From: Octopus vulgaris
Taxonomy: Eukaryota
Direction of reading: 5' to 3'
Assembly: GCA_951406725.2 (NCBI GenBank)
Contig: OX597825.1
Location: 68,324,001 to 68,388,000, forward strand
Length of the DNA stretch: 64,000 bases
How positions within the stretch are numbered: the stretch's first letter is position 1; every line of letters starts with the position of its first letter. The notes beneath the pieces were generated by a model. The model did not search any database, was not told where the DNA came from, and saw nothing but the letters and a program-made list of their open reading frames with translations. Position numbers and translations under genes: made by a program. Positions 1-64,000 of this stretch are shown in pieces.

Positions 1-612
1 GAGTTTACTTCCCAACCGTATGGTCTCAGGTTCAGTCCCACTACATGGCAGCTTGGGTGTCTTTTACTATAGCCCCCTAGCTGGTCAAAGCCTTGTGAGT
101 GGATTTAGTAGATGGAAACTGAAAGAAGCCCATCATGCAAACAGTGTCCTTCATTTCCAATCTTCCATGAAAACATGCCTGGTCATTGGGAATATCATCT
201 CGCTTAGAAACAGGTGATGGTTGGCAACAGGAGGAGCATCCAGCTGCAGAAAATTCACCTCAACAAATTCTGAATGCAAGAATGGTGACAGACGTGGATG
301 TTAAATGATGGTGATGAGGATGTAGATCATTTCTGTGGCCAATAAAAGATCTCCTAAAAGTATCTTTCAGCTGCCTTTATTATTTCAATGTCATTGTTTT
401 TACATCTGCATTATCCATATTTGTTGGATGAGATTTATTAAGGCTGCATTCTACAGCCACATACTATTCTCGTTGCAAGTTAGTGAGTTGAGTCCACTTC
501 TGGCATTTCATTGGCCTGTGGAGAACACACAATATACTACCTGTAAAGGTGCCAAAGCATTAAAATAATTAACCATTAGAGACTAAGTATCTTAGAAATG
601 TATCTCATCAAA

Positions 613-967
613 GGCGACGAGCTGGCAGAAACGTTAGCATGCCGGGCGAAATACTTAGTGGTATTTCGCCTGTCGTTACGTTCTGAGTTCAAATTCCACC
701 GTGGGTCGACTTTGCCTTTTCATCCATTCAGGGTCAATAAATTAAGTACCAGTTATGCACTGGGGTCGATGTAATCGACTTGATCCATTTGTCTGTCCTA
801 GCATTATGTTCCGAGTTCAAATTCCACCGAGGTCGACTTTACCTTTCATCCTTTCAGGGTAAATAAATTAAGTACCAGTTATGCACTGGGGTCGATGTAA
901 TCGACTTAATCCCTTTGTCCTTGTTTGTCCCCTCTGTGTTTAGCCCCTTGTGGGCAAAAAGGAAATA
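613..967 (+). mobile_element. SINE family B (GGCGGCGAGCTGGCAGAA head; Nin/Deu-like core), partial dimer
   Basis: many near-identical copies in window; TSD ATGTATCTCATC. Confidence 0.85.
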
Positions 968-1617
968 ATGTATCTCATCTTTCAACCCTCTGAAAGCACT
1001 GTAATTTCCTAATAGGCTATCTCATTAAGATGAATTAAATTTCAGTTTATTAATTAGATATTTGCATAAATGTCTTTACAAACAGCAACAGTTCAATATC
1101 TAAATAGGAGTAATAACTATTTCCCAGGTAGGTTGAATGAAGCATGCACATTCTCATACCCAAGATCACAGTCTAATCTAACTTAGTTATTGTACAGTCT
1201 TCTGGCTTGCCACTTTGACAGGAGTTGGGGGGCCAAGAGACTGCATCAAGCTCTACTGTCAACTTTGGCATTGCTTCTACGACTGGATGCCCTTCTTAAT
1301 CCCCAACCACTTTACAGAGTGTACCATGCCAAAGTAGATAGCTGAACCTGGCACAGTCCTCTGGTTCACCAGCTCCAGTCAAAATGTCCAACTCATGCCA
1401 GCATAGAAAACACACATCAAATGATGGTGATGGTAACATTTCTGTTTATTTACCCCTTTAGTAAATGTAATGTTTATCATGCATTATCTTGTAGTTTTGA
1501 GATTTTGATGAAGTAATTGTTTACTTTTAGAATGACATTGTAGGGTAGGTGTGAGAAGCCAGATATGGCCAGTTTCAATACTAAAGGGTTAATAATCTCT
1601 TTTAACTGTGTTTCTAA

Positions 1618-1785
<168 letters not shown>

Positions 1786-1931
1786 TAGAATTACATTGAG
1801 AGAATTGTTTCCTTCAGTTGCTACCACACACACTCACACACATACAAACACTTACAGTGATGCTTGTAAATGTCTTATCAAACACTATATATATATATAT
1901 TTCTTTTTTACCTTGATTTATTTTTTTAAAG

Positions 1932-2077
1932 AAAAAAGTTGACCCCAACCTTCAAGTAGAAGTGAAACCAAGTATTCGTGCGCGAAAGATTCAAGAAGAT
2001 AAATTACGCCGACAGACTCAAAAAGAAGAGTTTTGGAGACGAAGAGAGGCTGAGGATCGCTGGCGCGAGGAGATGCG
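1932..2077 (+). CDS. ZFR: ZFR exon
   Basis: AAG|..|GTGGGT; [49 protein letters not shown]; phases match neighbours. Confidence 0.95.
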
Positions 2078-2670
2078 GTGGGTGTGATAGTATTTTAAAA
2101 GCTGCTTTGTTCTTCAGGTGTTTTTTAATCTGCTTATGTTTTTAATGTTGGTGTCATATGAGGACCTTTTGGTTCTAGAATGTGCCATGTAACAGATATT
2201 GGTGTCTGTTCCCTAGAGAGACACCCAACTTATTTAGGGCTACATGTCTAATATCCTAGAGTTGATTCATATAATTGTACCTCCATCGAATTGAAATAAA
2301 TTCCGAGCAAGTTAAAAATGTAGAATTAGTGGGGTTTTCTTTTTTGTATTTTATTTTGTGAGAGAAAAATTTACATGGTTACTCAATTTTGCTACTAAAA
2401 ATAGCAGCTAAATCTCCCTCAAACCACATTTACTATTTTAGAAATAGGAGGTATTTGGATAATATAGTCTAGATATTGATAAATTGGTCAGTTGGTCAGC
2501 TTTTGATCTTAGTTCTACTTATTTGGGGCTGACCCAGGCATAAACAGTGTGATATGAACGGTAATTTTGGGTCCACATGGCTTGCATTTAAAATACAATC
2601 ACAACAGATTTCACACCTATATTATTGGTTATTGACTATTTTGATGTTATTGCTAAATTTGCTGTTTCAG

Positions 2671-2833
2671 AATGGAAGAGGAAATGTATTGGGGAGAAAG
2701 ACGACATTTTGAAGAGATAGACTATTACTCTCAGTGGCACCGTCGACCTGGCCATCCAGCTGCTCCTATGCCCCCTCCTCCCTTTCCACAACGTCCTGGT
2801 GCCAGCGGCCCTCTTGGAGTTGGTGCTTCTACA
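2671..2833 (+). CDS. ZFR: ZFR exon (Pro-rich linker)
   Basis: CAG|..|GTATGT; MEEEMYWGERRHFEEIDYYSQWHRRPGHPAAPMPPPPFPQRPGASGPLGVGAST. Confidence 0.9.
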
Positions 2834-2945
2834 GTATGTATTTTGCTTACTTCCTTTTTTTCGTTTCTCTTTTGTATTTAGATGTGAGAGTATTCACAGT
2901 CTGGATTGTCAATTCGGTTTTGATCCTCGTTTTCTTACTTTGCAG

Positions 2946-3023
2946 CATTTGCGGAAACCAGAGTCCTCAGATGATAGACATGTCATGGCTAAACACACCA
3001 GCATATATCCAACTGAAATAGAA
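2946..3023 (+). CDS. ZFR: ZFR exon (start of DZF region)
   Basis: CAG|..|GTAAGG; HLRKPESSDDRHVMAKHTSIYPTEIE. Confidence 0.95.
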
Positions 3024-3334
3024 GTAAGGATTTTTATATCTATATATATATATATATCTTAGAATCTTTTTTAAACCCTCATTACTCTAAACATTGTAAA
3101 CAGCTAGATTGAAATCTTGAAATCCCAGTTTAATAAGTGCAAATTGTTGCTGGCTTCTAGTTTGAATTAATACCATGATGGTTAAATTTTTATAGTGTGT
3201 TAGGACAAGCTCTATATGCTGTCACCATGAATACAAGTTTAGAAAATATTAATGGTTAAAGTAAACTGCCTGTGTAAAATCATTAGAAGTGTTTTATTTG
3301 AAAATTATTTCAATTCTTTAAATTTTTGTATTAG

Positions 3335-3408
3335 CTTCAGGCTGTTCAGAATATTGTGTCGGCATGTGAAAAAGCATTGAAGTTTGTTTCCGATCATTTG
3401 GCAGAAAG
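3335..3408 (+). CDS. ZFR: ZFR exon (DZF)
   Basis: TAG|..|GTATGT; LQAVQNIVSACEKALKFVSDHLAE. Confidence 0.93.
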
Positions 3409-3545
3409 GTATGTGTATAATAACTACTTCAGAAATAATTTTGGATTTTCACAATGTATGAAGAAAATATTTTAAAATTATATTTAAACGTATTTAACAT
3501 TTCAGTTTTTTTCTAATTCAGTTTTTTTTCTTTTCTGTTGTTTAG

Positions 3546-3614
3546 TGACTTTAGTCCAAAGACAGAAGAAATTTCAGCTAAAGAAATAAAGAAAGAGGGA
3601 GCAGCAAAAGATAG
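3546..3614 (+). CDS. ZFR: ZFR exon (69-nt symmetric, charged loop)
   Basis: long pyrimidine tract TAG|..|GTAACA; DFSPKTEEISAKEIKKEGAAKD; phase 2-2. Confidence 0.8.
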
Positions 3615-3671
3615 GTAACAATATATTTTTTATCAGTTTTATTAAAAATCTTAGTATCGGAACGTTGTTAA

Positions 3672-3932
<261 letters not shown>

Positions 3933-4090
3933 TAACAAAGTTCTTTTTAAATACTATAGGTTGAGAAACTCTAGTCAAATGAATTGTCTTCGGTGTATTA
4001 CTGGTATTTATAAAATAAGTGTAAAATAAATTTGACCGTAGGATGACTTTCCACCAAATACTGAAATTATCTGCATTGTTCGACCTTTTT

Positions 4091-4320
4091 TATTTCTTTA
4101 TTGCCCACAGGGGGCTAAACATAGAGGGGACAAACAAGGACAGACAAAGGGATTAAGTCGATTACATCGACCCCAGTGCGTAACTGGTACTTATTTAATT
4201 GACCCCGAAAGGATGAAAGTCAAAGTCGACCTCGGCGGAATTTGAACTTAGAACGTAGGGGCAGATGAAGTACTGCTAAATATTTCGCCTGACGTGCTAA
4301 CGTTTCTGCCAGCTCGCCGC
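4091..4320 (-). mobile_element. SINE family B, full length
   Basis: reverse complement of the family consensus; flanked by ~135-bp direct repeats. Confidence 0.88.
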
Positions 4321-5622
4321 TATAGGTTGAAAAACTCTAGTCAAGTGAATTGTCTTCAGTGTATTACTGGTATTTTATAATGTAAAATAAACTTGATGAA
4401 CGTAGGATGACTTTTCACCAAATACTGAAATTATCTGCATTGTTCGACCTTTTAGCATTTAGATTACTTTGTCAAATGTATCATTATCATCATCATTCAG
4501 CATCTGCTTTCCATGCTGATATGGGTTAGACAGTTTGATTGGAACTGGTAAGCACCAGGTTCCAATCTGATTTGGCATGGTTTCTACAGCTGGATACCCT
4601 TCCTAATGCCAACCACTCCAAGAGTGTAATGGGTGCTTTTTACGTGCCACCTACTTTGGTGACAGTTATGTGACACCGGCATCAGCCACATTTTCAATTT
4701 CACTTAGCTTCACAGATCTTCTCAAGCACTACATATTGCCAAAATCTTGGTCACTTATCATTGCCTCCATGAGGCCCAAACATTAGAAGGGTTCTTTTTA
4801 TGTGCCACTGGCATGGGTGTCAGTTATGTGTAATGCTTATTTATCCACATTGTTTTGAATTTATCCTGCATTAACTTGTAATGTTGAGATTTCAATGATG
4901 TGGTTGTTTATGTTCAAAGTTACGTTGTCGGGTAGGTGTGAGATGCCAGATCTGGCCAGTTTGAACATAAAGCAAGTAGAATATTTTGGCCAGACCTAGT
5001 CAGTTTGAATGCTAAACGGTTAATGGTTGTAAAACTCTCATTAATGTATCTATCCAACCAGCCATCCTCTATTCTTTCTCTAATCATCTTGTACCTTGTT
5101 TCCACCATCCTTGCTTTCATTTCTGCTGTAGTAGCTATTTATCTCCCTTGTGGCTAAACCTGTTCTTGTCTGTCTTACTCTAGGCACAAAGCCACCTCCC
5201 TTAATTCTGCACCCCCACTCTATCAAGTGGTTTTGTCTTGCAAGTTACTTGATGGCCTCAGTAGTGTTGAGAAAATAGCACTAGTACACTTTGGAAAGTG
5301 GTTGGTGTTAGTAAGGGCATCCAGCCATAGAAACCTTATCGAAGCTGACACTGAAGACCAATGCAGCCCTCAGGCTAGTTGGATCCAGTCAAACTGTCCA
5401 ACCTGTGCTAGCTTGCCAGTTCCTGTCAAACCATACTACCCATGCCAGCATGGAAAACAGGCATTAAATGATGATTTGATACATGACACTATTGCTTTAG
5501 ATCAAACATTTTCTGACCTTTTTTAAAAATAAAAATTAGGATGTTGTTAACGTTACTCACCTATCTAATATTGGTAACCAATATAATTGTTGCTGTAAAA
5601 CTAAGTGCATTTTGATTTCCAG

Positions 5623-5764
5623 ACTGTCACAGATGAAAATTACGAGCTGAGACGGTGCGTTGAAGAAGCTGCTATAATTGTGACCAGTGAGAAAGAGCCC
5701 AAAACTTCTTGTACAGTCACTTTGACTTCACCAGTGATGAGGGAAACTAACTTATCTGAAGGAG
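5623..5764 (+). CDS. ZFR: ZFR exon (DZF)
   Basis: CAG|..|GTAACC; TVTDENYELRRCVEEAAIIVTSEKEPKTSCTVTLTSPVMRETNLSEG. Confidence 0.95.
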
Positions 5765-8517
5765 GTAACCAAGATGTGCTACTAGTGACAAACTTCTCTA
5801 AACTTGTCTTCCACTTCATAAGTGCCATCTGGATTATTTCTTGTTTCTAAATTTTCTTTAAAATTTAGATACTTTTTCATCGCATTGATTTTTTTTTTTT
5901 ACTTGAAATTATTAAAGTTTACTTGCTTTCTGAATATAGGCCTTCATAATTCTACCAGATAGCTAATTGATTAGGTTGTATTAATTTTTTTTTTTTTTAA
6001 TTATTATTTAATGTAGCTGAGATAACATTTTCTAGTTGAAGATTTTAATGCTACATTTTAAAGTACCTAGGTTTTCTTTATGATGAAATATTTTAGGAAA
6101 TTCTAATGAGGGTAGAAGAATAGTGAAATCTTTGTTATTCTGTGTACTCATAACTTTAGGGTTGAATTAACCCCTAGATTAATTTGACTTTGTTGCTAAC
6201 TGTAGAGTTAGCAACTCTATGTGTACTAAATGTTGTGCTGTGAACTCTGAAAAGTTTTGCAGTTGGAAATAGTGAAATTAAATTTTAGAATTGTAATTAG
6301 TCATAGATTGATATATTTTTGTCTTAGTTGTCTTAACAGATTTTTTTTTTTTTTTTTGTTAGAATTTGATATATATGCCTTGTGACTGACTCTTTTCTTT
6401 TTACAGGCAGGAGAAAATACTAATTTATTACAAATCTCTTCCCCCACAAACAAACATACACATACACGCACATGTATGTATGCACATAGAGAGAACTAGG
6501 AGCTATATATTGATTAATACTTTTTTTTTTTTTGTGCTTAGAATATTGAGATTGTATTCTCAATGGTTTTGATTTATATATCCTTAGTGTTTTAGTCAAT
6601 TTAATTCTCCACATTTAATGATAGGCTCTGAAACTACCCATAAATTGCAACCAAACAAGAGATGAAAATTTCAGGAACATTCTCTTTATGTATCTAGAAA
6701 AACAAAAGTAAATTTATTTTATAAATTTCATCTGTTGTGTTTATATTTTTAGAAATAGTATAATTAGCAAGAAAAAAAATTACTTTGTTTTTTTTTCTTT
6801 GTTTTTTAATTAAATTTAATTACCTTTTATTTTTCAAAGCTTTTGAAATGATTACATGCAGCTACTGCCTAAAGATAATGTATTTCTCAGGAAATTATTG
6901 CTAATGTAACACAAGCCGGACCGATCCATTTTTCATTTGTATACAATATACATTGTGATATCACCCAGACCCTTTACTGGGTCAACAGCTACAATACAAT
7001 CAAAGGCTTGAGAAGTAAAGTCAGACCTGAGAACATTGAGTTTATTCTTGAGAGGTTTGTCCATAAAAGACTGAAGTTATTTATTTATTTATTAGATCTC
7101 AGTGGGTATGGAAGTTTTGTCAAACCGTTTGTGAAATTACACCAGAGAATTAACTGCTATGTATGGAATTTTTTTTTCTTTCTTTCCAACGGAGGAGAGC
7201 TTGAGTGTAACAAACCTGAATTGAAGTAAACTGTGGTAAATTATTGTTTTCCGATATCTTCCAGTGCTGGTTGAGTGAAGGATTAATTGTGATGACTGCC
7301 TTCTGTAGTCTTTTTTTAGCCAATCAACTTTAAAATTGGTGGACATTGTCTCTGACAGTATGGTAATGTATTATGAATGGCAAGGGCACAATTTTGAAAC
7401 CTAGCTACCATCATTGTACCCCTTGCCTTTGTTGTTTTGAATATGTCACACCTATTTCACAATAACATTAAGCATCTTTTTGCAGAATTATTTAGAAGCT
7501 TAGGTTAGAGTTAGGGGTTTATTTTAAACAACACATGTAAACTTTAAAAAATAAAAGGTTTTGCAGAAAGTTAACTTTTCATCAATCCTATAAAAGTTAT
7601 TGGCTGATATTTACTTTTGTTTTTGTTTGATTTTTCTAAATTTTAATAATAATACATCTTTTTGAATGAATGTTCACATTAAAATCTACCTTTGTTTGCA
7701 ATTTGTTGGTAAATGTGCCCTCTTGTATCACTGAGAATACAATTTCAATGATGTTTTCTTTTTTTAGAAATTGTTTATGTATTTAAGATGCTTTTATCTA
7801 ATCCCGTTTCGTGCCAAGCCTTTTACATGTCACCAAGTGGCGAAAGGATGAAGAGAATGGAAGGATTTTTGATCATGGCTTTATGGATCATGGCTTTATG
7901 GGTGACTGGATGATGGCATTCCTCTCTTTTATTCAGTTAATTTTTTTTTTTTTTTTTCAAATTACATTTCCCTTTGTGATTATTCTACTCATTAATTAAT
8001 TTTTTTCAAAAAGCTGTTTCACTGAAAATTTAAATTTTCACCAGCTACTCTTCATTCTCCAAAATGATTTTATTTTTATCTCCTCAATTTTTCTGTTGCA
8101 TTCCATTATCTCTCCTTCGCTTCAGCCCCCAATTTAACAAGTTCTATTGCTTTGAATTACTTTATTTGCTGTAAACTACAGAAATTTTCACTCAATCTTT
8201 CTCTTCTTTCCAACATGTTTTTTTTATTTAAATTTCCATATTTTTTTTTATTTAAATTCCCCTTTCAAAATTTTTTTCTTCAACGTCATCGGCCCACATA
8301 GCAAATATTTTTTGTTGATAAATATCAGCCCACCTTTTTCCCCCCCAACCTTTTTCAAAATCTAATTTGCATGTTGTCGAATCCATTATTTGTGGTGCAA
8401 GTTGCCAATATGGCATCATTCCATCTCCATAAGCCATGTGACAGGTTTAAATCCTGAGAGTCTATGGTCAAACACCCATTCCAACATCACTGACATCTGC
8501 ATCATCATTGTTTATAG

Positions 8518-8609
8518 AGACTGTAAGCGTGAAAGACCCACCGGATGTTCTGGACAGGCAGAAATGTCTAGATGCTCTAGCCGCACTGCGACATGCTAAG
8601 TGGTTCCAG
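8518..8609 (+). CDS. ZFR: ZFR exon (DZF)
   Basis: branch-like CACTGAC at 8488-8494, TAG|..|GTTCGA (weak donor); [31 protein letters not shown]. Confidence 0.96.
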
Positions 8610-9851
8610 GTTCGATTCCCATTTTTTCTACTTTGCAGCCTTATGGTAGTTGTTCATTGCTGAACCCAATTGTTATTTTTTGTTTGATTTTCATAATTAG
8701 TTTGTGTGCAACCAAATGATCAATCTTTTGAAATGACATTTTTTTAATAATATCACAATAGTTAGAATTTGCTATGTTTATCTTAGCATGCATGTTGTCT
8801 GACAGCTGATGTGTTGGTAGGTCAGTCCAAATTTAGACAGTTTTTAATTGCAGGACAATATTATTATTTTTCGCTCAGTGACGCTAAAGAGGAAAGGTGG
8901 GTATGGGGTTTCAAATAGTGGAACATCCGAGGTAGTAGGTTTGAATAAGTATGGATTGTTAAATAACCCAGCTCTTATTGTATTTATCAATGAATGAATG
9001 AATTGTTTTTCTTTGTAATCGAGTAGCTGTTTGTTGTTTTCTAGAAGTAAACAACATGGTTTTAATCTAAACAAAAAAAAAAATTTGCGTAATACAATGA
9101 TTTCATAGGAGTTTTTTTTTTTTTATCAATTAGATAAACTATCACATACATGCACTCACACACGCACATGTGTGTATTGCTGCACCCAATAACTCGAGAG
9201 AGATATAAACAAGTTTTTTGAAAATGAATTTCCCAAATTCTCCCTCTTACTTTTAATTGCCTGCTCATATTGATGCTTTTCCATCTACAATTATTAGATT
9301 TAATTCAGGCACAAGGACACCAATTTTTAGGGGAGGGAGTTAGTCAACTTCATCTACCCTAGAACTTGGATGTTACTTTATTTTATTGACCTCAGGGAGA
9401 TGAAAGACTTAGTTGACCGTCGCAGGATTTGAACTCAATGTAAAGTACTAGAAAAAATACCGCTAAACATTGTCCCCAATCCACTACCCTTTGTTTCTGG
9501 TCTGAAATTTGAAGGGAAGGGTTAGCCAATTTAATCAACCCCAATTAATACAACTGTTATTTTATCAATCCTGAAAGGTCAAGTTAATTTAGGTGTGTGA
9601 TTTGAACTCAGAACCTAAGTGTCCAAAACAAATATTGCAGAGTGTTTTGTCTGATCTAACAACCCTGCCAGTACACCACCTTACAACAACAATTATTAAT
9701 ATTATTAACAGAAAGTGTCAACATACATTTAAACATTGAACCTCATGACGTGAAAATTAAGTTGGGAATTGTGCGTGGTAAAATGGAAAAACTAGATATC
9801 CCATTGTGGTTAATAATAAAATGAAACCGTCTGTGTGTGTATGTATGTATA

Positions 9852-9908
<57 letters not shown>

Positions 9909-10949
9909 CATACAGTTTCACAATGGTCAGTCTAGTTTCTCAAGAAAAATTTAGTGTTTTCTTTTCCCCATTCCTGCAATGAGATTGCCTTTGGTCTTTC
10001 GGTGAGCAGAAAGTTAGTACTTCATATTTCAGGAAATTATTTGATAACCATTGATTTATCCCTGCCACCCCAACTCCAAATTTGAAACTGAAGTACTTAT
10101 TGTTTGCTGGTGCTACAGTCTTCAGTTTCATGTATCGAATTAAGGTACATAATACTGAGATACATTTCAGGATACTTGTTTCTCTATTTCCAAATGATAA
10201 ATATATTTATATTAAATAGGTACAGGCATGCCTGGGTGGCTAAGAAGTTTGCTTCAGAACCCCCTGGTGTCTTGTACTACGGCCATGGGTCAACCAATAT
10301 CTTGTTAGTGAAACTGATTGATAGAATTTGAAGGAGCCTGTTGTGTGTTTAGTTCATATTTTCTTTCATGGTAAAAACGAAAGCCTCATTGCTCATACAG
10401 ACTGGGTTTGCATGTAGTCCAACCATGAAAGCACATCCAGGCTTCTTGTAATGAAATCTTTGTAAACAAAAGTTTCGTTTAAATAGTGCTGTTTGTTATT
10501 AAATTGACTAGATTATTGCCTTACTTCGAAATAGGTGTGGTTTGGCATCAGGAAGGGCTTCCAGCCATAGAACACTCTGACCCAGGAAAGTCAACATTTA
10601 AAATGATGATTGGATACTGTATTATTACATTATTTACAAATAATAAAAAGTGTTGTAGGGAGCAAATATACACCTTACATTCTCTCTCTCTCTCTCTCTT
10701 ATATTGATTAGGCTTGTGTAAAATATTTGCAAGTTTTTTATGAAAATGTGTTATTGAGTTTGCAATTAAAAGTTGGTTTACAATATTTTTCTTCCCAAAT
10801 CAGGCCTTCACAGATTGACCAATGTATGTGTGCTAGTTACTGTCATTATGTTAAAATAATTGATGTTGATAAGAAACCAGTTATTCATATCCCAATTTTA
10901 TGATGAAGGTTCATCTTACGATAATGTGGTTGGATACTTCATACTAGAG

Positions 10950-11119
10950 CAGTGGTTCCCAATCTGTGGTCTACGGACCCCTGTTAGTCTGCAAAGGTAG
11001 TATGGGGGGCAGTGTCTGTGAACATGTTTAGCTGACAGACCTTTCAATATTCTGGGTTCTGTGGGGACACTCATTTAAATAAAAGGGGTCCTTGGTAGTG
11101 AAATGGCTGGGAACCACTG
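10950..11119. mobile_element. hAT (Charlie-like) MITE
   Basis: TIR CAGTGGTTCCCA; perfect 8-bp TSD TACTAGAG. Confidence 0.92.
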
Positions 11120-12290
11120 TACTAGAGTTTCACTTCCCTCTGAATATAAACCGATTACCTATTGTTAATCAGTTCTGAAAGTTATGTTGTTTAGTCTGGT
11201 ATAGTATTTATCAATAAATTTTATTCCTAATATATGTAGTCTCTATTTAAAAAGATTGAAATCAATTGCAGCTAAAAGAGTTAGCAAAGTGTTTTAGATG
11301 TTACTTGAATCATATATTTCAGAGTTATTGAGAGATTGTTTTTGAAAATAATTCTCTTGTCCATATTTAAGAAGTAGCTGCAAAATATATTTGCTATTTT
11401 CTTTGACAATTGTTGATTTTAGTTTTTTTTTTTTTTTTTTTTTTTCCCCTGTTACTTAGATATTCAGTAGGATTATCCAAAAGGTGATATATTTACAGTT
11501 TTGGTTGCTAACAATAGTGTGATTTTTAGCTAGTCCTGTGAAACTTTATTGCTCATCTAGTATCGCTGTCAAGCTGGAAACCCTGCTTTGACAAACTGTT
11601 AAAATGTTTATGTTAGAAACTGCATCACACTGAGTAGTTGGGATGCAACAAAATTTTGGATATCAAAACTACACTAGTCTAGATAAATATAAGCAGTTGT
11701 AATCTTCTTCTTCAGCTTCCCATTTCACCCGCAAAAATAGTTTGTGTTATACTTTCGTTTCCAATCTATGTAATGGTTACGGTTTAGAATTGTGTTAGCA
11801 TGATCTCGTAGCACACTATGGTACTAAGACACCTCATTTGTAAAAGCTTCTGATTTAAAACATTAACCTTTTTGTTACCATATTTCTGTTCATACCACAC
11901 TGTCTTTGTTTCTATTAATTTTGAAGATAATGAAGTGTTTAGTAAAACAAATGAAACTGGATGATAGCTTGACACAAATTAACCTGAAATTTTGATGCAG
12001 AATTTAAATTTAGGTCACAGTAAGTTTGTATGATACAAACTTAGGATCAGGGGTGGACTCAGGTGGGTGGGTATCAAAAGGGTTAAATATTAATAAAAAC
12101 GACCTATTGTAGATTATAGACTTACCTGGATATTTTATTTTGGTAAATGGATAAGCTGTTATTGTTGTGCATTTGTTGCATAATCTACCTAACACCGATT
12201 AATTGAATTTCCTTCTACTAAGTGTTCTAGATAATCACATTTTTGGTTAAATAAAAGAAAACTATTTATTTATTATATGTAAAGTATAGA

Positions 12291-12533
12291 AGCCATCTTA
12301 TCATGGCTAACCACATTGGGGAGGGGGTGTTACTGTAGCTTTATAGCCCCAAGAGATCTTCGTCTCAAGCTGGCTTTAGACACAATATCAGTGTCCTTGG
12401 AGTATTTGCAAAGGGAGGCCATCCCTTCCTCGCAAGCCTGAGTGATACGCTCGAACTAGTTTCGGGATTGTTGTCCTTCGTCAACAGGCGGTAACCACCA
12501 GGTAGCGATGAAAGTGAAGGCCTCTTTGCAAAT
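12291..12533 (-). mobile_element. probable Penelope-like element terminal-repeat remnant
   Basis: 12291-12396 homologous to the arm of the 22.9 kb fold-back; hammerhead-like motif enclosed by inverted repeat 12404-12420/12519-12533. Confidence 0.45.
12448..12490 (-). ncRNA. degenerate minimal type I hammerhead ribozyme motif (Penelope-like element type)
   Basis: CGCCUG-UUGACGA-AGGA-CAACAA-UCCC-GAAAC-UA-GUU-CGAGCG; two core substitutions versus CUGAnGA-G..C-GAAAC. Confidence 0.5.
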
Positions 12534-14572
12534 TATATATAAGTTTTTCTAATGGCGTCTGCCACTGATGTCGAAAAACGAACAGTACTTCTCACATTTC
12601 TGATTGATTTTTTTTTTAAAACCTATTTCCTGAAACATTTGGCCATGCGACAATATTTCTTATAATTGTTCATTAATAATACGGGAAGAGACGAAAAGAT
12701 TGGCCAAGTGAAATATAGGTTCTAGGATGGCGATGATGGGAGGGAAACTATCAGAGGCATATGTTCTGGATGTGCTCAGTGAGCACTGCACACCCACCAA
12801 AGATAGTAAATTTTCTTTATAATGATGAATTTTGTCCTTACAGTATCGTGATGTAACCTGATTGTAATTTGTTTTCTAATCTAATGACAGACACATATTC
12901 TTAAACAAAGGTCGAGGCCATTTCTTATGTATTGAAAATAGCCTAATGACTATGCTTATAGCTATAGTTTATGAGCAGTAGGTTCAGCATGATGTCATAC
13001 ACACTTGAGTGGACCACTGCTGTCATCATATGCCTCTGGAAAATACCTTAAAGTGAAACGAGCATCTAGATTTAAAGTCATTTAATATGAAACAGGGAAT
13101 TAATTCTTCTCTTGAGCAATATCTACGGTTTTATTTATTTTTCTTGAAACCTTATGAAGTACCTGATGGATGTCAGTAAAGTTTATACATATATATATTA
13201 GGATGTTCCAATTATTAGAATAGTTTACATATCTTTTTATGGTTGTACTTTCTCAAATCATATTTAGTCCAAATTTTTTTTTTTATATTGAAGGGCTTTT
13301 TAAGCCTAAGAAACTCTTTTTTTTTTTTTTTTTTGTATGAGATACTAGCAATTTATTTCTGAGTTCTGGCCCATCCCCATCAGCTGGTACAACAGTCTTC
13401 TTTGTCAGTAAAGGCTCTTCCCTTGCAGCATCTATTTATCATATATCCACAGCCTAAGAAAAGATTGATCATTAGTGAACATTAACAGGAATACATGAGG
13501 CTGGAAAGTGGGCAGCTAGGGGTGGAGGTTTTCCGGCAATCTTGCAGTCCAGTGGCAATGTCCTCTAATTCGTAATGCCATTGGGCTGCATGCTGGACAA
13601 CTCCTAACTAGGGGGGATCTCTTAGGAACAAGTTACTATCATGTGCTTGATGTCAAAATCTTGGTGGCTTGACTTGAGTCATTGCTGCTACTAATATTCT
13701 TTACAGACTTATAAGTGGATGGAATCCTTAACTTGTTCTACTTACTCTGTATTTGTCATGCAGACAACAGTAGATCATTTGTGACAAACTTCTTGGCTTA
13801 GAATAGCAAAAGTTAAAAAATTGTTACTGAAACTATATTAGTGTATAATTTTTTTTTTTTTTTTTACCCATTCAAAATTTAATATTTTAATGTCGCCGAT
13901 CTATGGGGTTGACATGGTTTATCTGCAGTATTTTCATCCTGTCTTTGATTTCTTTGACAGGATGACTTTCCTGTTAGATACTGACCAATATAGGGTATTG
14001 GTAGTAAGTAAAGGATTCCTTAATAAATCCCTTCTCTCCTAGATTTATTCTTCCATATTAACATTTTTGACTGATGGCAACATGTAATGAATAACCTATT
14101 GATTACAAAACCAGTCCTTTTGACCTCAAATTCTCAATTTATAAGCACAGTGTGCATGGTCTGTGCAGTTGTTTATATTTTTAAACACATCCCACTATAA
14201 ATTTTTTTTTTTTTTTTTAAATTGGTATGGCGCTAAGGGAAATAATTATTGTTTCATATTAGTTGAAGGTTTCAAAACATCCCCTGAGCTATTAGCCCTT
14301 TCAACATTTTACTTTAAGAAGCAAAAATTCCATACATTCCATTTCATGGAAATGTCACTAGATAAAAAGCTAAAAAATTTCTTGAAAATTATAATTAAAA
14401 TTGATAAATCTAAGCGCCTTCTCCATAGAGACAAATATAGCATTTAAATACTAAGTGCGTAGAAATTATTTTTAATTAAAAAAAAAAAACTGGTTCTGTA
14501 ATCCTTTATATTTAGACTAACCCTTGATAAATGCTTTATTAGCACTGTGTGTTCATTGCTTTCCTTATTTAG

Positions 14573-14674
<102 letters not shown>

Positions 14675-14784
14675 TAGACCTTAAATTAGCCAGTGAGTTT
14701 TTTTTGTTTTTTTTTCTCCTTTTATTCTTTAAAATGTGTCAGATTTTCAGTTTTGGTTTATGTTAATATATCTGCATACCTTAA

Positions 14785-14946
<162 letters not shown>

Positions 14947-15067
14947 TGACACTGTGTAGTTTAATTGCTGTATCTGTTAGCTGACTGTAAGCAATGCTAA
15001 TTCCATTAAGCATTTTTTTTTTTTTTTACCCCCTTTTCCTAAACACTGTGATATTGTTTTATTGCAG

Positions 15068-15165
15068 GTGGACCTGGTCTGTATGATCCCTGTGAAAAGG
15101 AAGCTACTGATGCTTCAGCTTCATTAACAACTCAAGAAAGAGAAAATATTACTGCTTCAGCTCAG
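15068..15165 (+). CDS. ZFR: ZFR exon (DZF)
   Basis: CAG|..|GTAATT; [33 protein letters not shown]. Confidence 0.97.
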
Positions 15166-15454
15166 GTAATTAACCTTTTTCCTCCTCCCACAGTGAAATA
15201 ATGACACTAGGCACAATCAGTTTGCATTGCACTAAGAGCTGTATCTTTTGGAATTGCATTTTTTTGTGTGCTTATATCAAACCATTTAGCTTCAGTCTTG
15301 GGCTGAGGCCAAAGTCAAACCAACTGAAAAGAGTTCTCATTAATTCCTTAGACAACTAACAGTTTTCTATAGAGAGAGGTTTACTTTGGTAGAGAGATAA
15401 TCCTATCATCATTACATGGAAAATATCTGAAGTGTTACACATAATAAAATATTT

Positions 15455-16390
15455 ATATAAAGGTCCTTAGAGTTAATTTAGCAAAAATCAAAGTTTTAGT
15501 AGGTAGGAAAGAGGACAAATCACAAATCCCTTCAGGTAGATGGCCCTGCTCAATATGTAGAAAAGGTATATGTAGAAACTCCATAAGATGTACCTGGTGC
15601 AAGCTATGGTCACACAAGAGGTGCAGAGGAAGGTTAACAGGAAAATTAGTCTTTGTGTGTGTGGCAGGTGCACAGGTACAATATTACACTAAAAAAATGT
15701 ATAGAAAATAGACTCCACCAAATGCCAGGTGGGATAGTTGATAGCTTCTGTTATCTAGGTGACCAAGTCAGCAGTGGAGGTGGATGCTCTAAGAGCATAG
15801 CTGCCAGGATAAGAGAGCTCCTACCTTTGTTGGTAACTAAAAGGTAGATTGTATGATGCCTGTATGTAAACAGCCTGCCACACCGCAGTGAAACGTGGGC
15901 TGTGACCACTGAGGATATGTGTAGGCTTGAAAGAAATGAAGCTAGTATGCTTTCCTGGATGTGCAATGTCAGAGTGCATGTACAACAGAATATAAGCGTC
16001 TTAAGAGAAAAGTTGGGCATAAAAGGCATCAGATGTGTGCAAGAGAGACAACTGCACTAGTGTGGCCATGTGATGCATATGGATGAGGACAGCTGTGTAA
16101 AGAAGTGTCAGTCTCTAACTGTGGAGGGAACCTGTGGAAGAGGTAGACCCAGGAAGACATGGGACGAAGTGGGGAAGCAATATCTTCAAACATTGGGCCT
16201 CACAGAGGTGATGATAAGTGACCAAGACCTTCGGCAGTATGCTGTGCTTGAGAAGACACATCAAGCCAAATGAAATCATAGTCGTGGCCAATGCTAGTGT
16301 CACGCAACTGGCATGTAAAAGCATGATGCTGTCCTTTGACTCATCTGTTCCTGTTGAACTATCCAACTCATGCTAGCACAGAAGATGAAT
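15455..16390 (+). mobile_element. decayed RTE-clade LINE 3' part
   Basis: GLRVNLAKIK..VDSFCYLGDQVSSGGG..GRGRPRKTWDEV with stops and frameshifts. Confidence 0.85.
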
Positions 16391-16864
16391 AATCAAATGA
16401 TGGTATAGATGAAAACAGATTGGCAATATCATTAGAGCATTGGACCAGATAGCTTGCAGTGTCTGTTCTGGCTCTTTGTGTGTGTTTTCCTTTCTCTCTA
16501 TAGCTGCCAACCAGACATAAAGTAATTTTAATATACTTGTTTTCTGTCATATTACAGTTTCGACTGGGTGCATTTTATGGTTACCACAAACACTTGAATA
16601 TAGGACTCTGTATTCAGTTACTGCACCCAGACAGATTTCCTTTGCATTGACACAGTTCTAAATTTTCTTACAGTGGCACTTTCATTGCTATAGGGAATGA
16701 AAGTTGGTCTCCAAGCTATAAAGTGGGCGTGCATAAGGAGATGGGGTCTAGTTGCCAAGGGAGCTTGCAGTGTTAGCTTAAGACAGTTTGGAATTATATA
16801 CAAATTCATTCAAATATTTTTGAAAATACTGTGATTCATTTAAAATGAATTTGCATTTATGTAA

Positions 16865-17041
<177 letters not shown>

Positions 17042-17801
17042 TAATTCACTGAATTTTGTTCTACTCATAGCATTTAAGCTTTGTGTGTTTACATTATCCC
17101 TCTTTCTCTTGCACTTCCCTAAGGCTGGGTAACCATGTATTTCCTCTACAGCACCACACCTGTTTCTGTCCTCATTCTTGATCTCTCTGTCACACTCTAA
17201 CCTTTCATCATTCGGCACAAGATCCCCTCCTTCTATGCCCTCTCCCCTCAAAGGATTTTTGTCTTGCAAGTTACTTTGTGACCCTGCCAGTTGTGGTGTC
17301 ATGTAAAAAGTATCCAGTCCACACTGTAAAGTGGTTGGCATGTGGAAGGGCTTCCAGCAGTAAAAGCCATGCCAAACCTGACCTCGCCTGTGCTCATGCT
17401 ATGTAAAAAGCACTCAGTCCACTCTGCAGCAGGGTGGTCAGTGTTAGGAAGGGTATCCAGCCAAAGAACCCATGCCAAAACAGATATGAGTATGGTCCTG
17501 GCATGGGTTGGGCAGCTCGACTGGAGTCAAGCTGCCCAACCCATGCCAGCATGGCAAACAGATGTTAATGATGATAGTGTTTGTGTGTGTATTTTGATAT
17601 AGGGATCAGTTTACAGTTGTAATAAACTTAGTCTGTTGTCAGTGAAGTTGATTACCCACTGATGAATACACATGATTATGAAAGGTGAAAACAATTAATT
17701 CTTGCCAAGTAAATAATCATTGCAGTCAACTAGTCAGATGTGTTTTGAATAAAATCAAATTTTATTTTGTTTACTGATAACATGTTCAAATGTTTACTTA
17801 A

Positions 17802-18020
17802 ACCCTTTAGCATTTCAACTGACCGTTTCCAGCCCAAATATTCTACCCATTTTATGTTCAAACTGGCCAGATCCAGCCTCTCGTATTTACCCTATAATGT
17901 CATTCTGAAAGTAAACAATCACATCATCAAAATCTTAAGGCTGTGGGATACTGCATGGCCAATTCAAAGCGATGTGAATAAATTAGCATTATATTTGACA
18001 GTAATCTCAATATTAAAGGG
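17802..18020. mobile_element. second piggyBac-like MITE family (CCCTTTAGCATT ends)
   Basis: related copies near 1453-1588, 4449-5020, 37721-38127, 46233-46423. Confidence 0.7.
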
Positions 18021-18179
18021 TTAGGGGATAAGATGTACCAGTATAATGTTATTACTATGAAAATCTAGCTTCAAAGTTACCAGTAGCATTTTGGAAGGAA
18101 CATAGTAATTATTTGGAATTTTGATACCATTACCACTTGAGATTTGGTGGGAGATGATATAAAATATAAAACTATATTC

Positions 18180-18505
18180 CTGGCTTCCGTGTCGGTGGCA
18201 CGTAAAAAGCACCATTCGAATCGTGGCCGAAGCCAGTGCCACTCGACTGGCTTCCGTGCAGGTGGCATGTAAAATGCACCAATCCGACCGTGGCCGATGC
18301 CAGCCTCGCCTGGCACCAGTGCAGGTGGCACGTAAAAAGCACCCACTACACTCACGGAGTGGTTGGCGTTAGGAAGGGCATCCAGCTGTAGAAACATTGC
18401 CAGATAAGACCGGAGCCTGGTGCAGCCTTCTGGCTTCCCAGACCCCCGGTCGAACCGTCCAACCCATGCTAGCATGGAGAACGGATGTTAAACGATGATG
18501 ATAAT
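18180..18505 (+). mobile_element. repeat family C: RTE-associated 3' end with (GAT)n tail
   Basis: AGGAAGGGCATCCAGCTGTAGAAAC core; copies at ~4483-4830(-), 5230-5475, 17260-17575, 23322-23524(-), 24600-25185, 34935-35200(-), 43060-43425, 48595-49005(-), 54325-54710(-), 59420-59630; follows RTE ORF ends at 28.5 and 40.4 kb. Confidence 0.8.
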
Positions 18506-18653
18506 GATATATAGGTAGGTAGCAATTTGTTGGTGTAAATTTTAAAGTTTCATCAGAAATTGATATCCAGAATGTATAAAGTAACTGCACGAATCTTTTG
18601 TTTATTGTTTCAAATTATCTTTATATTTTATTGAAATTTTTATTTTTTTTCAG

Positions 18654-18718
18654 CTGGCGGAGAGAAGAAAGATAAGAGAGAAAGTGATGGAGACCTAAAT
18701 CAGGAAATGACTGATTAG
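18654..18718 (+). CDS. ZFR: ZFR last coding exon
   Basis: long T tract CAG|; AGGEKKDKRESDGDLNQEMTD then TAG at 18716-18718; KKDK resembles the ZFR C-terminus. Confidence 0.9.
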
Positions 18719-20705
18719 TTCCACATTAGACATTCTAATCCATTCCTGCTTTCCACATAATTCTCTTCTGCTTATTCTTATTCATTTTTTTTTTTCTTTT
18801 ACTTTTATTTTCTCCCTTTTTTTTTTCTTTTTATGAATTCTTAAAAACCTTTCATGCCAGTAGATTCTGCTTTTAATACATTTTGACTGTTGAAGTCACT
18901 CACCTAATTAAAAAGAATTCTTTCTATGCAGTCAACACTCCTGCTGTTTTCTTTCTTTTTATCATGTTCTTTGTTCTATTTAGATTTCAATACCAATAAG
19001 CAAGCAGCCGGTGTTTCTCTAATGTTTATTTGGTTATTGGTACGCCTCCTGTTGTGGTGTGTCCACTTTTTGACTATCCCTCTATTCAACACTTACAATC
19101 AGCTGACACCCATGTTTGTGAGATAACAACAGAACCAATCTCCTCTGTACATAATTTCATGTCACATATCTGGAGTGGGGCAATGGTTGGAAGCACTGCA
19201 ACCCTTATCGCTATCACACTCCTTTCACTGATCACTCCTTCTGAATTTTATTTCAAATATTTCACTACATTAGGATTTAAAAGATAAAAGAAATATTCAT
19301 TTCTTACTTCAAACATATCAGTTAGATGATATCTGGGGTTTATTTTGTTGTTTTGTTTGTCTTGGTATTTTAAAATAATTAAAAATGTTTTGAAGTTTTT
19401 CAATAGTACATAAAATTTTCTGTATTAAAAGTCTTTTGATCTGAGTTAAACTGTTATACTGCTAAAACCAGTTCAGGTGTTATTTTCTAAGAAATCCCAT
19501 TGTCCACACTATCTGTTCTTCTCCCTTTCTTCATAGGTTTCATTTATTTACATTGTAACTTATCCAACATTTAAAAAAAATATTTTAAGACTCATTTCAA
19601 GGGTTGTTTAATAATGTAGAAGCATTATTAAATGCTAGAAGCTGACCCTTTCGCAGCTATAATAATAGCTGGCAGTTTTTTGTTTTGGTTAACTTTGTAT
19701 TTGCAACTTGGGCTAGTTGCATTGTCTTTGATAGAGGTTGGGTGCTAGAGTAGATGTTATTCTGAATAGTGGGGTTTAGACAGCTTTGCTTGTCGACACT
19801 GCAAGCTGCTCTGAAGAAAAGGCACTCTGTGGGAGTCTGATTTCCAAACAGTTATATTTTAAATGGTATTAACTCCTTGTTGCCACTATCTGCACCTAAA
19901 TATTTATTCTAGAATTAAAAGCTAAAAACTTTGTCTCACTGACATTTCAGAACAAAAGCTCTCCCAGCTTTTGTTCTGGTGACAAAATATCAGCGTAATG
20001 TGTTTAGAAAAAAAAAGTTCACTGATGTTTTTATTGATACCATTTGTAATTATCTTGGGGTTTTGAAAGTCTTCAGACTGCAAGAAAACAAGATTTCTCT
20101 TATATTGCAAAAAAGAAAGATTTTTTTTTTTTCCTTTTGGAAAAAAAAAAAACAAACAAAAATCAATATTTTTGTTTCTTCTGTATTCTTAAATATTTTA
20201 AAATTGCCAGCTTTATATAGAAAAACAAATACCCAATGCAACAGACATCTACACACAAGTTTTCCTATTCTAGTGCCCTCTGAGAAGGCAACCCCTACCC
20301 CCTAATCTCAATCAGTTAGTAGCATAGTCTTGAAAATGATACCTTTTCAACGAAATTTCTACAACTTAACCCTTGGCTTTAAAAATTGTTTTAGAAGCAC
20401 CAAATATAGTTTACATGGTCATGCGATTGAATTCCTTGGCCCTATTTTTCTACAACAGATCGCTATTTAGTTTTGCTAAATAGTGATAACACACCCCCTA
20501 TGAACTTGCTAATTAGTTGTCTTTCAAAATCTACCTGAAAGTAAATGATAGTGCATTGTGAAAAAACAACAAAAAAAAAATAAAGCAAAACAAAAAAAAT
20601 TTACTGTGTACACTACTAGCTTGTAATCTCAACTAATATTTGATTGTATAAAATACTTGAAACTCCCCACCTCCAAACCACACCCTCTACCAAAACAACA
20701 CAAGT

Positions 20706-21002
20706 TATATGTATGTGTGTGTGTGTGTGTATATATATACACACACACACATGTATCTGTGTGAATGTGTGTATACATACATATTGGTATGTGTACATTG
20801 TGTGCGTGTATATTATATATACATGTGTACATATATATATTATATATACGTATATGTATATACATATATATATACATTATATATATATGTGTATATATAT
20901 ACATGTGTGTATATATGTATAATATATATATACACGTGTGTATATACATTATATATACATTATATATACATGTGTGTGTATATATACATTATATATATAT
21001 GT
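20706..21002. repeat. compound (TA/TG/CA)n microsatellite in ZFR 3' UTR
   Basis: alternating purine-pyrimidine low complexity. Confidence 0.9.
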
Positions 21003-21327
21003 AGAATTATGCATCAGCTTATGCCAGAAGCTGACCCTTTCGCAGCTATATTTTCTCCCTTTTACCTTTCTATTTTTGTTGGAAATATGAATATATAAAT
21101 ATATTTTAATGTGTGGTTATGACTTTTTCAGTAAATTGTTTCGTTTTGCTTTTTTTCCCCTCCCATTCAATGTAGTGTCACCTGAGATTTTAGGGATTTC
21201 TTTTTTTTTAAGGAAATTATAGAGACTTACACATTAGTTTTTTTTGTTGGTTTTTCTTTTTTTTTTTTTAAAGAAAAAAAAAAAGAATTTCTCTCATTTA
21301 TTGAATATTGAATGTATTTTAAGCAGA

Positions 21328-21333
21328 AATAAA
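21328..21333 (+). terminator. candidate ZFR polyadenylation signal AATAAA
   Basis: AATAAA followed by T/GT-rich sequence. Confidence 0.55.
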
Positions 21334-21489
21334 CTTAGTTTGTTGAACATAGATGTTTTCATTATTTAATCCATCTGCATGTGTGACTTTTAAATGTGAT
21401 TTCTTGGTTAAATCTTATTACCAACAACTCAAATTTTTAAGAAATTGGTTGATGCCTAAAACCAGGTTTGTAGTAAATTTCCTCTAAAA

Positions 21490-22036
21490 CAGGGATTCTC
21501 AACCATTTTTTACCCATGGACCACTTTAACCCTTTTCTTACCAGCTCTGGCTCTGTTGTACAGATGTCTTATTTTCATAAGTTTTGAATTAAAATCTTCC
21601 ACCAAACCTTAGTCACAATTTATGTTCCTAACACTAGCTGAATGATAACTAAGTTATTTTACTAAATTCTTTGTTATAAAGTAACTGAAAGAAACACACA
21701 GCATCTCAAAATAAATACAGTCAGTAACGAAAGGGTTAATTACTATTATATTCTGGTGGATCCTGTAGCCATTCGATGTTTAAAAGTTTTATAGAATCTT
21801 CTTTCAGAATTCCTATTTTGTTTTTCACACATTCACTTGTGTAGGTTGAACTACGTGAAATGTTTGAGAAAGAAGCCTTGCTGTGTCTTGCAATACATAC
21901 ATCTAAAGTAGAATTTTTTTCAAGGGCTCTTAAAATACTATTGTGGATTCCCAATTTACTCTTTTATTGCATGGACCCCCAAAAATCTTATAGGGTCTCT
22001 CTCAGGGGCCATATGGACTCCTGTTGTAAACCCCTA
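21490..22036. mobile_element. hAT MITE with nested TTAA MITE (21530-21735)
   Basis: CAGGG.. ends; 8-bp TSD CTCTAAAA/CTCTAAAT. Confidence 0.8.
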
Positions 22037-22149
22037 CTCTAAATCATTATCTTCAGTGACCTCACAACTATCTATCTCTAGTGTATGTATTTACTGTTAC
22101 TTATTTCATCATTTGACTGCGGCAATGTTGGAGCACCGCTTTTAGTTTC

Positions 22150-22445
22150 CATAAGCGGAAAGTTTAACCTCTCAAAAGAGCTGTTCTTCACTCCTGCTCC
22201 AGAGCATCGGCTGCGGAGTCACTCCGAAAAGCTCTATCAAAGAAGAGGGGCTTTCTCCATCCGGGTTGCGGATCTGTGGAATAAGCTGCCGGACAAGATA
22301 GTGAAGATGCCGACGACCGCTCGGTTCAAAGTCTCTCTTGACCAGAAATGGCCTGAACTCTTTGCATGAACACCCTCCCTGTACATAACTCCATGTCCCC
22401 CTACATGGCTTTGCTTTTTGAGCCAAAAAATTAACTTAACTTAAA
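22150..22445 (+). mobile_element. CR1-group LINE 3' fragment inserted in a SINE A
   Basis: LRSHSEKLY..FSIRVADLWNKLP..FKVSLD; (TTAAC)n tail. Confidence 0.75.
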
Positions 22446-22679
22446 TCGACCCCAGGACTTTTCTTGGTAAGCCTAGTACTTATTCTATCGGTCTCTCTTG
22501 CCGAACTGCTAAGTACGGTACAGTTTCCATCTACCAAATTTCATAAGGCATTAGTTAACCTATGGCTATAACAAGACACTAGGTCAAGGTGCCGTGTAGT
22601 GGAATTGAACTTGAAACTTCTTAACCAAACATACAAAGAAATCTGAAGGAAAATGGAAAAAGGTTCAATTTTAGACCAG

Positions 22680-22729
22680 TTTATTAGCAGAAAAAAAAAT
22701 TACACAATCTAAGTAGAGATTGGTTTATT
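22680..22729 (-). terminator. two candidate SRM polyadenylation signals (AATAAA at 22729-22724 and 22685-22680)
   Basis: TTTATT on + strand ~85 and ~130 nt past the SRM stop. Confidence 0.55.
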
Positions 22730-22812
22730 GAATATATATTTTCCAGATGAGACAACTTTTTTTTTTCTCCATGTAATGAATATGACCATTCCAAAAAGGA
22801 CTGTCTTTACAA

Positions 22813-22827
22813 TCACTGCGACAATGC
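22813..22827 (-). CDS. SRM: spermidine synthase last coding exon (ALSQ*)
   Basis: TTTATTTCCAG|GCA TTG TCG CAG TGA; parallels the short terminal exon (ALNDVS*) of human SRM as recalled. Confidence 0.82.
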   Translation of the reverse strand, partial: ALSQ

Positions 22828-22871
22828 CTGGAAATAAACAGATTCATTAATAAATAATAAAAGAAATATAG

Positions 22872-23076
22872 GTGAGGTATATTTGCCATCTCAATATGGC
22901 TAACCACTAAGGGTAGGTGTTGCTGTAGCTTGTAGCCCCAGGAGAACATCTCCTCCAGCTGGTTATAGACACACTTTCTGTGCCCTATCTATAGCCAGCT
23001 GGAGATGTTCTCCTGGGGCTACAAGCTACAGTAACACCCACCCTTTAGCCATATTGAGATGGCAAATATACCTCAC
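22872..23076. repeat. 205-nt near-perfect fold-back (inverted duplication), flanked by 15-bp direct repeats
   Basis: GTGAGGTATATTTGCCATCTCAATATGGCTAA ... TTAGCCATATTGAGATGGCAAATATACCTCAC; TAAAAGAAATATAGG at 22858-22872 and 23122-23136. Confidence 0.9.
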
Positions 23077-23975
23077 ATTGTCGTGCAATTACTGTTTATA
23101 TCTCGTTCAGAGATTTATTATTAAAAGAAATATAGGGATGATAATAATAATAAAAGAACAACAACTTGCTGCTGCAAACTGTACTTGAACACTAGACTCC
23201 TGGGTAGAAGGCTGCATTCAAACTGATGATATCCAGTCTAAATAGTCTACCTGTTTTATATTCAAACCAACTAGATGTAGCATCTCACACCTATCTTACA
23301 ACATCCTTCTCAGAATAAGCAATCATCATTTAGTGTCTGCTTTCCATGCTAGCATGGGTTGGACGGTTCAACTGGGGTCTGGGAAGCCAGAAGGCTACAG
23401 CTGGATGCCCTTCCTAACACCAACCACTCCATGAGTGTAGTGGGTGCTTTTTACGTGCCACCAGCACAGGTGCCAGACGGGGCTGGCAAACGGCCACGGT
23501 CGGATGGTGCTTTTTACGTGCCACATCATGAAAATCTCAAAGCTACACGATAATACATGATTAATTTTTTTTTTAAATGTGAATAAATAAGTATTACATT
23601 TGACAGGCTAATCTAAATGCTAAATGGCTAATAATACTTCAGAAATAACAGTCAGGTATTTGTTAAAAGGAACAACAAAAAACAAATAATTATAGCAACA
23701 ATATCTATTTCTTTACTACCCACAAGGGGACAGACAAACGGATTATATCGACCCAGTGCGTAACTGGTACTTATTTAATCGACCCCGAAAGGATGCTTGG
23801 ACCCATATATACACACACACATATATATATATACGAAGGGCTTCTTTCAGTTTCCGTCAACCAAATCCATCACAAGGCTTTGGTCAGTCCGAGGCTATAG
23901 TAGAAGACACTTGCTCTAAGTATCACACAGTGGGACTGAACTCAGTGGGACTTACCACAGAGCCACTCCTGCGCC

Positions 23976-24016
<41 letters not shown>

Positions 24017-24270
24017 GCACAGCCAGCCCAAGCCGGTAGTGCAATCAAGACACTTGCTCAAGGTCCCACACAGTAGTGGGACTGAACTCAAAACCACGTA
24101 TTTTACAAGCAAACTTCTTCTCCGAACAGCCAGCCTGCACTTTATCAAATACACTATTCCGCTCTAGAAACTGGACTTCTGTATTAGCTGCTACATAAAA
24201 AAAAAAACATCAAGTTTAAAGACGGAAGAAAAGCTGAAATGAAGAAAATTATGATTGGAAGTATAATTAC

Positions 24271-24393
24271 CTGTCGGACAAACTCTGGCAGAACAAAACT
24301 AGCTCTATGGATGTCACTGTTATAATATCGTAATCCAAGTTTTTTAACTTCTTCAGCACTGAATTCACGAACAGGTTCTTTTAAATTGCTTTC
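24271..24393 (-). CDS. SRM: spermidine synthase coding exon 7
   Basis: 123 nt; ESNLKEPVREFSAEEVKKLGLRYYNSDIHRASFVLPEFVRQ; CAG/GTAATT. Confidence 0.96.
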
Positions 24394-25736
24394 CTGTTTG
24401 AAAGAGAAAAGAGAGGAAATGGTTAGTAAAAGATTTCATTATCATCAGTTTAATTACAAATTAGTGACAGCAGCTGGAGTTATAGCTATTTTCTTGGGGG
24501 TTATACAGTCTACAGAAAATGTTTGCAAGAGAGTCTTTAATGAAAACGAGAAAGTTTGGACTTTTCCAGGTAACCATTGATCGGAATCAGAAATTGATCT
24601 TTGCCAGGGCCGCTGACTGGCTCCTGTGCCAGTGGCACATAAAAAGCACCATTCAAGTGTGATCGTTACCAGCATCACCTTACTGGCACATGTGCTGGTG
24701 GCACGTGAAAAGCAACATTCGAGTGTGGTCATTGCCAGTGCCAGTAGCACATAAAAAACACCTTTTGAGTGTGGTTGTTGCCAGTACTGCCTGACCAGCC
24801 CTTGTGCTGGTGGCACGTAAAAGCACCCACTACACTCTCAGAGTGGTTGGCGTTAGGAAGGGCATCTAGCTGTTGTAGTTGTGATACCCATGCCAGTGGC
24901 ACGTAAAAAGCGCCATCCGAACGTGGCCAATGCCAGCGCCGCCTTGGCTGGCTTCTGTGCCGGTGGCACGTAAAAAGCACCAACCGATTGTGGCCGCTGC
25001 CAGCCTCCCCTGGCACGTAAAATGCACCCACTACACTCACGGAGTGGTTGGCATTAGGAAGGGCATCCAGCTGTAGAAACTTTGCCAGATCAGATTGGAG
25101 CCTGGTGCAGCCTTCTAGCTCATCTGTCCTCAATCAAACCGTCCAACCCATGCCAGTATGGAAAGCAGACATTAAACGACAATGACATTTTAATGTCTGT
25201 CTTCTTTTTCCATGCTTGCATGGGTCGAATAGAATTGGTTCTGACAGATTTTCTATTGCCAGATGCTTTTCCTGTCACCAACCCTCAACTGTTTCCAAGA
25301 AAGTGAAGACACATGGTTTAATGGTTACAGTATTTGGTTCATGATTATAACGCCATGAGTTCAATTCCTGGCAACGTGTTGTGTCCTTGAGCAAGACACT
25401 CGATTTCACAATTTCCACTCAGCAGCCAAAAATGAGTTGTACCTGAAATTCAAAGGGCCAGCCTTGTCACACTCTGTGTTACGCTGAATCTACCTGAGAA
25501 CTACAATAAGGGTATGTGTGTCTGTGGAGCGCTCAGCCACTTGCACATTAATTTCACAAACAGGCTGTTCTGTTGATCAAATCAAATGGAATACTTGTGA
25601 CTGATAGAGTGCTATGTCAGGACATGTTTTTATGGAAGCCTAAAAATGAAGGAAACTGCTTGTACAACAGTAACACTCATTTACAACAACCATACACAGA
25701 TATACACATATATATGATAGGTTTCTCTCCATTTCT

Positions 25737-25951
25737 TATTTCTTTATTGCCCACAAGGGGCTACACACAGAGGGGACAAACAAAGACTGACAAATGGATT
25801 AAGTCGATTATATTGACCCCAGTGCGTAACTGGTACTTCTTTAATTGACCCCAAAAGGATGAAAGGCAAAGTTGACCTCAGAATGTAGCGGCAGACGAAA
25901 TACCGCTAAGCATTTCGCCCGGCGTGCTAACGTTTCTGCCAGCTCGCCGCC
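25737..25951 (-). mobile_element. SINE family B fused to the 28S fragment
   Basis: head ends at 25951, AAGAAATA tail near 25737. Confidence 0.88.
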
Positions 25952-26249
25952 TTCTTTGTGGATTGTGTTGTTCGCAAGAAGAGACTCAATAGATCGCAGT
26001 GTGGTAGCTGCTCTACTAAGTACGTCACTACGCACAACCAGTCGAGTCGTATACAAGCGATCCTTTTTGTCTCGATCTCTTTGAACAAGTCAGGCAAGAT
26101 GTCGATAACGACAGCGGCGGGACCGCCACCACCGATGTCCCAAAATGGCAATCCCACCGGTGACGCTGTTGCTGAATTGCTATTTTGGGACATCAGCAGC
26201 AGCGATCCTGCCATTGTCGTCATCCCGCCCGACTTGTTCGAAGAGATCA
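25952..26249 (-). rRNA. dispersed fragment (pseudogene) of the 3' end of 28S rRNA
   Basis: minus strand GTACTTAGTAGAGCAGCTACCACACTGCGATCTATTGAG (26023-25985) matches the conserved metazoan 28S 3'-terminal domain as recalled; preceded by a long GC-rich hairpin where expansion segment ES39/D12 lies. Confidence 0.8.
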
Positions 26250-26970
26250 GTTTCTTCCCATTTCTAACAACCAAATCCACCCACAAGGCTTTGCTTGGCC
26301 AGGGCCTACAGTAGAAGACACTTGCACAAGGAGCATTACAGTAGGACTGAACCCAGAACCATGTGATTGGAAAGCAAACTCCTATACTACACAAACACAC
26401 ATCCATCAATCATATCTTAGAAACCCCAATGTCTGATCATTGCAAGAGAATTAGTAACACTACTTTGGTCACTTCTTTTAGGAGTTGGGAAGGTGGAATA
26501 GAAAATACAATGGACTAAAATGAAATAATTGCTTGACTAGGAAAATATTAGGGATGGCTGTGTGGCTTGTCAACCACATGATCCCAGGTTCAGTCCCACT
26601 GTGTGGCATCTTGGGCAAGTGTCTTCTACAACAGCCCAAGGTAGACCAAAGCTTTGTGAGTCGACTTGATAGACAGAAACTGAAAGAAGCCCGTTGTGTG
26701 CTTGTGTGTGTGTGTGTGTTTTCCTCACCACCACTGCTTCATAACCAGTGTTGGTTTGTTTACATCCTTGTAATTTAGTGATTCAGCAAAAGAGACAGTT
26801 ATAATAAGAAAACTTTAAGAAAAGGAAAAAAAAAAACGGGGGTCGATTTGTTGATCTAAACCCTTCAAGGCAGTGCCCCAGCATGGCCACAGCCCAATGA
26901 CTGAAACAAGTAAAAAAACCAAAAAAAAAAAAAAACCAATCAGATATTTCAAAACTACAATCATACTTAC

Positions 26971-27116
26971 TGGGTTTGTACTGCAAATGAGGAAACCAAT
27001 CTGACCACTTGGATATGTAGGTATTGTTGTATAACAGTATTCTACAACAGGATAAATTTGGTGGCAGAAATTTTTCATTGATTTAATCAAGTCTAAGTGA
27101 AGCCACATTGATTCAC
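26971..27116 (-). CDS. SRM: spermidine synthase coding exon 6
   Basis: 146 nt; [48 protein letters not shown]. Confidence 0.97.
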
Positions 27117-27312
27117 CTGAATTTAAAAGAAAATAATATTAAAAACACATGGAGAGTAAATAAATTTGATTTGACAACAGTATTTGAGACACTTGCCCAC
27201 CCTGCAAAAAAAAGCATCTCAAAAGGAATCACCCAGGTCCAATATTACATGCTTTAACCATTTAGCTGTCAGATTATTCATTCATATTTTTTTTAATTAA
27301 TCATGTATTATA

Positions 27313-27681
27313 GGTGCAGGAGTGGCTGTGTGGCAAGTAGCTTGCTTATGAACCACATGGTTCCGGGTTCAGTCCCACTGCGTGGCACCTTGGACAAGTG
27401 TCTTCTACTATAGCCTCGGGCCGACCGAAGCCTTGTGAGTGGATTTGGTAGAAGGAAACTGAAAGAAGCTTGTATGTTTGTGTGTCTGTGTTTGTCCCCG
27501 CCAACATTGCTTGACAAGCGATGCTGGTGTGTTTGCATCCTTGTAACTTAGCAGTTCTGCAAAAGAGACCGATAGAATAAGTACTAGGCTTACAAAGAAT
27601 AAGTCCTGGGGTCGATTTGCTCAACTAAATGCGGTGCTCCAGCATGGCCACAGTCAAATGACTGAAACAAGTAAAAGAGTA
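27313..27681 (+). mobile_element. tRNA-derived SINE family A (A box TGGCTGTGTGG, B box GGTTCAGTCCC, GTAAAAGA tail)
   Basis: at least 10 related copies in window; degenerate or partial ones at ~1-135, 26550-26915, 23790-23978, 48160-48370, 52043-52207. Confidence 0.88.
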
Positions 27682-28369
27682 TCTTGTAGCCTTGAGATTT
27701 CATTAAAGTGATTATTTTTAGAATGACAGTGTGAGGGGCTGGATCATAGATTTGACATTTTGATATGCTTTAGTTTTAAATGCCCCCAGCTGCTCAGACA
27801 ATACTAAAGTCTCTCACAGAATACAGAAGCCTGGAGATGTTGCACTATGCAGGTGGGCTGAGGAAAACAACAAGCAGTTTAATGCTGGAAAATTCTAAGC
27901 TCTGTGCTACCGACATATAATGCTTTATATTTAAAATGATATTGTAAGGTAAGTGCGAAAGGCTGGATCTGGCTAGTTTGAACACAAAACAGGTAGAGTA
28001 TTTGGGTTGCATATGATCAGTTTAAATGCTGAAGGGTTAACACACTAAAACCTTTCCCCTGAAATGCACAGCTGAGCTTGGGATACATCTAATAAGCCCC
28101 CATGCCATCAAGCATGATATATTTGTAATAAAAATATTAAAAAAACACACACACACACAGATGGAGACATTCAGCTTGTTAAATTTATAAGTTCAAAATC
28201 AGAATTTAAAAGTTAAGAAACAGACATCTATATTACACTCCACTAAAATCTTACCATTTTGTGTTTTACAACTCTAGGTTTTGGCAAGATTTTTCAGGGG
28301 TAGAATTGCTTCCTTAGTAAGAGAGAGATGCCTGTAGTCCCAATGAAGGGAGCAGCCTTTTACCTTTTG

Positions 28370-28885
28370 ATTCATCATCATTTAACAGCCATTCTCCATG
28401 CTGGCATGGGTTGGACGGTTTGACAGGAGCTGAAAAGCTGAGGGACTGTTCAGGCCCCATGTCTGTTTTGGCAAGGTTTCTATGGTTGGATGCCCTTCCT
28501 AACACCAACCACTTTACAGAGTGTACTGGATGCTTTTTATGAGGGACCATCACCTAAAAGCCCACAAGATTAAGGATGCTCAGGTGGGGAGAGATACAGG
28601 AGACAAGCCAGTGTGCAAAGACAACCACGATTTTACTTAGCTTGACATATCTCAAGCACAGTAAATTCCAGGAGTCTTGGTCCCCTGTTATACCCTTTGC
28701 GAGACCCAACATTGTCTGAAGATCCTTTCTCACCACTTTGTCCCACGTCTTCCTGGGTCTACCCCTTCCACATGTTCCCTCCACAACTAGAGATTGGCAC
28801 CTCTTGATGCAACTGCCTTCATTCATACACATTACATGGCTGTACCAGCACAGTCTTCTCTCTTGCACACTACATCTGATGCCTC
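28370..28885 (-). mobile_element. RTE-clade LINE 3' fragment
   Basis: [28 protein letters not shown] then family C tail. Confidence 0.85.
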
Positions 28886-28911
28886 GACGTGTGTAGATAA
28901 TAAAATTTTAC

Positions 28912-28995
28912 CTTGGTTGCATATAATTCCATTTGGTTTGAGAGCATTCTTCATTAATTCATAATAGGATTTCTCAAAGAGGGAAGAAGCAGGAC
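28912..28995 (-). CDS. SRM: spermidine synthase coding exon 5
   Basis: 84 nt; [28 protein letters not shown]. Confidence 0.96.
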
Positions 28996-29309
28996 CTGAA
29001 AGAATAGATAGGAGGAGAAAAAACAAACTTTTTAATTTTAATATATAAGATATAAACAATGAAAATAACTTGTAGCAAGTATTTTCTTTCATATTTCAGC
29101 TTTTCATTCCTTTATAAAATACTGCAAAATATTATCTGCCATTTCTGTTGTGTCTGGAGAGAGTCATTTTCTTTTTGTGCCTTATAATTTAATAAATACA
29201 CTCACCGGTAAAATTTCCACTTATTTCTTATTTTTATTTTCCTAAAATTTTCGTTGCATCTTGCAACCTTTTTGGGACTGTCTGTTATTTACACTGAGTT
29301 CCTTTTGTT

Positions 29310-29712
29310 TGTTTGTGTGCATGTGTGTGTGTGCATGCCTATGCATGCATGTGTGTATGTATGCATGTGTATGTATGTTTATGTGTGTGTATGCATATGT
29401 ATATATGTATGTATGCATGTGCATCTGTATGTATGTATCCTGCATAGTCATGTGTTTCTATGTTTGTGTGTGTGTGAGCGTGTGTTTGTATATGTACGCA
29501 CCTCTGTCTCCTTGTATGTGCATGTCTGTGTTTTGCAACTATGTACTATATTTGTATGTATGGATGTGCATCTCTATATGTGGATCTGTGTCTTCATATG
29601 TGTCCTTGTGTGGAGTAAAGTGTGTGTGTATATATGGTCATGTGTTTCAGTCTCCATTTGCGTATGTGTGCTTGTCTGTTCATATAACCTATGTACCTAT
29701 CCGTCTGTATGT
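29310..29712. repeat. TG-rich low-complexity region
   Basis: direct inspection. Confidence 0.85.
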
Positions 29713-29843
29713 TGATCTCTTTATTTTCATATCCATATGCTTACATACAAGAACAAAAAAAAAAAAACCAAATCCAAAGCGAAATATTTATCTGCACTGT
29801 ATCTAGTGTTTTGTTATTATTATAGTTGTTGTTATTGCTATTG

Positions 29844-30665
29844 AGGCAGCAAGTTGGCAGAATCATTAGCATACCAGGCAAAATGCTTAGTGGTATTCCA
29901 TTCATCTGGCAGAAATGTTAGCGCGCCGGGCGAAATGCTTAGCGGTATTTCGGCTGCCAATAGGTTCTGAGTTCAAATTCCGCTGAGGTCGACTTTGCCT
30001 TTCATCCTTTCGGGGTTGATTAAATAAGTACAGTTACGCACTGGGGTCGATATGATCGACTTAATCCATTTGTCTTGTGGGTAGTAAAGAAATAGGTATT
30101 CCATTCATCTTTATGTTCTGAGTTCAAATTCCGCCAAGGTTGACTTTGCATTTCATCCTTTTGGGGACAATGAAATAAGTATCAGTTACACATTGGGGTT
30201 GATGTAATCGACTAGCTCCCTACCCCAAAATTTCTGGCCTTGTGCTTAATGTAGAAAGGGTTATTGTTGTTGATGTTGTTATTAAGGCAATGAGCTGGGC
30301 AAAATGCATGGTGGCATTTTGTCCATCTTCATGTTCTGAGTTCAAATTCTGCCAAGATCGCCCATGGCATGGTCGATCTTGGCAGAAAGGTGGCGAGCTG
30401 GCAGAAATGCTTAGCAGTATTTCGTCTGCCGCTATGTTCTGAGTTCAAATTCTGCTGAGGTCGACTTTGCCTTTCATCCTTTCAGGGTCGATTAAATAAG
30501 TACCAGTTACACACTGGGGTCAATATAATCAACTTAATCCGTTTGTCTCTGTCTTTGTTTGTCCTCTCTATGTATAGCTCCTTGAGGGCAGTAAAGAAAT
30601 AAGATCGACCATGCCATTCATCCTTTCTGGGCCAATGTAATTCCCCTGAAATTGCTGGCCTTGTG
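29844..30665 (+). mobile_element. nested cluster of SINE family B copies
   Basis: repeated GTTCTGAGTTCAAATTCCGCCGAGGTCGACTTTGCCTTTCATCC cores; internal TSDs. Confidence 0.85.
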
Positions 30666-31032
30666 CCAAAATTTGAAATCCTTATTATCATTACTATTGT
30701 TCCTCCACCGAGGTCAACTTAACCTCTCCTCTTCACAAGACCATTAAAAAAAGAAACAACTGAACACTGGCGTCAATGTAATCCACTCGTCTCCCTCCTC
30801 CATAATTTCAGGTTTTATTCTTATAGTAAGAAAAGAGTATTATTACTATTAAATAAACTTGAAGGCAGGTGTTGTTTGTAGATAAGTAGGTCACAGACAC
30901 ATTTCAAGCTACATTGTAACCTTCCCATAGTTGTGACGTGAGAAAGTCAGCCCGACAGAGCTCCTCTTTCAATAAGATATTTTTCTTAATAGAAACCTTA
31001 GATATAATGCCTTTAATATTTGAGGGAAGTTA

Positions 31033-31835
31033 AGGTGGCGAGATGGCAGAATCGTTAGCATACCAGGTGAAATGCTTAGCGGTATTTCGTCTGCCGCTAT
31101 GTTCTGAGTTCAAATTCCGCCGAGGTCAACTTTGCCTTTCATCCTTTCAGGGTTGATTAAATAAGTACCAGTTACGCACTGGGGTCAATGTAATCGACTT
31201 AATCCATTTGTCTGTCCTTGTTTGTCCTCCCTGTGTTTTGCCCCTTGTGGGTAGTAAAGAAATAGGTATTTCATCTGCCGCTACGTTCTGAGTTCAAATT
31301 CCGCCGAGGTCGACTTTGCCTTTCATCCTTTCGGGGTCGATTAAATAAGTACCAGTTACGCACCGGGGTCGATATAATCGACTTAATCCGTTTGTCTGTC
31401 CTTGTTTGTCCTCTCTGAGTTTAGCCCCTTGTGGGCAGTAAAGAAATAGAAATAGGTATTTCGTCTGTCTTTATGTTCTGAGTTCAAATTCCGCCAAGGT
31501 CGTCTATGCCTTTCAGGGTCAATGAATTAAGTACTAGCTGCATACTGTGGTCGATCTAATCGACTGGACCCCTCCCCCAAAATTTCAGGCCTTGTGCCTG
31601 TACAGTAGAAAACCATGAATATTTGAGGGAAGTTACAATGGAGAGCTGGTAGAATTGTTAGCACACGCCAGGCAAAATGCTTTGCAACATTTCACTCATC
31701 TTGACATTCTGAGTTCAAATTTTGCCTTTCATCCTTTTGGGGTTGATAAAATAAGTACCAGTTGAACACTGAGGTCGATGTAATCGACTTAACCCCTCTC
31801 CCAAACTTGCTGGCATTGTGCCAAAATGCGAAACC
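31033..31835 (+). mobile_element. nested/tandem cluster of SINE family B copies
   Basis: three units joined at AAATA|GGTATTTC plus an older copy. Confidence 0.85.
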
Positions 31836-32209
31836 AATATTCGCGGGAAGTTGTGACATTCACACCTTTCTGCAAAGATTAACAGAATAATCTGACAAGG
31901 CAGCCTCTAAGTGATTTTCAACATGCTAGAAACAGCAGCCAAATCTTCCTCAACCATCACCCTATGTAATGCCTTTAAAAAAATGAAAGAGATGTTAGAT
32001 TATCTAGTTCTGGATACATTGCACTTAACCTTTAGCACCCTGAATTTTCACTGGGATTGTTTCCCCTGCCACTACAGGGGAGAAAACCATGGTGACATAA
32101 TGTGCCTACAGTAAGATACAGGTCAAATGAAATACAGGATAGTCATGGTTGGAATGTCTTAGATACATATAAATATATACATTGTCTTTATATATATATA
32201 TATATTCGT

Positions 32210-32412
32210 TTGCTTGTTTCAGTCATTTGACTCCGGCCATGCTGGAGCACCACCTTTTAGTCGAATCAAATTGACCCCAGGACTTATTCTTTGTAAGCTT
32301 AGTACTTATTCTATCGGTCTGCTTTGCTGAACTGCTAAGTTACTGGGACCTAAATACACCAGCATCGGTTGTCAAGCGATGTTGGGGGGACAAACACAGA
32401 TACACAACATAT

Positions 32413-32469
<57 letters not shown>

Positions 32470-32640
32470 TACGACGGACTTCTTTCAGTTTCCGTCTACC
32501 AAATCCACTCACAAGACTTTGGTCAGCCCGAGGCTATAGTAGAAGATACTTGCCCAAGGTACCACTATATATAGTAGAAAACATTTTCCCAAGTTTCCTT
32601 GCAGTGGGACTAAATCCAAAACTACATGGTTGGAAGGTAA
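32210..32640 (-). mobile_element. SINE family A
   Basis: reverse complement with internal (TA)n. Confidence 0.8.
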
Positions 32641-32829
32641 ACTGCTTAACCACACATACAACCATGCCTGAACCTCAGCATCATTTTAACTTTGCCATAC
32701 TTGTTTGGGTTGGATGGAATTTGTTGATGTGGATTTTCCCACAGCTGGATGCCCTCCCTGTCACCAACCCTTACCTATTTCCAAGCAAGGTAATATTCCC
32801 TCATAGCCAGACACATCATTCTTTTCTAC

Positions 32830-33220
32830 TCTAGGCACAAGGGCTGAAATTTTAGGGGAGGGGTGCCAGTCGATTAGATCGACTCCCAGTACACAACTAG
32901 TACTTAATTTATTGACCCCGAAAGAATGAAAGGCAAAGTTGATCTCAGCAGAATTTGAACTCAGAACATAAAGACAGATGAAATACCTATTTCTTTACTA
33001 CCCACAAGGGGCTAAACACAGAGGGGACAAACAAGGATAGACAAACGGATTAAGTTGATTACATCGACTCCAGTGCGTAACTGGTACTTAATTTATCGAC
33101 CCTGAAAGGATGAAAGGCAAAGTTGATCTCAGCAGAATTTGAACTCAGAACGTAAAGACAGGTGAAATACCGCTAAGCATTTCACCCGGCGTGCTAATGT
33201 TTCTGCTAGCTTACCACCTT
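32830..33220 (-). mobile_element. SINE family B nested dimer
   Basis: junction at 32987/32988. Confidence 0.85.
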
Positions 33221-33579
33221 GGCCCAGATATATTATCATAAAGGATTGGAAAAAAACAACACCACTTGCATGACGGTAGCACTCATTTGGAACTATTATG
33301 AAAAGTCAAGTCAAGCAGACAGTAACATGCAAACATGTGATTTTTAGTGATGAAAATTAAGGTCGACATGGTTGAGTGAACATGTTTAGTAACAATCCCA
33401 AAATAAAGCTCTGTCAAGTGATAGAGTGGGGAGGAGTTGTTCCTGTGGAGCCCAATGGTTGAATAGTTATGGTTTGTGTCTATGTACGCAGGCATCAAAT
33501 TTTGTTCTCCACTAAATTTGTGCATTAGTATCGTATGGGAAAAAAGTCATGATTATATCCAGAGTTTAACTTACTAGCT

Positions 33580-33983
33580 TTTACTCTTTTACTTGTTTCA
33601 GTCATTTGACTGTGACCATGCTGGAGCACTGCCTTTAGTCGAGCAAATCGACCCCAGAACTTATTCTTTGTAAGCCTAGTACTTATTCTATCGGTCTCTT
33701 TTGCCAAACTGCTAAGTTACAGGGACGTAAACACACCAGCATCGGTTGCCAAGCGATGTTGGTGGGGACAAACACAGACACAAACATATACACACACATA
33801 CATATATATATACATATATACGATGGGCTTCTTTCAGTTTCCATATACCAAATCCACTCACAAGGCTTTGGTTAGCCCGAGGCTATAGTAGAAGACACTT
33901 GCCCAAGGTGCCACACAGTGGGACTGAACCCAGAACCATGTGGTTGGGAAGCAAGCTTCTTGCCGCACAACCACTCCTACACC
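33580..33983 (-). mobile_element. SINE family A
   Basis: full-length reverse copy. Confidence 0.88.
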
Positions 33984-34010
33984 TAAAAACACAGCATATC
34001 AAGCAGTAGT

Positions 34011-34048
<38 letters not shown>

Positions 34049-34479
34049 AAGAATAGTTGTTGGTGAATGTAGTTTGTTAAAGCTTATTCAGTATTGGCTG
34101 GTATTTTTGTTTGAAAATATTTTCTTTGTTTGACTGTCGCTGTATGACAGCTTTAATTTACAGTACCAGACATCTTGTCACATGACATTAAAGAGTGACA
34201 GGGCAACTTACAAAAGTTTCTAAACCTAATATCACATGATCAAAACATACCCAAAACAGATATTAATTGGAGCCAGGTTCTCTCTATAAAAACAAGAGAA
34301 TTTTTAAACTCCAATCAGAAGCAAGACAATTGCAATTGAGCTCCATGTCTTTCTAGTTCAACTTTTTAAAACCAGAGAAATCCGTCAAATCATTTAAGTC
34401 CTTAAAAATTTATTAATTAAAAATCTAAATGAATCCCGATGAATTTTCAACTTATATATATATATGATATATATATATT

Positions 34480-34666
34480 TTATTTGTTTCAGTCATTTGA
34501 CTGCGCCCATGCTGGAGCACAGCCTTTAGGACTTATTCTTTGTAAGCCTAGTACTTATTCTATCCGTCTCTCTGCTGAACCGCTAAGTGACGGGGACGTA
34601 AACACACCAGCATCGGTTGTCAAGTGATGTTGGTGGGACAAACAGACACACAAACATATACACAAC

Positions 34667-34721
<55 letters not shown>

Positions 34722-34884
34722 GATGGGTTTCTTTCAGTTTCCATCTACCAAATCCACTCACAAGTCTTTGGTCGGCCCAAGGCTATAGTAGAAGACACTT
34801 GCCCCAGGTGCCACGCAGTGGGACTGAACAAAGAACCATGTGGCTGGTAAGCAAGCTACTTATCACACAGCCACTCCTGCGCCT
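34480..34884 (-). mobile_element. SINE family A
   Basis: full-length reverse copy. Confidence 0.85.
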
Positions 34885-36047
34885 ATATATAGTAATAATA
34901 ATATAAGTTAGGATATTATAACACTTATATATACATCGTCATCATTTAACGTCTATTTTCCATGCTAGCACGGGTTGGACGGTTCGACTGGGGTCTAAGA
35001 AGCCAGGAGGCTGCACCAGGCTCACATCTGATCTGGCAAGGTTTTTACAGCCAGATGCCCTTCTTAACACCAACAACTCAGCAGAGTGGACTGAGTGCTT
35101 TTTATGTGGCACCAGCACAGGTGAGGTCCGTTTTGTATCATTTTTACAGCTGGATGCCCTTCCAAATGCCAACCACTTTACAGTGTGGATTGGATGGTTT
35201 TTATGTGTGTGTGTGTGTATATACATACACACATGCTTTGTAAAGTTTCTATCTATCAACCTATTCACAAGACAGTGGTCAACCTAGGATTATAATAGAA
35301 GACACAACACATATCCAAGGTACTGCTGTACAGTGGGATTGAACCCTAAGTCACAAAGTTGTAATGCAAACTTCTTGACCACACAGCCATGCCTGCACCC
35401 CATGCAGACAAATATACATATACACCTATAGATACACACTCACTCATGCATACATGGGGTAAAGAAAACCTTCAGTCAGGAATGACCATGGAATTGCACT
35501 TGGAAAGTTCCCCTCTGAAGCACAAGTCTGGGCAAGGTTGTTTATGGAAGACCAGCAGTTGCCCATGCATGCCAGCCTCTCCTCTCCAATCCACCGATGT
35601 TATTGAAGAGAAAGGCAAGGGCCAATAGTTTGGCACCAGTGATGTCGCAACTCATTTCTACAGCTGAGTAAACTGGAGCAACGTGAAATAAAATGTTTTG
35701 CTCAAGAACACAACATGCAGCCCGGTCCGGGCTTCGAACTCACAACCTCACGGTCATAAGATCGACGCTCTAACCACTGAGCCATGCGCCTTCACATACA
35801 TATATACACATATATAAAAATACATATATGTATATGTGTATATATACATGTACATACATACAAAGATATCTATACACACACACAGCTTGTCACCGATACA
35901 GCTTGGCACCTGTGACGTTGCAACTCATTTCTACAGCTGAGCGAACGGGAGCACATGAAATAAAATGTTTTGCTCAAGAACACAAAACACAGCCCAGTCC
36001 AGGAATCGAAGTCACTACCTCATGATTGTGAGCCCAACACTCTAACC

Positions 36048-36277
36048 TATTTCTTTATTACCCACAAGGGGCTAAACACAGAGGGGACAAACAAGGACAG
36101 ACATAGGTATTAAGTCGATTACATTGACCCCAGTGCGTAACTGGTACTTAATTTATCGACCCCGAAAGGATAAAAAGCAAAGTCGACCTCGGCGGAATTT
36201 GAACTCACAACGTAACGACAGACGAAATACTGCTAAACATTTCGCCCGGCATGCTAATGTTTCTGCCAGCTCGCTGC
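36048..36277 (-). mobile_element. SINE family B inserted in another SINE head
   Basis: TSD CCCAACACTCTAACC on both sides. Confidence 0.85.
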
Positions 36278-36394
36278 CCAACACTCTAACCACTGGGCCA
36301 TGTGCCTTTAAAAGTATACAAATACACACATGCAAATGCAGCAAAAGTGCCAGCAATAAGATAAATATTAGATAAATATGAAAGGAATACAAAC

Positions 36395-36548
36395 CAATGG
36401 GATCGGAAGAGTCAGTGATGATGACATCGAATTCATTTTTATGATTCTCCATAAATTTAAACCCATCACCATAATGAATCTTGCATTTCGGACTAGAAAA
36501 ACCACAAGCCAGTTGTGGTAAATACTTCTGTGATAATTCAATTACTTT
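36395..36548 (-). CDS. SRM: spermidine synthase coding exon 4 (catalytic DSSDP motif)
   Basis: 154 nt; [51 protein letters not shown]. Confidence 0.97.
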
Positions 36549-36784
36549 CTGTAGGGAGAGAAAGACAAAAGAAAAAAACTTAGAGAGAGAGAGAGAATGG
36601 GAGTGAGAATCAAAGAGTTAGAATATAACAGAACCTAAGAGAAACAGGGAGAGTTAGAAAGACAGAAAGGAAGATGTTAATGAATTCATGCATACATATA
36701 CACAAAGTGTTTGTGTGTGTGTGTATACATACACACACACATGTATAGGCCCAGAGTGTACTGGGTGCTTTTACGTGACTGTAA

Positions 36785-37190
36785 TACATCACCAGCACAG
36801 GTAGATACCTTTTGTGTGTCACTGGTACGGGTGCTTCTTGCATGTCACCAGCAAAAGTGCCTTTGTATGTCACACATGGGTACCTCTTGCATGTCACCTG
36901 CACAGGTGCCTCATGTCTGTCACCGGCACAGGTGTGTTTTGTATGACACCGACACAGGTGTGTGTTGCATGTCACCAGCACAGGTGGCTCTTGTATGTCA
37001 CCTGCACAGGTGGCTCTTGTATGTCACCTGCACAGGTGTGTTTTGCATGTCACCGACACAGGTGCGTTTTGCATGTCAGCAACACAGGTGTGTTTTGCAT
37101 GTCAGCAACACAGGTGTGTGTGCATTTTGCATGTCATCGACACAGGTGCGTTTTGCATGTCACCGACACAGGTGCGTTTTGCATGTCATT
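36785..37190. repeat. degenerate tandem array of ~23-26-bp units (CACAGGTG..TTGCATGTCA)
   Basis: roughly 16 units, resembling an internal motif of repeat family C. Confidence 0.85.
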
Positions 37191-37419
37191 GATCATTACA
37201 AAGCTATATTAGAAGACCCTTGGCTAAGACTGTACAGTGGGACTGAACCTGAAACTGTGGTTGCTAATCAAATTTCTGAATCATACAGTCCTGAGTATCA
37301 TCTCTTTGTTTGATTTTTCTTTTGTTCCATTCTACCAAATCAACCAACTAAAAAACACACCTTGCAACAATTTGAAAAGAGACTTCTATGTGCTTTTAAC
37401 CCTTTAGTACAAAGGACGA

Positions 37420-37708
37420 CACCCATGACGGACTCATCTGGAAGGCAATAGCACCAGATCTTCACCCAGGTTGGTGTATGCAGAGAGGCAGTCAGCTGAA
37501 GACATGGCTCACAACAGTCAAAGCAGATGTGAAGCTCATTCCTGGCCCTCAAGTATTTGGCGTTCATCGCTGGAACCAGGAATGGCTTTAACACGCTGCA
37601 GAATTCACTGCTGACAGACATGCACAACCACTTTGGCCCATGACATGGTGAACTCAATAGGAACCAGCTTAACCCCACCAAGGTGACTGCTGTTACAAGA
37701 CAAGACAG
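37420..37708 (+). mobile_element. LINE (RTE-like) 3' fragment
   Basis: RGSQLKTWLTTVKAD-like peptide and ACAAG tail repeats. Confidence 0.5.
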
Positions 37709-37732
37709 GCAGTACCTTAACCCTTCAGATTA

Positions 37733-37963
37733 GGCGGCGAGCTGGCAGAAACGTTAGCACGTCGGGCGAAATGCTTAGCAGTATTTCGTCTGCCGTTATG
37801 TTCTGAGTTCAAATTCTGCCGAGGTCGACTTTGCCTTTCATCCTTTCGGGGTCGATAAATTAAGTACCAGTTACACACTGGTGTCAATGTAATCGACTTA
37901 ATCCCTTTGTCTGTCCTTGTTTGTCCCCTCTATGTTTAGCCCCTTGTGGACAATAAAGAAATA
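37733..37963 (+). mobile_element. SINE family B inside a TTAA MITE (37721-38127)
   Basis: full-length consensus copy. Confidence 0.85.
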
Positions 37964-38122
37964 AAATTACTCTGTCAAGTGTAACACTTATTTATCTGCA
38001 ATTGCTTTGGATTAACCATGCATTATCCTATATCTTTGAGATTTCAATGATGTGATCGTTTATTTTTAGAATTACATTGTAGAGTAGGTGGGAGAGGCCA
38101 GATATGGTAAGATTAAATTCTA

Positions 38123-38302
<180 letters not shown>

Positions 38303-38929
38303 TTATTAATAAAATAGTTTTAAAGAGACAGGTACAAGTACTCAACGACGGTTACAATTTGCATGACATTGCTAGAGAGGTAAGCAGGAAGTTATACAAT
38401 AAACAATAAACGTTGCCCTTTTCAAGCCTAGCCAGGCTCATGGGCCCGGTTTCCCGGTTTCTGTGGCGTATGTGTTCCCCCCAGCTGGATGGGATGCCAG
38501 TCCATCGCAGTGTTACTCAAGAAACAGGAAGAGAGAGTGAGAGAAAGTTGTGGCGAAAGAATACAACAGGGGTTACCACCATCCCCTGCAGGAGCCTCGT
38601 GGAGCTTTTAGGTATTTTCGCTCAATAAACACACACAATGCCTGATCTGGGAATCGAAACTGCGATCCTCCGACCGTGAGTCCGCTGCCCTACCCAGTGG
38701 GCCATTGTGCCTCCAGGAAGTTATACACAAGCTGCTAATGTGGGTACCAACTTACAGGGGACAGAATAGAGGAAGAGCTGCTCAATTATTTATTGATACA
38801 AACCTCAGTAAGGAGCAGTTGCCATAAGCAATGGAGAATGTTCATGAATTGTGGAGAGACTTTATCAGGAATGTTCAAACATGATTACGATGATTTGATT
38901 AGATTTGAAATGAACTTGGCCATTAGCAA

Positions 38930-40505
38930 ATGGCCAAGTTAATAAAGTCCCCAGTGTGGAAGCAAGGCTTGGAATATAAGGGCCTTAGAGCTAATTTAGC
39001 GAAAAAAGCCAAACTCCTAGTAAGTAGGAAAACAGACAAATCACAAGTCCCTTCTGGGAGATGGCCCAGCTCAATATGTAAGAAGGGTGTTGGTAGAAGC
39101 TCCATACATTATACCCAGTGCAAGTTTTGAACATGTAAGAGGTGTAGAGGTATCACAGGAAGGTTGGTGGAGAATATAGTCTTTGTGTGTGGCAGATGTG
39201 CATGTACAATAAGCACTAAAAATGCACAGGCGTAGGAGTGACTGTGTGGTAAGTAGCTTGCTTACGAACCACATGGTTCTGGATTCAGTCCCACTGCGTG
39301 GCACCTTGGGCAAGTGTCTTCTGCTATAGCCTTGGGCCAACCAAAGCCTTGTGAGTGGATTTGGTAGACAGAAACTGAAAGAAGCCCATCATATATATAT
39401 ATATATGGACGTGTGTATATATGTTTGTGTGTCTGTGTTAGTCGCCCCAACATCACTTGACAACCGATGCTGGTGTGTTTATGTCCCCCTAACCTAGCGG
39501 TTCTGCAAAAAGAGACCGATAGAATAAGTACTAGGCTTACAAAGAATAAGTCCTGGGGTCGATTTGCTCGACTAAAGCCGGTGCCCCAGCATGGCCACAA
39601 TCAAATGACTGAAACAAGTAATAGAGTAAATGAGTAATGAGAGACAATAGACTCCCTCAAATACTCGGGGGTCGGGGGTCATTAGCAGTAGTAGATAGCT
39701 TTTGTTACCTAGGAGACCAAGTAAGTAGTGGTGGAGAAAATTCTGAAAGTGTAGTTGCTAGAATAAGAACAGGCTGACCAAAGTTCAGAGAGCTTCTACC
39801 TTTGTTAGTAACTAAGGACCTCTCCTTCAGAGTGAAAGACAGATTGTATGATGCCTGTGTATGTACAGCTATCTTACATGGGTGTGAGACATGGGCTTTG
39901 AGTAAAGAGGATTTGTGAAAGCTTGAAAAAAATGAAGCCAGCATGCTCTGCTAGATGGGTAATGTCAGTGTGCATGTAGGACTGAGTGCATATGATTTAA
40001 GAGGAAAACTGGGCATAAGAGGCATCAGATGTTGTGTGCAAGAGAGAAGACTGTGCTGGTTTGGTCATGTGATGTGTATGAATGAGGACAGCTGTGTAAA
40101 GAGGTGCCGAGCTCTAATTGTGGAGGGTACCTGTGGAAGGGGTAGACCCAGGAAGATGTGGGACGAAGTGGTGAGAAGGGATCTTTAAGAGCTGGGCCTC
40201 ACTGAGGAAATGACAAGCGACTGAGAGATGTGGTTTGCTGCACTTGATAAGATATGTAAACCTAAGTAAAATTGTTGTCTTCCACACATACAGGCTTGTC
40301 CTTTCAGGCGCTGATGCCACTTAAGAAGCACTGTGCCAATGCTGCGTAAACTACCTATGCCAATGGTACTTAAAAAGCACCCAACACACTTTGTTAAGTG
40401 GTTGGCATTAGGAAGGGGATCCAGCTGTAGAAACCATGCCACAACAGACAATTGGAGTTTGGCCAGCTCCATGTCAAACTGTCCAACCCAACATGGAAAG
40501 CAAGT
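38930..40505 (+). mobile_element. decayed RTE-clade LINE 3' part (interrupted by SINE A)
   Basis: KGLRANLAK..VDSFCYLGDQVSSGG..RRLCWFGHV..GRGRPRKMWDEV. Confidence 0.85.
39228..39640 (+). mobile_element. SINE family A inserted in RTE remnant
   Basis: interrupts RT-coding remnant. Confidence 0.88.
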
Positions 40506-41615
40506 GTTATTCTCCAGCATGACAATGCTGGAGAATAACGCCTTTTCTGTTTACCAAACTTGGCCACTTTTGATGTAAATTTTCATTCACTCGACCAACT
40601 TGTTGGTAATAGACATCTGCATTGATGGTCCTTCCACATTCCAGCAGCTCATAATGGATGATACCTTTCATGTTCCACCAAACACAGAGCAAGGATTTTT
40701 TTTTGGATGGAGTAGTTCTGGTTTTGGTGTAAGCTCTGGCCTCTCATTATGTGATAACCATTGTCTTTTTTGTTTTCTGTTGTGACGCAAAGCCCATTTT
40801 TCATCACCTGTAACAATTCACTGCAGAAATGACAGATTCTTATTCCTGGTTAGAAGGCTGCTGCAGATGGTAGAACATTGTGTTTGGTTCTCAAGCTTAA
40901 CCTTTTTGTTACCAACCCGGCTGAAACCGGCTCTGGCTCTTTCGTACAAATGTCTTGTTTACGTAAGTTTTGAATTAAAATCTTCCACCAAACCTTTGTC
41001 ACAATTTATGTTCCTAATACAAGCTGAATGATAACTAGGTTATTCTACTAAATTCTTTGTTATATTTAAAGTAATTGAAAGAAACACAGAGCATCTCAAA
41101 ATAAATACAGTAATGAAAGGGTTAAGCTAGTGTGGAAACCAAATTCCTTTTTTGCATACTTTTCCAATTTGCCTGAGATGTTCACAAATAGTTGAACATG
41201 GTGTTTTGACGTGGAAGCAGTACAATAAATAGTTCATTCAAAAGGTCACCATTCAGAGTGGGTTATCTTCCAGAGCAAGGCTTGTCAGATATGTCATAAT
41301 TGCCATCTTTAAACCTTTTAAACTGTAGCTGGCATGTTCGAGTTTTTAATGTAACCGGATACACTTCACAAATACTTTCAACTGCTTCTGTAGCAGTACT
41401 TTCCTTTCAAAACTCATACTGTAAGCAATGGCGAATATGTTGTTTCCATAAAGTTCTTACCAAAATAACTATGAATGACACACTGCCAGATAGAAGAGAT
41501 GATATACTATTTCTAGACAGTTCCTGCCTAGTAGACCTCGGCTCTCACATGATTGATTCATTAATTTTTTTCATAGTGGTGAAAAAAAAACACAATTACT
41601 TTCTGAACATCCTAA
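40505..41615 (-). mobile_element. decayed mariner (Tc1/mariner) transposon, 5' part
   Basis: IVTGDEKW..CVWWNMKGIIHYELL..NRKGVILQH; TIR-like TTAGGATGTTCAGAAAGTAATTG next to TA at 41616. Confidence 0.85.
40901..41121. mobile_element. piggyBac-like MITE (TTAA flanks, CCCTTT..AAAGGG ends)
   Basis: same family at 21530-21735, 41854-42562, 56782-57436; related end structure at 11867-12082. Confidence 0.85.
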
Positions 41616-41872
41616 TATTTGCATTGTTTGGAATTAATCAAGCATTATCTTGTAGCTTTGAGATTTCAATGATGCGATTGCTTATTCTTACAATGACATT
41701 GTTTCAAATTAATCATGTACTGTCTCATAGCTTCAAGATTTCAATATAGTAATTTAAAAAATTTTTTAGAATGATATTACTGGAAAAAGCTGGATTCGGT
41801 CAGTTTAAACATAAAAAAAGGTGAAATATTTTGGCTGCATATGATTGGTTTAACCCTTTCGTTACCGTATTT

Positions 41873-42353
41873 ATAATAATAATAATAATGAAATTATTGT
41901 ATACAGTGCTCAGGTGCACCGCAACTTGTCAGAAAGTGCGTATAAAGCATATGCAGTAATGTACAAATGCCTGGGAAGTGAACAGTGTATGAGTCAGATA
42001 CATGCTTGCGTGTGTATGGAGGGGAGAAAATCAGGTGTAGTGTTGGCGAATCTCAGGAAGCATGGAAGTTTTGAAGGAAGCAGTGCTCCGACAACTAACA
42101 ACTGATGCCAGCAGTTTGTTCCATGCTTCAGCAACTCTTAGCGTGAAAAAATGTTTCTGAAAGTCATGGGAGCTGTGCTGTTTTCTGACTTTGTAAACAT
42201 GTCCACAGGTGTTAGACAGGTGGAGTTTGAAAAGGTGGTCAGAGTTGTTGTTTGTAAGATGGTTAATAATTTTATGGGTGCTTGCCAAGTCAGCTGCCAG
42301 ACGTTGGAGTTTCAATGTATCCATGCCCAGGGAAGTAAGGCGCTCAGAATATT
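41873..42353 (-). mobile_element. CR1-group LINE 3' fragment inside TTAA MITE
   Basis: TLKLQRLAADL..GHVYKV..FFTLRVAEAWNKL; (ATT)n tail. Confidence 0.8.
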
Positions 42354-43670
42354 GGGCTTTGTTTTTGAGATGCTCTGTTTCTTTCGATTAATTTTAAATA
42401 TAACAAAGAATTTAGTAAAATAATTTAGTTATCATTAAGCTAGGGTTAAGAGCATAAATCATGACTAAAGTTTGGTGGAAGATTTTAATTCAAAACTTAT
42501 GAAAACAAAACATTTGTACTACAGAGCCAGAGGTAGTTTCAGCCGGGTTGGTATCAAAAGGGTTAAATGCTAAAGGATTAGCATTCAAACCAGCTTAAAC
42601 CTGAATAGGATTGGCTTTGCAAGAGCCCTGTGCTGGTGCCACATAAAAAGTGCCCAGCACACTCTGTAAAGTGGTTGGTGCTAGGAAGGGGCATTCAGCT
42701 GGAGAAACCAGGCAAAGATTAAAACCTGGTGCAGCTCTCCTGCTTGCCAGCTCTGGTCAAATCAACCCATGCCAGCATGGACAATGGACATTAATTAATG
42801 ATGATGATTACTCTGTCAAATGTAATGCATATTTATTCACCTTGTTTTGAATTAAAAGGGTAAAAAAGTCCCAGGGTCGATTTGCTCAACTAAAGGTGGT
42901 GCTCCAGCATGGCCACAGTCAAATGACTGAAACAAGTAAAAGAGTAATATTTAAAACTTGAAAAGACTCGCCAAGCTAAGTAAAAGTGTGGCTGCCCTTG
43001 TATACAGGCTTGACCCTTGCAACCCCCTCCAGCTGAGCATCCCTAATCTAGCGGGCTTGTAGGTGCTGGTGCCATGTAAAAAGCACCCATAATGCTGCAC
43101 TCAGAGTGGTTGGCGTTAGGAAGGGCATCCAGCTGTAGAAACACAGCCAGATCAGACCGGAGCCTGGTGCAGCCTCCTGGCTTTCCAGACCCCAGTCGAA
43201 CCGTCCAACCCATGCTAGCATGGAAAGCAGACGTTAAACGATGACGATGATGATGAATGCGGCTATATAAAAGCACCCAGCACACTCTGTAGAGTGGTTG
43301 GTGTTAGGAAGGGCGTCCAGCCATAGAAATCAATCCAAAAGAGACATGAGGTTCAAACAGCCCTTCAGCTCCTGTCAAACCCATGCCATTTTGGAAAAAG
43401 GACATTAAATGATGATGATGATGACTAAAATGAAATAAGATGAAATATAGTAAAATAAGAAAATAAAGTAATTAGCCATCTGTTTGTTTACCAAAATGTG
43501 TGTGTGTGTGTGCCTTTGTGTTAGTCTCTCCACCACTTGACAACCAGTATTGGTTTGTTTACATCCCCATAACTTAGCAATTTGTCTGAAGAGACCAATA
43601 GACTAAGTTCTAAACTTAAAAAAGAAAAAAAAAACTACTGGTGTTGTTTTGTTCAGCTAAATTATTTTTA

Positions 43671-44033
<363 letters not shown>

Positions 44034-44107
44034 CTACGCACCCCCGGATCTTATATATGAAACAGGAAATCAAATAGTAAATAATAGCAGGGAATAGAGA
44101 AGTAATG

Positions 44108-45088
44108 AGATAGACAGATACAGAGATAGAGAAATGACAGGAGATAGAAGGATAGACAGATACAGAGATAGATAGACACAGAGATAGAGAAATGACAGGA
44201 GATAGAAGGATAGACAGATACAGAGATAGAGAAATGACAGGAGATAGAAGGATAGACAGATACAGAGATAGAGAAATAAAAGGAGATAGAATGATAGACA
44301 GATACAGAGATAGAGAAATGACAGGAGATAGAAGGATAGACAGATACAGAGATAGAAGGATAGACAGATACAGAGATAGAGAAATGACAGGAGATAGAAG
44401 GATAGACAGATACAGAGATAGAGAAATGACAGGAGATAGAAGGATAGACAGATACAGAGATAGAGAAATGACAGGAGATAGAAGGATAGACAGATACAGA
44501 GATAGAGAAATGACAGGAGATAGAAGGATAGACAGATACAGAGATAGAAGGATAGACAGATACAGAGATAGAGAAATGACAGGAGATAGAAGGATAGACA
44601 GATACAGAGATAGAGAAATGACAGGAGATAGAAGGATAGACAGATACAGAGATAGAAGGATAGACAGATACAGAGATAGAGAAATGACAGGAGATAGAAG
44701 GATAGACAGATACAGAGATAGAGAAATGACAGGAGATAGAAGGATAGACAGATACAGAGATAGAGAAATGACAGGAGATAGAAGGATAGACAGATACAGA
44801 GATAGAGAAATGACAGGAGATAGAATGATAGACAGATACAGAGATAGAAGGATAGACAGATACAGAGATAGAGAAATGACAGGAGATAGAAGGATAGACA
44901 GATACAGAGATAGAGAAATGACAGGAGATAGAATGATAGACAGATACAGAGATAGAAGGATAGACAGATACAGAGATAGAGAAATGACAGGAGATAGAAG
45001 GATAGACAGATACAGAGATAGAGAAATGACAGGAGATAAAAGGATAGACAGATACAGAGATAGAGAAATGACAAGAGATAGAAGGATA
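44108..45088. repeat. purine-rich minisatellite of 42-bp and 24-bp units with 300-bp higher-order period
   Basis: unit GATAGACAGATACAGAGATAGAGAAATGACAGGAGATAGAAG; 60-mers at 44341, 44641 and 44941 identical. Confidence 0.95.
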
Positions 45089-45641
45089 AAGGAAACTATA
45101 TTGAATGACACTAAGTGGTATTATTAATGGAACCAAATACACACCCAAACAAAAAATTCACTTATACAGCAGAAAACTGAACACAAAACATTAGAGTATT
45201 GAAAACTGATAAAATATTTATAAGTCAGTGGAGAAAAAGGAGTGACTTAATTTGTGCAAATGGTGTGTGAGGTTTGTTCCTTCCTACATCTATTTTCCCA
45301 TGCTAGCATGATTAGATAAAAAATTTTTTTTTTTAAACAGCTTTTCCTGTCATTAACCTTTATCTGCTTTTCAAAAATAAGGGATATCTTATTCACATGT
45401 TGACAAAAGCACAAAGCCAGCAACCAATGACTGGCTTGGCAGTATCATCATAAACTGCTACAAAGGCAACCGAGGAATCAAATGACTAGATCAGGTTAGG
45501 AAGGTCAGAGAGAGAGAGAGAGTCATAGCACAATTGATCCCATAACAGAGTAGACCTAGATAAGCTGGAGGTTGGCTTCATGTCCAGAAGAGATCCCACA
45601 GATACAATCTTCCTTGTGCGGCAAGTGCTGGAGAAATATTT

Positions 45642-45951
45642 GTTGTTGTTGTTTGTTCCTTCTCGAGCCACGCCTGGCTCATAAGGGCCGGTTTCCTGGT
45701 TTCTTGGCATATAGGTTCCCCACCTGGAAGGAACACCAGTCCGTCGCAGGTGAGCTGCAAGATGCAGGAGGAAAGAGTGAGAGAAAGTTGTGGCGAAAGA
45801 GTCAGCAGAAGTTTCGCCATTACCTTCTGCCGGAGCCGCGTGGAGCTTAGGTGTTTCGCTCATAAACACACACATCATCCGATCTGAGATTCGAACCCGC
45901 GATCCCTCGACCGCGAGTCCGCTGCTCTAACCACTAGGCCATGTGCCTCCA
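45642..45951 (-). mobile_element. tRNA-derived SINE family D (V-domain-like core)
   Basis: A box TGGCCTAGTGG, B box GGTTCGAATC; TSD TGGAGAAATATTT; related copies 38410-38715(-), 46545-46794(-). Confidence 0.88.
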
Positions 45952-46854
45952 TGGAGAAATATTTAGACAAGAGTAAACTACTATTCTTGGCATTCATTCA
46001 CTTGAAGGCATTTGACAGGGTACCATATTCAGTAATTTGGTGGTTGCTAAGGAAACTAGGTACGGATGAATGGCTTGTCAGGGCTGTACAAACTATGTAC
46101 AAAGATGCAGTAAGAAAAGTGGAAGTCAACAATGATTTCAGTGATGAATTTAATGTAAGATTAAGAGTCTATCAAGTTTTAGTTCTCATCCCTAGTCATC
46201 ACAGCCCTACAAGCCATCACAGACGCGTTTAACCCTTTAAACTGGCCATATCCTGCCTAATATGTTTGAATCAACCAGATCTGGCCCCTTATCCAACTAT
46301 GTCATTCTAAAATTATACAATTATATCATTGAAATCCCAAAGCAACATGGTAATGCAAGATTAATTCAAAATAGTTTGAATAAATAAGCATTACATTTAA
46401 CAGAGTATTGTGAATGCTAAAGAGTTAAGACTGGCTGTCCATGGGAACTCCTACATTCTGATGATCTAATTCTCATGGCTGAATCTATAGAGGAATTAGA
46501 GAATATGTTTCAAACACGGAAGCTAAACCTAGAACTGAGAGAAAAACGATAAACAGCACCTTTTTCTAGCCTAGCAAGGCTCATAGACGCCAGTCCATCG
46601 CAGCATTACTCAAGAGACAGGAAGAGAGAGTGAGAGAAAGTTGTAGAAAAAGAGTACAACCCCCTGCCGGAGCCTCATGGGGCTTTTAAGTGTTTTCGCT
46701 CAATAAACACACACAATGCCCGGTCTGGGAATTGAAACCGCGATCCTCCGACCACGAGTCTGCTGTCCTAACCACTGGGCCACTGCGCCTCCACAGAACT
46801 GAGAGACCTCAAGATAAACTTAGCAAAGACTAAGGTTTTAGTAAACAGAAAAGA

Positions 46855-47263
46855 TAGGACAAACAAGGACAGACACACGGATTAAGTTGATTATATTGAC
46901 CCCAGTGTGTAACTGGTACTTATTTAATCGACCCCAAAAGGATGAAAGGCAAAGTTGACCTCAGCAGAATTTGAACTCAGAACGTAGCGGCGGACGAAAT
47001 ACCTATTTCTTTTCTACCCACAAGGGGCTAAACACAGAGGGGGACAAACAAGGACAGACACACGGATTAAGTTGATATTTGACCCCAGTGCATAACTGGT
47101 ACTTAATTTATCGACCCTGAAAGGATGAAAGGCAAAGTCGACCTTGGCGGAATTTGAACTCAGACCGTAAAGACAGACGAAATACCGCTAGACATTTCGC
47201 CTGGCGTGCTAACGTTTCTGCCAGCTTGCCACCTTTCTCAGAACGTAGCGGCAGACGAAATAC
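46855..47263 (-). mobile_element. SINE family B nested dimer inside RTE remnant
   Basis: 27-bp TSD 46976-47002/47237-47263. Confidence 0.85.
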
Positions 47264-47639
47264 AATAGAACCCTAATACCTTCAGGAAAATGGCCTTGCT
47301 TGATATGCAGCAAAGGGGTAGGTATAAAATTTATATGCTGTACCTAATGTAATCTACAGACACACAAAACATGCAGTGGAATCACAGAAAATAAGCTTCG
47401 TATGTGACATCTGCACTGGAGTAGTATATAATATGAGCATACAAAAATAGAATTCTTTAAATGCCTGGATGGCTCACTTGAAATAGTCGATAGCTTTTGT
47501 TACCAGGATGTAATTAGCAAGGGAGATGGCTGCTCTGAAACACACACATATGTGTATATAGTAAAGTTAAGTTTCTTCCAGAGTCATATACTCACAGGAC
47601 CAGTTTCTTGGCTTCCACGGTGTATATACATTCCCCTGT

Positions 47640-47945
47640 GGAGGCACATGGCCTAGTGGTTAGAGCAGCAGACTCGCGGTCGAGGGATCGCCGGTTCGAA
47701 TCTCAGACCAGGCGATGTGTGTGTTTATGAGCAAAACACCTAAGCTCCACGCGGCTCCGGCAGAAGGTAATGGCAAACTTCTGCTGACTCTTTCGCCACA
47801 ACTTTCTCTCACTCTTTCCTCCTGCATCTTGCAGCTCACCTGCGACAGACCAGCGTCCCATCCAGGTGGGGAACCTATACGCCAAGGAACCGGGAAACCG
47901 GCCCTTATGAGCCAGGCATGGCTCGAGATGGAACAAACAAAAAAC
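47640..47945 (+). mobile_element. tRNA-derived SINE family D
   Basis: near-identical to 45642-45951 in opposite orientation. Confidence 0.88.
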
Positions 47946-50879
47946 ATATATATTCCCCACCTGGATGGGATGCCAGTCCCTCGCAGGATTTACTCATTTT
48001 TGCCAGCTGACTGGACTGGATCAACATGAAATGAAGTGTTTTGCTCAAGAACACAACACAATGCCTGGTCCAGGAATCAAAAGTACAATCTTATGATCAT
48101 GGGCCCAACACCCTAACCACAAAACCACATACCTCCACACACACACATACAAATTTGAAGGGTCTCTTTTGCCAAACAGCTAAGTTACAGGGACATAAGT
48201 ACACCAGCATCAGTTGTTAAGCGATGTTGGAGGGACAAACACACATACATATATATATATACACATATATACGATGGGCTTCTTTCAGTTTCCATCTACT
48301 AAATCCACTTACAAGACTTTGGTCAGCTTAGGGCTATAGTAGAAGACACTACCAAAGTACCATGCAGTAAGTTGATTTGATAGACAGAAACTGAAAGAAG
48401 CCTGTTGGAGGCTTATTAGAAGTAGAGGATAATTTCTGTTAGCTAGGAGACCAAAGTAGTGGTGGTGGTGGGAGATGTACAGAGATTGTAATAGCTAGAA
48501 TAAGAATAGGGTGGATTAAATTGAGAGCTTGTAGCTCTGTTGACAACCAAGGCTTCTCTTTCTGAGTGAAAGTAAGACTGTATGATGCATGTTTCATCAT
48601 TGTTTAATGTCCGTTTTCCGTGCTAGCACGGGTTGGACGGGTCAGCCGAGGTCTGGGAAGCCAGGAGGCTGCACCAGGCTTCAATCTTGATCTGGCAGTG
48701 TTTCTACAGTTGGATGCCCTTCCTAACGCCAACCACTCCGAGAGAGTAGTGGGTGCTTTTTACGTGCCACCGGCACAGGAGCCAGTCAGGCAGGCCTGGC
48801 ATCAATCACGTTTGGATAGTGCTTTTTACATGCCACCAGGACAGGAGGCAGTCAGGGGGCACTGGCATTGGCCACGTTCAGATGATGCTTTTAACGCGCT
48901 ACCGGCACAGGAGCCAGACGGATGGCCCTGACATCGATCACGTTCGGATGGTGCTTTTTGTGCCACCAGCACGGGAGCCAGTTAGGGGGGCACTGGCATC
49001 GGCCACATATATAATATATAACAATCATGTGTGTGCTCGTATGTACTCTTATCTTGGCATCATGTGATCGTTGTAAATGAGCATCACCGTCATTCAGGCA
49101 AGTAATGTTGTTCGTTTCAGTCCCTTCCAGTCGTCTATGAAAAACATGTGCGGCTATGGGAAATATCATCTTGCTTGGAAACAGGTGAGACTGGGCAACA
49201 AGAACGGATCCAGCCGTAGAAAACCTGCCCCGACAAATTTCCATCTGGCACGAGCAGGCATGGAAAACCAGACGTTAAATGAATGGATATTGTATAACGT
49301 ATTTATTCCGCTTTCACATACATGTAAATAAATATGAACATTCCTACACATACTGTAATTGTCATTTCGTGACACGTTATATATTCAATTTATGGACCTT
49401 GTGGCAAATAAATGGAAGAATTATTACTTTTATAATTCATATCTGGTCAGCAGAAATGGTAAAGCGCTGGAATGGAAACGTTGCGCTATTTAGTTACATC
49501 CCTTTACATTCTAAATTCCAATTCCCTCCTAGATCTAGATCGACTAATGCATCCACCCTTCTACAGTCGAGATAATAAGTCCCAAACAAATATTACTGTC
49601 CTACCTTATGAACATTTTTCAGTATTACAAATAAACCTTTTATTAATGACCTTCAAATACATGTGTATTTTCCCAGTTGATCGACTGTTACTTATTATGT
49701 ACACGTGTAAAGAAAATGGAATGCATAAAATAGGATGGTCGATGTAGTTTAAAAAGTTCTGAGAAACGAATCTATACGGTTTCTTTGATCCTCTGAAAGC
49801 TAAGCGCCACCCCATACTGACTATCATTACAAAATATATCTTTAAAATGGATTATCTAAGAGAAAAATCATTTCCCTTAGGATATGTAGTTGAACAATAG
49901 ACAGTTGTAATATGATCGATACGAAAAAAGAATTAAAATCCTGATTCCACAGGTATTTTCAAAAATCTTCAACTGGAGTAAAGTGCCTGGTAGGCTTATT
50001 GGACTTCCAAAATGAACTTTCTTCCAGCTGTTCTGGGCTCAAATCCTGCCGTGGTTAACTGGGTCTTTCGATCTTCCGGGGTCAAAATTAAGTACAAGTT
50101 AATAATATCGACTAACCCCCTCGCCCAAAAATTGCTGTTCTTGTGTCTAAATTTGAAACCATTATCATTATTAAAACATAGATAATAAAAAGAATGAAAA
50201 GTGAGAATTATAGCAGTTTTTTTTTTTTTTGTAATTAAAAAGCTATGTATGAAATGTAACAGCCAGTCAATAACATTATTATTGATTAGATACATGATCA
50301 ATTGAGTATGGAAAGACTCGACTAAGGCGACCGAACATTTTATCAGCCCTCTTCCATACAGGAATGAAAGGAGGACCCAAATGAGATTTGATCTCAGAAC
50401 GGTGTGTGTGTGTGCGGTAGAGAGATTGTGTAGAGAGAGTGAGAGAGAGAGACTCCATGCATTAAATCAATTACAACTAAATGGAGGGACATTATAACAA
50501 AAAGAGAAGAAAAAAAAGGAATATTTTAACATTTAATTATTCTTGTATCTAAAAACTAAAAAGAAAAAAATCAAGATAGAAGGAATTTTTGAAAAAAGAG
50601 CGGGGTACGCAACAGACACATTCCACCAACATTACATAATTAAATTTTGCCGAATTCACAACCGGGCTGTAGAAAGCATGATGTTGGTTTATATCTATAA
50701 ATGGAATTATATTTAAGAGGAAAAAAATAATAAAGGAAGAAACGAAATAACTGTTTTCGAGTCGTAGGACTGCACCGGAATGTGTCTTCTCCGAAAGTCC
50801 CCTAAAATATTAATATCGGCGAAACAAGAGCTAGGACAGAGGATAAAGATTTTAACGAAGGAAGAACCGAAACACTTAC

Positions 50880-51010
50880 CTCTTTAGAATCATGATATCT
50901 TGGAAATCAGACTTTTCTTTGTGCAATACTTGTTCAATTTCCAAAGACATACACTGACCAGGCCAGAGATCGCTAACCTCACTAAACCAGCCGTCTTTTA
51001 ATTTATTCAT
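50880..51010 (-). CDS. SRM: spermidine synthase coding exon 1 (ATG at 51010)
   Basis: [43 protein letters not shown]|GTAAGT; the eight exons sum to 867 nt = 288 aa + stop. Confidence 0.95.
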
Positions 51011-51302
51011 CGCTGTTTTTTTGGTCAGTGGGAAGATGAATTGGTCTGATTACACGAACCAAAAACAAACAGAAATGTTATATTAGGAGACAAGCAATAA
51101 TAAAATGAATAGCAATTATATATTTAAAACGAATATGGGGAAATAAAATAAAGATAATGTGGTATTTGAAAGAAAAGAAAAGGAAAAAGAAAAATTACAG
51201 TCTTGTTTAATGCGAAGGAAATGCGAGAAGATAAGAGAGAAAATTAACAGAATATGATTTAAATAAAGGAATATTAGATAGAGTACTTAATATTGAAAGT
51301 AC

Positions 51303-51345
51303 CTGCAGGAGTGTGGTTATCACAAAGTGCGATATCAAAACTTCG
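51303..51345 (-). other. SRM: probable non-coding first exon of SRM (intron 51302-51046)
   Basis: donor CAG|GTACTT at 51302 and acceptor TAATCAG| at 51046 upstream of the ATG; TSS is only estimated. Confidence 0.55.
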
Positions 51346-51359
51346 AGCGATCCGAATCG

Positions 51360-51385
51360 GTGCGCATGCGCCTTGCAAGCCAATT
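51360..51385. promoter_or_regulatory. NRF1-type site TGCGCATGCGC plus CCAAT box in a CpG-richer island (SRM promoter)
   Basis: GTGCGCATGCGCC at 51360-51372, GCCAAT at 51379-51384. Confidence 0.6.
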
Positions 51386-51869
51386 AAGAGCTGAGTGAGG
51401 GAAGAGACAAACGAATCTGTATGAATATAGATGCTGGTTCGTGTCCCGCAGATATCCTTCGACCTTTTTTCTTCCTGTTGTTGTTCTTGTTTTTCTTTTC
51501 CTGCTAAGTTTTTTATTTTTATTTTTAACCCAATATATTACACGCTATTATTAGTAATTTATGGATAATTTATATCAAATCTTTCGATTATTCGAATAGT
51601 GCAATTATTATATTTTTTTCCTATGGTCTCGCCCGAAGAGGATAGTCGAACTCATCAAAATTACAGGGACACTAAAAAAGTATTAAATGATGGATAAATA
51701 AGAAAAGACGGGAAATAAGTGTTGTTTAAATGTAAGCTTTTAAGAGATTTTATTCATAATTACTTATTAATCGTCATAATTTATCCAAGTCCCTGGAAAT
51801 AAACTAAAAGTAATAAGTATGTTTATTTTGGAGCAGAAATGGCAATACAGAACTTTTCTTGGGGGGGAT

Positions 51870-52040
51870 GATTGTATGGAAAACGACTTCCAGGCCAGAT
51901 TCCAAAAGTGGCAGGAACGCTGGAACAGGTGTATTGCGGCACAAGGTGACTATTTCAAAGGAGGTGATGTCAAAATTTAGGCAAATAAGTTATTTTTTAT
52001 TAAATATAACTAGTCCGGGAACCGTTTGATATCACCTCAC
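51870..52040 (+). mobile_element. mariner transposase C-terminal remnant
   Basis: FQKWQERWNRCIAAQGDYF. Confidence 0.7.
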
Positions 52041-52303
52041 AATCTATGCTGGTGTGTTTAGGTCCCCGTAACTTAGCAGTTCGGCAAAAGGTGACCGATA
52101 GAATAAGTACTAGACTTACACAGAATAAGTCCTGGGCTCGATTTGCCCGACTAAAAGGTGGTGCTCCAGCATGGCCGCAGTCAAATGACTGCAACAAGTA
52201 AAGAGACAAAAATCCCAGCAGTGTACCACATGTGTGTTACTTCCGCATCACCAGTCCATAAAATGTGCTTATGGGAAGAAAGTTATTGAGAAACATCAAT
52301 ATA

Positions 52304-52700
52304 GGCGCAGGAGTGGCTGTGTGGTAAGTAGCTTGCTTACCAACCACATGGTTCCGGGTTCAGTCCCACTGCATGGCACCTTGGGCAAGTGTCTTCTGCT
52401 ATAGCCTCAGGCCGACCAATGCCTTGTGAGTGGATTTGGCTGACGGAAACTGAAAGAAGCCTGTCATATATATGTATATGTGTGTATGTTTGTGTGTCTG
52501 TGTTTGTCCCCCTAGCATTGCTTGACAACCGATGCTGGTGTGTTTACATCCCCATTACTTAGCGGTTCGGCAAAAGAGTCCGATAGAATAAGTACTGGGC
52601 TTGCATAAGAATAAGTCCTGGGGTCGATTTGCTCGACTAAAAGGTGGTGTTCCAGCATGGCCACAGTCAAATGACTGAAACAAGTAAAAGAGTAAAGAGT
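52304..52700 (+). mobile_element. SINE family A
   Basis: full-length copy. Confidence 0.88.
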
Positions 52701-53082
52701 ATATGTGACAGTGACAAAGAAACGAGGAAGGTGGTCATGGAATGTGCTAGAAACAATGGCCAAATCTCCCTTAAATCACATGCCTTTTCATATGAAAATA
52801 TTTACAATTTGTTTTTTAATGAAAAGACTTCTCTCATGGTTATAACGGTTAAATGATAGCATTGTAGCTGCAGGTGGGCCTCCTTAGTCTCCTGGCAACC
52901 AATATTTTTAGACCCAGTCCACCTTGCATCTGTTCGTCACAAGTGCCCAAGGCAAAAGAGGACAGCCCTGGTCTTCCTTCCCTTACTTCCTCTCTCACCC
53001 TTCCTGTTCCACTCAAGCCACTTGACCGTTGACGTCACAGCCCTTTCCTTCTGGCTCATCTCATCCCCATTGTAAGGGTCCT

Positions 53083-53660
53083 TGAACGTTTTCATCAGAG
53101 ATGTCTCAGACACATTCTCAATGTGGGCCGGACCTCAAAAATTCCAGACACACAGATCCTGAGGACAGCTGATATCTTGAGTGTTGAGGCGGTGGTGCAC
53201 AAGCACCGGTTGCGTTGGACTGGACACCTTATTAGAATGAAGGATAGAAGGATTCCTAAGCAGATGCTCTATGGAGAACTTGTGAATGGAAGGAGACTCC
53301 GGCAGAAACTAAGTGGGTGATTTAAGGACTGTGTCAAGTCCTCATTAAAGGCCTATGATATGCAGGACACTGACTGGGAGAACAATGCCTGTCATCGCCA
53401 CAGATGGAAGAAGCAGGTTAAGGAGGGGATCGACACTTTTGAGAGAGCACGTATCCAGCATGAAGAACTTAAGCGAGCTGCGCGAAAGTGCACGGCTCGT
53501 ATAGTGAATGGGTAAAGCTTGGTCTGCAATGTTTGCAGTCGTGTATGCTTGTCAAGGGAAGGGCTCATTAGCCACCAACGGAGCCGCAAATGCAGTCCTA
53601 GAGCGCACAATGTTCCTGAAGGTCGGCAATGGTCTTCCTTGGTCACGAGTGGATGGCCAT

Positions 53661-53712
<52 letters not shown>
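53083..53712 (+). mobile_element. RTE/BovB-like LINE 3' fragment with C-terminal C2H2 finger
   Basis: RLRWTGHLIRMKDRRIPKQMLYGEL..CNVCSRVCLSREGLISHQRS; (TA)n/(TAA)n tail. Confidence 0.85.
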
Positions 53713-53772
53713 AAAATGTAACAACAAAAGAATGAGACCTCAATATTAGAGAAATAGAGGATTATTTATATA

Positions 53773-53948
53773 TGTTATAATTTAGAACAAGCAGTAAAAG
53801 GTTGTCATTATAATACTCAGAGTTTCGAATGTTGTAGCAAAGAGATACGATGCTAAATAGCCGACAAGAATGTATCATAGTTCTCCACTCTACCATTTGA
53901 AACTCCAAGTGCTATAATGACAACCTTTTACTGTTTGTTCTAAATTAT

Positions 53949-53952
<4 letters not shown>
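53773..53952. mobile_element. MITE with ~60-bp terminal inverted repeats inserted in (TA)n
   Basis: TGTTATAATTTAGAACAAGCAGTAAAAGGTTGTCATTATA / TATAATGACAACCTTTTACTGTTTGTTCTAAATTATAACA. Confidence 0.85.
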
Positions 53953-53981
<29 letters not shown>

Positions 53982-53984
<3 letters not shown>

Positions 53985-54308
53985 GGCGCATGGCTTAGTG
54001 GTTAAGGGCATTCGGCTCATGATTGTAAGGTCGTGAGTTCAATTCCTGGCGGTGCATTGTGTCCTTGAGCAAGACACTTTATTTTACATTGCTCCAGTCC
54101 ACTCAGCTGGCAGAAAATGAGTAGTACCTGTATTTCAAAGGGCCAGCCTTGTCACACTCTGTGTCACGCTGAATCTCCCTGAAGACTATGTTAAGAGTAC
54201 ATGTGTTTGTGGAGTGCTCAACCACTTGCACATTAATTTCACAAGCAAAGCTGTTCCATTGATCGTATCAGCTTGGACTCTCGTCGACACAACTGACGGA
54301 CTGCTCCT
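53982..54308 (+). mobile_element. tRNA-derived SINE family E
   Basis: A/B boxes then GTGTCCTTGAGCAAGACAC core; second copy at ~25305-25615. Confidence 0.8.
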
Positions 54309-54762
54309 ATATATATATATATATATCATTATCATCGTTTAACGTCTGCTTTCCATGCTAGCATGGGTTGGACGGTTCAACTGGGGTCTGGGAAGCCAGG
54401 AGGCTTCATCAGGCCCAGTCTGATCTGGCAGTGTTTCTACAGATGGATGCCCTCCCTAACGCCAACCATTCCATGTGTGTAGTGGGTGCTTTTTACGTGC
54501 CACCGGCACAGGTGCCAGACAAGGCTGGCAAACGGCCACGATCAGATGGTGCTTTTTACATGCCACCGGCACGGAGACCAGTCAGGGCGGCGCTGGCTAC
54601 GGCCACGTTCGGATGGTTCTCTTACGTGCCACCGGCACTGGTATCACAGCTACAAATTCCATTGATGTTGATCGATTACAACTTTGATTTTCACTTGCCT
54701 CAACAGGTCTTTACATATATATATATGGGCAAGTGTCTTCTGCTATAGCCCCGGGCCGACCA

Positions 54763-55172
54763 GGCGCAGGAGTGGCTGTGTGGTAAGTAGCTTGCTAACC
54801 AACCACATGGTTCCAGGTTCAGTCCCACTGCGTGGCATCTTGGGTAAGTGTCTTCTGCTATAGCCCTGGGCCGACCAATGCCTTGTGAGTGGATTTGGTA
54901 GACGGAAACTGAAAGAAGCCTGTCGTATATATGTTTATATATATAAGTGTGTGTGTATATATTTGTGTGCCTGTGTTTGTCCCCCTAGCATTGCTTGACA
55001 ACCGATGCTGGTGTGTTTACGTCCCCGTCACTTAGCGGTTCGGCAAAAGAGACCGATAGAATAAGTACTGGGCTTACAAAGAATAAGTCCCGGGGTTGAT
55101 TTGCTCAACTAAAGGCGGTGCTCCAGCATGGCCGCAGTCAAATGACTGAAACAAGTAAAAGAGAGAGTAAAG
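54763..55172 (+). mobile_element. SINE family A
   Basis: full-length copy, nearly identical to 56821-57215 (inverted). Confidence 0.88.
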
Positions 55173-55654
55173 GGTATATATATATATATATAGTTATGGT
55201 ATATTCTGTTAAGAATGTAGTAGATTACAGTATAAAGCTTATCCACTTTCAGATTTACCCTGTGCTCTCCAGTAGTAGTATTATATGTACTTCCAGGTTT
55301 GTATTTTGGCATCAGTCTTGTATGAATAACTAATTGAAGAAATTGGAGTCTTGGGTTTTATGAGGTGGATGTTTTCCATTTCTCAGCTACTTCAGAGTCC
55401 TGCAATCCTCCATTCTCTCTAAGTGATTCACCTATTGGAGTTTGTGCTGCAAAATAAATACCTCAATACTTTCACAGCGACTTCTTTCAAAGACCTCAAC
55501 ATCACTCATATACACTTTCCAATACAAGCCCAAGATATGGCGTAGACTTTACTGTTGGAAGCACTCTAGCTGTTTCAGATGATTTCGGTCAGGTACCCAT
55601 ATTTTGCAAGCATAAAACATGGAGGATAACACATATAAATCTTCACTTTTGTAT

Positions 55655-55992
55655 TGATAGAGGACTTATGTGTTGGTACATTGCCCTGATGAAACAAGAC
55701 CCCTTTTGCCAGTTTTTCTGGTTGATCAGCCTTCCTATTCCCTTGATTTGGCCCCCATCTGACTATCATCTGTTCCTCAACATGAAAAAAACACTTAGCT
55801 AAAAAACCAGTATCACAGTGGTGATGAAGTCATATCAGCTGTTGATGACTTTTTTGACCAACAGGATGAAAGCTTCTTCACCAATGGGATCCAAGCACTG
55901 CAACACCAATGAAAGAAATGTGTGAACCACAAGGGAGACTATGTTGAAAAATAAACCCCATTTGGTTACATTTCATCAGAGTATTTTCATCA
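55655..55992 (+). mobile_element. mariner transposase C-terminal remnant (first ~60 nt inverted)
   Basis: PYSLDLAP/SDYHLF..GDYVEK* on +; GVLFHQGNVPTH on -. Confidence 0.75.
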
Positions 55993-56358
55993 GGCATAGG
56001 AGTGGCTGTGTGGTAAGTAGCTTGCTTACGGATCACATGGTTCCAGGTTCATCCCACTGCATGGCATCTTGGGCAAGTGTCTTCTACTATAGCCTTGGGT
56101 CAACCAAAGCCTTGTGAGTGGATTTGATAGACAGAAACTGAAAGAAGCTCATCGTATATACGTATGTGTGTGTCTGTCCTCCCAACATCACTTGATATTG
56201 GCGTGTTTACGTCCCCGCAACTTGGTGATTCAGCAAAAGAGACTAATAGAAGAAGTACTAGGCTTACAAAGAATAAGTCCTGGGGTTGATTTGCTCGACT
56301 AAAGGCGGTGCTCCAGCATGACCACAGTCAAATGACTGAAACAAGTAAAAGAATAAAA
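55993..56358 (+). mobile_element. SINE family A inserted in mariner 3' end
   Basis: full-length copy. Confidence 0.85.
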
Positions 56359-56820
56359 GCCTATGAACTTTTCAGCCTTGTAGAGGTCATTATAACTGTT
56401 TTAATGTTTACTTTTCCATGCTTGCAAGTGTTAAGATAAGATTTGTTGAAACAGATTTCTGCAGCTGGGTATGGTTCCTGCTGCCAATCCACACTTGTTT
56501 CCAAGCCAAGTAATATTTCCAATTATTACAGATATATTTTCTGCCTTCTGCCTCTGCCCAACACCATCAGCCTTAGCAATCTGCCGAGGCTATTTGGCTG
56601 ATTTAGGCAGCAAAAGGTTTTATAAGGTGAAAAGGAAGTGAATTTTAGACCATCCGAGGAGCTATATCATGCCCCAACTTCACACTGATTGGTCAATCAT
56701 GCGAAACTGTGGTGGCTCACTCAATCCCTAATTGAATATCTTGTGGTTGGGGTTCAAATCCCAACAATGAATGCTATTTAACCCTTTCGTTACTGTATTT
56801 ATTTTGAGATGCTCTGTGTT

Positions 56821-57019
56821 TACTCTTTTTCTTGTTTCAGTCATTTGACTGCAGCCATGCTGGAGCACCGCCTTTAGTCGAGCAAATCGACCCCGGAACT
56901 TATTCTTTGTAAGCCCAGTACTTATTCTATCGGTCTCTTTTGCCAAACCGCTAAGTGACGGGGACGTAAACACACCAGCATCGGTTGTCAAGCAATGCTA
57001 GGGGGACAAACACAGACAT

Positions 57020-57052
<33 letters not shown>

Positions 57053-57215
57053 CGACAGGCTTCTTTCAGTTTCCGTCTACCAAATCCACTCACAAGGCAT
57101 TGGTCGGCCCGGGGCTATAGCAGAAGACACTTGCCCAAGATGCCACGCAGTGGGACTTAACCCGGAACCATGTGGTTGGTTAGCAAGCTACTTACCACAC
57201 AGCCACTCCTGCGCC
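56821..57215 (-). mobile_element. SINE family A inside TTAA MITE
   Basis: TSD CTGTGTTT. Confidence 0.88.
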
Positions 57216-57575
57216 TGTGTTTCTTTCAATTATTTTAAATATTACAAAGAATTTAGTAAAATAACTTGGTTATCATTCAGCTAGTGTTAGGAACATAACT
57301 TAGTTATCATTCAGCTAGTGTTAGGAACATAAATTGTGACTAAGGTTTGGAGGAAGATTTTAATTCAAAACTTATGAAAACAAGACATTTGTACTGAGAG
57401 CCAGAGCCGGTTTCAGCCGGGTTGGTATCAAAAGGGTTAATCATGTCTTCCTCATCCTTTTTTAATGTCCGTTGTCTATGCTAGCATAGACTGTTCTTTT
57501 CAGAAGTGTAAGCTATGAATATAATGAACCAATCTGGGAGTCAAATCCATAATTGGTCGATTGATAGATAAAATA

Positions 57576-58128
57576 TTGAGTTGTCCGGAAAGTTTGTGCC
57601 GATTTATAGTAGCTTACTTTTTGACTTATTTTAGAACATGGTTGAGTCCATAAAGTAGGATTTGACTACACCTCCATTTAGAGCACAATTTAAGCTATCT
57701 TTTCATGGAAGAAGATTTATGTTCCTATAACCTGTATTGATTCTGTAACCCTTTAAAATGGAAGATAAGAAAGTTCATTTTCGGCACTTGATGCTTTGGG
57801 AACCAGACATAAATTGCTGAAGCTCGGCTGGGATGTGTTACCCCACCCTCCATATTCAGCAAATGTTGCAACTTATTCAGGTCTCTGCAGAATAGTCTTA
57901 ATGGTAAAAATTTCAATTCCTTGGCTGACGTAAAAAGATACCTTGATGAATTCTTTGCCATGAAACCACCTCAGTTCTGGGAAGAGGGTATTTTCAAGTT
58001 AAAGGAAAGATGGAGACGCATTGTGCAACAAAATGGTTCATATTTGGTTGATTAAAAATGTAATGGCAAGTATTTATTGACCTTTTTCTTGCCTTTAAAA
58101 ATTGGCACAAACTTTCCAGACAACGCAA
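57576..58128 (+). mobile_element. internally deleted non-autonomous mariner with both TIRs
   Basis: ~29-bp TIRs TTGAGTTGTCCGGAAAGTTTGTGCCGATT, TA flanks; LGWDVLPHPPYS..ERWRRIVQQNGSY. Confidence 0.9.
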
Positions 58129-59095
58129 TACTTTATAAAACTCAGCTATCTAAAGACATACAAAAGTGAATGTAATTTTGATTCAGAAGGGAAATGTAAA
58201 TTAGACATTTGGAAATGTTAATCTTGTTTCTTCATAAGGGTCATTAATACATACGTTAACCCTTGAATTATGATCAGAAACTTAATTTTTGTCTCAAAAG
58301 CATTATATAAATGAGAGATCAACCTTGGTCTTGCAGAGAGCCACAAGCTGTCATCAATTTTATTGGAAATATATAGCAAGAGACTAAAGCAAGAGTGATA
58401 ATTCTTGTTATGTCTATGAAGTTAATGTGTTCAGTTATTTCAACAAATACAGTTTCAGTAAGGAATGATAATTTTAAAGTAAATTTGTGTTGTTTAGCCT
58501 CAAGGTCAGACTTGATTTCACAGACCTGTGTGAGTGTGTTTGTGATGGCTGTAAACATTGTTCTTCATTTCTAGTTTTCCATGAAAAACATGTCTGTTCA
58601 TGGGGAAATATTAACTTGTTGGTATACAGTTGAGGGTTGGCAGCAGGAAGGAGGGCATCCCGTTGTCGAAAATTTGTCTCAATAAACTCTGTTTGACCCA
58701 TGCAAACATGGAAAAGTGATATTAAAATGATGATGTATTAGTCTTAAGGATCAAACATTTTGCAGTTCATATCTTTTTTCATCAACACTGCATTCTGTGC
58801 CTGACAAAGATACTTCATTATCAATGGCTAAATTTACTAAACTGTCAATAGAAACTACGAGAAGACGTAATTGCTGCTGTTGTTTAGCCCTTGGTCTACT
58901 CTAACTCAAGCAGGCCTATGATCAACCAGCCTTTTTCCTAAATGCAAGGAATCTATAACTACATTACCTAACTTTTATATACACAGCTTTAGTAAGGAAT
59001 AATAATTTAAAATGAATATCTTGTTTAGCTTCGAAGTCTGACCTGATCTAGCAGTTAATTTCATTTTCCTTTCAGGGTCAATAAAATAAAGTACC

Positions 59096-59134
<39 letters not shown>

Positions 59135-60248
59135 CTCAGTTTTATTTTCTTCACAGCTGTAAGATCTTAATGAGAGCCAATGTGGTGCTGTAGGATTTTC
59201 CAATGTAATCCAATCATGAAATATCATTCAATCAATTCCACCAACCTTGTCTTTTTTCAACAAGTAGCATGGGTGATGTAAAATCAACTAACCACCTCTT
59301 CCTACAATGCTGGTGTTGTACATATTTGGAAATATGCTGTACGTGAGAAGACCAGGCAGGACAAGTGAGCCCAGCCCACTTATGCATGCCTTTCCTCCCT
59401 TGGATACAAAGACCTGTTGAGGCACCAGCCTCGCCTGGCACCTGTGCGGGTGGCACGTAAAAAGAAACCACTACACTCACGGAGTGGTTGGCGTTAGGAA
59501 GGGCATCCAGCTGTAGAAACATTGCCAGATAAGACTGGAGCCTGGTGCAGCCTTCTGGCTTTCCAGATCCCCGGTCAAACCGTCCAACCCATGCTAGCAT
59601 GGAGAACGGACGTTAAATGATGATGATGATGTACCAGAATTTGAAACAATATCAAGCTACTTTTTCAATCGACTTCAGCAGGTAACAAGAGGCATCAATT
59701 TACTGATATTATGTGATGTTACAAACTTTCTCAAATATTACAATGTGTAACAATTTTTTTTTTGTCCTTGGTAAGTGTTATTTTCTATTTACTAGAAATC
59801 AAAAGAAATTACAATTCCCTTCATACTTTGCTCTTGTGAGCAACCTGGACATCAAGGTTTTGAAACTGACCTATTTCCCATTACATTTCAGACAGATTCA
59901 GCACTGAGATGCTGAAGCAGAAATATTGTTATAGCAAATATTCTGCTCAATACCAAAGATTTGCTTGTCAGTTATTAGACATTAACCACTTGAGCATGTC
60001 CCTTAGAGGCTGACAATATGTGCATCTCTAGTGTAGTGGGGGAACATCATAGCCATGTGTTGAGGGGGATTCTTTGGGGTTTGAATAAATGTAACAAAAG
60101 CAAAGTTTGAAGGGAATATTACCCATTTTTCATACTGTCCAGGGAGTAAGCAAATAGAAAATAACAGTTGCTACCCAAGGACAAAAATCATGTTACACAG
60201 AACTGAAACCTGTATTATACATTCAGCTCTCCAAAAGTTTATATCCAA

Positions 60249-60637
60249 CTAGCAGTATCGCCTGGTGTTGCTCGGGTTTGTTACGACCCTTTAGAATTGG
60301 AATTTTTGAAAAGTAAAAATTTTGCATTTTGTCACTTGTTATTCTCTTTAAGTGAACATTTTTCTGGTTGAAATACACCGTAAAATGGCGACACAGCAGT
60401 CAAAAAATCGTAAAAAATGGGGATTTTCAAAGAAAGTAAACACCTTTTTGGTGTAAATAATTTTTGGTGTTAACACGGTCCGATTTGAATTTTATTTTCT
60501 AAGTAATGAAGTGCAAGCCTTCTATCATACTCTCAATTTTGGTCAACTTGTGCCGCAGGGTCTCGGAGGAGATAGTGTTAGTTGAAGGCTACCAAACCTG
60601 CCATACACAGACACCTTCAGCTTTATATAGAGAGAGA
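60249..60637 (-). mobile_element. non-autonomous Helitron-like element
   Basis: 5' TC, 3' CTAG with subterminal GC-rich hairpin remnant, A|T insertion site, no TSD. Confidence 0.75.
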
Positions 60638-60817
60638 TTTACAAAATTCAATACAAAGATAATAACCAAAGGATTTTATTTTGCACCAACAAAGATTTCA
60701 CATCCAATGGAAATCATTGCTGTAATTTTATTTTATAAAATTTATACAGTTCTCACAAAGAAAAACAAACAAACAAAAAACACACTTGAGTAATAATAGG
60801 TGTCTCAGAAAGTGAGA

Positions 60818-62618
60818 TTTATTTATTGTTTTCATTTATTATATTGCCCATATGGTGATTTTTTTTCTTTAAATTTACTTTATACTTTTCAGATAATTCT
60901 ACGTAATTTGATCACAATTTGGAAGGCAAAAGCCAGTTAAAAATATAATATAGGAGAACAGAAGAAGCTTTGATATATATTAGTTCTAATAATAAAAAAT
61001 GTCAAAACAGTATAAAAAAGAATAACGATTCCCCACCCCACTTCCTGTCCCCACTAAGTCATTCCCTGTCAGTTATATGTTATGGACAATTAGTGTTAAA
61101 ATTTAATTTTATTCCTTAAAAAAAAAAAAGTAATTACCTTGAGTAACACTGAAAATATAGCATCAAATACTCTTAGAATTTTCAGGTGTGTCTTAACTTC
61201 TTAGAAGACAAATCATTCTGGAGCTCTAAATGAGACACCGTTAAATAATTAAATGATCATCCATACTCTACCAGTAGAACAGTAAAGAATCTCCTCATTT
61301 GCATATCACAACAAGCAAAATTAACTAATGAGGAAACACCTCCTTCATGATTAGCAAAACATGGGACACCAGCTATGAAAATTCTGAGCCAAATTAACAA
61401 TCAGGTTAGAATCAGAGCAACGCTTTAAGCCGTTGCCCCAACATAAGAAAAGTGTCCCTGATATATATATATATATAACAATGTGTATACATACACACAT
61501 ACACACTTCTCCCAGTAATAATGACAATTATTTGTGTATGCAAATAGCTATTTGAAGCCAAATATATAGGGTTTCAAGTCTTAATCCTCACAAACTTAAG
61601 GAAAGCTAAAGGAAATTCTTGATTCAAAATATTCTGGAAATATTCCAGAACAACGATTTCCTTTGGAGAAGGGTTTACTGATTTGGGGAGAAAGGAGCTA
61701 CTGATTGCAAGGAATGGGGTTACCAATTGCCATCCCTTGAAAGCATTATAAACTAATATTGTATTCCAGTTTCAAAACAAAATTGGTTTTGAATTCAGTA
61801 TTCTTTAAGAACCATTAATTACTCTTCAGAAAGAGAAAAATCTTGTGTATTACCATCTTTTGCTGACTGTCGAGGAATAATCAACAGAAGGTATGTTTTA
61901 AGAAGAAAAAAAATATTTTCTTAATTGAACATTTCAGGGTGATGTCCAGGTTCTTTATGGGAAGGAAAACAAGGAAATCCCATAATAGACAGCGCAAATT
62001 GAGTCTGTTGATCAAGTTTGCTTTAGAAGGAGGAGCAGGAGGTGAGGAGTGGTTGGAGTGAAAAATACGGAAGCTAAAATTTGAATGTGTTGGGGAAGTG
62101 GATTCGATTTTCTCTGCTGGTGAGAGGAAATAAAAGGTTTATCACAGGGTAGAAAGCAGGTGCCACAACCATTAATTAATATTAAAGAAATGTAGCAGTT
62201 ACTGTTTTGTTATATTAGAGAGAGAGAGAGAGAAGGGAAGGATAATTTTAGATTATTATATAAATAAATAGAAAAATAAAAACAGAAAAAAATGCAAAAC
62301 AGTGAAAGCTGTTTCAAAAGAGATACAAAAAGTATATATATATTTATATGTGTATGATATATATATACACACAAGCATATATACATACATATACACATAT
62401 ACAAGCATATACATATATATATATACACACACACACACACAAGCTTATATATACACACACGCACACAAGCATATATGTATATACACACACATACAAGCAT
62501 ATATACATACATATACAAGCATATATATATATACACACACACATACAAGCATATATACATACATATACAAGCATATATATATACACACACACAAGCTTAT
62601 ATATACACACACACAAGC

Positions 62619-62655
<37 letters not shown>

Positions 62656-63280
62656 AGCATATATATATATACACACACACACACAAGCATATATACATAC
62701 ATATACACATATACAAGCATATATATATATATATACACATACATACATACACATACATACACACACACACACACATACATACAGAAAGAAAGAAAGAAAG
62801 AAGAGAGAGAGCATAGGAAAAAGCAAAAGAGAGAAAGAGAAAGAAAAAAAACAACGAAAAAGAAAGAAAAACTGGGTGGAATATAAATTGACATGCATAA
62901 AAATTCCTGCTGAGATTTATTGTAGTGTGTCCATGTTGATGATATTTGTGTTAAAGGTGTTTGTGTTGGTGTTTTTCACACAGTCATGTGTAATTCCATT
63001 TGAAATAAAGGTCTATATAGAGTCTAACAGGTTCATGCAGATACAATGTTCGTATTGAAGATTGGTTATAAAGGTTTGGCGGCAATGATGTACGTGTGTG
63101 TAAGCGTGCATGTATGTATATGCGTATGTGTGCGCGTGTATGTGTGTGCGAGTGTGTGTGGACATAGAGTGTTATTGTGTTGAAAGAAATCATTTCATCG
63201 TGGGCTTCTGGAAGACAACGGGGAGAAGAAATAGATGGGTGAATAAAGAAGGCTGTTTGTTGTTGTTTTTGTTGTTGCAG
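60818..63280 (-). other. probable 3' UTR of the unidentified gene, AATAAA cluster at 60840-60818
   Basis: SINE-free ~2.5 kb ending at several TTTATT (+ strand) motifs. Confidence 0.45.
62330..62870. repeat. compound (TA)n(CA)nAGC microsatellite plus GA-rich tract
   Basis: direct inspection. Confidence 0.9.
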
Positions 63281-63430
63281 TCAAGACCAGATGCCAACAT
63301 AATTTCCTTGTATGTCTGAAGGCATCGGGCCACCTGCAGTGAATAGCCGGACACCTGTGTCATCGTACTTGTGTGTGAAGATGGAATTGGAGTACCTCGT
63401 CCGCATCAAAGGCGAGTTGTTTTCTTTGTT
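63281..63430 (-). CDS. probable terminal coding exon of an unidentified gene
   Basis: TTTTCAG| then 49 codons NKENNSPLMRTRYSNSIFTHKYDDTGVRLFTAGGPMPSDIQGNYVGIWS*; GC-richer than flanks; phase 0 assumed. Confidence 0.55.
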   Translation of the reverse strand, partial: NKENNSPLMRTRYSNSIFTHKYDDTGVRLFTAGGPMPSDIQGNYVGIWS

Positions 63431-63487
63431 CTGAAAATATATATATTTAAAAGAGTATATTATATATATATTAAATGTGTGTGTGTG

Positions 63488-63559
<72 letters not shown>

Positions 63560-63820
63560 GCAAAAATTTAGATTCAAATGAATATGGTACTTAATTTAGA
63601 TGCACCAGAATTTTGTATGGTGTTATCCATATATCTACCTTCTCTATAATGTTGCCCCTTGATATGAAAATTTTTGTATTAATGGAAAACCTCTATAATT
63701 GGCTGATGAGTACTCAGCATCTTAAATCTGTTGTAATACTTACAACATTTAATAAAATGATGTAGTACAAACAATCGTACCAAATTACCGGAGTCATTCT
63801 TGTTGCTTATTTTGATTATA

Positions 63821-63851
<31 letters not shown>

Positions 63852-64000
63852 TCCTACCAAAATTCCTACTATAAATTCTTCCCATGACCTTAAACGATTC
63901 TAAGCTCAACCACACACATAGCTAAAAACAGCCACAACCACACACACACACACACACACACACAGACTTGCACGCATGCACATACCCACACATAACTCCT

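Follow-up and report, generated by a model that had tools for sequence, protein, structure and literature searches.

Gene context of the repeat pair

The window analysed here is a stretch of 64,000 nt of Octopus vulgaris DNA, in which two genes lie tail to tail: ZFR on the plus strand and a spermidine synthase gene on the minus strand, with about 5.4 kb between their stop codons (window 18719-24190). The exon at 16898-17032 was 100% identical to proteins from Octopus species that are named ZFR, and in a tblastn search the ZFR protein mapped in full, beginning about 12 kb ahead of the window and ending with the stop codon at 18716-18718, which bears out the gene assignment of the original prediction. 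Based on protein identity, tblastn and a splice joint, the penultimate coding exon, belonging to the C-terminal DZF region, was placed at 16898-17033 (+); the coding part of the last exon was placed at 18654-18718 (+) by tblastn and the same joint. A 2520-nt contig of run X18 contained this GT-AG joint (17033/18654) and continued through the first copy of the repeat (copy 1, exact core at 19637-19661) up to 20690; the joint was also present in run X5. Since the X18 contig spans the joint and reaches 20690, copy 1 lies in the spliced 3' UTR of ZFR. For the second copy (copy 2, exact core at 21026-21050) we infer a position in the same UTR, since the contig passes an AATAAA at 20579 and heads towards a microsatellite, and the next plus-strand hexamer follows at 21328. 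The 3' UTR (18719-21350, +) is thus covered by the spliced contig to 20690, while the remainder would extend to the AATAAA at 21328-21333, with a putative 3' end. In the runs presumed to be RNA, at most 0.85 of the words of 19400-21400 were found, and only 0.81 of the words start before 21000, which is a weak hint for copy 2. The placement of the repeat in the ZFR 3' UTR, as proposed originally, is therefore established for copy 1 and probable for copy 2. In the literature searched, neither a ZFR 3' UTR element nor the repeat motif was found to be described.

For spermidine synthase, the last exon has a probable start at 24187 and codes for 7 residues. As the exons of this gene are all on the minus strand and stop close to that position, the repeat could also be an element of the convergent spermidine synthase 3' UTR, read on the minus strand, and in isolation the two strands of copy 1 fold equally well. 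However, copy 1 is found on the spliced ZFR contig, and four minus-strand AATAAA (23119 to 21968) as well as several transposon pieces lie between the spermidine synthase gene and copy 2, so that this explanation is very improbable. The window also contains, at 22872-23076, a MITE-like element whose terminal inverted repeats are long; a relative in another genomic stretch (L060) has a 10-nt word in common with the motif, probably by chance.

Sequence and uniqueness of the repeat pair

Both copies are oriented on the plus strand and lie 1389 nt apart. The 25-nt core is exact, and in 100 shuffles of the window no exact 25-nt match was obtained; including the preceding ATGCY, the identity amounts to 29 of 30 nt, exactly as first described. 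In the 2.8 Gb genome of O. vulgaris the 25-mer occurs twice, both in an exact search and with up to 3 mismatches, which agrees with the earlier view that it does not belong to a high-copy repeat. The search for the motif in other genes that had been suggested gave no further members: genome-wide, no third member of the family was found at 3 mismatches or even with the second loop left free. A gapped genome search with the motif gave two additional matches, one in the end of a MITE and one at chance level. Metagenome contigs contained no exact 22-mer match to the 25-mer and viral contigs no exact 19-mer match. As a possible long-range partner within the ZFR locus, exact complements of at least 11 nt were absent from 200 kb upstream and those of at least 10 nt from window 1-24300, and a fully complementary small-RNA gene for the motif was not found genome-wide at 3 mismatches.

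The similar blocks extend over 19614-19661 (+) for copy 1 and 20999-21050 (+) for copy 2, and their alignment comprises 53 columns, 41 of them identical. All differences are located upstream of the core. Copy 2 carries four additional bases (TTAT) between a UGUAGAA heptamer and GCAT, by which the heptamer and upstream parts of the two copies are out of register, and the 6-nt first loops differ at five of six positions, while the GCAT...ATGC around them is kept. Outside about 50 nt, the identity at the 1389-nt offset equals the background on both sides, and the similarity downstream of the core gave a p of 0.12. Over the approximately 20 nt upstream of the repeat the similarity is borderline: an anchored gapped alignment upstream of ATGC resulted in p values of 0.04-0.24 for five scoring schemes (126-731 of 3000 samples of random octopus DNA). 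Single features chosen post hoc in this part scored better, with the shared 8-nt word present in 27-35 of 3000 random samples (about 0.01) and an equally placed GCAT in 3 of 3000. Copy 2 immediately adjoins a microsatellite of about 300 nt, which consists of TA, CA and TG repeats (20705-20998). The statement that both copies lie in unrelated, transposon-free flanks thus holds for the sequence outside the 50 nt, with the reservation of the borderline upstream similarity and of the microsatellite next to copy 2.

Three simple origins of the pair were rejected. A high-copy repeat or transposon piece does not agree with two copies genome-wide and a single-copy stretch between them (19560-20700 is single copy in the genome), a target-site duplication around an inserted element does not agree with the absence of any other genomic copy of the intervening sequence, and an old tandem duplication at the 1389-nt offset does not agree with the background identity beyond about 50 nt. 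From its place at the edge of the microsatellite, copy 2 is likely the inserted (acceptor) copy.

The core could further be a processing signal, either as branch point and 3' splice site of an alternative last exon or, in the case of copy 1, as part of a proximal poly(A) signal. Its arrangement of CUGAC, pyrimidines and CAG resembles a branch point followed by a 3' splice site, the true acceptor of the last exon likewise reads CAG/CT, and UGUA, an AUUAAA at 19627 and a U-rich downstream stretch are located near copy 1. Nonetheless, only 12 nt separate the branch-like A and the AG, a hexamer is missing at copy 2, and the X5 and X18 contigs run unbroken over copy 1 at unchanged depth. Since, in addition, no joint at 19657 was among the joints listed (contigs drop rare forms), a role in processing is hardly credible.

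Predicted folding of the two copies

The original prediction was based on a common architecture of two hairpins with conserved stems, which would be recognised by a protein. Excised at 53 nt, copy 1 indeed folds into these two hairpins. With 110-300 nt of context, the predicted probability of both was 0.00, and other helices took their place, namely a hairpin of 11 bp (19607-17/19622-32), a helix of 7 bp (19599-605/19644-50) and, downstream, a 7-bp hairpin (19654-60/19665-71), so that the predicted fold of copy 1 in context covers 19599-19671 (+). The pair probabilities of these helices were mostly 0.8-1.0, with terminal pairs down to 0.62. For copy 2, the dominant helix in context was 21014-20/21028-34 (21014-21034, +), a perfect 7-nt inverted repeat with pair probabilities of 0.44-0.90, while the first proposed hairpin reached 0.01-0.11 and the second 0.09-0.37. 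The competing 7-bp helix that had been pointed out beside each copy exists in both cases, but the shared two-hairpin architecture (0.00 for copy 1, 0.01-0.37 for copy 2) is not the fold predicted for either copy in context. The same applies to the proposed three-way form with UGUAG pairing to the terminal CUAUA, which amounted to only -3.0 and -2.6 kcal/mol for the two copies. What had been overlooked are the stronger upstream helices of copy 1 (the 11-bp hairpin and the first 7-bp helix), which remove both hairpins in the predicted ensemble.

The context fold of copy 1 had a z of -3.4 and ranked fourth among 104 UTR windows. Hairpins are common in the ZFR UTR, as 16 of the 104 windows showed a z of -2 or below, and three other regions of it (19898-20020, 20080-20200 and 20418-20540) fold equally well or better than the copy-1 region (z of -2.7 to -4.3). 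The core alone gave -5.5 kcal/mol; equally good values were obtained for 105 of 2000 shuffles and for 62 of 1958 UTR 25-mers. With the Rfam covariance models, the best hit over copy 1 had an E of 2.6, and nothing was found at an E of 10 in 20998-21100; the statement that the motif matches no described RNA element agrees with this lack of a family match over either copy.

A constrained cis-element, present twice in the ZFR 3' UTR and recognised by a protein, would most plausibly be bound by ZFR itself or a DZF partner and act as a feedback on the ZFR mRNA, where the bound protein would favour the two-hairpin form over the competing helices. DZF proteins such as NF90 are reported to bind dsRNA and 3' UTR elements (PMC4770229 and PMC11952958), which is consistent with this idea. 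Further points in its favour are the exact core with all differences upstream, the GCAT...ATGC kept around a loop that has almost completely changed, the presence of copy 1 in the spliced mRNA, and the GC content of the core of 48% compared to 32% in the UTR. The lack of a common predicted fold in context speaks against it, as does the absence of a third family member from the genome.

Natural variation and relatives

Over 18833-20690, run X5 differed from the window at 2 sites and run X18 at 5, giving 6 distinct sites. All 6 are located in the 209 nt of 19505-19713 around copy 1, and the other approximately 1650 nt comprise no substitution. The exchange 19617 T>C, found in X5 and X18, changes a G-U pair of the 11-bp hairpin to G-C and breaks the closing stem proposed originally, 19621 A>C (X5) lies within the loop of the 11-bp hairpin, and with 19669 C>T (X18) the downstream hairpin is kept as G-U. 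All three variants, which lie next to copy 1, thus agree with the alternative fold. The UGUAGAA heptamer, regarded as common to both copies, is polymorphic in copy 1, since it includes 19617 and 19621. The 30-nt core showed no variant in either of the two samples; fewer than one would be expected, and as X5 and X18 differ from the window by less than 0.3%, there is no power for a conservation test. In two runs of more distant relatives (X21 and X22), where the penultimate exon is about 81% identical, the UTR motif was not covered. This result was set aside, since in X5 copy 1 received no extra depth from a copy-2 contig, so that a match of 29 of 30 nt can probably go undetected.

For a wider comparison, 50 ZFR-family loci from metagenome contigs were used, of which 48 extended at least 40 nt downstream, resulting in 81,390 nt examined. 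In these 48 other animal loci, which are distant and often on short contigs, the best matches to the motif had 9-14 mismatches. A covariance model of the two copies, searched against 491 kb of sequence, gave nothing below an E of 0.76 outside of them. Between the ZFR UTR and the 50 other loci 49 11-mers were common, none of them in the core. Since the animals are distant and many contigs end early, the absence from these loci speaks only against very deep conservation.

The varying heptamer, the closing stem broken by 19617C, the lack of a match in the other ZFR-family loci and the result of the covariance model all count against the protein-bound element, which we consider somewhat unlikely. 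If this or another of the alternatives to a repair-made doublet were true, the repeat would represent an undescribed control element of ZFR and a small testable handle on how cephalopods tune their RNA regulators.

Candidate miR-22-family sites

The core contains GCAGCU, which we took to be a match to the miR-22 seed and then tested here. On contig C30, near 5.760-5.762 Mb of the minus strand, two mir-22-family-like hairpins were found (L072 and L073), neither of which reaches the Rfam cut-off: a mir-22/mir-980-like hairpin with 35 and 28 bits, and a second one about 1.8 kb from the first, found by seed and fold. A near-perfect hairpin elsewhere in the genome (L055:1500-1583; G000:C1:123503094-123503176) with -65 kcal/mol over 125 nt and 36.5 bits against the mir-22 model was dropped as a family member, because the family seed is absent.

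The two copies could accordingly be read as twin miR-22-family target sites dampening ZFR, in which the seed pairs with GCAGCU followed by A. The candidate site of copy 1 is located at 19646-19659 (+; seed match and A at 19653-59, 3' pairing at 19646-51) and that of copy 2 at 21035-21048 (+; seed match and A at 21042-48, 3' pairing at 21035-40). The competing helices would mask the former and free the latter, in line with a predicted masked site in copy 1 and a partly open one in copy 2. Both copies are 7mer-A1 sites for both hairpins, and the UTR has no such seed match elsewhere. With one of the hairpins, a further 6 bp form between g13-18 and CCCUUU, giving -16.9 kcal/mol, a value reached by 49 of 2000 shuffles. 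In a simulation, the probability of an equally good site for any of 138 random 22-mers was 0.4-0.6%, where 138 is an assumed number. The first hairpin can pair with the core through its other arm as well (6 of 2000 shuffles), in part because of the shared palindrome.

Besides being encoded with two hairpins, the family appears to be expressed: table S4 of PMC9699675 gives 1151-7642 reads of Ovu-Mir-22-P2_3p in six tissues. Judging from the A at position 1, this miRNA would derive from the L073 hairpin; the mature ends used here are putative. The data files of the same article, as far as described there, list target sites conserved between two Octopus species, which may bear on this reading. 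On the other side, the idea arose post hoc beside several others, the chance of a plain 7-mer site for some family is already 30%, and comparable 3' pairing is present at 6 of 86 genomic sites for the same miRNA. The geometry is poor, with an offset of -4 compared to the measured optima of 0 to +4 for 3' pairing in the data given in PMC8940178. The seed match of copy 1 is predicted to be paired (unpaired probability of at most 0.10 at six of seven positions), the site spans only 14 of the 30 shared bases, and seed matches in the other ZFR-family loci numbered 12 compared to 6.9 expected from a crude model. Altogether, twin miR-22-family sites appear quite improbable.

A combination of both ideas would be a cephalopod-specific, twofold RNA switch in the ZFR 3' UTR, in which flanking helices mask one and expose the other 25-nt docking site for the miR-22 family or ZFR; we regard this as doubtful. 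In other animals ZFR is connected with editing and splicing, and cephalopods are the animals that edit most. A switch of this kind would thus tie microRNA control or feedback to a regulator of splicing and A-to-I editing. Passages of PMC8304401 describe ZFR as a DZF protein with such a link to editing and splicing in other animals.

Doublets in the octopus genome and origin of the pair

The frequency of such pairs was estimated in 150 stretches of 10 kb plus the window, i.e. 151 pieces with 1.564 Mb. The sample is non-random, as 400 kb come from beside the window or from the surroundings of the mir-22 cluster and the remainder was taken at even steps. Exact pairs of at least 22 nt at a distance of 150-5000 nt numbered 711, of which 41 had unrelated flanks and 3 no other match in the sample: the ZFR UTR repeat, L108 and L207. 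The 27-mer of L108 (L108:5744-5770; G000:C12, 33.89-34.35 Mb) was dropped as a doublet, having 8 copies over about 460 kb, which suggests a local gene or repeat cluster. L207, in contrast, is a true doublet of 27 nt with copies 1942 nt apart (2308-2334 and 4250-4276; G000:C12:68430308 and 68432250, about 42 kb past the window), unrelated flanks and exactly two genome copies at up to 2 mismatches; a partial upstream extension of the kind seen in the ZFR pair is missing. One other doublet per 1.5 Mb corresponds to about 0.7 per Mb (95% range about 0.02-3.7 per Mb), or about 1 in 25 windows of 64 kb.

A further pair in the window (4052/4416) also has two copies and was dropped, since it lies inside a duplication of about 130 nt that flanks a SINE in a ZFR intron (3960-4089 and 4326-4453). 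This duplication has a 37-nt exact core with two copies genome-wide and resembles an unusually long target-site duplication.

Based on these data, the repeat is best explained as a genome-unique nearby doublet which was made by repair, later edited by template switching and likely has no regulatory role of its own; we put the probability of this explanation at about 0.5. A stretch of 30-50 nt was likely copied over 1.39 kb in the course of DNA break repair, in which a break at the edge of the TA-rich microsatellite would have been patched by copying from the copy-1 region. A local template switch may then have swapped one 6-nt loop for the reverse complement of a neighbouring stretch, followed by a putative 4-nt slippage insertion. 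Doublet and template switch together would give the appearance of stems kept around a free loop. In copy 1 the loop forms one arm of an 11-bp inverted repeat and in copy 2 one arm of a 7-bp inverted repeat, both perfect, so that the free loop would be accounted for by a single switch in one or the other copy. Inverted repeats lie densely at this spot: among 11728 genomic windows of 70 nt, 564 have one and 24 have two, as does copy 1. This density fits equally well to a mutation-prone spot and to selection on RNA structure.

In support of the doublet, the class is present in this genome with L207, spacing and orientation fit repair-mediated duplications, no common fold is predicted in context, both loops belong to perfect inverted repeats, the heptamer is polymorphic with all 6 variant sites grouped around copy 1, and there is no third copy. 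Since the copies are predicted to fold differently, a repair copy is likelier than a new regulatory RNA system. Against it, doublets are uncommon, and the rate is derived from one event that lies beside the window. Cis-elements are likelier in the UTR of an RNA-binding regulator. The restriction of all differences to the part upstream of the core and the kept GCAT offset (3 of 3000) would also result from selection on a stem. The absence of variants from the core in both samples, where fewer than one was expected, the density of inverted repeats (24 of 11728 windows with two) and the low family-wise chance of the miR-22-family match likewise count against it. Altogether, a neutral process that is already known is enough to explain the uniqueness of the pair, its spacing and its differing loops, and the case for a shared structure recognised by a protein weakens on testing, but the functional readings combined are nearly as likely as the neutral one.

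The original prediction saw in the pair an undescribed regulatory system, without considering short local doublets and template switching; this proposal is weakened by the missing shared fold, the polymorphic heptamer and the lack of a third member. If the repeat is a doublet, it is ordinary for this genome, in which such doublets would occur at roughly one per 1-2 Mb. It would nonetheless call for caution, since doublets and template switching can mimic a conserved RNA motif.

Comparison with known systems

Hairpins in the 3' UTR of MAT2A and other autoregulatory UTR hairpins occur repeated. In the ZFR pair, too, a short motif that can form a hairpin is present more than once, within the 3' UTR of a potentially self-regulating gene. 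Unlike the MAT2A hairpins, it has no Rfam match, only two copies and no common fold in context, and the METTL16 nonamer, in the form that we assume, is absent from the motif.

Compared to a canonical 7mer-A1 site with 3'-supplementary pairing, as outlined in parts of PMC8940178, positions 2-7 and A1 are matched perfectly and 6 bp are formed to g13-18 of one hairpin. The candidate sites differ from it in the offset of -4 instead of 0 to +4, in the unmatched position 8, in the predicted masking of copy 1 and in the 16 shared bases left unexplained.

Local template switches make inverted repeats and clusters of several changed bases without selection, according to sections of PMC5453318. As in such clusters, the substitutions in the ZFR pair coincide with a perfect inverted repeat in both copies. 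The fragments of 7 and 10-11 nt are shorter than those of the high-confidence set described there (at least 14 bp).

Nearby doublets, reported by Thomas et al. in 2004, are said to have a size range of 25-100 bp. For repair-mediated duplications, passages of PMC2671141, which cites these doublets, describe microhomology, filler DNA and a short distance between the copies: 824 of 1136 were located within 5 kb, with an apparent peak at about 1.2 kb that the authors consider a possible artefact, and the filler DNA comprised 1-68 nt. In those passages the duplications are described in vertebrates and not in a cephalopod, and the set of Pace et al. required insertions of at least 50 bp and an empty orthologous site, whereas the ZFR pair extends over 30-50 nt and also has a partly similar upstream extension. 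At the junction of copy 2, extra bases and the edge of the microsatellite are found; the altered bases at this one junction are possibly filler DNA, as in the duplications of PMC2671141. The ZFR pair furthermore agrees with the doublets and repair-mediated duplications described there in being a short, near-identical pair on the same strand, present at two loci only and within 5 kb, and as a nearby doublet it has a second example in the octopus genome with L207.
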